A stretch of 64,000 bases of DNA. It comes from Limisphaerales bacterium (GTDB taxonomy: Bacteria > Verrucomicrobiota > Verrucomicrobiia > Limisphaerales > AAA164-E04). Below are positions 1-64,000 of the stretch, in pieces. The stretch's first letter is position 1. Every line of letters begins with the position of its first letter. The DNA lies in the NCBI GenBank assembly GCA_965204945.1, contig OZ242022.1, positions 3,332,152 to 3,396,151 of the forward strand. Reading direction: 5' to 3'. Under the pieces are notes generated by a model. It had not been told where the DNA came from and searched no databases. It saw only the letters and a program-made list of their open reading frames with translations. A program made the translations under genes and the position numbers.

Positions 1-615
1 TTGCAAAAGGCGTTGCAACTCGCCGAGGTGCTCTACTATCAGATCGGGCTCTTGTTCTTGAAGTTGGCCGAAGGTGTTGAAACCGGTCAAAACGCCGCAG
101 GAGCGAACGGCGTGGCGTTTGGCCGCTTCGACGTCGTGTTGCATGTCCCCGATGAAGAGTGTTTCTGAGGGATTCAATCCGTGCGTTTCAAGAACTTCTT
201 CCAGTTTATTCCGTTTGTCCCGAACGCCGACGTAGGCTTCTTGAAAATAATCGCCAAAGCGCGTGATTTTGAGATGCTGCGCAAAATGATCCTTGTGAAT
301 GGAGCTGAGAACGAACATTAAAATTCCCCGCTGACGGCAGAACTCCAAAAACTTCAGCGAATGCGAAAACGGTTTGACGGAATCCATTTCCTGATGAAAG
401 GCTTCCAAAAACCATGTTTCGAGCTGCGCTTCGGAAACGTGGGGAATGTAGCGCTCGTAAAACGGACGGAAGGGCAATGCAAACTCCCGGCGAAACGTCT
501 CCAGAGAAAGCGGATGAATTTCCGCCTTTTTAAAAGTTTTGTTGGTGGCTTTCCAAACGGCCTCTAAATCGTCCACCAGCGTGCCGCACCAATCCAAAAT
601 GACGTTTCGAATCAC
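1..615 (-). CDS. HAD-family hydrolase (phosphoglycolate phosphatase-like), runs off the window start
   Basis: Translated by hand from GTG at 615: VIRNVILDWCGTLVDD (HAD motif I) and FIGDMQHDVEAA (motif IV). Absent from the ORF track because it is truncated. Confidence 0.85.
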   Translation of the reverse strand, partial: MIRNVILDWCGTLVDDLEAVWKATNKTFKKAEIHPLSLETFRREFALPFRPFYERYIPHVSEAQLETWFLEAFHQEMDSVKPFSHSLKFLEFCRQRGILMFVLSSIHKDHFAQHLKITRFGDYFQEAYVGVRDKRNKLEEVLETHGLNPSETLFIGDMQHDVEAAKRHAVRSCGVLTGFNTFGQLQEQEPDLIVEHLGELQRLLQ

Positions 616-740
616 GCGCTTCAGTCTATGCGTTTCCTCCATTCGATGCAATGAAGGCCGCGGGAAAAACTTACTCGGCAAGCGTTGATGACAAAAATTC
701 TCAAGTTGCATTGACGGCGGAATCTGTTATTTTTCCAGTC

Positions 741-2132
741 ATGTTGACTCATAAATTTCCCAAGTTTGCATTCGCGCTTTTTCTTTGTTTGGCTGCCGCA
801 GTCGCTTCGGCGCAGGCAAAAGACCGACCTCCCAACTTTGTCGTGATCTTCCTCGACGATTCAGGGTGGAGCGATTTTGAACCCTTCGGACGGCCAAACT
901 ATCCGACTCCGAACGTCGACCGGTTGGCCGGCGATGGATGCCGCTACCTAAACTTCTACGTGCCTCAGGCAGTATGCTCGGCTTCCCGCGCGGCGCTGAT
1001 GACCGGCTGTTATCCCGGCCGAACAAAGGTATTCGGCGCGCATCCGCCAAACGCAAAAGGCTTGGACCCAAAATACGCCACCATTGCCGAAGTGTTGAAG
1101 CCCCGCGGCTATCGAACGGCCGTATTCGGCAAGTGGCACTTGGGAGACCGCCCCGAAACCCGGCCTCACGCAAGAGGCTTCGACGAATCCGCCGGGCTTA
1201 TGTATTCCAACGACATGTGGGAGTTTCATCCGGGCAATCCAAAATACTGGGGCAAGTTTCCCCTTCAATATTGGGAAAACGGGAAGGTAACCATAAAACG
1301 AGTGACCAAAGAGCACCAAACCCACTTGACAACTTGGTACACCGAAAAAGCGGTGGACTTCATCCGGCGTCAAAGCGACGCGCCGTTTTTTCTTTATGTG
1401 CCGCATTCCATGCCGCACGTGCCTCTCTTTTGCAGCGACAAGTTCCGGGGCCAATCCTCCGCCGGGCTTTACGGCGACGTGATGATGGAACTGGACTGGT
1501 CGGTCGGGCAAATCGTCCAAGCGCTGGAGGACGCGGGCGCCTCGCAAAACACGCTGATTTTGTTCACTTCAGACAACGGCCCTTGGATTTCCTACGGCAA
1601 CCGGGCCGGCAAAACCCCGTATCGAGAAGCGAAGGGAACTTCGTTTGACGGCGGCATACGGAGCGCCTGCATCATCAAATATCCTCCGGCCATTCCGGCG
1701 GGCGCCGTCTCCTCGAATGCCTTTTGCTCTCTGGACGTTTTGCCCACGTTGGCGTCCTTGGCCGGCGCGGATTTGCCAAACAATCCAGTGGACGGAAAGA
1801 ACGTTTGGAACTGGATTCTCGGCCGACCCGGCGCGCAAAATCCGAACGCCTATTACCCTTTTTCCAACGGTTCGGAGTTTCAAGGAGTACTGAGCGGCGA
1901 CGGAAAATGGAAACTGCATTTGCCTCACAACTACCGCACGCTCGTCCAACCGGGAAAGGACGGAATGCCCGGCAAATATCGCCAAGCCCAAATTGGTTTG
2001 TCCCTCTTTGATATGACGGCCGACCCCGGCGAAAAAACCAACGCCCTCGCGGAACATCCCGACATCGCCGAGCGGCTTCAAAAATTGGCGCAGAATCATC
2101 AACGACGATTCTATCCGAAACAAAAACCGTAA
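741..2132 (+). CDS. Secreted formylglycine-dependent sulfatase
   Basis: Signal peptide; PPNFVVIFLDD, CSASRAALMTG (CxxxR), GKWHLG, SDNGP. Confidence 0.92.
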   Translation: MLTHKFPKFAFALFLCLAAAVASAQAKDRPPNFVVIFLDDSGWSDFEPFGRPNYPTPNVDRLAGDGCRYLNFYVPQAVCSASRAALMTGCYPGRTKVFGAHPPNAKGLDPKYATIAEVLKPRGYRTAVFGKWHLGDRPETRPHARGFDESAGLMYSNDMWEFHPGNPKYWGKFPLQYWENGKVTIKRVTKEHQTHLTTWYTEKAVDFIRRQSDAPFFLYVPHSMPHVPLFCSDKFRGQSSAGLYGDVMMELDWSVGQIVQALEDAGASQNTLILFTSDNGPWISYGNRAGKTPYREAKGTSFDGGIRSACIIKYPPAIPAGAVSSNAFCSLDVLPTLASLAGADLPNNPVDGKNVWNWILGRPGAQNPNAYYPFSNGSEFQGVLSGDGKWKLHLPHNYRTLVQPGKDGMPGKYRQAQIGLSLFDMTADPGEKTNALAEHPDIAERLQKLAQNHQRRFYPKQKP

Positions 2133-2135
2133 GAT

Positions 2136-2810
2136 TTACTCGTCCAATCCATTCAGCAAGCGGCGATGGATTTCTCGGATTTTTTGGACGTAAGCAGAGG
2201 CGTTTTGCCGCAACCCCGACCAATCTTCGCGCTCAAGAATTTCCTTGGTAATCATGGAAGACCCCACGCCCAAGGCGGCGCATCCCGCTTTTAGAAAACT
2301 TTCCATCGTCTCCAAACAGACGCCTCCGGTTGGGATAATTCTGAGATGAGGCAGCGGAGCGCGAATGGACCGAATGTATCCGGCGCCCAGCCCGTCGGCG
2401 GGGAATATCTTGACAAAGTCGCCTCCCGCGTCAAAAGCCGCTTGCGCTTCCGACGGCGAATAAGCGCCCAACAAAATTGGTTTGCCGGCGGCGTGCGCCG
2501 CATCCACTATTTGCGGTTTTAGAACCGGCGTCGCCACAAACTGCGCCCCCGCCCGAATCGCCGACCGAGCGGTCGGAACATCCAACACCGTGCCTACGCC
2601 CACCATCGCGCGCGATCCCAGCAATTCAGCGGTTTCCCGAATGGCCTCTAAAGCGTTGGGCGTCGTCATTGTAATCTCCACCGCAACAACGCCCCCGTCC
2701 GCCAACGCCTTTGCCAACGGCGCGGTTTGCGACTGCGAACGCGCCCGCACCACGGCGATGATTCCCGGTTCTACCAGTTTTCCAACGATTTCTTCTTTGG
2801 ACAACGCCAT
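2136..2810 (-). CDS. eda: KDPG/KHG aldolase
   Basis: IIAVVR, VEITMTTP, GVGTVL, VKIFPA, IPTGGV motifs; 224 aa. Confidence 0.9.
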   Translation of the reverse strand: MALSKEEIVGKLVEPGIIAVVRARSQSQTAPLAKALADGGVVAVEITMTTPNALEAIRETAELLGSRAMVGVGTVLDVPTARSAIRAGAQFVATPVLKPQIVDAAHAAGKPILLGAYSPSEAQAAFDAGGDFVKIFPADGLGAGYIRSIRAPLPHLRIIPTGGVCLETMESFLKAGCAALGVGSSMITKEILEREDWSGLRQNASAYVQKIREIHRRLLNGLDE

Positions 2811-2816
2811 AAAAAA

Positions 2817-3743
2817 TCAAGGAGAAATTTGCGTCGGCGTTGGACGCGCGGATTTTGCTTTTCTTGGCTTGGCAAGCACGACGTGGACGCCGGCGTTTTG
2901 GAGTTGTTTCAGGAGGCTTGAGGAAACGCCGGTGTCGGTGACGACTGAATCCATTGCGGACAGATCGCAAAGGCGGGAAAGAGAGAGTCGCCCGAACTTG
3001 GTATTATCCAAGCAGAAGATCACTTTCTCAGCGGCGCGAATCATAGCGCGTTGGATGTCGATCAGCAGGCCGTGCGAATTGGTGACGCCGTCCATAGTAA
3101 TGCCTCCGGCGCCCATAACGGCGACGTCGACGTGCATTTCGGAAAAGGTTTTGATGGCCAAAGGCCCGACGAGAACGCCCAGAGGCGGATAGATCACGCC
3201 GCCGGAAACTAAGACTTCGACATCGGAAGCGCTCGTGGTGTAACAGTTGGCGACCGGCAAGGAGTTGGTAATAATTTGAGGCGTTTTTGATTTGAGAGCG
3301 CGAGCGACGTGGTAGGTCGTCGTTCCGGCGTCGATGATGACGCTTTGGTTGAGATCGATGAGATCGGCGCAGGCCTTGCCAATGGCTTTCTTTTCCCTGT
3401 GTTGATAAATGTTGCGGGAGGCGAAGGCAAGATCGTCAATCTTCGGCAACTTCGGCTTTTTCTTCTTGCCGTAAAGAGCCTTCTCGCCCTCTTGGATTAT
3501 GACGTTGAGAGCCGCTTGATCATCGAGCTGCGAATCCGGCATCTGAGCGCCTCCGTGAGTGCGTTTCACGATTCCCTCCTCCGCCATGAAGTCGAGATCC
3601 CGCCGGACGGTCGAAAGAGAAATGCCAACTACCTTGGCGACGTCTTCCAGAGAAGCGATACCCTTTCTTCGCAAATATCTTTCAATACGCAAGCGCCGCT
3701 TCTTAATTTGTCTGGCGCTTTTTTTCAAAACTTTCCGTTTCAT
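2817..3743 (-). CDS. DeoR/GlpR-family regulator (PvmR-like), divergent from the BMC operon
   Basis: HTH SLSTVRRDL...RTHGGA; sensor domain IDAGTT, ITNSL. Confidence 0.9.
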   Translation of the reverse strand: MKRKVLKKSARQIKKRRLRIERYLRRKGIASLEDVAKVVGISLSTVRRDLDFMAEEGIVKRTHGGAQMPDSQLDDQAALNVIIQEGEKALYGKKKKPKLPKIDDLAFASRNIYQHREKKAIGKACADLIDLNQSVIIDAGTTTYHVARALKSKTPQIITNSLPVANCYTTSASDVEVLVSGGVIYPPLGVLVGPLAIKTFSEMHVDVAVMGAGGITMDGVTNSHGLLIDIQRAMIRAAEKVIFCLDNTKFGRLSLSRLCDLSAMDSVVTDTGVSSSLLKQLQNAGVHVVLAKPRKAKSARPTPTQISP

Positions 3744-3847
3744 TGCCAAATCCGTTCGCATTAATAATTGATTTGGAAGGATGATGAAAGAAAAATTTGA
3801 CAAGTGGCGGCGATTTGCGCAATTTTAAGCGCGAGGGATTTTTGCGG

Positions 3848-4519
3848 ATGGCGAAGAAAGCGACACATCGAGCTTTGGTGGAACATCTGGTTCGGCAGGC
3901 GGTTTACGCCCGGATGGCGGTGACGGCGCCCCGTGCGGCAAAGGCGCCCAATCCGCTCGTCGTCAACGTAAGCGCTCGGCACTGCCATCTTACATCAGGA
4001 GCCGTGGAGTCCCTGTTTGGCAAGGGACATCGCTTGCAGCCGCTCAAATGGTTGTATCAAGAAGGACAGTTTGCGGCCAAAGAGACGGTGACGCTGATCG
4101 GGCCGCGAAGCCGAGTCATTTCCAATCTTCGAATTCTGGGGCCTTGCCGGACGGCGAATCAAGTGGAATTGGCCTACACAGATGCGATTGCGCTTGGATT
4201 TGAGATTCCCCTGCGTTGCTCCGGCCAAATAGAAGGAACGCCGGGAGCCATGTTGATGGGGCCGGCCGGCTTTTTCAAAATGGAGCGGGGAGTCATTCGG
4301 GCTTTGCGGCACGTTCACATGGGACCGGAGGACGCGGACTTTTACAAAACCGGCGCGGGAAGGGAAGTGCGCTTGCGCATCGGCGGCCCTTGCGGATTGA
4401 CTTTGGAAAAAATGCTCGTTCGAGTGGACCCGAATTCCAAATTGGAAGTGCACGTGGATACGGACGAAGGGAACGCCTGCCATCTGCAGCCGGATAGTTT
4501 TTGCGAAATCCTTGCTTGA
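3848..4519 (+). CDS. pduL: Phosphate propanoyltransferase with N-terminal encapsulation peptide
   Basis: VSARHCHL, GQFAAKETV, RHVHM, HVDTDEGNA; amphipathic RALVEHLVRQAV at the N-terminus. Confidence 0.92.
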   Translation: MAKKATHRALVEHLVRQAVYARMAVTAPRAAKAPNPLVVNVSARHCHLTSGAVESLFGKGHRLQPLKWLYQEGQFAAKETVTLIGPRSRVISNLRILGPCRTANQVELAYTDAIALGFEIPLRCSGQIEGTPGAMLMGPAGFFKMERGVIRALRHVHMGPEDADFYKTGAGREVRLRIGGPCGLTLEKMLVRVDPNSKLEVHVDTDEGNACHLQPDSFCEILA

Positions 4520-4592
4520 TTTTGGAATGGAAGAATGCCAATCTTTGCAAAATTTTGGAACGAAAAAACAACGAATTAGCAAAACAAAACTT

Positions 4593-4898
4593 ATGAGTGA
4601 AGCGCTTGGAATGATCGAAACTAAAGGCTACGTCGGCGCCGTGGAGGCCAGCGACGCGATGGTCAAAGCCGCGAACGTGCGTCTCGTCAAATCCATCCCC
4701 ATTGGGGGCGGATTCATCACCGTGCTGGCAAGAGGCGACGTCGGCAGTGTGAAGGCGGCCGTCGACGCCGGCGCCAACGCCGCAAGCCGAGTGGGAGAGC
4801 TGGTCAGCTCGCACATTTTGGCCCGGCCTCACGGAGACCTATTGAAACGATTTGTGGACGCCGCCCAACCACCCAAAACATCGGCCGGCCGGTCGTAA
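4593..4898 (+). CDS. BMC-H shell hexamer protein
   Basis: ALGMIETKG...DAMVKAANV...RGDVGSVKAA...HILARPH. Confidence 0.93.
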   Translation: MSEALGMIETKGYVGAVEASDAMVKAANVRLVKSIPIGGGFITVLARGDVGSVKAAVDAGANAASRVGELVSSHILARPHGDLLKRFVDAAQPPKTSAGRS

Positions 4899-4954
4899 AA
4901 ACGTTGTGTTTTATTTGGAGACTTCTTGCGTCCCGAGAACGAACCAATCTAGTC

Positions 4955-5761
4955 ATGCTCGGCAGAAATCAAATCTACTGCGGCGACGTCCTCGATCTTA
5001 TAAGAAAGGTCGAGGATGAGTCGGTGGATATGATTGTGTGCGACGGCCCATATGGAGTGACGCAAAATGACTGGGATCGGATACTGTCGATTCAAGAATT
5101 CAACCTTGATCTGATCCAACGTTTTTCCATGAAACTAAAAGATGGCGGCGCGTTATACCTTTTTGGCAAACCCAATTGTATTGACTTTATCGACTACCGC
5201 CCTTTCTTAAATCTTAAGTCAAAAATTGTTTGGTATCAGCCCAGCCGTTTAGCGCAGGGAAGGTTAAGTTATACAAACAACTATGACATCATTGCCTACT
5301 TCATCAAAGGCAGAAAGCCCCGTTGCTATAATCTGGATGAAATTCGCGTGCCTCAGATGGTGGAACTAGAGCATCGAACTCGTTGCGAAAAAGTTCCTTC
5401 GGTAAAGAATGGCCGATACGGGAAGACAAAATTCAATAAGAAGGGAAAAAATCCCGGGGATGTTTGGGGGGATATCAAACAGCTTACTTACAAGTCGAAG
5501 GAGCTGATTTCTAGGGATGCGCTTCATACCATTCAAAAACCGGAGAAGTTAATCGAAAGGCTTGTTCTTGCGAGCTCGTTGGAAGGCGACTTGGTTTTAG
5601 ATCCGTTTGCCGGAGTCGGCACCTGTCCCGCAGTGTGCAAAAAGAACAAGCGGGACTACTTAGCTTTTGAACTCTGTCCGGAATTCGTCGAAGAGGCTGA
5701 GACCCGATTGGCTTCTATGGACGGGGATTCCACTGTGAGTGGGATTTTCCATGGCTCGTGA
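4955..5761 (+). CDS. Beta-class N4/N6 DNA methyltransferase
   Basis: Motif IV variant CDGPY ahead of HTIQKPEKLIERL and motif I LDPFAGVGT; lower GC than the flanks. Confidence 0.9.
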   Translation: MLGRNQIYCGDVLDLIRKVEDESVDMIVCDGPYGVTQNDWDRILSIQEFNLDLIQRFSMKLKDGGALYLFGKPNCIDFIDYRPFLNLKSKIVWYQPSRLAQGRLSYTNNYDIIAYFIKGRKPRCYNLDEIRVPQMVELEHRTRCEKVPSVKNGRYGKTKFNKKGKNPGDVWGDIKQLTYKSKELISRDALHTIQKPEKLIERLVLASSLEGDLVLDPFAGVGTCPAVCKKNKRDYLAFELCPEFVEEAETRLASMDGDSTVSGIFHGS

Positions 5762-6248
5762 AATATACCGAAAAATAATTGACTTGGTTGTGAAAGCGGC
5801 AGAAATGGCGAGAACGCTTGGCATCCATAATCTTTTGCAACCCGGCCTTGTCAAAGAGATGATGATTGCAGATATTCTTGGGCATGAACTGATTACCGCG
5901 AAACGCGGCGCGGATGCTAGAAACCCAGAAAATCCTTCGCGAGTCTATGAATATTTGTCCTGCAAAGAAGGGGGTTCCGGGCAACTCGACAGAATGTTCA
6001 AGAGGCCGGATAAGAAAAGACAAGAGTCGCTGAATCGGATTCGACGAAACGACCAAATTTACTATGCCGTGTTTTACAAACACAATCAGATGAAGGTGAA
6101 AGTTATCTACGAATTAGATCCCAAAATAGTTGTTCAGGAGACAGATCGTCAGTTGGATAGAAGCGGGAACGAAATTTCGCATGTTGGGTTTTCTGAGCGA
6201 TGGGTTTGTGAAAACGGCAAGATTGTATACGAAGATAAGAAAGGTTAA
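5751..6248 (+). CDS. PvuII-like type II restriction endonuclease
   Basis: 165 aa overlapping the MTase end. GIHNLLQ, RGADA...YEYLS and C-terminal WVCENGKIVY parallel R.PvuII as recalled (GINDIFQ, GNDA...YELKS, VMEHGTKIY). Confidence 0.7.
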   Translation: MAREIYRKIIDLVVKAAEMARTLGIHNLLQPGLVKEMMIADILGHELITAKRGADARNPENPSRVYEYLSCKEGGSGQLDRMFKRPDKKRQESLNRIRRNDQIYYAVFYKHNQMKVKVIYELDPKIVVQETDRQLDRSGNEISHVGFSERWVCENGKIVYEDKKG

Positions 6249-6251
6249 TTT

Positions 6252-6530
6252 ATGGCACAACAAGCATTGGGAATGATTGAAACGCGCGGGCTGTGCGCGT
6301 TGTTGGAGGCTTGCGACGCGGCGTTGAAGGCGGCCGACGTCACAATGAGCGGTTGGGAAAAGGTGGGCAGTGGTTTTGTCACCGGCTTTTTCAGAGGCGA
6401 TGTGGCGGCCGTGAAGGTGGCCACGGATGCCGGGGCGGCTTCCGCAGCGCAGGTGGGCGAAGTGGTGAGCGTGCAGGTGATTCCTCGTCCGCATGAAGAA
6501 CTTGGCGGGCTGGGCGAATGGTTGAAATAG
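6252..6530 (+). CDS. BMC-H shell hexamer protein
   Basis: ALGMIETRG...DAALKAADV...RGDVAAVK...VIPRPH. Confidence 0.93.
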
Positions 6531-6560
6531 GCGCGCGGGAATTGGCGAAAAAAGAGAGGC

Positions 6561-7754
6561 ATGAAAATCTTGGTCGTCAACTTGGGGTCGACTTCCCTGA
6601 AGTATCGGCTTTTTGATTTTGCGGGAGAAGGGGAGATGATCGCCGAGGGCGGCTTTGAGCGGGTGGAAAATTTCCGCAAGACGGTGGATGCCTGTCTGGA
6701 AGATTTGAAGCGAGATGGGCGCGTCGAGTCCTTTGACGATCTTGCGGCGGTTGGTTTCAAGACGGTTTTGGCCGAGGGCGTGAGCGGGTGCGCGCGTCTG
6801 GATGAGTCGGTTTTGAAGGCGATGGAAGCGGGAAATTCGGCGGCGCCGGCGCATAATCCGGCGTATCTTGCCGGCATTCGCGTCTTTTCGGAGCGGCTGC
6901 CAAGAACGCCGTTGGTCGCTTTGTTTGAGACTGCATTTTACCAATGGATTCCGGAGACCGCCAAATGCTATGCGGTTCCGGCTTCGTGGAGAGAGCGCGG
7001 CGTGCGCCGTTGGGGATTTCACGGCGCCAGTCACAAGTTTGTCGCGGAGCGGTCGGCGGAGATTCTGGGACGCGGCGATGTGGCAGAGCGGGCGCGGCGC
7101 CTATACGCCGATGAAGGAAGAACGCCGATCCGCCAACCCAGCCTGCGGGTGATTTCCTGTCATTTAGGAGGCAGTTCGTCGGTAACGGGCATTCGAGACG
7201 GCGTGGCGATTGGGAACAGCATGGGTTACAGTCCGCAGTCGGGTCTGCCCCAGAACAACCGCGTCGGGGACGTCGATGCGTTTGCCGTTTTGCACGTTAT
7301 GAGGCAAGCCGGATTGACGGTGGAAGAGGCCGAGAGGCAACTCTGCGCGGACGCCGGTTTGAAGGGATTGTCCGGCGGCCAAAGCGATATTCGGGACATT
7401 CAGGCGCAGGCCGAGGCCGGAAGAAAATCCGCGCAATTCGCGCTCGATTTTTTGGTGTATGAAACCCGGCGTTGGATGGGTTCTTACTACTTGTTATTGA
7501 ACGGAGCGGACGCCTTGGCCTTCACGGGAGGCATTGGGGAAAACCGCGCCGAGATTCGAGAGGGCGTTTGCGCCGGCCTGGATCAATTAGGAATTCGGTT
7601 GGACGCGGAAAAAAACCGGTCCATTGAAGGCGTTGAGGGGGAGATTAGCGCGCCGGATTCGAAGACGAAGATATTTGTTATCCCCGCCAATGAAGAATGG
7701 ATAGTGGCGCGGGAAGTGAAGCGATTTTTGGAAAACAACGAACCTTGCAGTTGA
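6561..7754 (+). CDS. ackA: Acetate/propionate kinase
   Basis: ILVVNLGSTSLKY, APAHNP, WGFHGASH, CHLGGSSS, FTGGIGEN, IPANEE. Confidence 0.92.
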   Translation: MKILVVNLGSTSLKYRLFDFAGEGEMIAEGGFERVENFRKTVDACLEDLKRDGRVESFDDLAAVGFKTVLAEGVSGCARLDESVLKAMEAGNSAAPAHNPAYLAGIRVFSERLPRTPLVALFETAFYQWIPETAKCYAVPASWRERGVRRWGFHGASHKFVAERSAEILGRGDVAERARRLYADEGRTPIRQPSLRVISCHLGGSSSVTGIRDGVAIGNSMGYSPQSGLPQNNRVGDVDAFAVLHVMRQAGLTVEEAERQLCADAGLKGLSGGQSDIRDIQAQAEAGRKSAQFALDFLVYETRRWMGSYYLLLNGADALAFTGGIGENRAEIREGVCAGLDQLGIRLDAEKNRSIEGVEGEISAPDSKTKIFVIPANEEWIVAREVKRFLENNEPCS

Positions 7755-7762
7755 GAAGCAAT

Positions 7763-8047
7763 ATGGCAAATCAAGCAGTTGGAATGATGGAAACGCGCGG
7801 ATTGACCGCGTTGGTGGAAGGCACGGACGCTATGTTGAAAGCGGCCAACGTGAAGCTGGCGGGCCCGATGGAAAAAGTCGGCAGCGCCTTAGTCACTTCG
7901 GTGGTCGTGGGAGACGTAGCGGCGGTAAAGGCGGCCACGGAGGCCGGCGCCGAAGCGATCAAGGCAATCGGCGGCGAATTGGTGAGCGTTCACGTCATCG
8001 CTCGGCCTCATGCGGACACAGACGCGGTGCTTCCCCGCCGAAAGTAA
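7763..8047 (+). CDS. BMC-H shell hexamer protein
   Basis: AVGMMETRG...DAMLKAANV...GDVAAVKAA...HVIARPH. Confidence 0.92.
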   Translation: MANQAVGMMETRGLTALVEGTDAMLKAANVKLAGPMEKVGSALVTSVVVGDVAAVKAATEAGAEAIKAIGGELVSVHVIARPHADTDAVLPRRK

Positions 8048-8053
8048 GCCGTT

Positions 8054-8365
8054 ATGTTCTTGGCCCGAGTGGAAGGAGCGGTCGTTTCGACCAAGAAGGA
8101 TCCGTCGATGAACGGACGCAAGCTGCTGTTGTTGCGTCCCCAATTGGTCGATAACCAGAACCCCGATCAACTTCGACCGGGGAAGAACACCATTGTGGCC
8201 GTCGACAGCGTTGGCGCCGGAGAAGGAGAAATGGTGTTGTTTTGCCAAGGCAGCAGCGCGCGCTTGGCGCCCAATATGAAGTCCGCGCCGGTGGACGCCG
8301 TCATCATTGGAATCGTCGACACGGTGGATGTATTCGGGAAACAAGTTTTCCATTCCAGACAATAG
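8054..8365 (+). CDS. BMC-P vertex pentamer (EutN/CcmL family)
   Basis: MFLARVEGAVVSTKK...VAVDSVGAGEGE...GSSAR...DAVIIGIVD. Confidence 0.93.
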   Translation: MFLARVEGAVVSTKKDPSMNGRKLLLLRPQLVDNQNPDQLRPGKNTIVAVDSVGAGEGEMVLFCQGSSARLAPNMKSAPVDAVIIGIVDTVDVFGKQVFHSRQ

Positions 8366-8419
8366 CAAAAATCGCCGGCCCGCATTTCCAGTCGGCCAAA
8401 AAAGAGAGGAAAATTGTAA

Positions 8420-9883
8420 ATGTCGGACGCATTGAATGAATCGTTGATACGCGAGGTTGTGGCGGAAGTGATGCAACGTTTGGAAGGCCAACCCAACGAC
8501 TCTTCTGGAGGCCGTCCGCGCAATAGCCTTGCGCCGTTGCCAAACCGCGGCGCCGACGGCGTATTTGCCGCCGCTTCCGAAGCCTGCGAAGCGGCTCATG
8601 CTGCCTATTTGGATTTGCAAAAAAAAGGAATCCAAGCTCGCCGCAAAATTGAGGAAATTGTCAAAACCCTGTGCGCGGACAATGGGGATTCTTGGGGGCG
8701 TCTTGAGTTGGAAGAAACCAAGATTGGCCGGTTGGATCACAAAATTGAAAAGCTTCAAATCATCCGGTTGGTGCCGGGCGTTGAATGGTTGCGTCCCTCC
8801 GGGCGAAGCGGCGACCACGGCCTCACAATGGAAGAATACGCGCCCTTCGGCGTCGTGGGCGCCGTTACGCCTTCCACCCATTCCATCCCCACTTTGGCGG
8901 GCAACGTGATCAACATCGTAGGCGCGGGCAACGCCGTCGTCTTCAATGCTCATCCCGCCGCTTCTCGTTGCGCGGCGACGGCGGTGCGGGCTTTCAATCA
9001 AGCAATCGAGCGGGAGACCGGCATCCGCAATCTCATCTGCATTATAGAAGAGCCTACTTTGGATTCTTTTCAAGAAATGTGCGCCCACGAAGCAGTTCGG
9101 CTCTTGTGCGTGACAGGGGGGCCGGGAGTGGTCAAGGCGGCCATGCAGACGGGCAAGCGCGCCGTTTGCGCCGGGCCGGGAAACCCTCCCGTTTTGGTGG
9201 ACGAAAGCGCCTGCATGAAACGGGCGGCGGAAGCGGTGATTCAAGGCGCCGCTTACGACAACAACCTGCTTTGCATTGGCGAAAAGGAAGTCTTCGTGCT
9301 GGACAAAGTAGCTGACTCCTTCATGGATGCCCTCGAAAAAGCCGGCGCCTGCCGCCTGCACGACCCGCAAGTGGAACGATTGACCCAAGCCGCCTTCTCT
9401 TTTCAAAACGGAAAGGAAACCGGAGAGCCGGAGCCGTCCGTGAACAAAAACCTGATTGGGAAAGACGCCGCAGTGCTGGCCAAAGCGGCCGGAGTTCGTC
9501 TCTCGGCCGGAACGCAACTGCTCTTCGCCGAAACCCCCGCCGCGCATCCCTTTGTTAGGGAAGAGCAGATGATGCCGTTCTTGCCCGTCGTGCGCGTCCC
9601 CGGCGTGGAGGAGGGAATCGAAGCAAGCAAGGCGGCGGAGCGTCAATACAAGCATACTTCCATGATTCATTCGCAGAACGTGAATCACATGACGGCCATG
9701 GCGCGCGCCTTGGATACAACCTTGTTCATCAAAAACGGACCCTGCATGGCGGGGTTGGGTTTGGGCGGAGAAGGATATCTGAGCTATTCCATTGCCACCC
9801 CGACCGGCGAAGGCGTCACCAATCCGCAAACCTTCGCCCGCGTGCGCCGCTGCGTCATGGTCGACAACCTGAGGATTTATTGA
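8420..9883 (+). CDS. Acylating aldehyde dehydrogenase (EutE/PduP family) with N-terminal encapsulation peptide
   Basis: LNESLIREVVAEVMQRL peptide; VTGGPGVV, GPGNPP, DNNLLCIGEKE, EEQMMP, IATPTGEG. Confidence 0.93.
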   Translation: MSDALNESLIREVVAEVMQRLEGQPNDSSGGRPRNSLAPLPNRGADGVFAAASEACEAAHAAYLDLQKKGIQARRKIEEIVKTLCADNGDSWGRLELEETKIGRLDHKIEKLQIIRLVPGVEWLRPSGRSGDHGLTMEEYAPFGVVGAVTPSTHSIPTLAGNVINIVGAGNAVVFNAHPAASRCAATAVRAFNQAIERETGIRNLICIIEEPTLDSFQEMCAHEAVRLLCVTGGPGVVKAAMQTGKRAVCAGPGNPPVLVDESACMKRAAEAVIQGAAYDNNLLCIGEKEVFVLDKVADSFMDALEKAGACRLHDPQVERLTQAAFSFQNGKETGEPEPSVNKNLIGKDAAVLAKAAGVRLSAGTQLLFAETPAAHPFVREEQMMPFLPVVRVPGVEEGIEASKAAERQYKHTSMIHSQNVNHMTAMARALDTTLFIKNGPCMAGLGLGGEGYLSYSIATPTGEGVTNPQTFARVRRCVMVDNLRIY

Positions 9884-10161
9884 TGTTCCTCGCCCGTGTG
9901 GAAGGTAGCGTGGTGGCGACGCGAAAGCACAAAAGCCTGCGCGGACAGCGGCTAATCCTTTGCCAGCCGATGAATGCCTCTGGAGACGCCGAAGGCGTTC
10001 CAATCATCGCCGTTGATCCTTGGGGAGCCGGCCTGCGCCAAAAAGTCATCGTCTCTTCGGACGGCGCCGCCGCAAAAAAAGCCGTGAACGATCCCAAAAG
10101 TCCGGCCCGCATGATGATTGTCGGAATCGTCGACGAAATTAGCCAAACCGCGAAGCCATGA
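9883..10161 (+). CDS. BMC-P vertex pentamer (EutN/CcmL family)
   Basis: MFLARVEGSVVATRKH...AVDPWGAG...IVGIVD. Confidence 0.92.
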   Translation: MFLARVEGSVVATRKHKSLRGQRLILCQPMNASGDAEGVPIIAVDPWGAGLRQKVIVSSDGAAAKKAVNDPKSPARMMIVGIVDEISQTAKP

Positions 10162-10460
10162 AAATCGGAACCGTCATCGGCCGCGTCACTCTCAACAAAA
10201 CAACGCCCCGCTTGAAGGGAGCGCGTTGGTTGCTCATAAGCCCTTGCGGGCGAGAGGAACTGCAACGGCAAGAACACTCAAAACCCCAAATCAGCGAAGA
10301 ACCATCATTAGTCGTCTTCGACGATCTTGGCGGCGGATTGGGCGACCAAATCGGCTTTGTCGAAGGCAGAGAAGCGTCTTCGCCCTTTGACAAGCCAACG
10401 CCAATAGACGCCATCAACGCGGCCTTGATCGACAAGATTTTCTATTCTCCAAAACCATGA
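10158..10460 (+). CDS. BMC-P vertex pentamer (divergent EutN/CcmL)
   Basis: MKIGTVIGRVTL...VFDDLGGGLGD...EGREA...PIDAINAALID. Confidence 0.88.
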   Translation: MKIGTVIGRVTLNKTTPRLKGARWLLISPCGREELQRQEHSKPQISEEPSLVVFDDLGGGLGDQIGFVEGREASSPFDKPTPIDAINAALIDKIFYSPKP

Positions 10461-11521
10461 AACCGATCATCAGCGCGCGAGACGTCGAAGCCTTGTTCGA
10501 GAAAGGAGGATCGCCCGAAGACCTGCCCGCAAACGCCCTCTTGACTCCCTTGGCGCGGGAAACTATCCGGCGCCGGCAAGCCAACGGCGACAAAGCCTCT
10601 TCCGCCGCCGCAAAATTATCTCCAACGCCTTCCGCTCCTTCGCTTCCTCAAAAAGTTTCTTCCTCCAGTTCTTCCGCCGAATTGGAAGCCTTTTTTCACA
10701 CTCCGTCCGTGCGCAATCTCAAAGAACAGATTTGCGACGCGGGAAAGCGAATGTGGCAGCGCGCTTATGTGGACGGCAACGGCGGGAACATTGCCGTTCG
10801 CGTGGCCGAAGGACTGGCGCTCTGCACGCCGACGCTCGTATCCAAAGGCTTCATGAAACCAGAAGACTTGTGTTTGGTGGATTTGGAAGGCGACCAAAAA
10901 GCCGGCAAAAAAGAGCGCACCAGCGAAATCCTAATGCACCTTCAAATCATGAAGGCGCAACCCCGCGCCAAAGCCACCGTCCATTGCCATCCGCCGCACG
11001 CCACCGCCTACGCCGTCGCCGGCATAGAACCGCCCACTTGCATGATTCCTGAAATCGAAGTCTTCGTTGGCAAAGTGCCAATTGCGCCCTATCGAACGCC
11101 GGGCACTCCGGAGATGGGAAAGCTGGTGGCCGAACTAGCCGACCATCATAACACCATTCTAATGGGCAATCACGGCGCCGTTTCCTGGAGCCATCTGAAC
11201 GTAGAAGACGCCTACTTCAAAATGGAAATCTTGGAAGCCTACTGCCGCACGGTTTGGGTGGCCTCCCAACTAGGCGCCCCATTGAAAACCATCAGCGCGG
11301 CGCAGTTGCAAGACCTCCTCAAAATCAAACAGAACCTCGGCATCCCAGACCCGCGCATCGGCCTAAAAGAATGCGAACTTTGCGACAATAACCCTTGGCC
11401 TCCCGTCTCCGCCTGCGCGCCGCCGCTCCCAGCGCAATCGGCAGACGCTGCTCCCAACGCCGAAGCCGAAGCCCTTGTCCAAACCATCACAGATCAAATA
11501 ATGTCTGAACTAAACGACTGA
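10457..11521 (+). CDS. Class II aldolase (fuculose/rhamnulose-phosphate aldolase-like, PVM signature enzyme)
   Basis: GNGGNI, TSEILMH, HCHPPHAT, MGNHG; C-terminal encapsulation peptide AEALVQTITDQIMSEL. Confidence 0.9.
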   Translation: MKPIISARDVEALFEKGGSPEDLPANALLTPLARETIRRRQANGDKASSAAAKLSPTPSAPSLPQKVSSSSSSAELEAFFHTPSVRNLKEQICDAGKRMWQRAYVDGNGGNIAVRVAEGLALCTPTLVSKGFMKPEDLCLVDLEGDQKAGKKERTSEILMHLQIMKAQPRAKATVHCHPPHATAYAVAGIEPPTCMIPEIEVFVGKVPIAPYRTPGTPEMGKLVAELADHHNTILMGNHGAVSWSHLNVEDAYFKMEILEAYCRTVWVASQLGAPLKTISAAQLQDLLKIKQNLGIPDPRIGLKECELCDNNPWPPVSACAPPLPAQSADAAPNAEAEALVQTITDQIMSELND

Positions 11522-11551
11522 CGAATTCAACGCCGAATTAGGAATGGAAAA

Positions 11552-13027
11552 ATGAAACCGAACTGCAAGAACCGCACCGTCTTCATTGGCGACAACCGCG
11601 AAGTGATGCTCGGCCTGAACGCCGAGATTGCCGACGCCATCATCACCGACCCGCCCTTCAACTCCGGGCAAATGCGCAAAGACGACAAAGTCAAAATCGA
11701 TAAAAAGAAATCGGCGCACTTGCCTTATCCGGTGGACGAAGACGGCTTGGCCGCCCGCGCCTACAAAGACCAATGGAAAATCGGCGACCTCTCCAAACGG
11801 GAATTGGAATTCATCAAATACAAAGACAAAGACTTGGTGCGCTTCTGCCAAATCATCGGTAACCAGCATTCCGACGGCATGGAAGCCTACTTGCTGTTTA
11901 TGGCCTCCCGCTTGCTCCTTTGCCACGAAATCCTCAAAGAAACGGGAAGCATATTCCTCCACTGCGACCACTCCGCCAATGGCTACCTCCGAATGTTGAT
12001 GGACGCCATCTTCGGCAGAGAGAATTTTAGGAATGAGATTGTTTGGTGGTATAAGAACGCATCGCGCGGCAAGCGGAACTGGGCAAAATCTCACGACACC
12101 ATCCTCTACTACGCCAAAAACGCCGAGCATGTGAAGTTCAACCTCGACGCCATTCTAGTTCCGTTCGAGAGCGGGATGACGGCTTGGCGATATTCCAAGG
12201 GCGGACAAGCGGACAAGGAAATGCCAAAAGGGAAAACGCCCGACAACGTGATGTGCATTCCATCGCTAAACACAATGGCAAAAGAGCGTTGCAAAGACTG
12301 GACGACGCAGAAACCATTGAAGCTTTACTCTCGGCTTGTCAAAGCCTGCACCAAACCAGATGATTTAGTGATTGACCCGTTTTGCGGATGCTCCACGACG
12401 CTGATTGCGGCGGAAAATGCGGGATGCGAATGGATCGGCATGGACATCAATCCAGATCGCATCGCTCTGCTGAACGAACAATTCGAAAAACTCGCTATCC
12501 AAGACCTGTGGAAAGGCAAAGTTCACATCAAAGAAATCAAATCCAAAAGAGACTTGCCGAAAAGGAAAGACAACAGGCCGTCCAAAAAGAAGATGGAGTA
12601 TTTCAAAACCGAACTGTTGAAGAAGCAAAGGAAGTTCGAAGGCCAGCACCACTACTACCACTATTGCGCGATTTGCAAGAATCCATTCTCGGAGGAGTAT
12701 TTGGAAATAGACCATATCTATCCGAAAGCCGAGGGCGGCGAATGGATCCCAAAGAACCTTCAATTGCTCTGCTCTCGGTGCAATCGGCGCAAAGGCTCGA
12801 CAAAAACGAACGAACAGGTGGAGAAGGAATTGAGAGCGGAAGGCTTACTTTTCCATCAAAGAGCCGCCGTCCATGCCTACACGGGAATCCCCGCCGAAGA
12901 GTATCTGAAAAGAGAAGAAAGCCAAGAAGAAGAAAACCCCAAGAGCGAGCCTCGTCGCAAGCCAAAGAAAGCCAAGAAAGATTGGAAGCGCAAGAAAAAC
13001 GACAGGCAACCAGATATGGGATTATGA
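11552..13027 (+). CDS. DNA methyltransferase fused to a C-terminal HNH endonuclease
   Basis: TDPPFNS, TQKP, DPFCGCST; then CAIC...EIDHIYPKAEGG...NLQLLCSRCNRRKG. Confidence 0.88.
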   Translation: MKPNCKNRTVFIGDNREVMLGLNAEIADAIITDPPFNSGQMRKDDKVKIDKKKSAHLPYPVDEDGLAARAYKDQWKIGDLSKRELEFIKYKDKDLVRFCQIIGNQHSDGMEAYLLFMASRLLLCHEILKETGSIFLHCDHSANGYLRMLMDAIFGRENFRNEIVWWYKNASRGKRNWAKSHDTILYYAKNAEHVKFNLDAILVPFESGMTAWRYSKGGQADKEMPKGKTPDNVMCIPSLNTMAKERCKDWTTQKPLKLYSRLVKACTKPDDLVIDPFCGCSTTLIAAENAGCEWIGMDINPDRIALLNEQFEKLAIQDLWKGKVHIKEIKSKRDLPKRKDNRPSKKKMEYFKTELLKKQRKFEGQHHYYHYCAICKNPFSEEYLEIDHIYPKAEGGEWIPKNLQLLCSRCNRRKGSTKTNEQVEKELRAEGLLFHQRAAVHAYTGIPAEEYLKREESQEEENPKSEPRRKPKKAKKDWKRKKNDRQPDMGL

Positions 13028-13143
13028 GAGGAGCGAAGAAGAAGCAATAAACTGCGCAAACTCGGCGGATATTTTTCCTTTCTAACGGAGATTTCCATTC
13101 CAGAACAACGATATTTCTCTAATTCTATTGGCGAAAAATTGAT

Positions 13144-14070
13144 ATGAAAATAACGATTATTGGGGGCGGCGGCCGAGTGGGGTCGTGCGCGGCCTTTGCC
13201 TTGCAGGCGGGAGGGATTGTTTCGGAAATTCAACTGCTGGACGCCAATGCGAACGCGGCCGAAGGCGAGGCTTTGGATTTGCTTCACGGAAGCGCTCTGG
13301 CGGCCGATCAACGAATTTACGCCGGCGATTATCAACGAGCCGCTGATTCCGACGTCTTTCTCATTACGGCCGGATTGCGGCGAAAGCCGGAGGAATCGCG
13401 CTTGGACCTCATCAATCGAAACGTCGCGCTGTTTCTGCAAATTCTGGAAAGCATACAACGCGCCGGCCATTCCAAGGAGGTGAAGGTGTTTGTGGTTTCC
13501 AATCCGGTGGATATTTTAACGCATCTGGCGGTGGAGCGGCTGGATCTTCCTTGGGAGCGGGTGATTGGGTTAGGCACTATGTTGGACACTTCTCGTTTTT
13601 GTTCGCTGATTGCCGACGCCTTGAATTTGGCGCCGACGCAGGTGCTGGCCTTGATTTTAGGGGAGCACGGCGATTCGATGTTGCCTGTTTGGTCTTCCGC
13701 AACCGTGGAAGGGCTTCCCTTGACGGGGCTTGCGGAGTGTCATTCTGGCTTTCAGAACGCCGTCTTTGAGCGCACTCGCAAGAGCGGCGCCGAAGTGATC
13801 CAACGAAAGGGAGGCGCCGGCTGGGCCGTTGCGGCGGCCATTCGAGAGGTGATTCACGCCATTGCGTTGGATCAAAGGCGCTTGCTTCCCGTTTCCTCGC
13901 TCGTGCGAGGCGCTTATGGAATACGGGACGTCTGTTTGAGCGTGCCTTCGATGGTGGGGCGGGAAGGCATACTGCGGCATGTGGAGTTAAAACTTTGGCC
14001 TAAGGAACAAATGGCCTTGCAAAATTCTGCCCGCGCCTTGAAGGGAACTTTGGCAAAAGCCCGTCAATAA
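13144..14070 (+). CDS. Lactate/malate dehydrogenase family (PVM-associated)
   Basis: IIGGGGRVG, ITAGLRRKP, VSNPVD, GTMLDTSRF, LGEHGDS. Confidence 0.92.
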   Translation: MKITIIGGGGRVGSCAAFALQAGGIVSEIQLLDANANAAEGEALDLLHGSALAADQRIYAGDYQRAADSDVFLITAGLRRKPEESRLDLINRNVALFLQILESIQRAGHSKEVKVFVVSNPVDILTHLAVERLDLPWERVIGLGTMLDTSRFCSLIADALNLAPTQVLALILGEHGDSMLPVWSSATVEGLPLTGLAECHSGFQNAVFERTRKSGAEVIQRKGGAGWAVAAAIREVIHAIALDQRRLLPVSSLVRGAYGIRDVCLSVPSMVGREGILRHVELKLWPKEQMALQNSARALKGTLAKARQ

Positions 14071-14088
14071 ATACCAAGCGGGAAGTTG

Positions 14089-15333
14089 ATGAAGTCTCTG
14101 GATCAAAAATTGGCCGAAATCAAGGCGGATCCAAACTCCAAAGCCTTCGTCATTGCCGACGCCAAGGACGCCGACATGGCCTTTGGCGTGCGGGCGTTGG
14201 GCGCTCGCCGCAGTCTTTCCGCCAATGAAGAGCGGACGGCGCGCCTCTCGCCCGAAACGGGACCTTGCGGGGAGTTTCCCTGCCGCAATCTTCCTGAATT
14301 TCTGGACGTCATCCGCAAAATCGTCTGGCAAGGCGCAGTGGACATCATGCTGATGTCGGCCTCCGTGAATGAACTTCTGACCATAAAGGAGCGGTTGTTT
14401 GAGCGAACGGCGGTGACTCCGGCCGCTCGCGCTAATGATTCCACCGACATCTGGGCGATTCGACACGGCCGCTACGCTAAAGAACCTTCGCAACCGTTTC
14501 GCAGCGCCTCCATTGATTCCGTCCGATGCGGACAATCGGCCTGCGTTCCCAATCCAAGAGGGATTCCGGGAGCGGACTTAGGCCTTTACTCGCTGACTTT
14601 TGTCAACCGTCCCGCAGAGGATCGGCAAAGTTTGGAAGCATTTCGCGCCTTTCGCGAAGAAGCGGAGCGAAAGAGGTTTCGGTATTTTTTGGAAGTTTTT
14701 GACCCCAACGTGCCAGCCGGCGTGCCGGCCGAGAAGTTGGGCGAGTTCATCAACGACAACGTCGTTCGCAGTCTTGCCGGCGTCACGGAGGCCGGGCGTC
14801 CGCTTTTCCTCAAAATCGCCTATCACGGCCCGCGGGCAATGGAAGAGTTGACGCAATACGATCCCCGCCTTGTCGTCGGCATCTTGGGCGGCAGCGCCGG
14901 GACAAGTTATGACGCCTTCCGCCTTCTTCACGACGCCCAAAAGCACGGCGCCAGAGCCGCTCTTTTTGGACGAAAAATCAACCGCGCCGAGCATCCGTTG
15001 GCGTTCATCGAAATGCTTCGGCTGGTTGCCGACGGGCGAATCCGTCCCATAGAAGCCGTTCACGCTTACCACGAAATCCTTCGAAAGAAGAAGGTTCGCG
15101 CCCTGCGTTCTTTGGAAGAAGACCTCCAATTGACCGATCCTGCGTTGCTCCGCGACCAGAGAACGCCCGCGCGAAAATCTTCGGCGAACGCTTTCTCCAA
15201 AGTGGGAAACCCGGACTTTGCCCGAATGTCCTCCGCCGAACGCCTCGACTATCATCGCCAACGGCTCCACCGAATCTTCGAGCGGCCTCAAAAATCTTCC
15301 GCCGCAACCCCAACCCAAAAAAGCGGCGATTGA
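14089..15333 (+). CDS. Uncharacterised TIM-barrel protein, class I (DhnA-like) aldolase-like
   Basis: FLEVF, FLKIAY (candidate Schiff-base Lys), VVGILGGSAG, ALFGRKI; 18 bp after the LDH gene. Confidence 0.55.
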   Translation: MKSLDQKLAEIKADPNSKAFVIADAKDADMAFGVRALGARRSLSANEERTARLSPETGPCGEFPCRNLPEFLDVIRKIVWQGAVDIMLMSASVNELLTIKERLFERTAVTPAARANDSTDIWAIRHGRYAKEPSQPFRSASIDSVRCGQSACVPNPRGIPGADLGLYSLTFVNRPAEDRQSLEAFRAFREEAERKRFRYFLEVFDPNVPAGVPAEKLGEFINDNVVRSLAGVTEAGRPLFLKIAYHGPRAMEELTQYDPRLVVGILGGSAGTSYDAFRLLHDAQKHGARAALFGRKINRAEHPLAFIEMLRLVADGRIRPIEAVHAYHEILRKKKVRALRSLEEDLQLTDPALLRDQRTPARKSSANAFSKVGNPDFARMSSAERLDYHRQRLHRIFERPQKSSAATPTQKSGD

Positions 15334-15366
15334 CAAGCAACCGAGCTTCTTGTAAAAATTTTGCCC

Positions 15367-16011
15367 ATGTATTTTGTCCAATACCATCCGCTGAAAGAAA
15401 AACTAAAGGAACGCACTATCAGCGATAAAGAAGCGTTTTCTTATTTCATTTTTGTCAGCATCTTGTTCGTTTCTGCGATTACTTGTTCTATGCTTTTCGC
15501 TATACATTTCAAATTCGACGAGCGGAAGTTGGTTATCTATGGTGCGCTATTCCTTCTTTTGACTATCATCGGCATTTTATACGTGTATTCGCAAAATGGC
15601 GGCCGATGGGGATACGACTTTATACAGAAATTTCTTCTTTTGGGTTGGGTGGCTGCCTTTCGTTGCCTGCTTTTCTATATTCCAATAATGTTTCTTCTCC
15701 ATGTTCTTCTCCCTAATTTAAGTGAGCAAATTTCGCAAGAATTGGAACGCCGAGTGGAACGCCTTTTCGAGGATCCAGATTCCGCCGAGGATCCAGATTC
15801 CGCCGAGGATCCAGATTCCGCCGAGGATCCAGATGCAAATTGGCTTGATATTTTGACGAAAGTTTTCTCTACTATTTTGACGAAATCATTCTCTAATATT
15901 GTGACGCCAGCCGTACTCTACATCATCTTCTTTCAGCAATTGGGTAAACTTATTAAAGGAACGGTTATTCAAGAAACGGCAAAAGAAGATGTCGTGGGAA
16001 ATGGTGAGTGA
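15367..16011 (+). CDS. Multi-TM membrane protein with an internal tandem repeat
   Basis: About four hydrophobic helices; SQNGG..GYDFIQKF motif; AT-rich; (EDPDSA)n insert. Confidence 0.65.
   Translation: MYFVQYHPLKEKLKERTISDKEAFSYFIFVSILFVSAITCSMLFAIHFKFDERKLVIYGALFLLLTIIGILYVYSQNGGRWGYDFIQKFLLLGWVAAFRCLLFYIPIMFLLHVLLPNLSEQISQELERRVERLFEDPDSAEDPDSAEDPDSAEDPDANWLDILTKVFSTILTKSFSNIVTPAVLYIIFFQQLGKLIKGTVIQETAKEDVVGNGE
15769..15834 (+). repeat. 18-bp tandem repeat GAGGATCCAGATTCCGCC, about 3.7 copies
   Basis: Perfect direct repeats visible in the sequence. Confidence 0.95.
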
Positions 16012-16141
16012 GCGATCTAGATTGACGGCCTGTTATTTTGCGCGCTAGAAAATTTGAAATACGGTTGACGCGGCGCATGCTCAGTTGTTTTTCGGGAGCG
16101 GCCGAATTGGGAAGGAAAAGTTAGAAACGAATGGGAAAGTT

Positions 16142-16693
16142 ATGATTCGACTTCGATCCGATTGCTTGATTATTCAGATATCCGGTGGAGAGCAGTTCCC
16201 CTGCCCGGTGGAAGTGGTGGCCACGGGGTTGATTGGCAAAGCCGTGGATTGGATGAGCCCGGAGGTGATTCAGAACGTCACCGCCGCCGTGTTGCATTTT
16301 TTTCGAGAAGAGCAAGATCGGGAAGTGGTTTCCGTGGCCGAGTTTTCCGAAGCCTTGGAAAGCGTGCTACAGAATCTCGGCTACTCGGTAAACGCCGCGG
16401 CGAAGCAGAAGCGCATGATTCGGAACGCCGACATTAACGATTGGATCTGCGAATCCGAGGGAGAGATGGAACTGGCGATGTATTTACGCCTGCGATTGGA
16501 AATGGAACGTTTGCTAAAAAACACGCCCAGCGAGTTGCGGCTCATAGGCTTGCACGGATGTGTGAAGCGAGTTTTGCGCGCGCGACGTTGGAGCCGGCGT
16601 TGTCAAGTTTTCAGAGATCAAGTGGTTTCCTTTATGCGGCAGTGTTTTGACGAGCATGCCTCGGCGGATTGCCTGCTTGTGGTCAAAGGCTAA
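16142..16693 (+). CDS. Hypothetical protein
   Basis: 183-aa ORF with GLHGCVKRVLRARRWSRRCQ; tightly linked to the HIT gene. Confidence 0.65.
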   Translation: MIRLRSDCLIIQISGGEQFPCPVEVVATGLIGKAVDWMSPEVIQNVTAAVLHFFREEQDREVVSVAEFSEALESVLQNLGYSVNAAAKQKRMIRNADINDWICESEGEMELAMYLRLRLEMERLLKNTPSELRLIGLHGCVKRVLRARRWSRRCQVFRDQVVSFMRQCFDEHASADCLLVVKG

Positions 16694-16706
16694 GCGATTG
16701 GCTTTT

Positions 16707-17051
16707 ATGAGTCAGACCTTATTTGAGAAAATTATCGCCCGCGAGATACCGGCGCAAGTCGTTTATGAAGATGATCGAGTCTTTGCTTTTCGCGATATTC
16801 AACCGCAGGCGCCCGTTCACGTTTTGATAATTCCCAAAAAACCCATCCCGCGGATTGCCGCCGTCACAGAGGCGGATAAAGACTTGCTCGGCCATTTGCT
16901 TTTGCAGGCTCGTTCCATTGCGGAGAAGTTGGGATTGTCTGAAACCGGCTATCGTTTAGTCATCAACAACGGCCCTGACGGAGGCGAGTCCGTGCCGCAT
17001 CTTCATTGCCATTTGCTTGGCGGCCGCGCATTGGGCTGGCCGCCGGGATAG
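16707..17051 (+). CDS. Histidine triad (HIT/HinT) nucleotide-binding protein
   Basis: TLFEKII, FRDIQPQAPVH, HLHCHLLGGR. Confidence 0.93.
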   Translation: MSQTLFEKIIAREIPAQVVYEDDRVFAFRDIQPQAPVHVLIIPKKPIPRIAAVTEADKDLLGHLLLQARSIAEKLGLSETGYRLVINNGPDGGESVPHLHCHLLGGRALGWPPG

Positions 17052-17314
17052 CCAACTTATTTACACAGGTTGTCCGGGCAATTTTTGTTCGCGGACAGCC
17101 GGGGTTGCATTGCGCATTTGAGATTTTTCGGTCGTTTCAGGGATATTTCCCAAAGAAAAATCACGGCGGGCGCAACTTTGTTTCGGAGAAATCCAGTTGC
17201 CAATCCATTTATCTAGAGCGGATGATATTGAGGCCAAGTCGATATGGCCTCGTCTAGTCCACGTGGTTCTCGGTGCGTCCTTGAGTTGTGTCGGGATTCT
17301 CTCCTTCTTTTTCC

Positions 17315-17473
17315 ATGAGCGATTCAGAGGTTGTTAACGGGTTGGTCTTGGTATCCGCAATAGCGGTGTTCTTCCTTTGGCTAGATTGGCGCAGTCCGGA
17401 ATCGCGCAAGCACAGAGTAGAGCGGATTGAAGCAGAGAAACAAAGAGAGGCAGAGCGCCGGCGTGGTCGATGA
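17315..17473 (+). CDS. Small single-TM protein (tentative)
   Basis: 52 aa: TM helix followed by a charged tail. Confidence 0.35.
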   Translation: MSDSEVVNGLVLVSAIAVFFLWLDWRSPESRKHRVERIEAEKQREAERRRGR

Positions 17474-17495
17474 GCGCCTTTCGGTCTCAACGAGT

Positions 17496-20400
17496 TCAAG
17501 GGGCGGCCGCGCGTAGCCTGTTCCACAAAGCGGCGCGGTTTAGAAAGACTTTTTGGTCTTGCCGCCATTGTGCGTAGCCGATTTCGCCATTGCGGGTGAG
17601 CCAGTTGATTTTTTCGTTCAGGCAGGCAAGGAGGGCTGTGTCTTCTGCGGCCAGAGTAAATCCGCCGCGTTCTTTGGCTTGGAGGTCGACTGCGGTCACG
17701 ACAAAAGCGCCTTCGGAAAGGTGGGCGGCGTCTTGGTTGCCAATTTCTCCCCTTGCCAAGGCGTCGATTTGTTTGTCGCGGAGGGCTTGGAGGAGTTCGG
17801 CTTCGCCGGTTTCCAAGCCGAGATAGATCACTTGGGGCATTGTTGCGGACGGAGGCCGCAGGCGCGAACGTTCGCTTAGGTTGTCTGTGGATTGCGCGGC
17901 GGTGATTTGATAGGCGGGACTGCCGTCCGCCGTCACTTCGCCATTTGGAGTTTCGACGCGTGTGCCAGAGGCAAGGGTGCCTTCGTCGTTGACTAGCCCG
18001 GTGAGTTGTAGCAGGCGGAACTCTCCGGTAGTGCCTCGAAGAACGCCGACGCGAACGTCGCTGTTTAGAGAATCGTAGTTTGCCAGATTGGAAGCGTCTT
18101 CGGCGCGAACTAACAGCGATTGGCGAAACGCAACGTGGCCGGAGGTGAAGGACACGATTGGTTGGCCGGAGGCGTCGAGCGTGCGGCTTCCCAAAATGGT
18201 AATGCCGCCGCCGATGAGGTCGTATTCCGATGTTGCGGAGCGCAGCCAGATGCCGTCCCAGTCAGGGATTGCCTTGCGGGAGAAGGATAGGCCGGCGCCG
18301 TCCAGCGCTTCCAAAGCGGTCAGCAAGTCGGCCTCGTAGCCGCGATGCTGATTAAAGCCGGAACAGGCAGGGTTGTCCGGCGTTTCGCTGTGACTGATTG
18401 GAGAGAAGAAGGCGTAAAAGCCGACGTTCAGAGTCCGATTGTCCTCCGCGCAGGGAACGGATTTGAAAGTTGGATCCACTCCTTCAATCAAGCGAAAGAA
18501 GAGAGTGTTTTCTGGAAAGTTTTCCAGAGGAAAAGCGAAGGGATTGTTGTTGCCTTCGATGGTTTCCACGGTTTCCCACTGCGTCAAGTCGACGGACTTT
18601 TGGAGGCGAAAGACGCCGCCGGACGGAACGGACGCCGTCAATGATTGCCGATCAACAGCCAGGGCGACCAGCGGATTGAGGGCGGGCGCGTCGTTGTCCA
18701 CGATGTCAATCATGGCTCGGCTGGGGCAGCCCACTTCATAGCCGTTCCCCGGCAAGAGCGAGATTTCCACGGTTTCTACTCCTTCCACCGCATCGTCGTC
18801 CATCGGCGAGAGAGTCAGAACGCGGCTGGATTCACCGGCGGCGAAGGCGAATTCTTGGCGCGGAAAAGAGAGCGCAAAGTCTTCGGAGAGAACCGCCGAT
18901 CCGGAAAGCATGAGAGATACTTTCAAAGTTTCCGATGGATCGCCGGCGCGCGAAATCCGCCATTCGCCATTGCGTTGTCCCTCTTCGAAGGCCAGCGCTT
19001 GCAAGGTTTCGATGAATATTGAAGGCAAAGGAGCTTCGGGAGGGAGCGGTGTTGTCGAGGTCAATACGCTTTCTAGATTGGTGCCGACGGCCAGATTATC
19101 GATGGCCAACTCTCCTATGCCGTCGCTTGCTCTGCCGGTTTGGCGAAAGGCAAAGGATGTGATGTCCACTGCCGAGGTGGTCTCTTGGCTTTCGACGTTT
19201 GGGGTGGATGTTTTTTCCAAGGGATTCAACCAGAGGCGCGTCCTTTCACTCTTCACTTGGTAGCCGAGAACGACTCGATAGTTTTGCCCCAAATCCAACA
19301 AGTCTGCAGCGTAATTTGGATTCCCTGAAGAACTCGGAAGCACGCCCAGTTGAAATTTTTCAGCGTCGTCTTCGACCGGCCGCAAGTAAAGCCGTCCCCG
19401 AAACGCCGTGTTGGACTGGCCTTTGAAGTGGGCAAAGTAATTTCCCGAACCGGAAGCCGCCGCGCGCAGAATCAAGTCAAAAGCGGCGAAGAGTTCTGAT
19501 TCTCCATCCGCTGAAAAGGGCTGACCGGGAATTTCCAAGTGGACGTCTTCCGTGCTTTCGTCGTTCAAGCGAAGGGCGCCTCCCGCTGTTCGCGTTTGTT
19601 CTGGTTGGCCGCTGTGGGTTGCCCAACCGGGAAGGGAAACCACCGGCGCGTCCGGGCCGGAAAAGCTTTTTTGTATGAGCAATCCTTGCCGGTCGTCGTC
19701 CTGAATCGTCCAAGCAATCCGTTCGGTTTCCAGTTCGTAGTGCGGCGCTTCCACCGAGAACGAAACTTCAAGAACTTCGTCCGGCTCAACTTCCTTGTCG
19801 TTTAGCAACGGAATCGACAGCGCAACCGATTCTTGGCCGCTCTCAATGACAATGGCTTCGGGAGGCGCGGCAAAGTCGCTTCCAACCTGCGCCGTTCCCG
19901 ACCAAGTCAGCGCGATGCGGAGTTCTTCCTCCGTTCGCTCCGTTCTCGTGCAAGTAAGCAACAGCGCCTCGGCGCCTTCTTGAATCGTTTGGCTTTCGGC
20001 GACAATGCGGATGACGGCAACGGGTTCCGGCTCCGGTTCTGGTTCGGGAGGCAGTTGGGAAGAAGGGCCGGCAAGGGCTTCTTCCAAAGTGGAGGCCACG
20101 ACCAAGTTGTCGATTTGAAGTTCTCCCATGCCGTCTCCGCTGCTGAGCGATTGGCGGAAGGCAAATCTCGTGATTGTTTTTGGATTGGCGGAATCGTCTT
20201 TAACCGATTCGGAAGCCTCGTCTGTTGGATCCACCCACAAAGTCGAATCGGCGGTTTCCACTTCGTAGCGGAGGGCGACTTGGTAGCGGCCGCCGATGGC
20301 AAGCGGTTGCGGGAAAAATGCGGCTTCTGAAGACTTTGCGCCATTGGAAATGCCAATTCGGTAAAAGCCCGCTTGCCCGTCCGTTGTTGGCGCGATGAAC

Positions 20401-20789
20401 ACTCGCCCGCGAAAGTTCGAACCTGAATCTCGAAAATGCGCAAAGTAGTTTCCCTCTCCGCTTGGCAACGCCGTTGCTGTCAGGTCAAAAGCGGCATACA
20501 AAGTCGCCCCCGAATCTGCGGCAAAGGGGCCGGAAGCCAAGTTGACCGCGACGTCTTCGCTGTGATTTTCCCGAAGCAACAAGGCGCCGTTCTTCACGTT
20601 CAATTCCCGTTCCTTGCCCGAAGTGTGGTGCCAAGTAGAGGCGGCGGGCGCGGTGATGGGGCCGTCTGGGTAGGCAAAAGGCTCGCTCAAATAGCTTGCG
20701 GCGGCCAAGCGTCCGCAGGCCAAGACGCCAAGCCAAAGAAAGGCGGCGCCGATGAACGGTCGTTTCTGAATCCAATGCTTTATTCTCAT
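17496..20789 (-). CDS. Large secreted protein: 2x(lectin-like beta domain + Calx-beta), S-x-DL-x-x-W domain, C-terminal substrate-binding (SBP_bac_3-like) domain
   Basis: Signal peptide; duplicated GNYFAHF...FRGR...FAFRQ...IDNL domains; DDDAVEGVET; GYEADLL...DLIGGGIT...VGVLRGTTGE. Confidence 0.78.
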   Translation of the reverse strand: MRIKHWIQKRPFIGAAFLWLGVLACGRLAAASYLSEPFAYPDGPITAPAASTWHHTSGKERELNVKNGALLLRENHSEDVAVNLASGPFAADSGATLYAAFDLTATALPSGEGNYFAHFRDSGSNFRGRVFIAPTTDGQAGFYRIGISNGAKSSEAAFFPQPLAIGGRYQVALRYEVETADSTLWVDPTDEASESVKDDSANPKTITRFAFRQSLSSGDGMGELQIDNLVVASTLEEALAGPSSQLPPEPEPEPEPVAVIRIVAESQTIQEGAEALLLTCTRTERTEEELRIALTWSGTAQVGSDFAAPPEAIVIESGQESVALSIPLLNDKEVEPDEVLEVSFSVEAPHYELETERIAWTIQDDDRQGLLIQKSFSGPDAPVVSLPGWATHSGQPEQTRTAGGALRLNDESTEDVHLEIPGQPFSADGESELFAAFDLILRAAASGSGNYFAHFKGQSNTAFRGRLYLRPVEDDAEKFQLGVLPSSSGNPNYAADLLDLGQNYRVVLGYQVKSERTRLWLNPLEKTSTPNVESQETTSAVDITSFAFRQTGRASDGIGELAIDNLAVGTNLESVLTSTTPLPPEAPLPSIFIETLQALAFEEGQRNGEWRISRAGDPSETLKVSLMLSGSAVLSEDFALSFPRQEFAFAAGESSRVLTLSPMDDDAVEGVETVEISLLPGNGYEVGCPSRAMIDIVDNDAPALNPLVALAVDRQSLTASVPSGGVFRLQKSVDLTQWETVETIEGNNNPFAFPLENFPENTLFFRLIEGVDPTFKSVPCAEDNRTLNVGFYAFFSPISHSETPDNPACSGFNQHRGYEADLLTALEALDGAGLSFSRKAIPDWDGIWLRSATSEYDLIGGGITILGSRTLDASGQPIVSFTSGHVAFRQSLLVRAEDASNLANYDSLNSDVRVGVLRGTTGEFRLLQLTGLVNDEGTLASGTRVETPNGEVTADGSPAYQITAAQSTDNLSERSRLRPPSATMPQVIYLGLETGEAELLQALRDKQIDALARGEIGNQDAAHLSEGAFVVTAVDLQAKERGGFTLAAEDTALLACLNEKINWLTRNGEIGYAQWRQDQKVFLNRAALWNRLRAAAP

Positions 20790-21214
20790 AGCGCAGAAAA
20801 AAGAAATGTTTATGGGAAAGTTCCAAACGAGCGACAAGAAAAAACCAATTCGCAAACAAAAGGAAAGATCATTCTTCGAAACAATCTAAAAATGAACTAG
20901 GAGGTGTTCACCAACAACGGCGTTTTGACGAGATGCGGTGAAATTTCTTTTTTCATCGGCAAAACCGCGCCGAAACAGCCAAGTTTTGACCTTTTGATCG
21001 CCAAATCCCCTCAAGCGAATCCGCTTTGTCGCTTGGCAGGCAACCGCCTCAAAAAACTTTCTTTTCGCAGCCGGAAAAAGCGGAATTTTTGCGAATTTTG
21101 TTATTTCCAGTGAATTTTTCTTCCCTTTTTTCATTTTTTTGTGATTTTTAGATTTGACTTTCTTCTTTTGGGAAATTAAAAATGAAGAAATTTTTAACAG
21201 CAAACTAGATTCTT

Positions 21215-22065
21215 ATGAAACATAAACTATCTTTATTGGCCGCCGTCGCCTGCCTTTGCGGGGGGGGGGGGGGTACAACGCCCAAGCGCAGTTGTGGCTG
21301 GATATTTTCCCCAGCCAAGACGACACCAATGCGACGCTTTGGGTTTTTAGCGGCTCTTCTAGCGGTTGGGCGCATAACAACGTGCCTCCCAGAATCCGAA
21401 CCAGCGGCAACTATGACCGGCGCGACACGCACAAAACGGGCAGCGCCTTTCTTCAGGATCCGACCTCGCTCACGCCCGCCGCCGATTACAACTTGACCCC
21501 GCTGTTCACGGCATCGACCACCAATGCGGCGAGGGACTTGGAGTCTTTGCGCACGCGTTTGGGGCAAACCATCAAGCTGGGAACCACCAACACCCTCGAC
21601 GACATCACCATCCCCAGCACGGCCACCAATGTGCCCACGATCAGCTACACCGGCCGCGGCAGCCGCACCATCGCCGCTATGCATCTAAATAATGTCTACA
21701 ACACGGGTTGGGACGACATTGGGCCGCGGGTTAGCGGCAGCGAGTTGAACTACGGCAGCAGCTCGGTAGCCGTCAACTGGATTGGGGCGGCGATAATGAC
21801 GAACAAGCCGATTGCTCACTTTCACCTGTCCAACTTCTTCGCTACCAGACCAGAGGACAGATACAACGGCAATCGGTCTGGCAACGCGGTTCTTGGCTCT
21901 TGGACGGGGCCGCAAGCAAACAACCTGCGCATTCGGGTGCATGGCTCGACCATCCCTGAGCCGGAAGAATACGCTCTCGTCTTCGCCCTCTTTGCTCTGG
22001 GCTTTGTCTTCTTTCATCGCCGGCGAATGCAAAAGAAACGAAAAGCCGCCGCTATCGGCTCGTGA
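21215..22065 (+). pseudogene. PEP-CTERM surface protein, frameshifted at a G14 tract (possible phase-OFF allele)
   Basis: MKHKLSLLAAVACLC-(G14)-YNAQAQ...; ends IPEPEEYALVFALFALGFVFFHRRR. G12 or G15 restores the frame. Confidence 0.8.
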
Positions 22066-22110
22066 TTTGCGGCCTGCGCTTTGCGCTTTGGCCTCGTTTT
22101 TTCAAACCAA

Positions 22111-22149
22111 CTTCGCTTCGGGTTTTTCCCAAAGCGGAGTTTTTTTTTG
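22111..22149 (+). terminator. Intrinsic terminator
   Basis: CTTCGCTTCGGG/CCCAAAGCGGAG imperfect stem followed by a T run. Confidence 0.6.
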
Positions 22150-22435
22150 TGCATTTTCTTGAGATGAAATTAAACAAAGGAAAAGAGAATTTTTTGAAGC
22201 CGGCAAAGAGATTGGCCGATCTCTAAAAGGTCTCTGGAACGATTTGACCGCCCCGTAAAGAGACTTGTTTAGAGAATGAAACGGCTTTGAGGTTTGAATT
22301 GAGACGGTTTGAGAAAAGCCGCTTTTTCTTTTGAGATAGCAGCGCGGCGATGGAGATGGCAGCGATTTTTGGCCGTCTGGCAAAGTTTCAAAGAATGGCT
22401 TGACGTTGTTTTCCCTCTTTTCCACTCTCTCGGCT

Positions 22436-24628
22436 ATGCAGACTTATTTTTCCACTTTTCGATTTTCGGCGGTTTTATTGCTGGCGGCATTTACGGCAAG
22501 CCTTTGCGGATTTGCCGCCGCCGACCGTCCCAACATTGTTTTCATTTTCTCTGATGATCACGCGGTGCAGTCTATTGGCGCTTACGGCTCGAAGATCAAT
22601 CAAACGCCGAACATAGATCGGCTGGCTGAAGAGGGCTCCGTGTTTCTCAATTCCTTCTGCGCCAATTCTATCTGCGGCCCTTCCCGCGCCTGCATCCTGA
22701 CGGGAAAGCACAGCCATTTGAACGGCTTTCGCCGAAACGGAGAGCGCTTTGACGGTTCGCAAACGACCTTTCCAAAAATCATGCGGCGGGCAGGCTATCA
22801 GACGGCTCTGGTCGGCAAGTGGCATCTTTCCTCCGATCCCACTGGTTTTCATTATTGGGAAATTCTGCCCGGCCAAGGGAGTTACTACAATCCGGACTTT
22901 CTGCAGATGGACGGCTCCCGCAAACGCTATACCGGCTATTGCACCGACATTGTCACCGACCGCGCATTGAAGTGGCTGGACGAAGACCGCGACAAATCCC
23001 AGCCCTTTATCCTTATGTGCCAGCACAAGGCGCCTCATCGAAACTGGTCTCCCGCCCTGCGCCACCTTTCGATGTTTGACGGCAAAGACGTCCCCGAACC
23101 AGACTCGCTCTTTGACGATTACTCCGGGCGCACTCCCTTGTTGCGGGAGAATGAAATGACGCTTGAAAACCACTTCCACTGGGGACACGACGCAAAATTC
23201 CGCGGCGACAATCTCCATCCCGATCATTTCAAAGGTCTTGGCAACGGCCAGTATCGACGGATGAACGCCGAGCAACGAGCCGCTTGGGACGCGCAATACG
23301 AGCCGGAGAATCAGGCCTTCCTAACAAAGATGAAGGCCGGCGCCTTGTCCAAAAAAGACATTGTTCGCTGGAAGTATCAGCGTTACATCAAAGACTACCT
23401 CCGCACCATCGCCGCCGTGGATGAGAGCGTGGGGCGCATTTTGGACTATTTGGACGAAAACGGTTTGAGAGAGAACACCATCGTTATTTACTCTTCGGAT
23501 CAAGGATTCTACCTCGGCGAACACGGTTGGTACGACAAACGCTGGATGTTTGAAGAATCGCTCAAAATGCCCTTTCTCATTCGCTGGCCCGGCGTTATTG
23601 CTCCCGGCACCAAGTCCACGGCGCTGATTCAGAACATCGATTACGCCCCGACTTTTCTAGACGTCGCCGGCATTCCGATCCCCGAAGAGATGCAGGGACG
23701 CAGCCTCCTTCCGGCGTTCAAAAACGAGACGCCTTCCGATTGGCGAGACGCCATCTACTACGCCTACTACGAAAACGCCTCCGCGCACGCCGTCCCCATT
23801 CACGACGGCATTCGGACACAAAACCACAAACTTATGTTCTTTCCCCGCGGGCAACAGTGGCAGTTGTTCGACCTTGCGCAAGACCCGCAGGAAATGCAAA
23901 GCGTCCACGCCGAACCTAAATACCGAACCGTCTTCCATGCCTTGCAAAAGCGCTACCGCGACCTTAGAAAATTCTACGAGGTCAACACCGCCGCCATTCC
24001 CATGAGCCGCGGCGACGAAGATTGGTGGAAACAGCGAAACCAACAAGTCAACCAAAAAGCCAGAGACGGAGGTTTTGACCTCGCCTTTATCGGAGACTCC
24101 ATCACCCAAGGCTGGGAAGGAAAAGGCAAAGCCGTCTGGGAGAAATTTTATTCGTCCCGAAACCCCATCAACCTCGGATTCAGCGGCGACCGAACCGAAC
24201 ACGTTCTTTGGCGGCTTACTCGCGGCAACCTGAGCCGCGTCCAACCCAAAGTCGCCGTGCTGATGATCGGCACCAACAACACCGGACACCATATGCAAGA
24301 GCCGGAGGAAATCGCCGCCGGGGTCGACGCCGTGCTAGACGTTCTTCAGGAACGAATTCCCAACTCCAAAGTCTTGCTTCTGGGCGTCTTTCCCCGCGGA
24401 AAAGACGCATGGGACGAAAAACGGTTGAACAACCTCGCCGTCAACCAATACTTGCGCCGCTTCCACGATGGCCGGCGCGTTCACTATCTGGACATCGGCA
24501 GCGCCTTCCTCGAACCGGACGGAACCATCTCCCCAAAAACCATGCCCGACTACCTTCACCTCAGCGAGAAAGGCTACGCTCGCTGGGCTCAGGCCATCGA
24601 GCCCAAACTCATCGAACTCGGCCTTTGA
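22436..24628 (+). CDS. Sulfatase fused to a C-terminal SGNH/GDSL esterase
   Basis: CGPSRACILTG, GKWHL; then FIGDSITQGW, GFSGD, MIGTNN, DYLHL. Confidence 0.9.
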   Translation: MQTYFSTFRFSAVLLLAAFTASLCGFAAADRPNIVFIFSDDHAVQSIGAYGSKINQTPNIDRLAEEGSVFLNSFCANSICGPSRACILTGKHSHLNGFRRNGERFDGSQTTFPKIMRRAGYQTALVGKWHLSSDPTGFHYWEILPGQGSYYNPDFLQMDGSRKRYTGYCTDIVTDRALKWLDEDRDKSQPFILMCQHKAPHRNWSPALRHLSMFDGKDVPEPDSLFDDYSGRTPLLRENEMTLENHFHWGHDAKFRGDNLHPDHFKGLGNGQYRRMNAEQRAAWDAQYEPENQAFLTKMKAGALSKKDIVRWKYQRYIKDYLRTIAAVDESVGRILDYLDENGLRENTIVIYSSDQGFYLGEHGWYDKRWMFEESLKMPFLIRWPGVIAPGTKSTALIQNIDYAPTFLDVAGIPIPEEMQGRSLLPAFKNETPSDWRDAIYYAYYENASAHAVPIHDGIRTQNHKLMFFPRGQQWQLFDLAQDPQEMQSVHAEPKYRTVFHALQKRYRDLRKFYEVNTAAIPMSRGDEDWWKQRNQQVNQKARDGGFDLAFIGDSITQGWEGKGKAVWEKFYSSRNPINLGFSGDRTEHVLWRLTRGNLSRVQPKVAVLMIGTNNTGHHMQEPEEIAAGVDAVLDVLQERIPNSKVLLLGVFPRGKDAWDEKRLNNLAVNQYLRRFHDGRRVHYLDIGSAFLEPDGTISPKTMPDYLHLSEKGYARWAQAIEPKLIELGL

Positions 24629-24746
24629 AACAGACCGTCAAAACAACCTGCCGATGCGGTTTCCAGAGAAGTTTGCGCCCATCTTTTTGTTGACGCCGGC
24701 GAACAACGAGGATACAAAATCCGAAGTCAATCTTTGACCTCAAGTG

Positions 24747-25451
24747 ATGTTTGCAAGATTATTGATTATGGCGGGGATGGCGGGCTTGCAATGCGCCGCG
24801 TCCGCTCAGTTGGTCATGTTTAGTTTTGACGGCGCCAGCGGGAACGAATCGATGTTTGCCGTGGATTCTCAGCCGGCGAACGGCGTGGTCAGCGCAATGC
24901 GCCGCGGTAGCGGAGTGAACCCGTCCTCGGGAAGCGGCGCCTTCAGTTCTAGATCGTGGTCCACAAACAGCGCAATCGATCTCACGGATTATTATCGTTT
25001 TTCCATCACGCCAAGCAACGGATACCAATTAGATTTAACTTCGCTGGAATTGGACGAAAGAAGATCGGGAACCGGCATTCGGCAATGGTCGGTTCGTAGC
25101 AATTTAGATAACTTTGACTCGGATTTATCTCCTTCGCCCTTCTCCGTGCCGGACAACACGGCCACTCGAACCGAACAAAGAATCTCTCTCAACGTCAACG
25201 ATTTTTCCCGCCTGAGGACAGAAGTGGAATTTCGGATTTACGGCTATCAAGCGGAAAGATCTACGGGAACGTGGCGCATTGACAACGTAAAATTGGCCGG
25301 CCAGATTGCTCTGGTTCCCGAACCGAATAGCGGGTGGATCGGGACGAGCATGGCGCTCCTTGCGTTGGGATTTTGTTGGCATCATCGGCGGCGACAACGC
25401 CGCTTAGCCGCCGAGCAAACCATCGTTAAAAACGCCCAGAGCCCTCTATAA
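24747..25451 (+). CDS. PEP-CTERM surface protein
   Basis: Signal peptide; VPEPNSG + TM + HHRRRQRR. Confidence 0.82.
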   Translation: MFARLLIMAGMAGLQCAASAQLVMFSFDGASGNESMFAVDSQPANGVVSAMRRGSGVNPSSGSGAFSSRSWSTNSAIDLTDYYRFSITPSNGYQLDLTSLELDERRSGTGIRQWSVRSNLDNFDSDLSPSPFSVPDNTATRTEQRISLNVNDFSRLRTEVEFRIYGYQAERSTGTWRIDNVKLAGQIALVPEPNSGWIGTSMALLALGFCWHHRRRQRRLAAEQTIVKNAQSPL

Positions 25452-25542
25452 ATGAATGCGTATGGAAGTTGGAAACTTGGGCGGGAAGGCGCGCGAGCGG
25501 AATATTCTTTTGAAGTTTTAAATACCGAACAATTGGCGTCTT

Positions 25543-26634
25543 ATGCCTCCAAAAACTGCTGAAAAGGGACGAAAGCCGGCCCCCAATTTGCCGGCCACCA
25601 ACTCCGAAAAGAGCCGCAACTTGAAAACGGCCATTGATACGATTACCAAGACGTTCGGAGAAGGCAGCATCATGCGTCTTGGAAACGCCAACCTAAAATC
25701 CAAAATAGAAGTCATTCCCACAGGCGCTATGTCGCTGGATATCGCCTTGGGAGTGGGAGGTTTGCCAAAGGGAAGAATCATCGAAATCTACGGGCCGGAA
25801 TCCTCCGGCAAAACCACGGTGATGCTCCACGTCATTGCCAACGCCCAAAAGGCCGGAGGCACGGCGGCCTTTATCGACGCCGAACACGCATTAGACCCGG
25901 CCTACGCCAAAAGACTGAGCGTTCAGCTGGACGATTTATTGGTGTCGCAACCCGACAGCGGCGAGGAAGCGCTAACCATTTGCGAAACCCTCGCCCGTTC
26001 AAGCGCCGTCGACGTGATTGTAGTAGACTCCGTAGCCGCCTTAGTGCCGAGAGCCGAGTTAGACGGCGAAATGGGGATGGCGACAATGGGCATGCAAGCC
26101 CGTTTAATGAGCCAAGCCTTGCGAAAACTCACCTCCATCCTCAGCAAAGGCAAAACTACCTGCATGTTTACGAACCAGTTGAGAGACAAAGTGGGCGTTA
26201 TGTTTGGAAGCCCCGAAACAACGACGGGCGGAAAAGCCCTGAAGTTTTATGCCAGCGTGAGAATGGACATCCGCCGGAGAGAAACGCTCAAGGACTCAAC
26301 CGGGGCGGCCATCGGCAATCACGTCCGAGTCAAAGTAGTGAAGAACAAAGTGGCGCCGCCGTTTGCGGAAGCCGAGTTCGACATCTTGTACAACCACGGA
26401 ATCAACAAAGAAGGAAGCATTCTGGAAATGGGCGTCAAGGACGGCGTCGTCCAAAAGAAAGGCGCCTGGTTTCAATTTGACGGAGACTTAATCGGCCAAG
26501 GCAAAGAAGCGGCCAGGCTGGCATTAGCGGAAAAGCCGGACTTGACGGAGCGAATTAAGGCGGCGATTTTGGCCAAACGAGAACCGCCTCAAACCGAAAA
26601 GGAATCAAAACCGGACGCCAAAACCGCTTCCTGA
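25543..26634 (+). CDS. recA: Recombinase A
   Basis: [44 protein letters not shown]. Confidence 0.98.
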
Positions 26635-26774
26635 TTTTGCAAAGTCTCCAAAGGCCGTGCGGGATTTTTTAGCCAATGTCGCCAATGCGCAACCTTTTGG
26701 CCGCAAATCCCTCCATCCAATCATTCCATTTGCCGCTCCTTCGTTCGGCTCGGACGGATGGGCAAAAAGGAGGG

Positions 26775-27305
26775 TTAATCGGTTTCCGAAGGGGTTGGCG
26801 CTGCTGGAATTTGTTCCACTTCGGCGGCTGAACAGTCTGAATCGGCGTTCTGCGGAGGGACTCTTTCGCCCGGTTCTTCCCGACGTTTAGGATAGGTTTC
26901 TTGCTCGCGTCTGTCGTTTCCCTGCATACTTTTGGAACTTCGCCCCGACCGCATTCCGCGACGGGAAAAGACTTCGTCGAATTTTACCCTTTGTTCTTTC
27001 GTTAGAAGCGCTTCTATCTTCTCTCGCATAGCCTTTTCCGCAGCCTTGATTTGCGGGCGCACTTCGTTCATCAACGCGTGCATTTTCTCGCGCCGGGCTT
27101 GAAGAATGGCGCTTACCTTCTCTTTTTGCTCGTCGCTGAGTTCTAAACGCGATTCCATTCGCTGCATAATGTCGCGCATAGAAACACGCGGTCTCTCAGA
27201 AAAAGCTTGGCGGTTTTTTGTCCGCGAGTCCGCGACAAAAAATCCCGTGCCAAAACTGACAAGGCAAAGAACGAGGGTAGGCAATATGACTTTCCAAAGG
27301 TTCAC
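26775..27305 (-). CDS. Spy/CpxP-like (LTXXQ) periplasmic protein
   Basis: N-terminal TM; LELSDEQ and LLTKEQ motifs. Confidence 0.7.
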   Translation of the reverse strand: MNLWKVILPTLVLCLVSFGTGFFVADSRTKNRQAFSERPRVSMRDIMQRMESRLELSDEQKEKVSAILQARREKMHALMNEVRPQIKAAEKAMREKIEALLTKEQRVKFDEVFSRRGMRSGRSSKSMQGNDRREQETYPKRREEPGERVPPQNADSDCSAAEVEQIPAAPTPSETD

Positions 27306-27622
27306 CAGAGGGTTTCGAAATCCAGTTCGTTAAAGGGTTGCATCATGGTCATCTCAATATCGGAGACAAGGGGATCCGTTGACATATGTTCGTTGGCGAA
27401 AAAGCTCCACATGCCGATGGCCAACATCAAGGCGAGACAAGGCAAGGTCGCCCGCCATAGCCATCGAGACCATAAAGCTAGAGAATCGGAGGAGACGTTC
27501 GGCGGACTTGCGGTTGGGAGACTAGCCATGACTCGCTTCTCGAAAGAGTAAGGCACGCGAGTGTCTTCCGGCAGTTTCCCGGCGGCTCGCAAAAAGGTCT
27601 CATGCAGACGGCTGTTTTTCAT
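27302..27622 (-). CDS. Probable single-TM anti-sigma factor
   Basis: VPYSFEKRVMA then a TM helix; directly downstream of the ECF sigma gene. Confidence 0.65.
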   Translation of the reverse strand: MKNSRLHETFLRAAGKLPEDTRVPYSFEKRVMASLPTASPPNVSSDSLALWSRWLWRATLPCLALMLAIGMWSFFANEHMSTDPLVSDIEMTMMQPFNELDFETLW

Positions 27623-27636
27623 AAAACCTAATAAAA

Positions 27637-27665
27637 TAGACGCACTGTTTCCTTCAACGGTTACA
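27637..27665 (-). promoter_or_regulatory. ECF-type promoter TGTAACC-N16-CGTCTA
   Basis: Fits the AAC/CGT ECF consensus; identical boxes at 28420-28448. Confidence 0.7.
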
Positions 27666-27671
27666 AAGCTG

Positions 27672-28274
27672 TCAAAAGTACCGTCTTTTGTCGATTTTAT
27701 CGATCAGTTTGCGCATTTCCTTGCGGGCGCGATGGGCGCGCACTTTTACGTTCGCAATAGACCAACCGGTAAGATCGGCAATTTCCTGAACGGACTTGCC
27801 TTCGATGGCCTGAAGTGTGATCACCATGCGCAATGGAGCGGAGAGACGTTCCAAAACGTCGTGGACAAGTTTCCGCACCGCATCCGCATGCAAGTCGTCC
27901 GAAAGAGAGTCGCTGACGTATCGATCCAAAAAGTCGGCGTCTTCTTCAGTAATTTCTGAAAAATTCGCTTCACGGTTCCGTTGGTGCCGCCGCAGAAAAT
28001 CGTAGCAAGTGCGAACGGCAATCCGCATCAGCCAGTGTTGGAAAGGCGCTTCGCCGCGGTATCTGCCAAGATTTTGGAAGGCTTTGATGAAAATCTCTTG
28101 CACAATGTCTTCCACCTCGCTTTCTCGACGAGCGTATTTTCGCGCGGTGGCAAAAACCTTCGGCTGATGACGCTGAATCAATGTCTCAAACAATTCGACG
28201 CGACCCTCAACGACCTGCCGAATGATTTCCCTTTCCTCGTCGTCAATAGAGCGGCTTGGCTTGCCGTCACTCAT
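27672..28274 (-). CDS. ECF RNA polymerase sigma factor
   Basis: VEDIVQEIFIKAF, FQHWLMRIAVRTCYD, EIADLTG...VKVRAHRAR. Confidence 0.93.
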   Translation of the reverse strand: MSDGKPSRSIDDEEREIIRQVVEGRVELFETLIQRHQPKVFATARKYARRESEVEDIVQEIFIKAFQNLGRYRGEAPFQHWLMRIAVRTCYDFLRRHQRNREANFSEITEEDADFLDRYVSDSLSDDLHADAVRKLVHDVLERLSAPLRMVITLQAIEGKSVQEIADLTGWSIANVKVRAHRARKEMRKLIDKIDKRRYF

Positions 28275-28419
28275 TGCCAGCCATAATCGGAGCCGCCGAA
28301 CGTCGATGAAGTTGAGCGCTGTTAAGTTTCCATCCTCCAAAGATTGCCTCCCTGCTTTTCCAGATTCCTTGTTCGAATAGTCTCATGCAGGCATCCGTTT
28401 TTCATAAAGCCTTAAAATT

Positions 28420-28448
28420 TAGACGCTATAATACCTCCAACGGTTACA
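28420..28448 (-). promoter_or_regulatory. ECF-type autoregulatory promoter TGTAACC-N16-CGTCTA
   Basis: Same -35/-10 boxes and spacing as 27637-27665, upstream of the sigma gene. Confidence 0.72.
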
Positions 28449-28670
28449 AAGGCCAAGACGTTACTTCCACTCGATTTTTCTGATCAAGCGCAGCCGAATA
28501 TATAAAATTCCGAAAGAGAACGCAAAAACCTTTGTCTGTATAAAAGTTTTCCATTACGCTGACTTGTCAAAGAAAAATTGCAAAACAAAACTGGCGAGGA
28601 TTGTCTCAAATGTTGAGAATTACGCGGTGGACGAATCCACCTGAATCGGCAATTCCGCTTGTTTTCTAAA

Positions 28671-29543
28671 ATGACGAAGTACGAACAATTATTGGAAGCG
28701 ACCATCGGCCACATCGAGCGGTTGCGCCGCCAACAAGTTCGCTACCTTCCAATCAGCCGAAAATTGGTCGAAAGCCTCCGCCATCCATCCCCCCGCCCAT
28801 CGCCGGCAAAAAGGTTTCAAAACACTTTCAAAAAGATTGAAATCGAAACCAAGCCCGCGCCGCCGCTCGTTCCCAAAGTGGAAAAATTTGACAAAACCCC
28901 TTTGTCGAAGGAGGAGAAATCTGCGGCAATGACCAGCCTGCGGAAGCAAGCCCTAGCCTGCGTACAATGCGCCCATTTGGCGTCCAGCCGCCGCAACGTA
29001 GTCTTCGGAATCGGTAACATCCACGCCGAATTAATGTTCGTCGGCGAAGCGCCCGGCCTCGACGAAGATGACCAAGGCGAGCCCTTCGTCGGCAAGGCGG
29101 GACAACTGCTCACCAAAATCATCCAAACTATGGGTCTAACTCGTGATAAGGTTTACATCACCAACGTCCTCAAATGCCGCCCCGATACGCCGGGACGAAA
29201 ATTTGGAAACCGACCGCCCACAACCCAAGAAATGGCCACTTGCCGCCCCTGGCTAATTCAACAAATCCGCGCCATCCAACCCCAAGTCATCGCCGCCCTA
29301 GGCGCCACCGCGGTCAAAGGCCTGCTGGGACTTTCCACCGTAGCCATCACAAAATACCGAGGCCAATTCCAAGATTTCGGCGGCATTCCCCTCATGCCCA
29401 CCTACCATCCCGCCTATATTTTGCGCAACCCAAGCCCCCGCATCAAACGACAAATCTGGGAAGACATGCTCCAAATCATGGAAACCCTCCACATGCCGCT
29501 TTCCCAAAAACAACGCAACTACTTCACTAAAAACACACCCTAA
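28671..29543 (+). CDS. Uracil-DNA glycosylase family 4
   Basis: CVQCAHL, VGEAPG..ED..GEPFVG, NVLKCRP, TYHPAY. Confidence 0.93.
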   Translation: MTKYEQLLEATIGHIERLRRQQVRYLPISRKLVESLRHPSPRPSPAKRFQNTFKKIEIETKPAPPLVPKVEKFDKTPLSKEEKSAAMTSLRKQALACVQCAHLASSRRNVVFGIGNIHAELMFVGEAPGLDEDDQGEPFVGKAGQLLTKIIQTMGLTRDKVYITNVLKCRPDTPGRKFGNRPPTTQEMATCRPWLIQQIRAIQPQVIAALGATAVKGLLGLSTVAITKYRGQFQDFGGIPLMPTYHPAYILRNPSPRIKRQIWEDMLQIMETLHMPLSQKQRNYFTKNTP

Positions 29544-29848
29544 ACTCCCCTCGACCACCGGTGAAAACCCGCCGCTAAGCCGTCTCAGAAGGCTTGAAAA
29601 CCCAAGAAAACCAACCGTTTTCCCAAAGACAGAAGACAAATCACAACCCGCCAAACCATCCTCACAAAGAAAAACAAAAGAAAAAGCACCGGGATAAGCG
29701 CGCTTCATTTGCTTTGCGGATTGAATTCCAAACGAACAATCCGCAAGAAAACGGAGAAGAAAAAGCCCCTTAAAAATCCCTTCAACCGCAAAAAACAACA
29801 AAATCCCCCTCCCTGCCAAAAAAAATCGAAGAAAATTTAAAAAAGTCC

Positions 29849-29877
29849 TTGACCCATTCTCCAGAATTCGCTACTTT
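29849..29877 (+). promoter_or_regulatory. Sigma70-type promoter TTGACC-N17-TACTTT
   Basis: Near-consensus boxes with an A-rich upstream element; predicted start site about 29884. Confidence 0.55.
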
Positions 29878-29883
29878 GGCGGC

Positions 29884-30020
29884 TCATGAATCTTGGAGGG
29901 TGACTCCATGTTGGATCGCCCGCCGAATAAGAACAGTTTGATTTGGATGTTGTGGAGGAATCCCGACTCGCGGGCGAATAGGTGGGAAGTCTCACTTTTT
30001 ACACCTACCGAGATTCATGA
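29884..30020 (+). ncRNA. Candidate structured RNA or leader (multibranch)
   Basis: 13-bp closing stem 29884-29896/30008-30020 plus internal stems 29916-23/29970-77 and 29979-84/30002-07. Confidence 0.45.
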
Positions 30021-30093
30021 CGGCCCGGCACCGGCGGACAGGAAACTGGACGCGAATACCGAAAAGTCAGTAATCAGATACATCAACAATATT

Positions 30094-30860
30094 ATGACGG
30101 CAAAGAAGCTGAATGAACAGAAGGCGGGGCCGATGAGTCTCGTGTCGGAAGAAACTAAGGCGGATTCCATTGGGTTGACCAACCTGAAAGGAACCGCGAA
30201 AGCAACGTTGGAAACGCTTCGACGCATCCAACGGCAGACGGCGAAGGCGCTTTCCCTCTTGGGAACTGCCTCGATCACCGGAATGGGCATTGCGGGTCTC
30301 CTGCTCGCTCCCTTCCCCGTTCCAACAGCAGACGTGCGAGAAGTCCGGGAAGCTCTCCCGGAGGATGTAGAAGTGTTCGGCACTCCCGAAGTCGTCACGC
30401 AAGACCACAAAAAGAAGTTGCCTTTGCCGCCGGCGCCCATCGTGGATTCGGTTCGGATTGACGTTTACGCCGCTCAATGGCCTCATCCCGGCACCAGCGA
30501 GAGGTTGGGAATATCGGTCGGTCACGATGATTTGCTCCGTTCCGACGACTGCTACTATTTCACAGGACCCCGCAATCCGGTAGGGACAGATTACAGTTAC
30601 TGTTGGTGGCTTGAGGAGCATAGGGATTTCGAAGATTGGTTCGATGAATTCCTGTGTGTGGGGCGACCTGCTACAGCCTGTACGGAAACAACTACTACAT
30701 CTGCAAAATTGAACGTTTTGGAGACGGCGTGGCAAAATACGACGACAGCAGGCCTTCCTACACGGAGGTGTATTATCAAGAGGGGGAATATTATGCCGAA
30801 GTCTATCCCTCTGACGGAGCTCCCTACAAGGTGGCTGTAACTCTCGCTTTTCATCCTTAA
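30094..30860 (+). pseudogene. Membrane-anchored/secreted Tyr/Cys-rich protein, probable frameshift at a (TG)4 repeat
   Basis: TM segment GMGIAGLLLA; removing one GT near 30655 joins ...FDEFLC to GATCYSLYGNNYYICK...VTLAFHP. Confidence 0.5.
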
Positions 30861-30895
30861 TTTGGAAGAAAAGACGCGGAAAGTGGTTTAACCGA

Positions 30896-30938
30896 GGCGG
30901 CTTGGCACGGGTACTGCTTTTGCTAAGTCGCCGTTTTT
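30896..30938 (+). terminator. Hairpin terminator overlapping a sigma54-like -24/-12 motif
   Basis: GGCGGCTTGGCA/TGCTAAGTCGCC stem + GTTTTT; TGGCACG-GGTA-CTGCT at 30903-30918. Confidence 0.55.
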
Positions 30939-30947
30939 AATTTATTT

Positions 30948-31877
30948 ATGGAGCGAGTCATCAAAAAACGAAGTGGATTTACATTGATTGAGTTGCTGGT
31001 GGTGATAGCCATCATTGCGATTTTGGCCGGACTGCTGTTGCCTGCCTTAAGCAAGGCGAAGCAATCGGCCCATCGCATTGTTTGCGTCAACCATCTCAAA
31101 CAAATCGGGTTGGCCGTGCATTTCTACGGCGCGGACAACGAAGGCTATCTGCCACCTGTCCGCAAAGCGGACCGCCGCCCAGAATGGATAGCCATCACGC
31201 GCCAAAACCGTGCGGGTTTCTTGAACACGCATTGGGACATGCTACTGTGGGACAAGTATTTGAGCAGGGAAACGAACGTCTTCAAATGCCCTTCTCAAAA
31301 CAAATTGCGGCGGGCAATAGAGGAATTTAGGAAAACCGCGATGCCCTCGATCATTTACACTAAAAATGAGTGGAATCACAGTTACGGACTGAATGCTAGC
31401 GGCTTTTGGGAGTCCGGTTATTATGGTGGAATGGTCGGGAATGCAAGCGGCGCCAATTGGAAAGGATTGAGCACGGGAAAGCTGTATCAACGTCAATCGC
31501 CTAAAAATATTCACAACTTTGTGATCCCGTATAAAAATAGCGATATTCGGGCGCCTTCGGACATGGTGACGATAGGAGACCGATCGGCCTATGTGGTGGA
31601 ATCTGACGGAAGAGTCTTTTTTGTCGAGAGAGGACATCCTCCGTCCGTTCGGGTTCGGCCAGATCTCTCCCAGCGTTCGATTATTAGTCGGAGGCACAAC
31701 GGGAGGGTGAACATGGTGTTGTTGGACGGCCACGTGGAAGCGGAAAGTTTGCGCAACTGGACTTTGCCGGCGGCCGAAAAGCGGCGCCGCTGGAACTACG
31801 ACAACGATCCTCACGAGTACCATATCAAAGGGAGTCCGGACAACTGGAATCCAACCAGCATTGATGAAGGCTTTTGA
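30948..31877 (+). CDS. Prepilin-type N-terminal methylation protein with H-X9-DG motif
   Basis: [25 protein letters not shown]; CVNHLKQIG; [16 protein letters not shown]. Confidence 0.93.
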
Positions 31878-32111
31878 AGTGAAACGTGGTTAATGGGGCG
31901 CAGCTTTTGTTTTGGAGCGAAAGGCTACTGGCCGCAGATTTTGTTTTGAAGAGCGAGCGGTTGGCTAGCTGTAAATTTGGCTAATAATTTGGAGAGGTTG
32001 GCGGCGAAGTTGGGGATTTGGGATTGTGGCGGGGTGGTGGTTTTTTTTGTTGCTTGTTTTTGGGAAAGGGGTTTAGATTGCGGGGAACTTGGACGAACAA
32101 GAGAGAAAGAT

Positions 32112-33746
32112 ATGCAACGATTATTTTTAATTTCACTGGTTACTTTGCTGATCTCCGCTTCTGTGTTTGCGGCGGATTCGCCTACTGTTTCGATCACGAT
32201 CCAAAGTTATCAAGACTTGGAGGCGGACTTTAAAAGCGTCTTCAAAAGGCTCAATCCCGATTCTGCGGACGAGGATTGGGAAGAGTTTCGCCGCGAGATG
32301 AAGATTGCCGATTTGAAGGGCATTGACTTGGCGAAGCCGTGGCAGGCGGCGATTTGGGGGGAGATTGCGGAAAAATCTTCCAGCCTGAGTTTTCGCATTC
32401 CGGTTTTGGATTTTGAAAGTTTCCGCGCTTCGCTGGAGGCGGTTGCGGAGTCCAACGGCAGTGAGGATATTTCGATCCAGCAAGTCGGCGGCTATGCGAA
32501 TGTGTGGATGGAGGGGGAAGATTCTCCGGCGGCGGCAAAGGAACGGCACGATGCGTGGACGCCTGCTCAACTGCGCGCCCCGGAAAAGACGATTGAAGTT
32601 GCGGGTCATTTTCCGGAGGCGCTTCGGCGAAGTGTTTTGCAAACGATCGAAATGGGCAAAATGGCGATCACGGGCGGGTTGGGTTCTGTGCCGGACGAGG
32701 GGATTCCCGGAATGAACCCAAGGGCGCTGGTTGAACTTATCGGCGTTTACTTCGAGGTGGTGGAGATGGGGATTCAAGGCGTCAAAACTTTGGAACTGCA
32801 TTTGGGTGTCGAACAAGAAGTCTTGGAGATTGACAAGAGGGTGACCGCCAAAGCGAATTCCGAACTTGCCGATTGGATGAAGCCTATGGACGGCTCGCTG
32901 AAAGGCGTTCTGCCGTTTCTCAATCCGGAGGCCGCAATGGCCTTTGCCATGCAGTTTGTCGACAATCCGTCGATGATGTCGATGGTGAAAAAGTTTTCCC
33001 GGCTGGGTTTTGAAATGCAAGGGACGGAGAGAGAGGATCCCGCAATTCGGGAACTGGAGAAACTGATGGACGCGGCTGTTCCTGTGGTCTTTGCGAATTC
33101 GTCGAACTTTGCGGATGATGGGATGCAATTTGACGGAGTGTATCGGTTTCCCGGCCGTGATTTGGACGCTGTTTACCAAATGTTTGTCCAGTATGTGAAC
33201 GGCCCGTTGCAGTCGCAAGTTGGTGCCAAGAAGATGTATAAAACTCTTTCCTTGAAAGAAGATTATCGCGTGGTGGACGGGGTTTCGGTGGATCGATTTT
33301 TCATGGAAATCAACTGGGATTTTCCCATGTATCGGCATCAGTTGGAGGAAGCCTCTGAGCAAGAGCGGGAAATGGTCGAAAAGATGCGGGAGCAATTCGG
33401 CAAAATGGAATTTGATCTGGCGCAAAAAGGAGGAAACTTGTTTATGGGATCGCCATCGCTTTTTGACGAGTTGTTGCGGCGCGATTCAGCGGGAAGTCCG
33501 CCGAGCGGAATTCCATTCGGCCCTCGGACGTTCGCCTGTGGAAAGGTCAACGTTTTCAAGTTTATGTCCATGATCCTCGGCGCTAATCCTTTCATCCCGG
33601 AAGAAGGAAAGCGGCGGTTTCAAGATTTGGACGTCGACGGCACGGACATTGCATTTAACGTTGAGTTAGACAACGCGGTTCAAGCGCAAGTCGCCATTCC
33701 TTTGAAGGTGTTTTCTACAATCGCCAAAATCGTCGAGTGGGAGTAA
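32112..33746 (+). CDS. Secreted hypothetical protein
   Basis: 544-aa ORF with signal peptide MQRLFLISLVTLLISASVFA. Confidence 0.75.
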   Translation: MQRLFLISLVTLLISASVFAADSPTVSITIQSYQDLEADFKSVFKRLNPDSADEDWEEFRREMKIADLKGIDLAKPWQAAIWGEIAEKSSSLSFRIPVLDFESFRASLEAVAESNGSEDISIQQVGGYANVWMEGEDSPAAAKERHDAWTPAQLRAPEKTIEVAGHFPEALRRSVLQTIEMGKMAITGGLGSVPDEGIPGMNPRALVELIGVYFEVVEMGIQGVKTLELHLGVEQEVLEIDKRVTAKANSELADWMKPMDGSLKGVLPFLNPEAAMAFAMQFVDNPSMMSMVKKFSRLGFEMQGTEREDPAIRELEKLMDAAVPVVFANSSNFADDGMQFDGVYRFPGRDLDAVYQMFVQYVNGPLQSQVGAKKMYKTLSLKEDYRVVDGVSVDRFFMEINWDFPMYRHQLEEASEQEREMVEKMREQFGKMEFDLAQKGGNLFMGSPSLFDELLRRDSAGSPPSGIPFGPRTFACGKVNVFKFMSMILGANPFIPEEGKRRFQDLDVDGTDIAFNVELDNAVQAQVAIPLKVFSTIAKIVEWE

Positions 33747-33882
33747 AGTCCACTTTGACCGAGTCGAAAGCCAGCGCGCTCCATTTCTTCGCATTGCCAA
33801 AATTGGCCGAAGTGTGAGCCGGAAGACGGAGATTCAGTTGTCCCATCTTTGGCCGGCGTTTTTATTCGTGGGTTCTTTCTTC

Positions 33883-35385
33883 TCATCGGTTCGGAGGCGG
33901 TGCCGTGCTGAGGGAGAGAACAAGTTTCGGGAAACGGCAATTTTCGCACAAAGCATTGGAATGAGCGCAAAAGTCGCGGAGGATTTGCAAGAGTCCCTGC
34001 TGGTCGATTGCCGCGGCAAGCACTTTGACATCTTCCCGCCCCAGCAATCGGCTACAGCCATCCTTGAGCAACCGGTTTTCTCCGCTGCGGGGGAAACGGT
34101 TAAACAAGCGCTCGGCGCGTTGCATTGCCGCTTTGTTTCCATCGGCTTTTGCCCGGCTCCAAAACCACGGCAAGATCACGTTCACGGCCAGCTCGATGGC
34201 TCGTGAATCTCCAAGCGTCAATCGTCCGTCAACAGAAGAAGAGAATTGTTTAAAGTGGAAGCGGTTGGCCCAGAATGGCGTGATTTTTCCCGAAAGCGCG
34301 TTCACCAGCGGGGCGAGAGGCCGTTCCAAGTTGGTCTGGGCGAACCATTTTTCCAGCCGTTGAAAGAAGTCCGGTTGCCGAATCCAACAGACTACCAACG
34401 CCAGTCGACGATGGGGATGATTCTGCGGACGCGAGCCGGAGAAGCACCAGATTGCCTCCGGAAACGCTACATCGCTAAATTCATCGCGGAGTCTCCACCA
34501 CGCATTCCAGAGTTTGGCGACGTGAGCCTGCCGGACGCTGCGGGAATCGTGAGGCAAAAAACCAGCAACGCCGAAAAGCCTTGCTTCCACTTCTGCCGTC
34601 GGCCAAAGTTCAAAAGACTCCGCTGGAAATCCCGGAAACAGCCGCGGCGTCAATTCTCCAATCCGCCGCATTGGCCAAACATTCCTCGAATACCCCAAGC
34701 CCGCCACCAAGCCTTCCCACAAAGCCAAACGCCAACCAACCTCCCGCGCGCGCAAGCGTTGCCGTTCCCCTTTTTGGCGAAACCGAAACATCGCCGCCGA
34801 CCGAAGCAATCGCCGCGCTTGCTCCGGCGGAATTTCGGCCAAAGGCGCCCGACATTTTCCAGAGAATTCTTCCGGCAAAGCAAAAGAGTCCGTGGCAAAG
34901 CCTCTTGCCAGCTCGACGAGAGAGCGGTTTAAGAATGGTTCCAACGCCAGCATAGGCACGGAAGATTGGAGTTTGCGAGGAGGCGACCAAACTACTCGAA
35001 GAACGACGCGCTCAAAACTCGGATTGTTCTCGTGGCCGTGCGCTTTCCAACCCGCCGCCCAACGGTCAATTTCTACGTCTCCTTGCAATAACACTTCGCC
35101 GTCCAGACGGATGAGCGCCCGATTGAAGTCCGGTCCCGCTCCGTGATTCAAGAATCCTGGATGAATCACTTCGCATTGGCGCCCATCCACCGTCCGCAAT
35201 CCCTCTCGATTCAGCCGCTGCCACTGCCAAATATACTGCATCAGCCGCTCTTCCGGCGGGTTTCTCGCCTCGCCACCGTCGGTCAAAAGACAGTCCGAAA
35301 CTTGCCGGCTCCAAACATGATAGTCATCCGAAGAGAAAATCACGAAGTCGCTTTTTAGATTTGAACGCCAGTGTTTTCTTGCCAA
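33883..35385 (-). CDS. DUF2851 family protein (start uncertain)
   Basis: EERLMQYIW, HPGFLNHGAGPDF, GDVEI..W..HGH, RPQNHPHRRL, QQGLLQ..FC...CENCRF. Confidence 0.85.
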   Translation of the reverse strand: MARKHWRSNLKSDFVIFSSDDYHVWSRQVSDCLLTDGGEARNPPEERLMQYIWQWQRLNREGLRTVDGRQCEVIHPGFLNHGAGPDFNRALIRLDGEVLLQGDVEIDRWAAGWKAHGHENNPSFERVVLRVVWSPPRKLQSSVPMLALEPFLNRSLVELARGFATDSFALPEEFSGKCRAPLAEIPPEQARRLLRSAAMFRFRQKGERQRLRAREVGWRLALWEGLVAGLGYSRNVWPMRRIGELTPRLFPGFPAESFELWPTAEVEARLFGVAGFLPHDSRSVRQAHVAKLWNAWWRLRDEFSDVAFPEAIWCFSGSRPQNHPHRRLALVVCWIRQPDFFQRLEKWFAQTNLERPLAPLVNALSGKITPFWANRFHFKQFSSSVDGRLTLGDSRAIELAVNVILPWFWSRAKADGNKAAMQRAERLFNRFPRSGENRLLKDGCSRLLGREDVKVLAAAIDQQGLLQILRDFCAHSNALCENCRFPKLVLSLSTAPPPNR

Positions 35386-35560
35386 TGCCGGACATGAATT
35401 ATTGAAAAACTCTCCCGATCTTCACAACTAAATTTTGACCGCGCTTTGCGATTCGGCAAGTCACCCGCTAATTTTCCATTGAGGTTTCTTTCATCTTATA
35501 TTGGAAGGGCTATCGTTCTTTGCCCCAAATCTTGCGGGAAACTTCGGATTTTTCGGCAAA

Positions 35561-37050
35561 TCAAAAATCTTCCACAGAGCGATGATCCGTTTCGGCACGG
35601 TCGACGGCGAAAAGTGTCAAAGAATCCGAAACAGCAATTTTGCGATAGCCCGCCAGAAACTCATCCAACAAACCGCTTTTCAATTCTCTTCGAGTCAGCA
35701 AAAGCAACTCCGGCTCATAGCGCTTCCACAGATTGATCTTCTCTGAATCATCGAATCCGCAAGCCCAACGCCGTTTGCGCGGCACAACTGCCAATTCGGG
35801 AATCACCTTGATGCCCGCGTGAAACGCCAACTCTGTTCGCGCCGTATAAATCCATTCGCCATTCCCACGCCGCTCCCGCAGAAGCCGAATCATTTTGTGG
35901 TCTTCCACTCGATCCCGCCCCGCCAAAATCTCCGCCTCCCGCTTCATACGCCAAAAACCCTCCACCATCGTCCACGCCACTACCACAGAAAAAACAAAAA
36001 CCTGCCCGGCCAACCACGCCGCTGTCCACCACTGCGCTTTTCTAAAAGAAAGCAACTTCTGCAACCATACAGCCAAACCCGCCGCCGAAATCCAACTCAA
36101 AGGCGCCACAAAGTGTACATAGTAATAAGACCAGTAAGGACGATGAACCCCATGCACCACCAGCGCCGTCAACAACAAAACCACCGGAAACACTACCGGC
36201 CGCCGATAAACCAACAACAACACCAAACCCAACCCGCCAGCCGTCAACACCTCCAAATGCTCCAGAAACACCCCCGGATCAAAAGCATAACGCGCAGACT
36301 CCTTCGCCCCTTCCCGTACTTCCTCCGAAAAATGCGTCCCCACAATCAACTTCCAACTCATCGCCGGAAAAAACGCCCACACCAAACAAAACCCTCCAAA
36401 CACTCCAAAAAACAATCCCAAAAACCGCGCTCCCAACCAGCGACAAAAAACGCCAACCCCACCTCCCCTCGCGCCCTCCCAAGCCAAAGCAGCCAACATC
36501 GCCGGCAACACCATGCCCGCCGTCAACTTCACTTGAAGCGCCAACCCCAAAACCAATCCCGCAACAACGCAACGAACTACACTCCGCTTCCCCGAAAACA
36601 ATACCGCCGCCGCCGCTAAACCGCCCGCCATCGACGGCACTTCCAACATTGCCGAAACGCATAACAGCAACATTTTCGGCGCCAACCCCGCAAACACAAT
36701 CCCCACCAACCCCGCAAGCCAACCCGCCTCCCTTGCAACCAACCAGCCCAGCGACCATAAAAAAGAAACCCAAAACCCGCCGCAACAAGCCGAGCAGTTG
36801 CCGCCTCCGGCCCCAACCAACAAAAAAACAACGCCGTAATCGCCGTATGCAATGGCGGCTGATCATTCCAAATCGGATCGTAAAGAGCAACGCCCTCACT
36901 CAACAAATATGCCTTTGTAAACTCAAAACCCTCATCCCCACCCAGCATAACCGCGTTCTGCCAAGGAACCAGCAACAGCATCGCCAACACCACCAGCGAG
37001 CAAAAAGCCGCCAATGCCAACGCCTCCGCTCGCCCGCATTTCCCAAACAA
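35561..37050 (-). pseudogene. ArnT/PMT-like (GT-C) membrane glycosyltransferase, one frameshift near 36760
   Basis: GGDEG...WNDQPPL in one frame; MLEVP...QVKLT...RPYWSYYYVHF in the next. One extra T in the T6 run (36759-36764) joins them. Confidence 0.75.
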
Positions 37051-37063
37051 TGCACCCCTCCCA

Positions 37064-37612
37064 TCAATCTCCCTCTTGCCCCGCAACCTTCCTCGAAACA
37101 AACCCCTCCGCCCAAAACAAAACCCCGCAACTTCCCAACAACACATAACCCAAAATCCCCAACGAAACCCGCTCCGCCTGCTCCTCGCTCCAGCCAAACA
37201 ACTTATCCAAACCCGCCAGACAACCGCAATACGCACCCGGATCCCCCAAAGCAATCGCCAACCGATACGCTACAAAAACCGAAGACAACCCCGCGCAACC
37301 CCGCGCCAAAACACAAAGCGAAAACCCACGCCTCAAAATTGCCAAACCCCAACCCACTTCCAACAAACCAGCAACCGCATGCAACTGCCCACTCCGCAAA
37401 AAACTGAAAACCGGATCCTGCACCTGCAACAACAAAGCGTCATTCCACACATTCAACAACTTAGCGCCACCCGTTAGCAGAAAAATAAACGCAAACGAAT
37501 CTAGCAACAAACGAACCCAGCAGGGAGTGAACAAATTGAAATTGCGGGAACCCTTTGCCCACTCAAGCCTTCGCTTCATCGGCAGATTTTGCCCTATGAA
37601 AAGGTTTTTCAT
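37064..37612 (-). CDS. MauE/DoxX-family membrane protein
   Basis: FLLTGGAKL, AGLLEV, CGCLAG; four TM segments. Confidence 0.75.
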   Translation of the reverse strand: MKNLFIGQNLPMKRRLEWAKGSRNFNLFTPCWVRLLLDSFAFIFLLTGGAKLLNVWNDALLLQVQDPVFSFLRSGQLHAVAGLLEVGWGLAILRRGFSLCVLARGCAGLSSVFVAYRLAIALGDPGAYCGCLAGLDKLFGWSEEQAERVSLGILGYVLLGSCGVLFWAEGFVSRKVAGQEGD

Positions 37613-37665
37613 TGTTTATTTTTCAAAACGATTGGCGATTGAAACTGTGTTTAAATATTGGCGGA

Positions 37666-38715
37666 TTAGGGTTGTTTCTTTTGTTTTTTGAGCATTCCTA
37701 TCCAGAAGATTACGGTGATCAACACCGCCAGAGAGAGAATAAAAGTCCACTGCGTCTTGCGGCTTGGTTTGCGATCCCTCGGCACAAACTCCTTGGAAAT
37801 CTTTTCCCCATCCCAATAACCCAGAGATTTAGACTCTAAATGACTATAAATCTCTGTTCCCCTCGGCAAATTCATTCCCTCAATCGTCCAATGATTTTCT
37901 GGAAAGGATCTTTTAACTTCCGCTTCAATCATCGTAATGGTAGTTACCGCCCCAATTCTAGGACGCTCGGAAATGACCTTACTGGGGAGCCAAGGGTATT
38001 TGTCGTTTTCATAAACAGACGTCATCTTATGCAACGGCAACGTTCCATGAGAATACCTAAGGACTTGAAAATTCCGATCCGGATCAATCCAATAGTCCAC
38101 AGGATAACCGTCACTCATAACAACTTGAACATGCCAAGCATCGCGATCCCCAATTCGCTCTCGCCCTTTAATTTCGACAGATCGAAGACGGTCTCGGATT
38201 TTTTGCCACATGAACGACGTGACAGAACTATCCGCTTGCAAGTCATTTACACCAAGAATTCGAGGGTCGAATAAAGGCTGTCCGCTTTGATCTGTGATAT
38301 GCATTATTTCAGCAAATACGGAATCAGAAGGAGCATAAGCAACCACTTGTTGGCCATCATAAACGCCTTGATCGGGAACAATCTTTTCGTCTGCAACAGT
38401 TAAAATGGGTTTGCCCGAGTTTTCGGGATAGTAGTAATAGTGTCGATGCTCTTGGTCAAAGTCTACTTGGATTATTTTTTTGTGGGTTGAAATGCTGTCC
38501 GAACGAACGAACTCCAATTTGAGCGAAGAGGGCGGAATGGAAGCGCGAGCCGCTACTACTCCGTCCAACAAAGCAATTGGATCAGGATAGTTGTTACTTG
38601 TGTCTTCTGACGTTTGCGCCTGTGCTTGCAGTTGTGTTTTACAACTAAGATAAAGCGACAAGGCCAAGAGAAGCGAAGTCACCAGCTGCCGCTGTTGCCA
38701 AGTTCGAGAGCTCAT
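37666..38715 (-). CDS. Secreted protein with C-terminal TM anchor, paralog C
   Basis: Signal peptide, LFDPRILG, YWIDP, PWLPSKV, C-terminal TM + basic tail. Confidence 0.8.
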   Translation of the reverse strand: MSSRTWQQRQLVTSLLLALSLYLSCKTQLQAQAQTSEDTSNNYPDPIALLDGVVAARASIPPSSLKLEFVRSDSISTHKKIIQVDFDQEHRHYYYYPENSGKPILTVADEKIVPDQGVYDGQQVVAYAPSDSVFAEIMHITDQSGQPLFDPRILGVNDLQADSSVTSFMWQKIRDRLRSVEIKGRERIGDRDAWHVQVVMSDGYPVDYWIDPDRNFQVLRYSHGTLPLHKMTSVYENDKYPWLPSKVISERPRIGAVTTITMIEAEVKRSFPENHWTIEGMNLPRGTEIYSHLESKSLGYWDGEKISKEFVPRDRKPSRKTQWTFILSLAVLITVIFWIGMLKKQKKQP

Positions 38716-38763
38716 ATTTTTCAAAACGATTGGCGATTAAAACTGCGTTTAAATATTGGCGGA

Positions 38764-39804
38764 TTAGGGTTGTTTCTTTTGTTTTTTGAGCTTTCCTATC
38801 CAGAAGATTACGGTGATCAACACCGCCAGAGAGAGAATAAAAGTCCACTGCGTCTTGCGGTTTGGTTTGCGATCCCTCGGCACAAACTCCTTGGAAATCT
38901 TCTTTCCATCCCAGTAGCCCAGCTGCTCCGCCTTGGAATAATCGTTGATAACGGTTCCTCTTGGCAAATCCATCCCCTCCAACGTCCAGTGACCCTCCGG
39001 AAATTCTTTCTCCTCAGCTTTTAAAATGGTCATCACGTTTTTACTGATGAAACTTCCATCTTGTTCAAAACGCTCTTTAATCACTTTACTAGGAATCCAC
39101 GGGTAGCTAGTGTTCTCATAAAAGGCTCTTGATTTTGTGATGCGGTGATTTCCAGCAGCAATTTTATAGATGCGAAAATCTCGGCTCGGATCAATCCAAA
39201 ATTCTAGAGAATAACTGCCGTCAAGAAGAATATCGACGTGCCAAGCATCGTTTCCATCAATTTCCACCTTTCCTTTAGTTTCAATTGTTGTGAATCGTCT
39301 CCTTTGTCCTTGGAACATAAACGTTGTGATGCTATCTTCCGGAGTATACACAACTAAATCACCTAACAATCTGGGATCAAACAAATGGAAATTATAGGTG
39401 CCATCGGTGATTTCTCGAAATTCACACCAACCATGAGGATTAGAGTCGAGAGGTTCAATATTGTAACAAATTATTTTCTGACCATCGTAAATACCGTCGT
39501 AAATCTTTTGGCCATCTTTCTCAAGCCGATATCGACGGTGCTCCTTGTCAAAATCAACTTGGTAAGTATTGGTATGAATTGAAACATTATCCTCAGTAGC
39601 GATTTCTAGCTTGAGTGATGAAGGCGGAATGGAAGCACGAGCCGCCACTACCCCGTCCAACAAGGCAATTGGATCGGGATAGTTGTTACTTGTGTCTTCT
39701 GACGTTTGCGCCTGTGCTTTCAGTTGCGCTTCACAACTAAGATAAAGCGACAAGGTCAAGAGAAACGAAGTGACCAGCTGCCTCTGTTGCCAAGTTATAG
39801 ACAT
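38764..39804 (-). CDS. Secreted protein with C-terminal TM anchor, paralog B (mosaic of A and C)
   Basis: Same motifs; termini near-identical to C, internal blocks near-identical to A. Confidence 0.8.
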   Translation of the reverse strand: MSITWQQRQLVTSFLLTLSLYLSCEAQLKAQAQTSEDTSNNYPDPIALLDGVVAARASIPPSSLKLEIATEDNVSIHTNTYQVDFDKEHRRYRLEKDGQKIYDGIYDGQKIICYNIEPLDSNPHGWCEFREITDGTYNFHLFDPRLLGDLVVYTPEDSITTFMFQGQRRRFTTIETKGKVEIDGNDAWHVDILLDGSYSLEFWIDPSRDFRIYKIAAGNHRITKSRAFYENTSYPWIPSKVIKERFEQDGSFISKNVMTILKAEEKEFPEGHWTLEGMDLPRGTVINDYSKAEQLGYWDGKKISKEFVPRDRKPNRKTQWTFILSLAVLITVIFWIGKLKKQKKQP

Positions 39805-39850
39805 GTTTTTCAAAATGATTTGCGATTGAAACTGCGATTGGATTGGCGGG

Positions 39851-40870
39851 TTATGGATTCTCCTTTTTCTTTCTGATCATTCTTATCCAGAAGATTACGG
39901 TGATCAACACCGCCAGAGAGAGAATAAAAGTCCACTGGGTCTTGCGGTTTGGTTTGCGATCCCTCGGCACAAACTCCTTGGAAATCTTCTTTCCATCCCA
40001 GTAGCCCAGCTGCTCCGCCTTGGAATAATCGTTGATAACGGTTCCTCTTGGCAAATCCATCCCCTCCAACGTCCAGTGACCCTCCGGAAATTCTTTCTCC
40101 TCAGCTTCTAATAGAGTTGTTGTCCTATGATAGATGAGACTTCCATTTGCCTCAAAATAATCTTCAATTACCTTTCTGGGGAGCCATGGATAAAGGTCGT
40201 CTTCATAAAAAGAGATAGACTTTGTGACACGAAAAGCACCAGCAATCATTTTATAGATACGAAAGTTCCGGCTTGGATCAATCCATAAATCCAATGGATA
40301 TTCGCCATCCGTAACGATACGAACATGCCAAGCATCGTTTCCATCAATTTCCACCTTTCCCTTAGTTTCAATGGTTGTGAATCGCTCTCGTTGTCCTTGA
40401 TACATAAAATTTTCCGCGTTAGTTCTGGGAGAATATACAGCTACGCTTCCTAATAGTCTCGGGTCAAATAAAGAATAACCACCGCTTCCATCAATAATAT
40501 CTCGAAATTCAGCCTCTTTACTTTCGATTCTATAACTAATTACTTGCTGACCATTATAAATGCCATCGTAAATCTTTTTGCCATCTTTTTCAAGACGGTA
40601 TCGGCGGCGCTCCTTGTCAAAATCAACTTGGTAAGTATTGGTGTGAATTGAAACATTATCCTCAGTAACGATTTCTAGCTTGAGTGATGAAGATGGAATG
40701 GCAACACGATCTGCTACTACCCCGTCTAGCAGAGCAATTGGGGAGGGATAATCGCTTGTGTCCTGTGTCTGAGCAGACTGAGATTCTTTCATTATGCTAA
40801 CAGAAACGATACAAATAATGAGAAATTTAAGAAGAGAATCTCTCGTTTGAAATCGAATTGGAACATTCAT
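39851..40870 (-). CDS. Secreted protein with C-terminal TM anchor, paralog A
   Basis: LFDPRLLG, LWIDPSR, PWLPRKV, GMDLPRGT, C-terminal TM. Confidence 0.8.
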   Translation of the reverse strand: MNVPIRFQTRDSLLKFLIICIVSVSIMKESQSAQTQDTSDYPSPIALLDGVVADRVAIPSSSLKLEIVTEDNVSIHTNTYQVDFDKERRRYRLEKDGKKIYDGIYNGQQVISYRIESKEAEFRDIIDGSGGYSLFDPRLLGSVAVYSPRTNAENFMYQGQRERFTTIETKGKVEIDGNDAWHVRIVTDGEYPLDLWIDPSRNFRIYKMIAGAFRVTKSISFYEDDLYPWLPRKVIEDYFEANGSLIYHRTTTLLEAEEKEFPEGHWTLEGMDLPRGTVINDYSKAEQLGYWDGKKISKEFVPRDRKPNRKTQWTFILSLAVLITVIFWIRMIRKKKENP

Positions 40871-40974
40871 AAATCTCAAGAATTGAATTTTCAATATCAG
40901 TTTCGAACAAAGTAATGCAATTCTGTGCATTACATTAAATTAAGGAATGCGCCAAAAATTAACTACTGCTGTCA

Positions 40975-41403
40975 TCAATCACCACTGCCGTCGCTACTGT
41001 CATCGCCGCTTGTACCAATACAATCCTCTTGGTAAAACTTAGTTGCAAATTGCGGCTCGCCGGTACGCTTTTCTAGATCTTCCTCGCAGTATCTCCAATT
41101 GTCATCCCATTTGCATCCTACAGGCTGCCAACAGAATACTGTATCTGATGAGCAATTTGTGTGGGATTCTTCATCTGAAACGCATCCTTTTGGAAAGCGC
41201 TCGACAATAAACGCAGTTTTGCAATCGCTCTTATTAGTGTAATTCTCACACGATGGTTTCTCCACACAATCCTTTGATCCTCCTGAGACTCTTTCGTTGT
41301 CGCAAGCGTAGAGGATGAGGATTCCGACGAGAAGACCGATGGCGGTTCCGGCGAGGACGCCGAAGCGTCGTTTGATTGTTTCGACTATGTTTGTTGCACT
41401 CAT
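40975..41403 (-). CDS. Small secreted Cys-rich protein (142 aa, 10 Cys; possible lipobox LYA-C)
   Basis: KRR + hydrophobic helix, then a Cys-rich domain and an acidic Gly/Ser tail. Confidence 0.72.
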   Translation of the reverse strand: MSATNIVETIKRRFGVLAGTAIGLLVGILILYACDNERVSGGSKDCVEKPSCENYTNKSDCKTAFIVERFPKGCVSDEESHTNCSSDTVFCWQPVGCKWDDNWRYCEEDLEKRTGEPQFATKFYQEDCIGTSGDDSSDGSGD

Positions 41404-41450
41404 GATGTTATCTATAGTTTCTATTTTGTATTTACGGATTCGAACTCTGT

Positions 41451-42566
41451 TTATTGATTTTGGAGGCGTTGGATTTTGACGGGGACGGAAGTTGCCTCGT
41501 TGCTTCCGGTTCCGTTTTTTTGAATGTCCATAAGGATGTTCAAAGTCAAAGCGTTTTTGAGGGCGTCGGCTTGGATGCGGATGCGGTGGTCGTTGGCCCA
41601 CTAGGATGCGGCGCCGGCGTCTTGGGATTCAAAGCGGATGCCCTTTTCTTTGCCTTTGGCGTCTAAAGCGGCAACGTTTCGAATGGCGGAAGGTTGGGCA
41701 GTTCGGAGTCTCAGTCGTTGTTCTTTTGAGTGGTCGGTGAGGACGATGGTTGCGGGCGTCACTTCGAATGGCGGCACTACGGTGGCGCGGAATTGAAAAG
41801 TGAGTGATGGATACCTTTTGTTGTTGGTCTGGAGTTTGACGGCGCCGGAGAGGTTTTGAAGGCTATGAATGTTGGCGGCGTCTTCGGCTTGGAGTTTGAG
41901 GAGGACTTGCCAGTTTCGGCTGCCGATTTTTTGAATGGAGACTTGCAGGTTTTCGTCCGCTCCCCAAGTTTCCGAAGAGAGCAGTTCAAAGTTGGAGTTT
42001 TCTTTGGCTTCGACGGTGATTAGGCGCTCGCGGGTTTCGCCGGGTTTCATTTCGCCGAAATAAACTTTGCGCGTGTGCGGTTCGTAGGAAAATTCTTCGA
42101 GGATGTCGGCGCGAATGGTGGCGCGGACGAGGTAGTTGCTGCCGGGATAAGTGAGGCTTTCGAGGCGGAAGTCGGAGTCGCTTTCGATGACGCCGACGCG
42201 GTCGCCGGTTTCAAAGCGGATGGGAACGTGGACGAATCCGCCGGGTTGAAGGATTTTGCCTTGCAAGTCTTCCGGCGGAACGGAACAAGCGCAGGAAGTG
42301 CGGACGGAGAGCAGTTTGAGCGCGTCTTGGCTGCGGTTGACTAGGCGGAAATCGGCGATGCGGGCTTCGTTTTGTTGAAGGGTGCCGAAGTCGTGCTTTG
42401 ATGGTTCGAAGACGATGGGAATGCGGGAGTCAATGGCGGGCCTTCGGTCTTTGCCGAAGTAGCCAAGGGCAAAGACGACGACGACGGCGATAACCGCTGC
42501 GGAAGCGATTTCGACCGCCCGCGGAGATCTTCCCGTCCGGGAAGATTTCACTTCGTCAAAAGGCAT
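41451..42566 (-). CDS. DUF1573-like Ig-fold protein; in-frame TAG at 41601-41603 cuts off the last 49 codons
   Basis: TM, HDFGTL, FRLVN, VRTSCACS, ILQPG; the frame stays open after the TAG to TAA at 41451. Confidence 0.78.
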
Positions 42567-42889
42567 TTGTCGATAAATTTGCTCTCTTTTCTCGGGAAGT
42601 CAAATAAAAATCAGAAAAATTTTCGAGCCGGTAAAAATAGATCGATGACAATTTTGGAAAAAAGGAAGCAGGCGTTTTGGTTTGTTCCAATAAGAAGGTT
42701 TAGAATGGGAACTTCTAGCCGCATTTTACAAAATCTCCGGAACTACTTGCCGCAAAAAAATTAAACTTGGAAACAGCGCAAAGCGGAAAATAAAAAAGGC
42801 TTTCCTTTCATGAAAAAAAAAAATCTGGAATTTTGGTGAACGACGGAAACATTAAAATCCGTCGGCACAACCGGGAATGCAATTGTATT

Positions 42890-44290
42890 ATGAATAAGTT
42901 ATTTATCTTTTTGTTGGGTCTTTCTTTGTTGGGGGCGGTTCAAGCCGCTACTAAACCAAACATTGTAATTGTCTTTATTGATGACATGGGTTGGGGAGAT
43001 TTTTCGTGTTTTGGCAATCAAGAGGCGCGCACTCTGCATGTAGATCGTATGGCAAGGGAGGGGATTCGTTTTGAGCAGTTTTATGTAAACTCGCCAATTT
43101 GCTCTCCTTCCCGTGTGGCGATTTCCACTGGGCAATATCCGCAACGTTGGCGAATTACTTCTTTCCTTTCAGGACGAAAGCACAACGAACAGCGAGGAAT
43201 GGCGCAGTGGTTGAGTCCCAAGGCGCCGATGCTCGCTCGTTTGCTTCACGAGGCAGGCTACGCTACCGGCCACTTCGGCAAATGGCACATGGGCGGGCAG
43301 CGCGACGTGGATGATGCGCCGCCCATAGCCGACTACGGTTTTGACGTTTCGTTGACGAACTTCGAAGGGATGGGGCCAAAGTTGTTGCCCTTGACGCTAA
43401 AGCCCGGTCAGGAAAAACCCGGCCGCATATGGGAAAAGGCCGAGCGTTTGGGGGCTGGCTATCGGTGGATGCTACGATCTAAGATCACCGGGGGATTTGT
43501 GGATGCGGCAATTGCGTTTATAGATGATGCGGTAAAAGCGCAAAAACCTTTTTATCTTAACTTGTGGCCGGACGACGTGCACAGCCCTTTTTGGCCGCCG
43601 GTCGAAAAGTGGGGCAACGGAAAGCGCGAATTATATCTATCAGTGCTACAAGAAATGGATCGGCAACTAGGAACGCTGTTCGACTACCTGCGAGGCAGCG
43701 AGACGTTGAAAAACAATACTCTGGTTTTGATTTGTTCCGACAACGGACCTGAGCAAGGCGCCGGAGTTGCCGATCCCTTTCGCGGATACAAAACCCACCT
43801 CTACGAAGGGGGGATTCGCTCTCCCCTTGTCATCTGGGCGCCGGGATGGATGGCCAAGACAAATCAAGTGAATCGAGAATCCGTTTTCTCCGCAATAGAT
43901 TTAGCACCAACCTTGTTAAACCTTGCCGGCGTGCCGCATCCAGAAGGCGTCAATTTTGATGGAGAGTCTTTGCCAGACACGATGCTGGGCAAGTCTTCTG
44001 CTTCGCGTCGTACTGCCATCTTTTTTCGGCGTCCGCCCGATCGAGACGCCTTCTATGGAGTGAACAATCTACCCGACCTTGCGATCCGTGATGGCAAGTG
44101 GAAGTTCCTTTGTGAATACAACGGTTCTCAACCAGAACTTTACAATATGAATACTGACCGGAGTGAAACAACAAACACCGCGGCAGATCATCCCAAAATA
44201 GTTGCCAAACTACGAAACAAATTGCTTGCGTGGCATCAGTCCATGCCGCCCGATAAAGGCGCCGACTTTGTCAAAAAAGCCGCCAAATAA
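42890..44290 (+). CDS. Secreted sulfatase
   Basis: KPNIVIVFIDDMG, CSPSRVAISTG, GKWHMG, SDNGP. Confidence 0.92.
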   Translation: MNKLFIFLLGLSLLGAVQAATKPNIVIVFIDDMGWGDFSCFGNQEARTLHVDRMAREGIRFEQFYVNSPICSPSRVAISTGQYPQRWRITSFLSGRKHNEQRGMAQWLSPKAPMLARLLHEAGYATGHFGKWHMGGQRDVDDAPPIADYGFDVSLTNFEGMGPKLLPLTLKPGQEKPGRIWEKAERLGAGYRWMLRSKITGGFVDAAIAFIDDAVKAQKPFYLNLWPDDVHSPFWPPVEKWGNGKRELYLSVLQEMDRQLGTLFDYLRGSETLKNNTLVLICSDNGPEQGAGVADPFRGYKTHLYEGGIRSPLVIWAPGWMAKTNQVNRESVFSAIDLAPTLLNLAGVPHPEGVNFDGESLPDTMLGKSSASRRTAIFFRRPPDRDAFYGVNNLPDLAIRDGKWKFLCEYNGSQPELYNMNTDRSETTNTAADHPKIVAKLRNKLLAWHQSMPPDKGADFVKKAAK

Positions 44291-44333
44291 CCAGCGAAAA
44301 AAGATCCTGCTTTTCAGATGTTTTTACCATCTG

Positions 44334-45284
44334 CTATCGCTTGGTAATCTTTGGCCCGACATATGCAATGTATAATAGTTTGCCCGCTTGTATTGGCCAC
44401 GAGAAATGAATCCGTATCTGGAGAGTCTTCACCTTGCCGTGCCAAGGGCAGAACAGAGGCTCTGCAATCTCCGGTGGATGTGAAAATGTAAGATCTTTCT
44501 TGAACTTTGCCTTCTCGGTATCTGAAGAGTCAGAAAACCAAGCATTATCACCGGTAAAATACTGTTGATACATATTCTGCCCTTGGGGCGTGCGTTTGCC
44601 ATTTTCATCAAAGCAATTTTTGAAATTTTGCAAAATCGCCAAGCGTTTTAGCAGTTGACAGGCTGCGGGTGCGACAAAGGGATGTCCGCGCAACGGTTTG
44701 AAACTTTCTGACGAAAAGGTTAACTCCGGCTAGCGATTCTTTGCTGTTTTCTCGAGCTCTTCCCAAGATTGGATGGGCTTATTAGAGGTTTCAAGAACCT
44801 TCGTCAATGTTTCGGCATCCCAGTAATTGGGAACTTTGATGCTCTTTACGTCTTCGTTCTCGTGCCAGTCAACAACTAAGAACTCGGACAACCATAACGA
44901 CGTACTCATGCTCACGGTGCCGCAGTCGATTTTGTAGAATAGGCGACAAGCCGCTTCCCCTAATCCGGTCTCCGTTACCACATCATTTTTACATGCTATA
45001 TAATCGCTCTCGCTGTGTTGCCGATCATCTTCCCAAAAAGGGCCGTGCCGTGTGATCCACCGCGTCCACGCTCTCCGTTGGTCTCTGCTCAAGCATTGAA
45101 CCGCTTGCTGCATTTTCTTGTCTTTAGTGACATACATATCGGCAACATTGCGATGGCAATACAACTCTCTGCCGAACCACTTTATAGCTTTGCGTATATT
45201 CATAACGCATTCAACAGCCGAACGGAAAGTTGTCAGATCGGGAAACTGTTTATGTAGGGAGAGATCGTTGAAGAAGAGTTCCAT
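44334..45284 (-). pseudogene. Menshen-like third component (putative effector), split by an in-frame TAG at 44730-44732
   Basis: ORFs 44730..45290 and 44334..44693 share a frame (KNR*PELTFSSESFKPLRGHPF). C-terminal WHGKVK..IRIHF...IAYVG resembles RelE-like toxins. Confidence 0.6.
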
Positions 45285-45286
45285 TG

Positions 45287-46426
45287 TCAATCAGCCCACC
45301 CCGCAAAGTAGTTTGTGTCCTTGTCAAACTGATCAAAGAAGCCTTCCGGCCAAGAGTCGATATTGCCAGAGTCATCCAGCACGGGGCTTAGAACCTGCGG
45401 CTGGTCTTCGGAACGCGGCCTGAAAAAGTGGATCGCGACTTGGCCGGCAGCAAGCCGTTTTGACTTGACTGCGCGGCGCACGCCATTTAGCACGTGGTCG
45501 CTGTGTGTTTCTGCCAGCACTTGTATCCCGGCTCTTGCAACATCGGCCAGAAACTGCCCCATCAACGCTTGCCCTGCAGGATGAAGATGCACTTCCGGGT
45601 TTTCGATCAAAATAAGGTCGCCTTTCTTTGCGGACAAAGAGGCAATCACAATGGGCAAGACTTGAGTAATGCCGAAGCCCGTATGGATGGGGCTGTGGAA
45701 GTCCATCGCGTCTGAAGTGCGCAATCCCAAGGTAACGGTGTTGGCATGCTGCACTTGTTTCAACTCCATTCTAAACTCTGGAAAGAGCGTGCGCATGCGC
45801 GCCTCCACTTGTTGCAGGCGAATGGGAGGAGCATCAGGCAAAATGAGTTCGTCTAAAACTTGTTCGTCGCGGCCCCAGTGCAAGAGGCTTACCGCATGGT
45901 TGCCGCGGGGTCCGACTACGCTTACAATATTAGGATCTCGGAGCTCGTAGGCATTCTGAGGAGCGATGCGTTCGGCAGTGATATATGTTAGATCTCGCAA
46001 TCGACGGGTCATGGATTCAGCAAACTCCGCTTCCCTCTGGGGCAACAAGTGCCGCAACTCCTGCGGACGATCGGTCGTTCGTTCATTGACGGAAACACTT
46101 TGCACTTCCATAGACATATTCTGCCGCTCGCCTTGGAAAGTCCAATCATAAACGTTGCCGTCGAATTCTAAGGCAATTCCAAGTTTCGTCCGCCCGAATA
46201 CTTCGTCAATTACATCCGGGGCAGTGCCTAATCGAATGCCGTCACCGTTGAGAATGAGCCTCGTTGACCATTCATGTTGGCGCATCGTTTGGTGGAGTAA
46301 TACCAGCGACTGCAAAACCGACGACTTGCCGGAGGCGTTGGGGCCGGATAAGAGCGTCAACGGCGCCAGCGGCAACTTCAATAACTCAAAGCATTTGAAA
46401 CAGCGCAATTCTATCTGGTTAAGCAT
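45287..46426 (-). CDS. AAA/ABC-type ATPase with DUF3696-like C-terminus (Menshen NsnB-like)
   Basis: SGPNASGKSS, GFGITQVLP, IENPEVHLHP, ETHSDH, WPEGFFDQ. Confidence 0.85.
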   Translation of the reverse strand: MLNQIELRCFKCFELLKLPLAPLTLLSGPNASGKSSVLQSLVLLHQTMRQHEWSTRLILNGDGIRLGTAPDVIDEVFGRTKLGIALEFDGNVYDWTFQGERQNMSMEVQSVSVNERTTDRPQELRHLLPQREAEFAESMTRRLRDLTYITAERIAPQNAYELRDPNIVSVVGPRGNHAVSLLHWGRDEQVLDELILPDAPPIRLQQVEARMRTLFPEFRMELKQVQHANTVTLGLRTSDAMDFHSPIHTGFGITQVLPIVIASLSAKKGDLILIENPEVHLHPAGQALMGQFLADVARAGIQVLAETHSDHVLNGVRRAVKSKRLAAGQVAIHFFRPRSEDQPQVLSPVLDDSGNIDSWPEGFFDQFDKDTNYFAGWAD

Positions 46427-47510
46427 CAAGCACCTCCTGGAACATAGCCCTAGTCATGGCAAAACGAGTTCTTACCTGATATACACTGTTGGGGCCTCGT
46501 GTAATGGCATCTGTAAATTGTTGGTCCATCATCAAATTATAAAAGGCATTTTTCAACGTATCTGAACGTTCATCTACAAGTCGCTCAGAATAACGCGAGA
46601 GTCCGGTAGACATGACGTCCCACAGCGATGCGTTAAGCACGCCGCGGACGCTCTGATTGCGCGTATGTCTTCGGAAGGCATACCTGCCGAACAGATGAAA
46701 GTTGTTGGCCAAAGTTGTTCTGAATTGGGAGGACAAGGTCGGTAGCAACTCTGGTTCTTTGTTCATTTTTATGAGACTCTCGGCAAGAAACTTATCCATG
46801 TCCTTATATTTATCGAGGTCGAGTATTTGGAACGCACAAAACCGATTGACGAATTCACGATCCCGCATCTTTAAAGTCTTCAAACTTCCTCCTGTTGCTC
46901 TCAAAAACACCTCGGTACGCGACTCATCCTTCAAGAAACGTGTGGCTTTCCCTGTGTAAAGGCTGTTGCGCATCTGTTGACGAGTCAGAGGTACTCCACT
47001 GTTGACTCGGTCAAAGATATCCAGTCGAGCTCGTTCGTGCACCTTGGCGTCAATGATGTAGAGGATGAGCTGGCAGTCTTCGATGCGATTCTGAAGTTTG
47101 GGTGTCAAGTCGTTAAAACTCTTTTTATGCAATTCAGGCCGATCTTTCAGCTGAAGATGGAGTTTGTTGTTCACAAAACGCCGGAAGGTGGAAAGTCTCT
47201 GCAGACCGTCCACGACGATCATGCGCCCTTGTTCGTTTTCCGCAAGGTAAAGAACCGGAAGCGGAATCCGCATCAGGACGGACTCAATGAGTTTGCTCTG
47301 CATATCTTCGTCCCAGATGAAATCGCGCTGGAATTCGGGGTTCATAATGAACCTTTCCTGCTCAATGCGTCGCAATACGTCGCCCACTGTGCGAGATTCG
47401 TGCCGAATGAGCAGCGTGTCGATGGGATAATCGCCCCAAAACGAGCTTTGGTCATCCTCCAAGCCTTCAATTTCCTCCTCGGGCGGATCCTTTGTTTTAT
47501 GGTCTATCAT
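46419..47510 (-). CDS. DUF262 ParB-like protein (Menshen NsnA-like)
   Basis: PEFQRDFIW, LIESVL, VVDGLQRL, IFDRVNSG. Confidence 0.87.
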   Translation of the reverse strand: MIDHKTKDPPEEEIEGLEDDQSSFWGDYPIDTLLIRHESRTVGDVLRRIEQERFIMNPEFQRDFIWDEDMQSKLIESVLMRIPLPVLYLAENEQGRMIVVDGLQRLSTFRRFVNNKLHLQLKDRPELHKKSFNDLTPKLQNRIEDCQLILYIIDAKVHERARLDIFDRVNSGVPLTRQQMRNSLYTGKATRFLKDESRTEVFLRATGGSLKTLKMRDREFVNRFCAFQILDLDKYKDMDKFLAESLIKMNKEPELLPTLSSQFRTTLANNFHLFGRYAFRRHTRNQSVRGVLNASLWDVMSTGLSRYSERLVDERSDTLKNAFYNLMMDQQFTDAITRGPNSVYQVRTRFAMTRAMFQEVLDA

Positions 47511-47634
47511 GCGCTTTTGTTTCGCGTTCTTGGTTCTTCTGCAATCAAAAACCAATCAGAATAGCATTACAGGTCTTTAATGTCAAGTTTATTTGTGATT
47601 GAAAAGGCTAGTTTACCGGTGGAAGGAAAGACAA

Positions 47635-47708
47635 TGGAGCGGGTGAAGGGAATCGAACCCTCGTATGCAGCTTGGGAAGCTGCCGTTCTACCATTGAACT
47701 ACACCCGC
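47635..47708 (-). tRNA. tRNA-Gly(CCC)
   Basis: GCGGGTGTAGTTCAATGGTAGAACGGCAGCTTCCCAAGCTGCATACGAGGGTTCGATTCCCTTCACCCGCTCCA; cloverleaf with encoded CCA. Confidence 0.97.
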
Positions 47709-47780
47709 TTTCGCAAAACGGAAGAGAAGTTTAGGCGGACGATTTTGATTTGGCAATATCTGTTTGCTAATTTCTTTTCT

Positions 47781-48680
47781 TCAGAATCGGGTAAGTTGTT
47801 CCAGTTCGGCAACGCGTTGTTGGATTGCTTTGCGGGTGATTTGGGTGGTGGTTTTGAGTCCGAAACCTTCACAACAAAAGGAGGCAGTAACACTCCCGTA
47901 GATGACGGCTTTGCGGAAGTGCTGTTCCACTTCGCCGTCGCTGGCGGCCAAATATCCAATCATGCCGCCGACAAAGGAATCGCCGGCGCCGGTGGGATCG
48001 ACAAGATTGGAAAGCGGAAAGGCCGGCGCCAAGAAAAGCCCTTTGGGAGTGGAAAGAATGGCGCCGTGCTCGCCTTTTTTGGCGACGACGTATCGGGGGC
48101 CGAGGCTGTGAATTTGTTGAGTGGCAACTACGACGTTGTCTTCTCCAGTTAGTTGACGGGCTTCGGCGTCATTGAGGACGAGGCAGTCAATTTCCCGCAA
48201 GAGAGCCAACAATTCATCGCGAGCGACGTTGAGCCAAAGGTCCATTGTGTCGGCTACGACGAACTTGCGTTTGCGGATTTGTCGCAATACGTGCCGCTGC
48301 AGTTTTGGCTCGCAATTCGCCAGCAAAATGTAGGGTTTTTCTTTGAGATTGTCGGGAAGAGAAGGCCGCCAGTCTTCTAATACGCCCAAAACCGTTTTTA
48401 AAGTTCGGCGACGGTTCATATTGACTTCGTATTCACCTTCCCAAAAAAAAGTTTGCCCTTCCTTGCGCTCTAAACCTTGTAGATCGATGTTGTGTTTTTC
48501 GTAAAGTTGGAAGCATTCTTTTGGGAAATCACTCCCCACGACGCCTACCAAGCTGACCGGCGCAAAAAAACTGGCGGCCACGGCCGCATGGCTCGCTGAA
48601 CCACCAAGCAGTTTTGGGTTTTCCTTGTAAGGAGTTTTAATAGAGTCTAAGGCCGTAGTGCCAACAATAAGAACGCTCAT
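47781..48680 (-). CDS. PfkB-family carbohydrate kinase
   Basis: LGGSA, LNDAEA, KKGEHG, DPTGAGDSF. Confidence 0.92.
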   Translation of the reverse strand: MSVLIVGTTALDSIKTPYKENPKLLGGSASHAAVAASFFAPVSLVGVVGSDFPKECFQLYEKHNIDLQGLERKEGQTFFWEGEYEVNMNRRRTLKTVLGVLEDWRPSLPDNLKEKPYILLANCEPKLQRHVLRQIRKRKFVVADTMDLWLNVARDELLALLREIDCLVLNDAEARQLTGEDNVVVATQQIHSLGPRYVVAKKGEHGAILSTPKGLFLAPAFPLSNLVDPTGAGDSFVGGMIGYLAASDGEVEQHFRKAVIYGSVTASFCCEGFGLKTTTQITRKAIQQRVAELEQLTRF

Positions 48681-48739
48681 ATGAGAATAATGTTTTGTTT
48701 AAAAATAGATTATTGTATTCGCTTAGCGATCCAACAATT

Positions 48740-49390
48740 TTAGGAAGGTAACAATCGGCGGAAGGTTTGGCAAGCCTTATCCGGCCGCTCACGCTGAAGA
48801 ATGGCGGACACAATGCAAACCCGCTTGGCGCCGGCCAATAAAACATCCGGAAGCGTTTTCAAGTTGATGCCGCCAATGGCGAACCAAGGGATTTTAACAT
48901 TCACAGCCGCCCAGTGGACATAATCGAGTGTGACAGGTTTCGCTAATGGTTTTGTTTTGGTAGCGTAAATGGGGCCGACGGCGACGTAGTCCGAACCGGC
49001 ATCAATTGCTTGCCGACACTGGTTGGGATTATGCGTGCTGAGGCCGAGTTGAGGTCGGGGATTTTGGGGGAACAAGTCTGTAATGTTTTGATAACCACCG
49101 CCAAAAAAGTCTTCTTGTCCGAGATGAACGAAGGGCGCGGGCAGAGATTGCGCAATGGTTGGATGATCGTTAACAACGAGGTGAACGCCAGCGTTTTCGA
49201 TGATGGGGAGGATGGATTCAGCCATCTTTTGAATGGCGTCGGTGGAAAGGTTTTTAGCGCGCAGTTGAATAATGTCGCTGCCGCCGTCGCAAAGTTGCTT
49301 AGCCAACTCAACGGGCGAGCGATTGGCAAGGTAGTCTGTGTCGATAAAGGTGTACAATCGGCAATTTTGAAGCGAACGTTTTTTAGCCAT
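48740..49390 (-). CDS. thiE: Thiamine-phosphate synthase
   Basis: IQLRAK, VVNDH, HLGQED, GLSTH, GPIYATKTK, FAIGGI. Confidence 0.9.
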   Translation of the reverse strand: MAKKRSLQNCRLYTFIDTDYLANRSPVELAKQLCDGGSDIIQLRAKNLSTDAIQKMAESILPIIENAGVHLVVNDHPTIAQSLPAPFVHLGQEDFFGGGYQNITDLFPQNPRPQLGLSTHNPNQCRQAIDAGSDYVAVGPIYATKTKPLAKPVTLDYVHWAAVNVKIPWFAIGGINLKTLPDVLLAGAKRVCIVSAILQRERPDKACQTFRRLLPS

Positions 49391-49544
49391 AAAGCGAGCA
49401 AATACTATAAAATCTCGTTGATTTTGTCCATTCTCGTTTTGACTTTCTTTTTGGTTTGCAATGAAGTGGCGGCATTGAGCAAACTTTTTCCCACATATGA
49501 CCAAGCAGAATTTATTCAAATTGGACGCGAAACTAATGAAGGAC

Positions 49545-50107
49545 ATGACCAACTTTCTTCAAACGAACTTTGCCAAACTCTTTGCGGTGATTGCCGCGCT
49601 AGCTTTGTTGAACGCCGGGCCGGAAATAATGGCACTAGACAACGAGATGACGCGAGTCACACTCAAGGGACTTCCCGGGGTGTATGTCTTGGTCGAATTT
49701 TTTAGTGAACAAGACAAAGCGGCGGGTTTTGACGAGCGAACCTTCCAAACCGATGTGGAACTAAAACTCCGCTTGACCGGCATCAAAGCACTGACAGAGG
49801 AAGAACAATTGGCTACGCCGGGAATGCCTATTCTCTATCTCCACGTCAATACATTGCATAAACAACCGTGACAGAATCACGTTTACAACATTTCCTGGGA
49901 TTGCAACAAGCTGTTCGCCTTGTCCGCAATGGCGCTTTGGCTTACGGGGCTAGGACGTGGGGGATCAATAGTGTTGGTTATGGAGACCTTCCGTTCATTC
50001 GCAACGGTGTAAAGGATAAGGTGGATCAATTTATCAATGCTTGGCTGAGTGTGAATTCTAAGCCGAATCCTAAACCGTCCAAAGACTCACCGCAGAAAGA
50101 GAATTGA
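49545..50107 (+). pseudogene. Secreted hypothetical protein with in-frame TGA (49869) and a frameshift (about 49895)
   Basis: Signal peptide, TLKGLPGVYVLVE, VELKLR; plausible continuation P*QNHVYNIS/LGLQQAVRL...ARTW. Confidence 0.55.
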
Positions 50108-50230
50108 AAAGAACTGAGCGGAAAGCGCAAAAAGCAAAAGCGATGGGTAAGTTTTGTTTCTGTTTTTGCTTTTGGCGGATTTTTGTTGGTTTGAGTTGGA
50201 TGGGACTTGCTGAGGTTTGCGCGGGTTTGT

Positions 50231-51616
50231 TTAGCCTTTGTTTTCGAGGAGTTCGCGGCCGGCGCCGCCGAGGAAGTTGTCGACGAAGTTGGTGGAATAG
50301 ACGCCGCGTTTGAAGTCGGGGTCTTGGAGGATGGCGAGTTGGAAGGGGATGGTGGTTTTGACCCCTTCGATCATAAATTCGTTGAGGGCGCGGGTCATGA
50401 TGTTCATAGCTTCGGGGCGGTCTTTGCCGTAGGCGATGAGTTTGCCAATCATGGAATCGTAGTAGGGCGGGATGGTGTAGCCGGCGTAGACGTGGGATTC
50501 AAAGCGGACGCCTCTGCCGCCGGGTGCGTAAAGCATTTCGATTCTGCCGGGGGAGGGGCGGAAGCCGTCAAAGGGGTTTTCGGCGTTGATGCGGCATTCG
50601 ATGGCGTGGCCGGCGTGGCGGATTTCGCTTTGGGAGAAGCCGATGGGTTCGCCGGCGGCGATGAGGATTTGGAGTTTGACGAGGTCTCGGCTGGTGACTT
50701 CTTCGGTGACGGGGTGTTCGACTTGGATGCGTTTGTTGACTTCGAGGAAGTAGAAGTTGCCTTTGTCGTCGACGATGAATTCGACGGTGCCGGCGTTGGT
50801 GTATTGGGCTAGTTCGCAGAGTTTGACGGCGGCGCGGCTGGTTTTTTTGACGATGTCTTTGAATGGTTTGTTGTGGAGCAGGGGAGAGGGAGTTTCTTCG
50901 ATGAGTTTTTGGTTGCGGCGTTGGATGGAGCAGTCTCGCTCGCCAAAGTGGAGGATTTTGCCTTTGTCGTCGCCGATGATTTGGATTTCGATGTGGTGGG
51001 GATTTTCGACGAATTTTTCGATGTAGACGTCAGAGTTGCCAAAGCATTGTTCGGCTTCGCCTCGGGCGGTGTGGTAGCCTTTGCGAAGGGAGATGTCGTT
51101 GTGAACGACGCGCATGCCTCTGCCTCCGCCGCCGGCGACGGCTTTGATCATAACGGGATAGCCGATTTCTTTTGTGACGGCGAGGGCGTCTTCTTCGGAG
51201 TCTACGGTGCCGGCGGAGCCCGGAGGAATGGGGACGCCGGCTTTTTTGGCGAGTTTGCGGCTGACGGCTTTGTCTTGGAGGGCGTTCATGGCGGCGGCGC
51301 TGGGGCCGATGAAGCGGATGTTGCAACTGCCGCAAACTTCGGCGAAGTGCGCGTTTTCGGAGAGGAATCCGTAGCCCGGATGGATGGCGTCGACGTCGGC
51401 AATTTCGGCGGCGCTGATGAGGCGGTCGATTCGGAGGTAGCTTTCGAGCGCGGGCGCTTTGCCGATGCAAATGGCTTCGTCGGCCATCTGGGCGTGCATG
51501 GAGTTTCGGTCGGCTTCGGAGTAGACGGCGACGGTGCGAATGTTGAGTTCCCTGCAGGTTCGAATGATGCGCACGGCGATTTCGCCGCGGTTGGCGACCA
51601 GAATTTTTTCAAACAT
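50231..51616 (-). CDS. accC: Acetyl-CoA carboxylase biotin carboxylase
   Basis: [47 protein letters not shown]. Confidence 0.97.
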
Positions 51617-51678
51617 GGGCGGGGAAAGCGTTGCAACGGGGCATGACGGTTGGTTGCGGGTTGGGCATGGGAGTTTTG

Positions 51679-52161
51679 TTAAAGTGGTTTTACTTTGAAC
51701 AAGGGGCGGCCGTATTCGACCGGTTTGGCGTTTTCGGCCAAGATTTCGGAGATGACTCCTTTGGTTTCGGCCTTGATTTCGTTCATGACCTTCATTGCCT
51801 CGATAATGCAGACTATGGTTTCGGGTTGGACTTCGTCGCCTACTTTCACATAAGGCGCGGCTTCAGGCGAAGGGGCGACGTAGAATGTGCCGATCATGGG
51901 CGAGATGATGTCGGTGGTGTCGTCTGTGGAGGGGGCGTTGATTTTGGAAGCGTCCGGAGGTTGTTGCGACGGGTTGCCGCTTCCGGGCAAAGGTTGGGGC
52001 GGCGGGGAGAGTAGGAAGGGTCCGCCTTCCGAGGTGGTAGCGGTGTATCCTTCGCCGCCGCGCTTTAGCTTGATTTTGAAGTCTTCCTTCTTCAGTTCGA
52101 ATTCTGAAATGGAGTTTTGACTCATCAGCTCGACAATTGACTTGATCTCTTCGAAATCCAC
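51679..52161 (-). CDS. accB: Biotin carboxyl carrier protein
   Basis: [18 protein letters not shown]. Confidence 0.96.
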
Positions 52162-52406
52162 ATAAACTCCTGGTTAAGTCCGCTTTTCCATTTTTACCCC
52201 GCGCCCCACCCGGGAATAAGCAAAAAAGCAGAGGCCGCGCAACGCCGCCGCTTTGGAATTGTGGCCGTCATTCAAATTGCAAAAAGGTAGCCCGCAACTT
52301 GCCGAAAGTCAAGAAAAGATTGACAAAACAACGCATGCGTTCCGACAAATCCAGCGCGATCCTGAGGTTCATCTCAGCCTGATTCCTTTTGATTCGGCTT
52401 GTCCGA

Positions 52407-54284
52407 TCAAGGCGCGGATTCCACATAATAAAACTCGAATTCTTCGTTTGCCGACGCGTCCAGGATTGTGGTAATGGCGCCGGAAGCGGTCACAGGTTCG
52501 CCGACCGTCTCCCAAGAACTTCCGGCCAAGTCTTGACGGGAAAAGAGTTGGTATCGCGCCCCTCGAATGCTTTCAAAAGTGACAGCGCTGCCGTTTTCAT
52601 CCAGCGACACGGAAAGGATTTCAAAAGGGGAAATCATCGGTTGGGGCAGGGAATCGGGGTCTAGAGGGTTGGAGTTTTGAAGGGATTCCTCGCGGTTGTT
52701 GAAGCCATCTTGATCCGGATCGGAACCAGGGGCCGCCGCCAAAGAAGTAAAGGGATCAAAAAACCGCCGCTGATACAAATCGTCTAGGCTGTCAAAGTTG
52801 TAATCCAATGTTCGCGGCAAAATCTCGAGGTATCCGGGAGCGTAGGCGACGTTTCCATTTTCTGTTTGAAGCACGAAGCTCCGAAGGCCGGGCGAAGCGT
52901 TGTTGGCCACCGAAACTTGCGCGGAAACGCGAACGATGTCGTCAAAAAGTTTGACGTCTTCGGAAAGAACGTCGATGCCGGATCCGGTGATCCTCAACGA
53001 AATTCCCTCCTGCGGAATCTTTCTTCTAAAGACGCTGATCCATTGTTTTCCATCGCCGGGTCGCAGAGAGACCCCGACACACAATGGCTCTTCAGAAGGT
53101 CTGCTGGAAGGGGATATTCCAACCGCCGAAATTCGAAGCGCAGGCTCGCCGGCTTCCACCGCGATGTTCATCTCCGCCGTTTCACCGGCAACTACGGACA
53201 CGGGCAAGTTAGCCGAAGGAAGGAAGGAAGTGTCCACCGCTTCGGCGTCTATGGTTTTTTTGTCAGAGGAAATTTCTTTGGGAATCAGAAGAACGAAAAG
53301 ACGATTCGGGCAGGCGGAAAAGGGTTTGCTGACGTTGTTGATAACATCGGAATCCAAAGGAAGCGCCCGGAGATGATAGTTTCCGGGCGGAACGCCGTTG
53401 ATGAGAAAGCGGACTTCTGGATCATTTGGGGATGCTCGGCGGGTAATGCCTCCGGTGACGATGTTTCCATTTTGATCTTCCAAGAGAACCGAAGCGCCGT
53501 ACACGGGAACGCCGTTTTTCTTCACCGTGCCGTGAACGGCGCCCAAAGCCGCAATGCGTTCCGCCTTGCCGTAAGTGGAATCGGCGAACGCAATTTCATC
53601 CGCGCTCAAACCGGCGATGACGCCGCTGCTGCCGGCCGCGTCGGTCATAAAGTGCATTGTGGCGCCGCCAATTGGAGAGTGCGCCAAGCCCAGCAAATGC
53701 CCGATTTCGTGCAACGCAATGCCTTCGACAAAGAGATTGGAGCGGCCGGATCGAGTGGAAAAATCCGTGGACCAATCAAACTCAAGCCCGTTTAGCGCAA
53801 TGTCCGCTTCCGCAATTACGGACGTTCCGGGAATGTGAGAAGTGAGCGTGACCGCCGCCCTTCCCCAAATGCTCGCCGTTTCCCTGTTGAAGAGGCCGTC
53901 GCCCTTTACCCAATAAACTACGTTGGTTCCGTCTTCTGTGTTGACATCGATCTCGCCGGTCAAAATTCCCGCTTCTTCGAATCGAATGGCGGTGTGAGGA
54001 ACGGACTGCCATTGCGCAAAGGCCGCCCGAACGGCGTTGAGTTCGCTTTGGCGGTTGGTTTCCGACCATCCGTCGGCGTGCAGGTAGTAGCGGATGGCGC
54101 GCGTGGAACGATTGAGCGAATTTGTGGGAACGGAAAATGATGCGGGCGGAAACGGCGGATTCAAAGACCATTTCAAGGCCGCTCCGCCATTGTCCAGCTT
54201 GGCGACATAAGCCTGAATCGAGATCGCTCCCGCAAGCCATGCAAAAGCGCCGGCGACGCAATGATGTTTTCCGCAACGATTCAT
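52407..54284 (-). CDS. Secreted matrixin-like (M10) zinc metallopeptidase with accessory beta domains
   Basis: HEIGHLLGLAH + ATM Met-turn; DPDQDGFNNREE; C-terminal YQLFSRQDL..W...FYYV. Confidence 0.88.
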   Translation of the reverse strand: MNRCGKHHCVAGAFAWLAGAISIQAYVAKLDNGGAALKWSLNPPFPPASFSVPTNSLNRSTRAIRYYLHADGWSETNRQSELNAVRAAFAQWQSVPHTAIRFEEAGILTGEIDVNTEDGTNVVYWVKGDGLFNRETASIWGRAAVTLTSHIPGTSVIAEADIALNGLEFDWSTDFSTRSGRSNLFVEGIALHEIGHLLGLAHSPIGGATMHFMTDAAGSSGVIAGLSADEIAFADSTYGKAERIAALGAVHGTVKKNGVPVYGASVLLEDQNGNIVTGGITRRASPNDPEVRFLINGVPPGNYHLRALPLDSDVINNVSKPFSACPNRLFVLLIPKEISSDKKTIDAEAVDTSFLPSANLPVSVVAGETAEMNIAVEAGEPALRISAVGISPSSRPSEEPLCVGVSLRPGDGKQWISVFRRKIPQEGISLRITGSGIDVLSEDVKLFDDIVRVSAQVSVANNASPGLRSFVLQTENGNVAYAPGYLEILPRTLDYNFDSLDDLYQRRFFDPFTSLAAAPGSDPDQDGFNNREESLQNSNPLDPDSLPQPMISPFEILSVSLDENGSAVTFESIRGARYQLFSRQDLAGSSWETVGEPVTASGAITTILDASANEEFEFYYVESAP

Positions 54285-54310
54285 AACTTCGATTCCTCTT
54301 TGAATATCTC

Positions 54311-54880
54311 TTATGATTTAGGAATGGTGGCGGGCTTGGCGGGATCGGTTTTGTGTTGGGAGACTTGGCGCTTGAGCGTTTCCAAAGTCAAAGGCAACCG
54401 CGCGGGCAAACGATAGCCGGCATTTTCCTTCGCCGGCCTCCCGCCGTGATAAAGGCTTTGCGCGTAGCGTTGCTTTGTCGAATCCTCGCGCCAAACCCGA
54501 AACTTGCCCTGCCGCATTCCCAAAGTCACTCCTTCGCCTCGACTATTGATTGTCAAGAAAACCACAACTTCCTCGCCAAGTTTGTAACCGACTCCGCCGG
54601 AAACGCTATCCCGTCGACTTCCCAAAATCCCGCCGCCGTGAACGATTGCAAAAGGATTCACCTTCACCTTGCCTTTCCAGACGTCTTGAACGTGCAACCG
54701 CACTTGCGTGTAAATCCTTCCTTCGGCGTCTTTTTGGACGCTTTTTCCGATCACGATGCCGTGAACGACGCAATCAGACTTTGCGGCCAACTGGTCGATA
54801 GAAAGAATCGCGACCGGACTTGCCAAGAGAGGCAGGAAAGCGCTTAAGGCGATCCCGGAAAAGAAGGCGCAAATTTTCAT
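54311..54880 (-). CDS. Secreted hypothetical protein co-transcribed with the matrixin
   Basis: Signal peptide; SDCVVHG.V, IYTQV, GEEVVVFL, QGKF. Confidence 0.7.
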   Translation of the reverse strand: MKICAFFSGIALSAFLPLLASPVAILSIDQLAAKSDCVVHGIVIGKSVQKDAEGRIYTQVRLHVQDVWKGKVKVNPFAIVHGGGILGSRRDSVSGGVGYKLGEEVVVFLTINSRGEGVTLGMRQGKFRVWREDSTKQRYAQSLYHGGRPAKENAGYRLPARLPLTLETLKRQVSQHKTDPAKPATIPKS

Positions 54881-55048
54881 AAAACGACAAAGCGAATTCA
54901 TAGCGGAATTTAATACAAGGTGGAAGAGATTAGAAACCGTCGGCATCGAGGACAAATGATCGCTGACGGGGAACAAAAAACGGCGGGTATGGAGAACAAA
55001 GTAATCCACACCCGCCTATAGCACTAATGGAAGGCCTCGCTGCGGACT

Positions 55049-56038
55049 CTACAAGCTAATCTCTTGCACTTCCACCGAGCCTTCATGCGCCTTATCCTGG
55101 CGCGTCATTGTGATCGTTGTGCTGGGATGGCCAGGGCTGACTACTACGTTAATTCCGCCTGTGCCTGCGCCGATAGTGCCGCCACTTGCCCTTGTTCCCA
55201 ACCATACTACAAACACCACATTTGACGGAGAATCGCCGGTTCGTTGAATCCGAATCTTCAAAGCCACCACTGAGCTGTTGTTGGCACGGGTGTGGGTGAC
55301 TTGTTCGCTGAGTAAATTCTCGTTTCCTAGCGAAATCGTGCGCCAAGTGGACGCGCTTATGCCAGGGTCGCCCTTGTCCCCCTTTTCTCCCCTCTGTCCC
55401 GGTTGGCCTTTACGCCCAATCAATCCCGGCAGCCCTTGTTCACCTTGCAATCCTCGTTCACCTTGAGGCCCGGGTTCACCTCTCTCCCCTTGAGGTCCGG
55501 GCGGCCCCTGCGCGCCATCTCTGCCGTTCAAGCCGTTTTTGCCCGGTCTTCCTCTTGCCCCAGACCATCCTATCGGGCCTTGCTGGCCAACTTCTCCCTG
55601 TTCGCCTTGAGGTCCCGGCGGGCCGGGAGTGCTTAACACAGCCCGAAGCCGATTTTTGAACCGATCACCCAAAGATTCAACCCAGGCTGTGAACGGAGAC
55701 GCATACAAATCAATGACGCCGTTGTACACCGACAGCGGCCTGTCCACTTCTACGACCGGCGCCGTGCTTGCTGGCCTCTCTGCTCTCTCTTGTTGCCGAA
55801 TTCGTGCCTCTAGCCTTTCCACAAGCCGAGCAAAGTTCCCCAGCTTCTCTTCCAACACGAGGATTCGTGCCTCCTGTTTTTCGGCGGCAGTTTGGCCCTT
55901 CGAATTCTGCCCCTTGCCGTCATCCCCATTGGCTTGAGCGTGAACGGACATGACCTCCGCCAACGCCAACCACAGCAAAATTCCAATTGAGAAGAGAGTC
56001 CCCCCCCCCCCTCGCTTTGCGTTTGGCGTCTGGTTCAT
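55049..56038 (-). CDS. Collagen-like protein (30 Gly-X-Y triplets) with in-frame G12 tract before the signal peptide
   Basis: Uninterrupted GPP...GIS triplets, preceded by a coiled coil. Confidence 0.85.
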   Translation of the reverse strand: MNQTPNAKRGGGGTLFSIGILLWLALAEVMSVHAQANGDDGKGQNSKGQTAAEKQEARILVLEEKLGNFARLVERLEARIRQQERAERPASTAPVVEVDRPLSVYNGVIDLYASPFTAWVESLGDRFKNRLRAVLSTPGPPGPQGEQGEVGQQGPIGWSGARGRPGKNGLNGRDGAQGPPGPQGERGEPGPQGERGLQGEQGLPGLIGRKGQPGQRGEKGDKGDPGISASTWRTISLGNENLLSEQVTHTRANNSSVVALKIRIQRTGDSPSNVVFVVWLGTRASGGTIGAGTGGINVVVSPGHPSTTITMTRQDKAHEGSVEVQEISL

Positions 56039-56316
56039 CGACCATTTGGCCGACCTCTGTGTGCATACAATGTTACTGTTCATATCTAGACTTATCGATT
56101 AATTACGGCGCGGAATGTAAGCGTACATCCCTCGCACTCCCCAAATTTGCGATTGTTTTTATGTTTTGTCAACTTTTTCTTTCGCCTGAATCTCCACAAC
56201 GAAGGAAGGTTTCTGACGGATTTTCGATTCCCCGCAAGAAAGGAAGCGATTGGGCAAAGGCTTTGTTTTTGGCAATTGGGGTTGCTTTTTCCGTGTTTTC
56301 CGGCACTTTTCTTCGG

Positions 56317-56724
56317 GTGAAATTGGTGGAAATGAACTGGTCGCCTTCGGCGCGGCAGTTGAGGCAGTTTGGATGCGTGTGCTTGTTTGCGCTTCCGTTG
56401 CTGGGGTGGATTTGGTCCGGAAATCCGCAAACCATTGTCTGGCTGCTGATCGTTGGATTGGGACTGGCGGTCACGGGATTCCTTATGCCCAAGGCGTTGA
56501 AGCCGGTGTTCGTGGGGCTTATGTTGATTGCCTTGCCCATTGGAATGGTTGTGACTGAATGTTTGCTGTTGCTGATTTATTTTGGCTTGTTTCTTCCCAT
56601 CGGACTCTGTTTTAAGATTGCGAAGCGGGACGCGTTAAAGCGATCTTTTGAGAAAAGCAAGAAATCGTATTGGGAAGAAAAAAAGATGCCCAAAGGGGCT
56701 ACCAGTTACTATCGTCAGTGGTGA
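56317..56724 (+). CDS. SxtJ-family membrane protein
   Basis: QLRQFG, PIGMVV, PIGL..K..KRDAL, SYW, YYRQW. Confidence 0.8.
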   Translation: MKLVEMNWSPSARQLRQFGCVCLFALPLLGWIWSGNPQTIVWLLIVGLGLAVTGFLMPKALKPVFVGLMLIALPIGMVVTECLLLLIYFGLFLPIGLCFKIAKRDALKRSFEKSKKSYWEEKKMPKGATSYYRQW

Positions 56725-56771
56725 GCGGTGCGTTTATTGGAGTCGCCAGCAAAGGAAACAAAGGAGAATTT

Positions 56772-56978
56772 ATGTCCAAAGATTCTGGAAAACAAAAGAG
56801 CGAATTTGAGAAAGCCAAAGAAGAAAAACAAGCTTCGCTACTGCGGGAGTTTGTCGATTTTGTCCTCGAGAACAAAAAGTGGTGGCTCATTCCGATCTTT
56901 CTGGTGTTGTTCTTGTTTGCTTTGATGTCCGTTGTAATGTCCACGGGCGCGGCGCCGTTCCTCTACCCGTTTTTTTGA
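56772..56978 (+). CDS. DUF5989-family small membrane protein
   Basis: EFVDFVLENKKWWLIPI...AAPFLYPFF; strong RBS. Confidence 0.85.
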   Translation: MSKDSGKQKSEFEKAKEEKQASLLREFVDFVLENKKWWLIPIFLVLFLFALMSVVMSTGAAPFLYPFF

Positions 56979-57123
56979 TTTCCCGGTTCCCATTCTTTGG
57001 GATGCCGGGTGTTGGTTTGGAGTTGGCCGGCCGGATGTCTGCGGTCTTTTCCAGTTTCGAGAGGTGTTGCATTGCGCTTGTTTGAGTTCCTCTGTGGCGC
57101 ATTTTTTGTTCTCCGGATTGCGT

Positions 57124-57930
57124 ATGCGGTTGAGTTGTCGTTTGGAAGTCCTTCCGGGAAAGAGCGTCGTGGAGCGGGTGGCAAATGCTCGGCGGTATGG
57201 TTTTGACGGCGTGGGGTTGCCGGGACGGTATTTGAAGCATTATTTGGAGGAACTGGAGGAGGCGGTGCCGGATTTGCCAATTCCGCCAATGAGTCTTTCG
57301 CTCGGATTCCAAGGAACTTTGTTGCATCCGAAGGAGCGGGAGCGTAGGCGGTGCCGAGATTCGCTTCGGTCGTTGATGGACGTATGCGGACGATTAGGCG
57401 TTTCGTTGCTCAATGTGCCTCCAGTGCTGATTCAAGATCATCCAATCCGCATTGTGGAGGCGGGCGGATTTTCTTCCGTTGAGGCGCGGCAGGACGCTTT
57501 ATTGTTGGAGCAGTTGATCGAATTAGGAGACGATGCCAAAGCGCGAGGAATGCTTTTTCTTTTGGAGCCGGTCAATCGTTTTGAATCGGATTATCTTAAT
57601 TCTGTGGAACATGGAGCCCGTCTTTGCGAACAGGCGGGGCGCGAGTCGGTGGGATTGACGATTGACACCTATCACATGCAGAAGGAGGAAAAGTCTTATG
57701 AACGAGCGATCCTCAATGCCAGAAGGCATGTGAGGCACGTTCACGTGGCGGAGAATACTCGCGCAGAACCTGGGGCGGGTTTGTTGGACTTCGCCGCCGT
57801 GTTTCGCGGTTTAAAAGAGATTCGATACCAAGGTTGGATTGAGATGGAATGCCGAAAATTGTCGGGGCCGGGCGAGGAAGTTCTTCCGCGGTCGGTTCAA
57901 TATCTGCGGCAGGCTTGGTTGCGAGCGTGA
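57124..57930 (+). CDS. Sugar phosphate isomerase/epimerase (xylose-isomerase-like TIM barrel)
   Basis: LEPVNRFE, DTYHM, HVHVAENTR, GWIEME. Confidence 0.88.
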   Translation: MRLSCRLEVLPGKSVVERVANARRYGFDGVGLPGRYLKHYLEELEEAVPDLPIPPMSLSLGFQGTLLHPKERERRRCRDSLRSLMDVCGRLGVSLLNVPPVLIQDHPIRIVEAGGFSSVEARQDALLLEQLIELGDDAKARGMLFLLEPVNRFESDYLNSVEHGARLCEQAGRESVGLTIDTYHMQKEEKSYERAILNARRHVRHVHVAENTRAEPGAGLLDFAAVFRGLKEIRYQGWIEMECRKLSGPGEEVLPRSVQYLRQAWLRA

Positions 57931-58300
57931 GCCGGGCCCGAACCAAAAACAACGCTTTTTGGAGGGCTATTGGTTGCGGGTGGATCCAAAAAAAGAGGAA
58001 TCGCCATCAAATGCCGAAGAGTGAAAATTTTGACATTTTGGAGAGTTTTCAAAGAGGGAGCGAATTTTTTGGCGTGCGGCACAATAAAAGATTGCCAAAG
58101 TCCGCGGAGTTTGGCAGCTTTGCGTTTCTCTTTGAGACAATAAGGGTTCCTGTTTGTCGCGAAGAGACGGGGACGGCCAATCAATCTTGAGAATTCAGTT
58201 TTCCCAAGTCGGCCATAACAACATCGGAGACGTCCCGTGTTTTTGCGGGAGGGAGTTTTGCGTGAAAGAATCGGAAGATTCCGGCAACAGAATAGAGAGA

Positions 58301-59185
58301 GTGACAGAGATCGGCGTTAAAGAACTATTGGAAGCGGGAGTTCACTTCGGGCACCAAACCCGGCGGTGGAACCCCAAGATGAAGCGCTTTATTTTCGATG
58401 CGCGCAACGGGATTCACATCATTGACTTAACCAAAACCATCCAGCATCTCCGGGAGGCGTGCGGTTTCCTCGCGCAAACTATTCAGGCCGAGGGAAAGGT
58501 TTTGTTTGTCGGCACCAAGAAACAAGCCCAATCCGCGGTCAAAGAAACTGCCGGCGTTGTCGGCCAACCGTTTGTGACCGAACGTTGGTTGGGAGGCACG
58601 TTAACCAACTTGAAAACGGTAAAAAAATCCCTGAAGCGGCTGCAAGAAATAGAGGCTATGGAAGCCGGCGGAAAAATGTCCAGCTACGGAAAGAAAGAGC
58701 AGGCAATGCTTCGCCGCGAAGCGGCAAGGTTGCATCGAAACCTCGACGGCATCCGGTCGATGGACGACTTCCCGCAAGCCCTCTTCATTGTGGATTTAAA
58801 ACGGGAACACAACGCGGTGGCCGAAGCGCTGCGCTTGAAAATCCCCATCGTGGCCATCGTAGATACCAATTGTGATCCGGATCAGGCAAACTATCCCATC
58901 CCGGGAAACGACGACTCCATTCGCTCTTTGAGAATCATCCTCAACACTGTCTCCGAATGTCTAGCCCAAGCGCGCGCCGAATTGGAATCCGCCCAAGCGC
59001 GCGCCCGCGCCGAGCTGGCCAGAAAACAACAAGAAGAAGCCGCCGCCAAAGCTGCAGCCGAAACCGCCAAAGCCGCCGCCGCTGCCTCCGCAGCATCGGC
59101 GGCATTGGCCGCCGCCGCAACCGATGCTCCGCCCACGCCCCCGAAAACTCCCGAACCCCCAGCCGGGCAAAACAGAGACAGCTAA
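58301..59185 (+). CDS. rpsB: 30S ribosomal protein S2
   Basis: LLEAGVHFGHQTRRWNPKM, RWLGGTLTN, IPGNDD. Confidence 0.97.
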   Translation: MTEIGVKELLEAGVHFGHQTRRWNPKMKRFIFDARNGIHIIDLTKTIQHLREACGFLAQTIQAEGKVLFVGTKKQAQSAVKETAGVVGQPFVTERWLGGTLTNLKTVKKSLKRLQEIEAMEAGGKMSSYGKKEQAMLRREAARLHRNLDGIRSMDDFPQALFIVDLKREHNAVAEALRLKIPIVAIVDTNCDPDQANYPIPGNDDSIRSLRIILNTVSECLAQARAELESAQARARAELARKQQEEAAAKAAAETAKAAAAASAASAALAAAATDAPPTPPKTPEPPAGQNRDS

Positions 59186-59300
59186 ACGCCAAACAATCCT
59201 ATTCCAGCCTTGAGCAATATTCTCTCGCTTTTCTTTTAGGGAAACGAAAAGGCCTAACCAACGACCAATTTAAACTTCACGCAACAAGTCAAATAAAAAT

Positions 59301-60137
59301 ATGGCAGAAATTAGCGCAACCACCGTAGCCCAACTTCGGGCAATGACGAACGCAGGAATCATGGACTGCAAAAGAGCCTTGACCGAAACCAACGGCAACC
59401 TAGAAGCAGCCGTCGACGTCCTCCGAAAAAAAGGAGCCGCCAACGCCGCCAAAAAGGCCGGCCGCTCCGCCAACGAAGGCGCCGTCGCCTGTTACATCCG
59501 CCCCAATTCCCAATCCGGCGCCCTTGTCGAAATCAACTGCGAAACCGACTTCGTCGCCAAAAACGAAACATTCCAAAAATTCTGCGACCAAGTCGCCAAA
59601 ACCCTCATCGAAACCCCGCAAACCAACTTCGAAACCCTGCGCGCCGAACACATCGCCAAAATCGGCGAAAACATCCAAATCCGGCGACACGCCCGAATGG
59701 ACGTCTCCGACATCGGCCTCATCGCCGCCTACATCCACACCGGAGCCAAAGTCGGCGTTTTAGCCGAAGTCAGCGCCAACCACCCCAACAGCATCGGCGA
59801 CGAACGCTTCACCCGCCTCGTCAAAGACATCACCCTCCAAATCGCCGCCGCCAACCCCATAGTCGTCCGCCGCGCCGAAATCCCCCCTCAACTACTCCAA
59901 AAAGAAAAAGAAATCGCCCGCGAGCAAGCCAGCGGCAAACCCCCGCAAGCCATCCCCAGAATCATCCAAGGCAAACTCGAAAAATACTGCCAAAACGTCT
60001 GCCTCGAAGAGCAAGGATTCATCCGCAGCAACGAAATCACCCTCAAAGACCACGTCGCCGCCGTCGGCAAAGAAATAGGCGATCAATTCACCATCCGCCG
60101 CTTCCGCCGCTTTCAAGTTGGCGAACACGCCGAGTAG
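59301..60137 (+). CDS. tsf: Translation elongation factor Ts
   Basis: AGIMDCKRAL, EINCETDFV, KIGENIQIRR. Confidence 0.97.
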   Translation: MAEISATTVAQLRAMTNAGIMDCKRALTETNGNLEAAVDVLRKKGAANAAKKAGRSANEGAVACYIRPNSQSGALVEINCETDFVAKNETFQKFCDQVAKTLIETPQTNFETLRAEHIAKIGENIQIRRHARMDVSDIGLIAAYIHTGAKVGVLAEVSANHPNSIGDERFTRLVKDITLQIAAANPIVVRRAEIPPQLLQKEKEIAREQASGKPPQAIPRIIQGKLEKYCQNVCLEEQGFIRSNEITLKDHVAAVGKEIGDQFTIRRFRRFQVGEHAE

Positions 60138-60495
60138 CAAAACACAACCGCCTGAGCCCCGGTCACCTCTCCGCCAAGAACCCAGACAAACCCACAACAA
60201 CAAACCCGCCTCAAAACAAACGAAAAATTTTTCCCTTGCCGCATCTAAAATCTGCTTGACACAAATATCTTTTTCTGGACAAAATCCCGCAAATAAATCT
60301 CGTAAAGCCAACGACGACGTCAAAGAACGATATGAAAGATTCAGGAAAAGTGAGTATGAACAACGTTGAAAATCCCAATCCCTTTGCTGGCAGTAAAGTA
60401 CCCCCCCCCCCCCCCCCGCACTTTGCGACAAACCAACCTTGGCCAACAAGACGCCAAGATACCTCTCACGCAACAACCCCTTTCTAATAACCGCC

Positions 60496-63400
60496 ATGAA
60501 ACCATGCCACCCGCGCATCCTCGCGTGCATCAGCGCAATTTTAGCTGTTGCGTTTTCTCTGCAAACTGCATTCGCGCAACAAGTGAACAGCCCCAGCTCC
60601 GTCCTCCACGAACGAACCCAAAAAGTCGCCGACGCCATTTTGAACGCTTTGGGGAGTAGCATCACGCAAGCCAGCCAAGTCACCAACACCTCCCAACTAG
60701 CCAATATCACCCAGATAAGCCTCAGAAATCAAAGACTAACCTCTTTGCAAGCCAACGACTTTGCCGGCCTCTCCAACCTGCGAACGCTCGACCTTACCTC
60801 CAACAACCAAATCACTTCCCTGCCGTCCGGCCTTTTCAACAACCTCACCAATCTGCAGACGCTGACCTTATTCAACCACCGACTCGCTTCTTTGCAGGAC
60901 GGCCTTTTTGACGACCTTTACAATCTGCGAACGCTCGACCTTTCCAGCCAAAGCGGCAACTTGCAACTGACTTCCTTGCCGGCCAACCTCTTCAACAACC
61001 TGACCAACCTGACAAGACTGGACTTGGATAGAATCCCCGTGAGTTCCCTGCCCTCCGGCCTCTTTGCCAACCTCTACAACCTACAAACCTTAGACCTTAC
61101 CGGACTGCGGACCGGCACTTGGCCTTCCACTCTCTTCAACAGCCTGACCAACCTAACCAAACTATACTACATGCAAACTGGAAACCTGCGCTGGTTGCCG
61201 CAAGGCGTCTTTGATAATCTCACCAAGCTAGAAGAACTGAGAATTAGCGGCACCACTTTGGGCAGTAACTCAACCAACGTGCCGTCCGGCCTCCTCAACA
61301 ATCTGACCAACCTAACGATTCTGGATCTTGCCGCCAATCGGCTCACTTCTCCGCCAGACGGCGTCGAAAATCTCACCCGCCTGACACAGCTGTATCTTGA
61401 CAACAACCAACTCGCTTCCCTGCCGGATGGCATCTTCGACAATCTCACCAGAATAGGAACGCTGAATCTTTTCTACAATCGCTTGACCTCTCTGCCTAGC
61501 GGGGTTTTCGACAACCTCACCAGAATGTATGCCCTGAGGCTCAACAACAACCGCTTAACTTCCCTGCCGGCCGGCGTCTTCGACCATACAACCAATTTGA
61601 TCTTCCTGTATCTTAACTACAATCAACTGACCTCCCTTCCCGACGGCGTCTTCGACAATCTTGCCCGGCTGAGAAATTTATATATTCACAATAACCAAAT
61701 CCATTCTCTACCGGCCGACTTATTCCCCAATCCTCTCGCCAATCTGGAATGGCTCACACTGAATAACAATGCGTTGACTAACCTCCCTTTTTACGAGGGG
61801 ATGTTCGATAACTTAAACAACCTGCCCAATTCCAGACTGCGGCTGCATGCCAACCCCGTGTATTCTAGTCTTTTGACGAATGCGATTCCCATCACCATTA
61901 TTCCCTCCACGATGGAAGTGGTTGAGGGCGATGAAGGCGCAAAGAACGCCAACTTTCAAGTCCTACTAGGCAGAGGCATCCTTACCAACTCCATCACCAT
62001 CCGCTACGCCACAAGAGACGGCACCGCCAAAAAAGAAGATAACGACTTCTCCCCGATCAACGACAAGTTGTTAGCGTTCCTGGAGGCTAGCACTTGGTTC
62101 CGACCGCAAGTTTATAATCTTTCCATTCCTATACGAGGGGATGTTGTGGAAGAAGAGGATGAGATCTTTGAGTTAGTTCTCACTCGATCCAGCCGCTACA
62201 CGGCGGACGAAGAGTTCACCGCCTCGATCACCATCTTAGACAACGACGCCTTGCCCGAAGTCGACCTTTCCCTTCCCGTCACTTCCTTCTCCGTGGCCGA
62301 AGGCGACAGCGGCTCCACTGCCATTGGTTTCCACATCCAACTCACCCAATCTCCCAACGCCCAAGTCACCATTGATTACGAAACCCAAGACGGCACCGCC
62401 ACCGCTCCCCAAGACTACACTTCCGCCTCAGGAACCATCACCTTTGCCGCCGGCACAACCAACCTCACCCAAACCATCTCCATTCCCATTCACGGCGACA
62501 CCGAAGAAGAAGCGGACGAAACCTTCTCCGTCCGCCTCTCCAACCCCGTGAACGTCAACTTTGGCGGCGGCGCCTCCATGCGCGAAACCATCATCACCAT
62601 TGCCGATGACGATGTTTTGCCGCCCCCGCCCCCCTCTCTCTTCCTTACTCCCTCAGTTTTGGAAATCGCCGAAGGCGATGAAGACACAACTAACGCCGAG
62701 TTCCAAGTTCGCTTGACGCGCGCCTCAGGCCAAGCCGTATCCATTGACTACGCCACAACTAATGGCACCGCCACAGCCGGCCAAGACTACACGGCCACCA
62801 CTGGCACCATCACCTTCGTCGCCGGCGCGACCAACCTCACCCAAACTATTGCCGTTCCCATCCTCGGCGACACAACCGACGAACCCAACGAAACCTTTAC
62901 AATCACCTTGAGCAATCCAGTCAACGCCAGCCTCCTTATCCGCGCCGCCCGATGCACTATATTAGACGATGACGCCCAGCCCACACTTTCCCTAACTTCC
63001 TCAACATTGACCGTGGCCGAAGGCGCAACCAACGCCGAGTTCCAAGTTCGGTTGAGCCAAGTTTCCGGCCAAGCCGTATCCATTGACTACGCCACAACCG
63101 ACGGCACCGCCACCGCCGGCCAAGACTATACTTCCGCCTCAGGCACCATCACCTTCGCCGCCGGCACCGCCAATCTTATCCAAACCATCTCCGTTCCCCT
63201 CGTAGATGACACCGAAGACGAAGCCAATGAAACCTTCACCATCCAATTGAGCAATCCAGTCAACGCTAGCCTCCTTACCCGCGCCGCCCGATGCACTATA
63301 TTAGACGATGACCCCCAGCCCACACTTTCCCTAACTTCCTCAACATTGACCGTGGCCGAAGGCGCAACCAACGCCGAGTTTCAAGTTCGGTTGAGCCAAG

Positions 63401-64000
63401 TTTCCGGCCAAGCCGTATCCATTGACTACGCCACAACTAATGGCACCGCCACAGCCGGCCAAGATTACACTTCCGCCTCAGGCACCATCACCTTCGCCGC
63501 CGGCACCGCCAATCTTATCCAAACCATCTCCGTTCCCCTCGTAGATGACACCGAAGACGAAGCCAATGAAACCTTTACAATCACTCTAAGCAACCCCGCC
63601 AACGCCGGCCTCCTTGTCAGCACGACGCAAACCACAATCGTCGACAACGACGGGCCGGCGGCTCTCTTCCTTACCCCCTCAGTTTTGGAAATCGCCGAAG
63701 GCGATGAAGACACAACTAACGCCGAGTTCCAAGTTCGCTTGACGCGCGCCTCAGGCCAAGCCGTATCCATTGACTACGCCACAACTAATGGCACCGCCAC
63801 AGCCGGCCAAGATTACACATCCGCCTCAGGCACCATCACCTTCGCCGCCGGCGCGACCAACCTCACCCAAACTATTGCCGTTCCCATCCTCGGCGACACA
63901 ACCGACGAACCCAACGAAACCTTTACAATCACCTTGAGCAATCCAGTCAACGCCCGTCTGCTGGTCGACACCGCCCGATGCACTATATTAGACGATGACG
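60496..64000 (+). CDS. Large secreted LRR + Calx-beta repeat protein (runs off the window end)
   Basis: Translated by hand: signal peptide MKPCHPRILACISAILAVAFSLQTAFA, about 15-16 LRRs (LTSLPSGVFDNLT type), then about 6 Calx-beta repeats (YATTDGTATAGQDY...DEPNETF). No stop seen. Confidence 0.9.
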   Translation, partial: MKPCHPRILACISAILAVAFSLQTAFAQQVNSPSSVLHERTQKVADAILNALGSSITQASQVTNTSQLANITQISLRNQRLTSLQANDFAGLSNLRTLDLTSNNQITSLPSGLFNNLTNLQTLTLFNHRLASLQDGLFDDLYNLRTLDLSSQSGNLQLTSLPANLFNNLTNLTRLDLDRIPVSSLPSGLFANLYNLQTLDLTGLRTGTWPSTLFNSLTNLTKLYYMQTGNLRWLPQGVFDNLTKLEELRISGTTLGSNSTNVPSGLLNNLTNLTILDLAANRLTSPPDGVENLTRLTQLYLDNNQLASLPDGIFDNLTRIGTLNLFYNRLTSLPSGVFDNLTRMYALRLNNNRLTSLPAGVFDHTTNLIFLYLNYNQLTSLPDGVFDNLARLRNLYIHNNQIHSLPADLFPNPLANLEWLTLNNNALTNLPFYEGMFDNLNNLPNSRLRLHANPVYSSLLTNAIPITIIPSTMEVVEGDEGAKNANFQVLLGRGILTNSITIRYATRDGTAKKEDNDFSPINDKLLAFLEASTWFRPQVYNLSIPIRGDVVEEEDEIFELVLTRSSRYTADEEFTASITILDNDALPEVDLSLPVTSFSVAEGDSGSTAIGFHIQLTQSPNAQVTIDYETQDGTATAPQDYTSASGTITFAAGTTNLTQTISIPIHGDTEEEADETFSVRLSNPVNVNFGGGASMRETIITIADDDVLPPPPPSLFLTPSVLEIAEGDEDTTNAEFQVRLTRASGQAVSIDYATTNGTATAGQDYTATTGTITFVAGATNLTQTIAVPILGDTTDEPNETFTITLSNPVNASLLIRAARCTILDDDAQPTLSLTSSTLTVAEGATNAEFQVRLSQVSGQAVSIDYATTDGTATAGQDYTSASGTITFAAGTANLIQTISVPLVDDTEDEANETFTIQLSNPVNASLLTRAARCTILDDDPQPTLSLTSSTLTVAEGATNAEFQVRLSQVSGQAVSIDYATTNGTATAGQDYTSASGTITFAAGTANLIQTISVPLVDDTEDEANETFTITLSNPANAGLLVSTTQTTIVDNDGPAALFLTPSVLEIAEGDEDTTNAEFQVRLTRASGQAVSIDYATTNGTATAGQDYTSASGTITFAAGATNLTQTIAVPILGDTTDEPNETFTITLSNPVNARLLVDTARCTILDDD
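62635..64000 (+). repeat. Near-identical Calx-beta coding repeats of about 339 bp
   Basis: Block at 62941 recurs at 63280; block at about 62636 recurs at about 63662. Confidence 0.9.

Follow-up and report, generated by a model that had tools for sequence, protein, structure and literature searches.

Organization of the gene cluster

The window, a 64,000-nucleotide stretch of the Limisphaerales contig, contains a cluster of ORFs between positions 35561 and 42566. The initial annotation described seven tightly spaced minus-strand genes; the strand and all coordinates were reproduced, but the glycosyltransferase (GT) was found in two frames rather than as a single gene, and the intergenic gaps, mostly 37-53 nt, include one of 197 nt between the DUF1573 gene and the ATG of the Cys-rich gene. 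The features of the cluster are as follows.

41601..42566, minus strand: DUF1573 Ig-fold protein, membrane-anchored, with an SCAC (CxC) motif (321 aa; Pfam PF07610)
40975..41403, minus strand: Cys-rich protein of 142 aa, the proposed substrate (ORF and homologue starts)
39851..40930, start probably 40870, minus strand: LolA-fold paralog 1 (fold predicted from the paralog 2 model)
38764..39813, minus strand: LolA-fold paralog 2, 349 aa (the modelled copy)
37666..38724, minus strand: LolA-fold paralog 3, 352 aa, with the most diverged core of the three (paralog comparison)
37613..37665, minus strand: repeated spacer, one of a set of 37-53 nt (the others at 38725-38763 and 39814-39850)
37064..37612, minus strand: divergent MauE-type four-helix membrane protein, 182 aa, with a CGC motif (invariant residues)
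36760..37051 (approximate), minus strand: N-terminal part of a GT-C glycosyltransferase (PMT_2/ArnT-like), in the first frame, with a GGDEGFEF loop (tblastn)
35561..36772, minus strand: C-terminal part of the GT-C glycosyltransferase, in the other frame (tblastn with intact homologues)

As noted initially, the middle of the cluster is AT-rich, with a GC content of 0.37-0.46 across 37400-41300 compared with 0.52-0.59 in the flanks. The cluster had also been labelled a candidate surface/secretion system, of which we could not support the secretion part because no secretion machinery is encoded within it.

Properties of the encoded proteins

The Cys-rich ORF is open from a GTG codon (40975-41601), but an inner ATG is the start codon of its homologues and of P0017, a database protein; this start yields the 142-residue protein with 10 Cys residues that had been described. 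Its N-terminus is a conserved hydrophobic anchor, after which come a variable domain with the 10 Cys residues and a tail rich in Ser, Gly and Asp. Its family is tiny, with six proteins in a database of 5.8 billion clusters, and in these proteins approximately the first 36 residues are nearly invariant and the remainder varies around Cys positions that are conserved. No cleavage motif is evident in the hydrophobic N-terminus, which is long. The first Cys is preceded by ILYAC in the window protein and by LTAC in module D, which resemble a lipobox; by reading of the sequences, no lipobox-like motif was seen in the Cys-rich proteins of most other modules.

The 182-residue CGC protein had been assigned to MauE. 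Neither Pfam nor NCBIfam matched it at E<=0.1, a scan of the protein alone gave nothing at E<=1, and a search of the genome with PF07291 returned nothing at this locus. The MauE model was matched by three of nine family members (best E-value, 3.3e-7), homologues with 61-64% identity to the window protein carry PF07291, and a profile of the module proteins reached a Pfam-positive MauE of this genome with an E-value of 2.6e-4, another such MauE being itself a profile member. An alignment of nine MauE-like proteins, the window protein and eight relatives, revealed that K51, E85, Y116, R117, C129 and C131 are invariant; the Lys, the Glu and CxC are constant throughout the MauE-like set of this genome. 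By reading of the sequence, the CGC motif (residues 129-131) lies between the third and fourth hydrophobic stretches, in a loop that should face outwards because the N-terminus is basic. According to a preprint (10.64898/2026.03.05.709764), MauE is a disulfide-forming enzyme whose members from two phyla replace DsbB in E. coli, and it needs a CXC motif in the TM3-TM4 loop. The preprint also reports Phe-Gly directly after this motif, and conservation of a TM1 Lys and a TM2 Glu as a proposed quinone site. In the window protein CGC is followed by L-A-G, and in the other modules C-x-C is followed by L, W, S, A or F and then G. The MauE assignment was thus upheld by the catalytic hallmarks (K, E and CxC) but not by a Pfam match, and we propose that the protein is a divergent MauE that may act, by analogy, as a quinone-linked disulfide generator. 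Searches of this genome (92.5% complete) for DsbB and VKOR gave no match. Its MauE matches number 12, nearly all of them inside cassette-like modules.

The Ig-fold protein with an SCAC motif was corroborated by a PF07610 match over residues 52-127 (38.1 bits against a cut-off of 26.1; E-value, 1.5e-9), together with a hydrophobic anchor at the N-terminus. Two reviews include selenoprotein forms of DUF1573 in which the motif is UGC, and the OS_HP2 (seleno)protein family matched the window protein weakly, below the family cut-off (E-value, 3.2e-5). The CxC motif is SCAC here, SCSC in genome G002 and SCGC in the second copy of this genome; this sole other DUF1573 protein contains CGC and two CxxCH haem motifs. 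In G002, the DUF1573 homologue (40% identity) also adjoins the Cys-rich gene.

The three paralogs had been described as proteins with a signal peptide and a C-terminal TM helix. We found both features in all three, along with an LFDPRxLG motif and a basic tail, and their mutual identity is 51-69%; in paralog 1, a domain of approximately 280 residues lies between the signal peptide and the TM helix. The cytoplasmic tail comprises just 7-9 residues. Identity among the paralogs is mosaic, in that the DNA ends are 97-100% identical to another copy while the cores are 40-70% identical, and the sequences downstream of all three are near-identical; the duplication unit is therefore the paralog gene and its following spacer.

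The suggestion that the paralogs are LolA-like in fold was borne out by structure prediction. The AlphaFold2 model of paralog 2 (pLDDT 81.5) gave 96 PDB matches at E<=0.001 in Foldseek, of which the best was 3buu (the LolA-superfamily protein NE2245; E-value, 1.2e-10), with LolA3, RseB, LolA, LolB and LprG also among the top matches. The predicted open beta-barrel with a helical plug is shared with LolA, LolB, RseB and LprG (E-values of 1.2e-10 to 1e-7). In contrast to these proteins, the window paralogs are approximately 100 residues longer, have a C-terminal TM anchor, occur in diverging tandem arrays and fall outside the curated sequence family, with only sub-threshold Pfam scores for DUF3108 (20.2 bits against 26) and DUF2092 (14.9 against 21.2). 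The wider LolA-like family comprised 897 representatives at E<=0.001. Among 24 of these, mostly long ones picked by hand, the LolA-like domain is fused to a TlpA-like redoxin (AhpC-TSA/Redoxin) in 12, to an ECF sigma-factor region in eight and to a BlaR1-type M56 transducer in two. Additionally, the partner family of module F is predicted to have a LolA fold (VIA Z-scores of 8.2-10.4; rmsd of 3.4 over 150 residues for the match at 10.4), and the top ten rows of its structure search were all LolA or LolB. The fold was thus found twice, in partner proteins without mutual sequence similarity. The partner proteins of five other modules (B, C, D, E and G/H type) showed no sequence likeness to the window paralogs.

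The reading frame of the GT gene is interrupted in a run of T residues located at 36760-36772. Intact homologues in G002 and G003 align across the break, and their residues 9-107 match 36760-37051 with 52-53% identity (tblastn). A contig of a public run reproduces 35400-37678 with no differences, although this run is not independent of the window sequence since it may come from the source sample. Neither piece had a Pfam match; in contrast, all five intact homologues tested (30-38% identical) matched PF13231 PMT_2, a GT-C family, above the cut-off (E-values of 7.2e-8 to 1.9e-18). Through these homologues the ArnT-like family assignment is probable for the window gene; that of a single intact gene does not stand. 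The gene is also broken or deleted in G005, G006 and G009, and glycosylation, which had been attributed to this flanking enzyme, cannot work from the present copy.

Distribution and linkage of the cassette

The exact core (DUF1573, Cys-rich, LolA-like and MauE genes) was found in one genus only and is intact in two of the five carrier genomes. G002 keeps the four-gene core in order at 35-40% identity, with the DUF1573 and Cys-rich genes duplicated as one unit; IS elements flank this copy. G005, G006 and G009 carry decaying versions of the cassette, and copy number varies among strains. In G009, the MauE copy is frameshifted and the Cys-rich gene is still open, and thus a MauE from the same cassette may be dispensable for the Cys-rich protein.

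A looser triad, which consists of a small Cys-rich anchored protein, a membrane-anchored partner protein and a CxC MauE, is present in this genome in eight or more copies and extends to at least seven other families of the order; genes for a glycosyl-transfer enzyme or a pseudopilin-like protein frequently accompany it. Most other modules contain a single partner gene. A strict filter for small, anchored, Cys-rich proteins retained 11 of the 5048 ORFs of this genome; five of these lie in MauE-like modules, and a sixth is 2 kb from a partial MauE match. With a loose filter, which admitted some spurious-looking ORFs and missed the window's own Cys-rich gene, eight of the 12 MauE matches had a small Cys-rich ORF within 4.5 kb, compared with approximately 14% of random 9-kb windows.

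Of 20 MauE-like loci in 16 other genomes, ten contained a small Cys-rich ORF whose N-terminus has a hydrophobic stretch, and 11 contained an ORF of 230-490 aa with a C-terminal TM helix. The anticipated co-occurrence was therefore seen for the Cys-rich and MauE genes, far above chance, but not for DPRxLG-family paralogs, which adjoin MauE in one genus only, nor for DUF1573, which was absent from all 20 loci. DUF1573 is accordingly not a general cassette member and cannot be a general shuttle. Outside G000, a MauE-like match was found no more than 3 kb from seven of 18 loci of the GT family, and four of the seven are not orthologues of the window locus; the association of this GT-C family with MauE-like genes thus recurs in four unrelated loci. 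Other MauE-like loci contain PIG-V-like, Wzy_C, GT1 or GT2 genes, and also pseudopilin-like genes.

Proposed function and comparison with known systems

The cluster belongs to a cassette type that has not been described before and that is present in many copies in this bacterial group. The earlier remark that no named system has this layout agrees with our literature searches, which found none. We give roughly an even chance to the interpretation that the locus is a cassette dedicated to the oxidative folding of one substrate, a variable and disulfide-rich mini-protein of the cell envelope. In this model, the conserved N-terminal helix would insert the 142-residue protein into the inner membrane with the variable 10-Cys domain outside. 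The MauE-type protein, encoded four genes downstream, would form disulfides at its periplasmic CGC loop and hand electrons to quinone, by analogy with MauE and DsbB. We infer that the disulfides would pass to the Cys-rich domain either directly or via the neighbouring membrane-anchored DUF1573 protein, a candidate thiol-disulfide shuttle whose SCAC motif may be the counterpart of the thioredoxin-fold DsbA or MauD elsewhere. The three C-terminally anchored LolA-fold paralogs may be periplasmic partners that bind the product or its hydrophobic part; this is the least certain part of the proposal, and the earlier suggestion that they act as carriers, receptors or immunity proteins is likewise putative. 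The PMT_2-type enzyme, now inactive, may once have added glycan to part of the system, with the Ser/Gly/Asp-rich tail as the most plausible acceptor. The locus probably serves to make a rapidly evolving protein of the envelope or cell surface. Gene content, motifs, folds and co-occurrence are observations, and the oxidation route, the LolA ligand, the glycan target and the purpose are proposals. The points against the oxidative-folding interpretation are the missing Pfam MauE match, the L-A-G sequence after CXC, the lack of a thioredoxin-fold partner in the cassette, the absence of DUF1573 from the 20 other loci, the broken GT gene, the frameshifted MauE beside an open Cys-rich gene in G009, the unlike partner proteins of five other modules and the flaws of the loose-filter count.

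The closest likeness is to the mau clusters (mauE/mauD with mauA). Both share a four-helix protein with CXC in the TM3-TM4 loop and a conserved Lys and Glu; in both, a MauE gene lies beside a small disulfide-rich exported protein, and the known MauE is required for maturation of that protein. In contrast, the window cassette has no MauD or other thioredoxin-fold gene, its putative substrate is an unrelated, variable, membrane-anchored mini-protein, and it adds LolA-fold partners, DUF1573 and a GT-C enzyme. Many cassettes are also present per genome here, and the window protein falls below the Pfam MauE threshold.

DsbL/DsbI, encoded beside AssT in E. coli, are a client-dedicated pair of a thioredoxin-fold DsbA homologue and a DsbB homologue. 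The window cassette would similarly be a private disulfide-forming set encoded next to its client, although its oxidase is of the MauE type and its sole candidate shuttle is an Ig-fold CxC protein. The N-terminal domain of DsbD is also a periplasmic Ig-fold domain, in which redox-active Cys residues work with a membrane redox partner; DUF1573 is unrelated to it in sequence and has CxC, and its redox activity is putative. Among GT-C enzymes of the PMT/ArnT type, TfpW modifies pilin, and Wzy_C proteins are O-oligosaccharyltransferases. The window GT resembles these enzymes in that its intact homologues match PMT_2 and would act periplasmically with lipid-linked donors, but the window copy is frameshifted.

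Several features of the locus would also fit a toxin/immunity locus, in which the Cys-rich protein is a disulfide-stabilised bacteriocin-like or contact-dependent effector matured by MauE and the LolA-fold paralogs are accumulated membrane-anchored immunity proteins. These are the variable domain behind a conserved N-terminus, the mosaic arrays with diverged cores and converted ends, the strain differences in copy number, the cassette decay in three relatives, the IS elements beside the G002 copy and the low GC content. We nevertheless consider this unlikely, since the cluster contains no export or processing machinery, peptidase or ABC transporter (Pfam), and among its eight ORFs there was no PADLOC match and no toxin or immunity family (Pfam, NCBIfam and PADLOC). 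The long uncleaved-looking N-terminus and the single partner gene of most modules also argue against it, as do the Cys-rich orthologues of G000 and G009, which are 91% identical and no more diverged than the flanking genes.

Alternatively, the LolA-fold proteins could be the core of a lipid- or lipoprotein-handling locus, shuttling or holding a lipidated or hydrophobic component, with the Cys-rich protein as lipoprotein cargo and MauE as a housekeeping oxidase linked by chance. Judging by structure titles, LolA, LolB and LprG use this fold to bind acyl chains, and the ILYAC and LTAC motifs point the same way. This seems quite improbable, because such motifs are lacking in most other modules, the paralogs are membrane-anchored whereas LolA is soluble, and MauE-like genes that are multiplied and nearly all located in modules fit a single housekeeping oxidase poorly. 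The ECF sigma-factor and BlaR1-type fusions of relatives raise the idea of an envelope sensor, in which the LolA-like domain would, like RseB, detect a signal in the periplasm and the cassette would report redox or envelope stress; with such short cytoplasmic tails in the window paralogs and no regulator gene in the cluster, we regard it as highly improbable. That the genes form no functional unit, but are neighbours by descent with unrelated jobs in a decaying AT-rich island, would agree with the GT pseudogene and the piecemeal loss in relatives. It is extremely improbable given that the genes occur in the same combination at loci that are not orthologous, as well as in further families of the order, and that G002 retains the gene order at such low identity.

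Beyond the oxidative-folding interpretation of this one locus, a broader possibility, which we consider doubtful, is that these Limisphaerales bacteria possess a large family of self-contained cassettes that has gone undescribed, each cassette with its own MauE oxidase and LolA-fold escort and each making a different disulfide-knotted, often glycosylated envelope mini-protein. DUF1573, with its Ig fold and CxC motif, would then give a disulfide-generating membrane enzyme its first partner from outside the thioredoxin fold, and the cassettes would constitute a polymorphic recognition or antagonism system. Close relatives are present in runs labelled sponge metagenome, and therefore, if this were true, cystine-rich peptides in sponge hosts might originate from these bacteria.

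Organization of the cassette

Each open reading frame that the initial annotation had placed on the minus strand was found at its proposed position. The cluster contained the following genes, in order:

41601-42566, minus strand: DUF1573 protein of 321 aa with a SCAC motif and a hydrophobic N-terminal anchor (Pfam score 38.1 bits against a cut-off of 26.1)
40975-41403, minus strand: Cys-rich protein of 142 aa with 10 Cys, read from the inner ATG
Directly after the Cys-rich gene, minus strand: tandem trio of paralogs, 51-69% identical to each other
After the paralogs, minus strand: MauE-like protein of 182 aa with four helices and a CGC motif
Last in the cluster, minus strand: glycosyltransferase in two frames

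The inner ATG was preferred as the start of the Cys-rich gene because the database protein and all homologues begin there. The low GC content claimed for the middle of the cluster was also real, with values of 0.37-0.46 for the Cys-rich gene and paralogs compared with 0.52-0.59 for the flanks. A search of the ESM Atlas with the Cys-rich protein gave no usable match. The promoter scan (11 sites versus 7.6 in shuffles) and the terminator scan (13 versus 10.5) were uninformative, and no RNA data were present among the public sequencing runs listed as sharing sequence words with the window.

The MauE-like protein

The window MauE-like protein had no match in Pfam or NCBIfam, and a PF07291 search of the source genome did not recover its locus. 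Despite the missed profile, its proposed identity as MauE appears sound at the sequence level, since PF07291 is carried by homologues with 61-64% identity to it and matches three of nine members of its family (best E 3.3e-7), and since an alignment of nine MauE-like proteins (source-genome modules, the related genome G002 and one database homologue) revealed exactly six invariant columns, K51, E85, Y116, R117, C129 and C131. According to a March 2026 preprint (10.64898/2026.03.05.709764), MauE from two phyla substitutes for DsbB in E. coli, the CXC of the TM3-TM4 loop is essential for activity, and a TM1 Lys and a TM2 Glu are conserved and lie near the docked quinone. The Lys, Glu and CXC thus described appear to be common to the preprint MauE and the window protein, whereas the residues after the CXC are F-G in the former and L-A-G in the latter. 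Pfam models detected neither DsbB nor VKOR at E<=0.01 in the source genome, which is 92.5% complete.

Structure and distribution of the LolA-fold paralogs

All three paralogs begin with a signal peptide, carry the motif LFDPRxLG without variation and have a C-terminal TM helix followed by a short basic tail. An AlphaFold2 model of paralog 2, built from an alignment of 14 sequences (pLDDT 81.5), was compared with the PDB by Foldseek, and the best match was 3buu (E 1.2e-10), followed by RseB, LolA, LolB and LprG; in all, 96 matches reached E<=0.001. Because the model matches structures of the LolA superfamily, the earlier guess of a LolA-like fold holds. A search of the ESM Atlas with a paralog returned unnamed clusters along with weak TP_0789/LolA-like leads at 0.82-0.83.

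Close relatives of the paralogs were rare: eight proteins were found in a database of 5.8 billion clusters, and matches occurred in 8 of 61 related genomes, seven of which belong to one genus that includes the source genome. When a LolA-like profile was searched against 1.84 billion representatives, the yield rose to 897 proteins at E<=0.001, of which 166 reached E<=1e-30. Domains were scanned in 24 of the 150 relatives listed, comprising 20 long proteins and four of typical length picked by hand. In six of the 24, the LolA-like domain occurred with both ECF sigma regions and AhpC-TSA/Redoxin; sigma regions alone adjoined the LolA-like domain in two, redoxin alone in six and a BlaR1 M56 domain in two, and eight contained no Pfam family. 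These fusions associate the LolA-like domain with thiol oxidoreductases of the TlpA/MauD-like type as well as with membrane signalling.

The three window paralogs are mosaics. At the DNA level, paralogs 1 and 2 were 98-100% identical over the last ~60 codons and paralogs 2 and 3 were 81-100% identical over the first ~80 codons, while the cores were 40-70% identical and the spacer 3' of each copy was likewise repeated. The related genome G009 has one copy; contigs of the public sequencing run X9 (a strain ~90-99% alike) join 37620 to 39812 and thereby contain one paralog rather than three, although contigs that span repeats can be chimeric. LolA-like relatives with neither MauE nor the Cys-rich gene were observed at L017 8965-11472 (G004) and L018 7565-11472 (G002). 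Among the MauE-free relatives, one adjoins a 288-aa anchored Ig-like protein and two flank an IS630-type transposase beside a sulfatase.

The glycosyltransferase

The initial annotation described the glycosyltransferase as a single gene, which was incorrect. Alignment with the intact homologues from G002 and G003 placed one frame down to 36760 and the other from ~36772, with the break at a run of T. A contig of the public run X2, which may be the source sample, was identical to the window over 35400-37678 (0 differences). The proposed ArnT-like GT-C identity is likely right, because all five intact homologues tested matched PF13231 PMT_2 above the cut-off; a PDB sequence search with the glycosyltransferase piece returned nothing at E<=10.

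The gene is decaying in this lineage: most of it is gone from G009, G005 retains it in fragments, and in G006 it is split and interrupted. It does not adjoin the cassette of G002. An X9 contig, of a kind that can be chimeric over repeats, has a 704-nt hole in the gene, joining across 36183-36888. By coordinate comparison, 7 of 18 loci of the glycosyltransferase family outside the source genome had a MauE-like match no more than 3 kb away; of these seven, three were orthologous to the window locus and four (in G003, G054, G039 and G038) were not. In G003, G054 and G039, the PMT_2 gene next to MauE is intact. The link between the glycosyltransferase and MauE is no accident. A PIG-V-like GT-C gene in module D, another MauE-like locus of the source genome, was also found in two overlapping frames of 234 aa and 298 aa (L026 5634-6840; G000:C1:1454634-1455840). 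Such frame breaks in glycosyltransferases next to MauE-like genes could reflect either a pattern or homopolymer errors.

Recurrence of the cassette plan

The main result is that the same plan recurs beyond the window cassette. A MauE-like profile revealed at least seven further modules with this plan in the source genome. Each contained a small ORF that combines an N-terminal hydrophobic helix with 6-10 Cys (a long ORF with 18 Cys in module E), one to three tandem paralogs of ~300-500 aa whose anchor is a helix at the C- or N-terminus, and a MauE-like protein with CPC, CKC, CDC or CSC as its CxC, except in module E, where the MauE-like copy was truncated and had no CxC. A PIG-V-like GT-C gene was present in modules B, D and F (confirmed by Pfam in B), a GtrA gene in module B, and a DUF1559 pseudopilin-like gene in modules B and G. 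In module H, the Cys-rich ORF and three paralogs were followed by a 476-aa fusion of a MauE-like domain with a prepilin-type/DUF1559 domain (G000:C1:4002009-4003439; L030 4009-5439). In relatives, many MauE-like matches fall within open frames of 500-580 aa. A pilin identity was also considered for the Cys-rich proteins and rejected, as they are missing the prepilin motif of the neighbouring DUF1559 proteins.

A strict filter for small, anchored, Cys-rich proteins passed 11 of 5048 ORFs of the source genome, five of them inside modules and a sixth 2 kb from a partial MauE match. With a loose filter, which missed the window's own Cys-rich gene and takes in some doubtful ORFs, 74 ORFs passed, and eight of the 12 MauE matches had such an ORF no more than 4.5 kb away, where chance would give 1.85 (binomial P 5e-4). 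In modules G and H, the Cys-rich ORFs had in common a conserved, charged N-terminal segment of ~40 aa preceding the hydrophobic helix:

L027, 4037-4597: Cys-rich ORF with charged segment
L029, G000:C1:676814-677248: Cys-rich ORF with charged segment
L030, 3998840-3999220: Cys-rich ORF with charged segment

In module B, the same segment forms a separate 104-aa ORF (G000:C1:2974698-2975012) just upstream of the Cys-rich ORF. This arrangement suggests a cytoplasmic or leader-like part.

Among 61 related genomes, 25 were matched by the module profile. The source genome, G005, G006 and G009 had 12-14 matches apiece, while the 11 genomes of two sister genera had none. We surveyed 20 loci from 16 other genomes, taken from the upper part of the match list for spread and not on account of their neighbours. 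In script output judged by eye, 10 of the 20 loci contained a small Cys-rich ORF whose N-terminal part has a hydrophobic stretch, and 11 contained an ORF of 230-490 aa with a C-terminal TM helix. A Pfam census of 105 ORFs of >=200 aa within 4 kb identified prepilin N_methyl, DUF1559 or T2SSJ proteins at 12 loci and glycosyl-transfer enzymes at eight (PMT_2, 2 Wzy_C, 3 GT1, 1 GT2 and 1 PIG-V), with DUF1573 at 0/20 and thioredoxin folds at 0/20. Co-occurrence with MauE-like genes was borne out for the Cys-rich ORF but not for DUF1573.

The partner proteins of the modules and foreign loci formed several sequence families, and LolA-like profiles matched none of those from modules B-E and the 20 foreign loci (hhalign, hmmsearch). 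The largest family had 15 members, including both module F partner proteins. Foldseek found nothing at E<=0.001 with its model (pLDDT 73.2), while in a wide VIA search LolA and LolB filled the top ten rows (top Z 10.4, rmsd 3.4 over 150 residues). From this result and the paralog 2 model, the LolA fold is predicted to be common to two unrelated partner families.

Conservation in related genomes

The cassette locus is ancestral in G009 and G005, as evident from the shared flanking genes, but it is eroding: MauE is frameshifted and DUF1573 shortened in G009, and many stop codons interrupt the G005 cassette. In G002, the DUF1573, Cys-rich, LolA-like and MauE genes are intact and in the same order at 35-40% identity, flanked by an IS21-like element and an IS4-like transposase, and the DUF1573 and Cys-rich pair is exactly duplicated in tandem (L016 10210-13676). 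In a sample of 400 other genomes of the phylum, a profile of the window-type MauE subfamily matched nothing at E<=1e-5.

Proposed function

The best-supported reading, to which we give about an even chance, is a private oxidative-folding cassette in which the MauE-like protein would provide disulfides for the co-encoded Cys-rich ectodomain. The pair of MauE-like and Cys-rich proteins has a parallel in mauE/mauD and MauA, a protein with six disulfides. Besides the MauE-like protein, DUF1573 alone in the window cassette has a redox-type motif, and it could serve cassettes of this type specifically as a shuttle or isomerase of a non-thioredoxin kind. We propose this redox role because the DUF1573 family includes UGC selenoproteins, according to tables in PMC9312934 and PMC13188914, because the only other DUF1573 protein of the source genome (338 aa; G000:C1:316694-317710, plus strand) has SCGC followed by two CxxCH haem motifs, and because DUF1573 travels with the Cys-rich gene in G002. 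That second protein looks like a DUF1573-cytochrome c fusion. Glycosylation of the product, which the initial annotation also proposed, is suggested both by the genes of the GT-C, PIG-V and Wzy_C types and by the tails of the Cys-rich proteins, which are rich in Ser, Gly and Asp; this step would have been lost in the window cassette.

Other explanations were considered for the same genes. A toxin-immunity system is unlikely, and PADLOC models gave no match on eight cluster ORFs. We regard a role in lipid handling, which would concern the LolA-fold paralogs, as improbable, and a role in sensing as more improbable still. That the genes form no functional unit, set beside the recurrence of their plan, has very little probability.

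Relation to known systems and genomic surroundings

We know of no partners or clients of MauE beyond the methylamine cluster. Substrate-dedicated disulfide machinery is a known kind of system, and the window layout would be a new form of it. The literature searched on DUF1573, on MauE/MauD/DoxX and on MauE in Verrucomicrobiota yielded no description of this layout, and none of the papers found joined MauE with LolA or DUF1573. MauE as a general disulfide-forming enzyme is shown only in the 2026 preprint, whose available text, supplements aside, mentions neither gene neighbourhoods nor PVC bacteria (10.64898/2026.03.05.709764).

The window locus and its sister cassettes would offer natural client-enzyme pairs, a candidate non-thioredoxin shuttle in DUF1573, and an unexpected LolA-fold partner, whose related proteins fuse a LolA-like domain to TlpA-like redoxins. 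These ideas on client, shuttle and partner are directly testable by published dsbB-complementation assays. In an uncultivated PVC lineage without DsbB/VKOR matches, the cassettes also single out a group of envelope proteins that is multi-copy and evolves fast.

About half of the sampled words were present in runs labelled sponge metagenome, and contigs of such runs spanned the greater part of the region, generally at 95-99% identity. The public names of two homologues are 'Planctomycetes bacterium'. Near the cassette, PADLOC indicated a candidate defence gene, NsnB, at 45287-46429 on the minus strand (E 1.8e-101). NsnC, also a candidate and on the same strand, is divided between two ORFs, of which 44730-45290 corresponds to profile positions 1-186 and 44334-44693 to 200-319; it is another two-piece gene in this neighbourhood.
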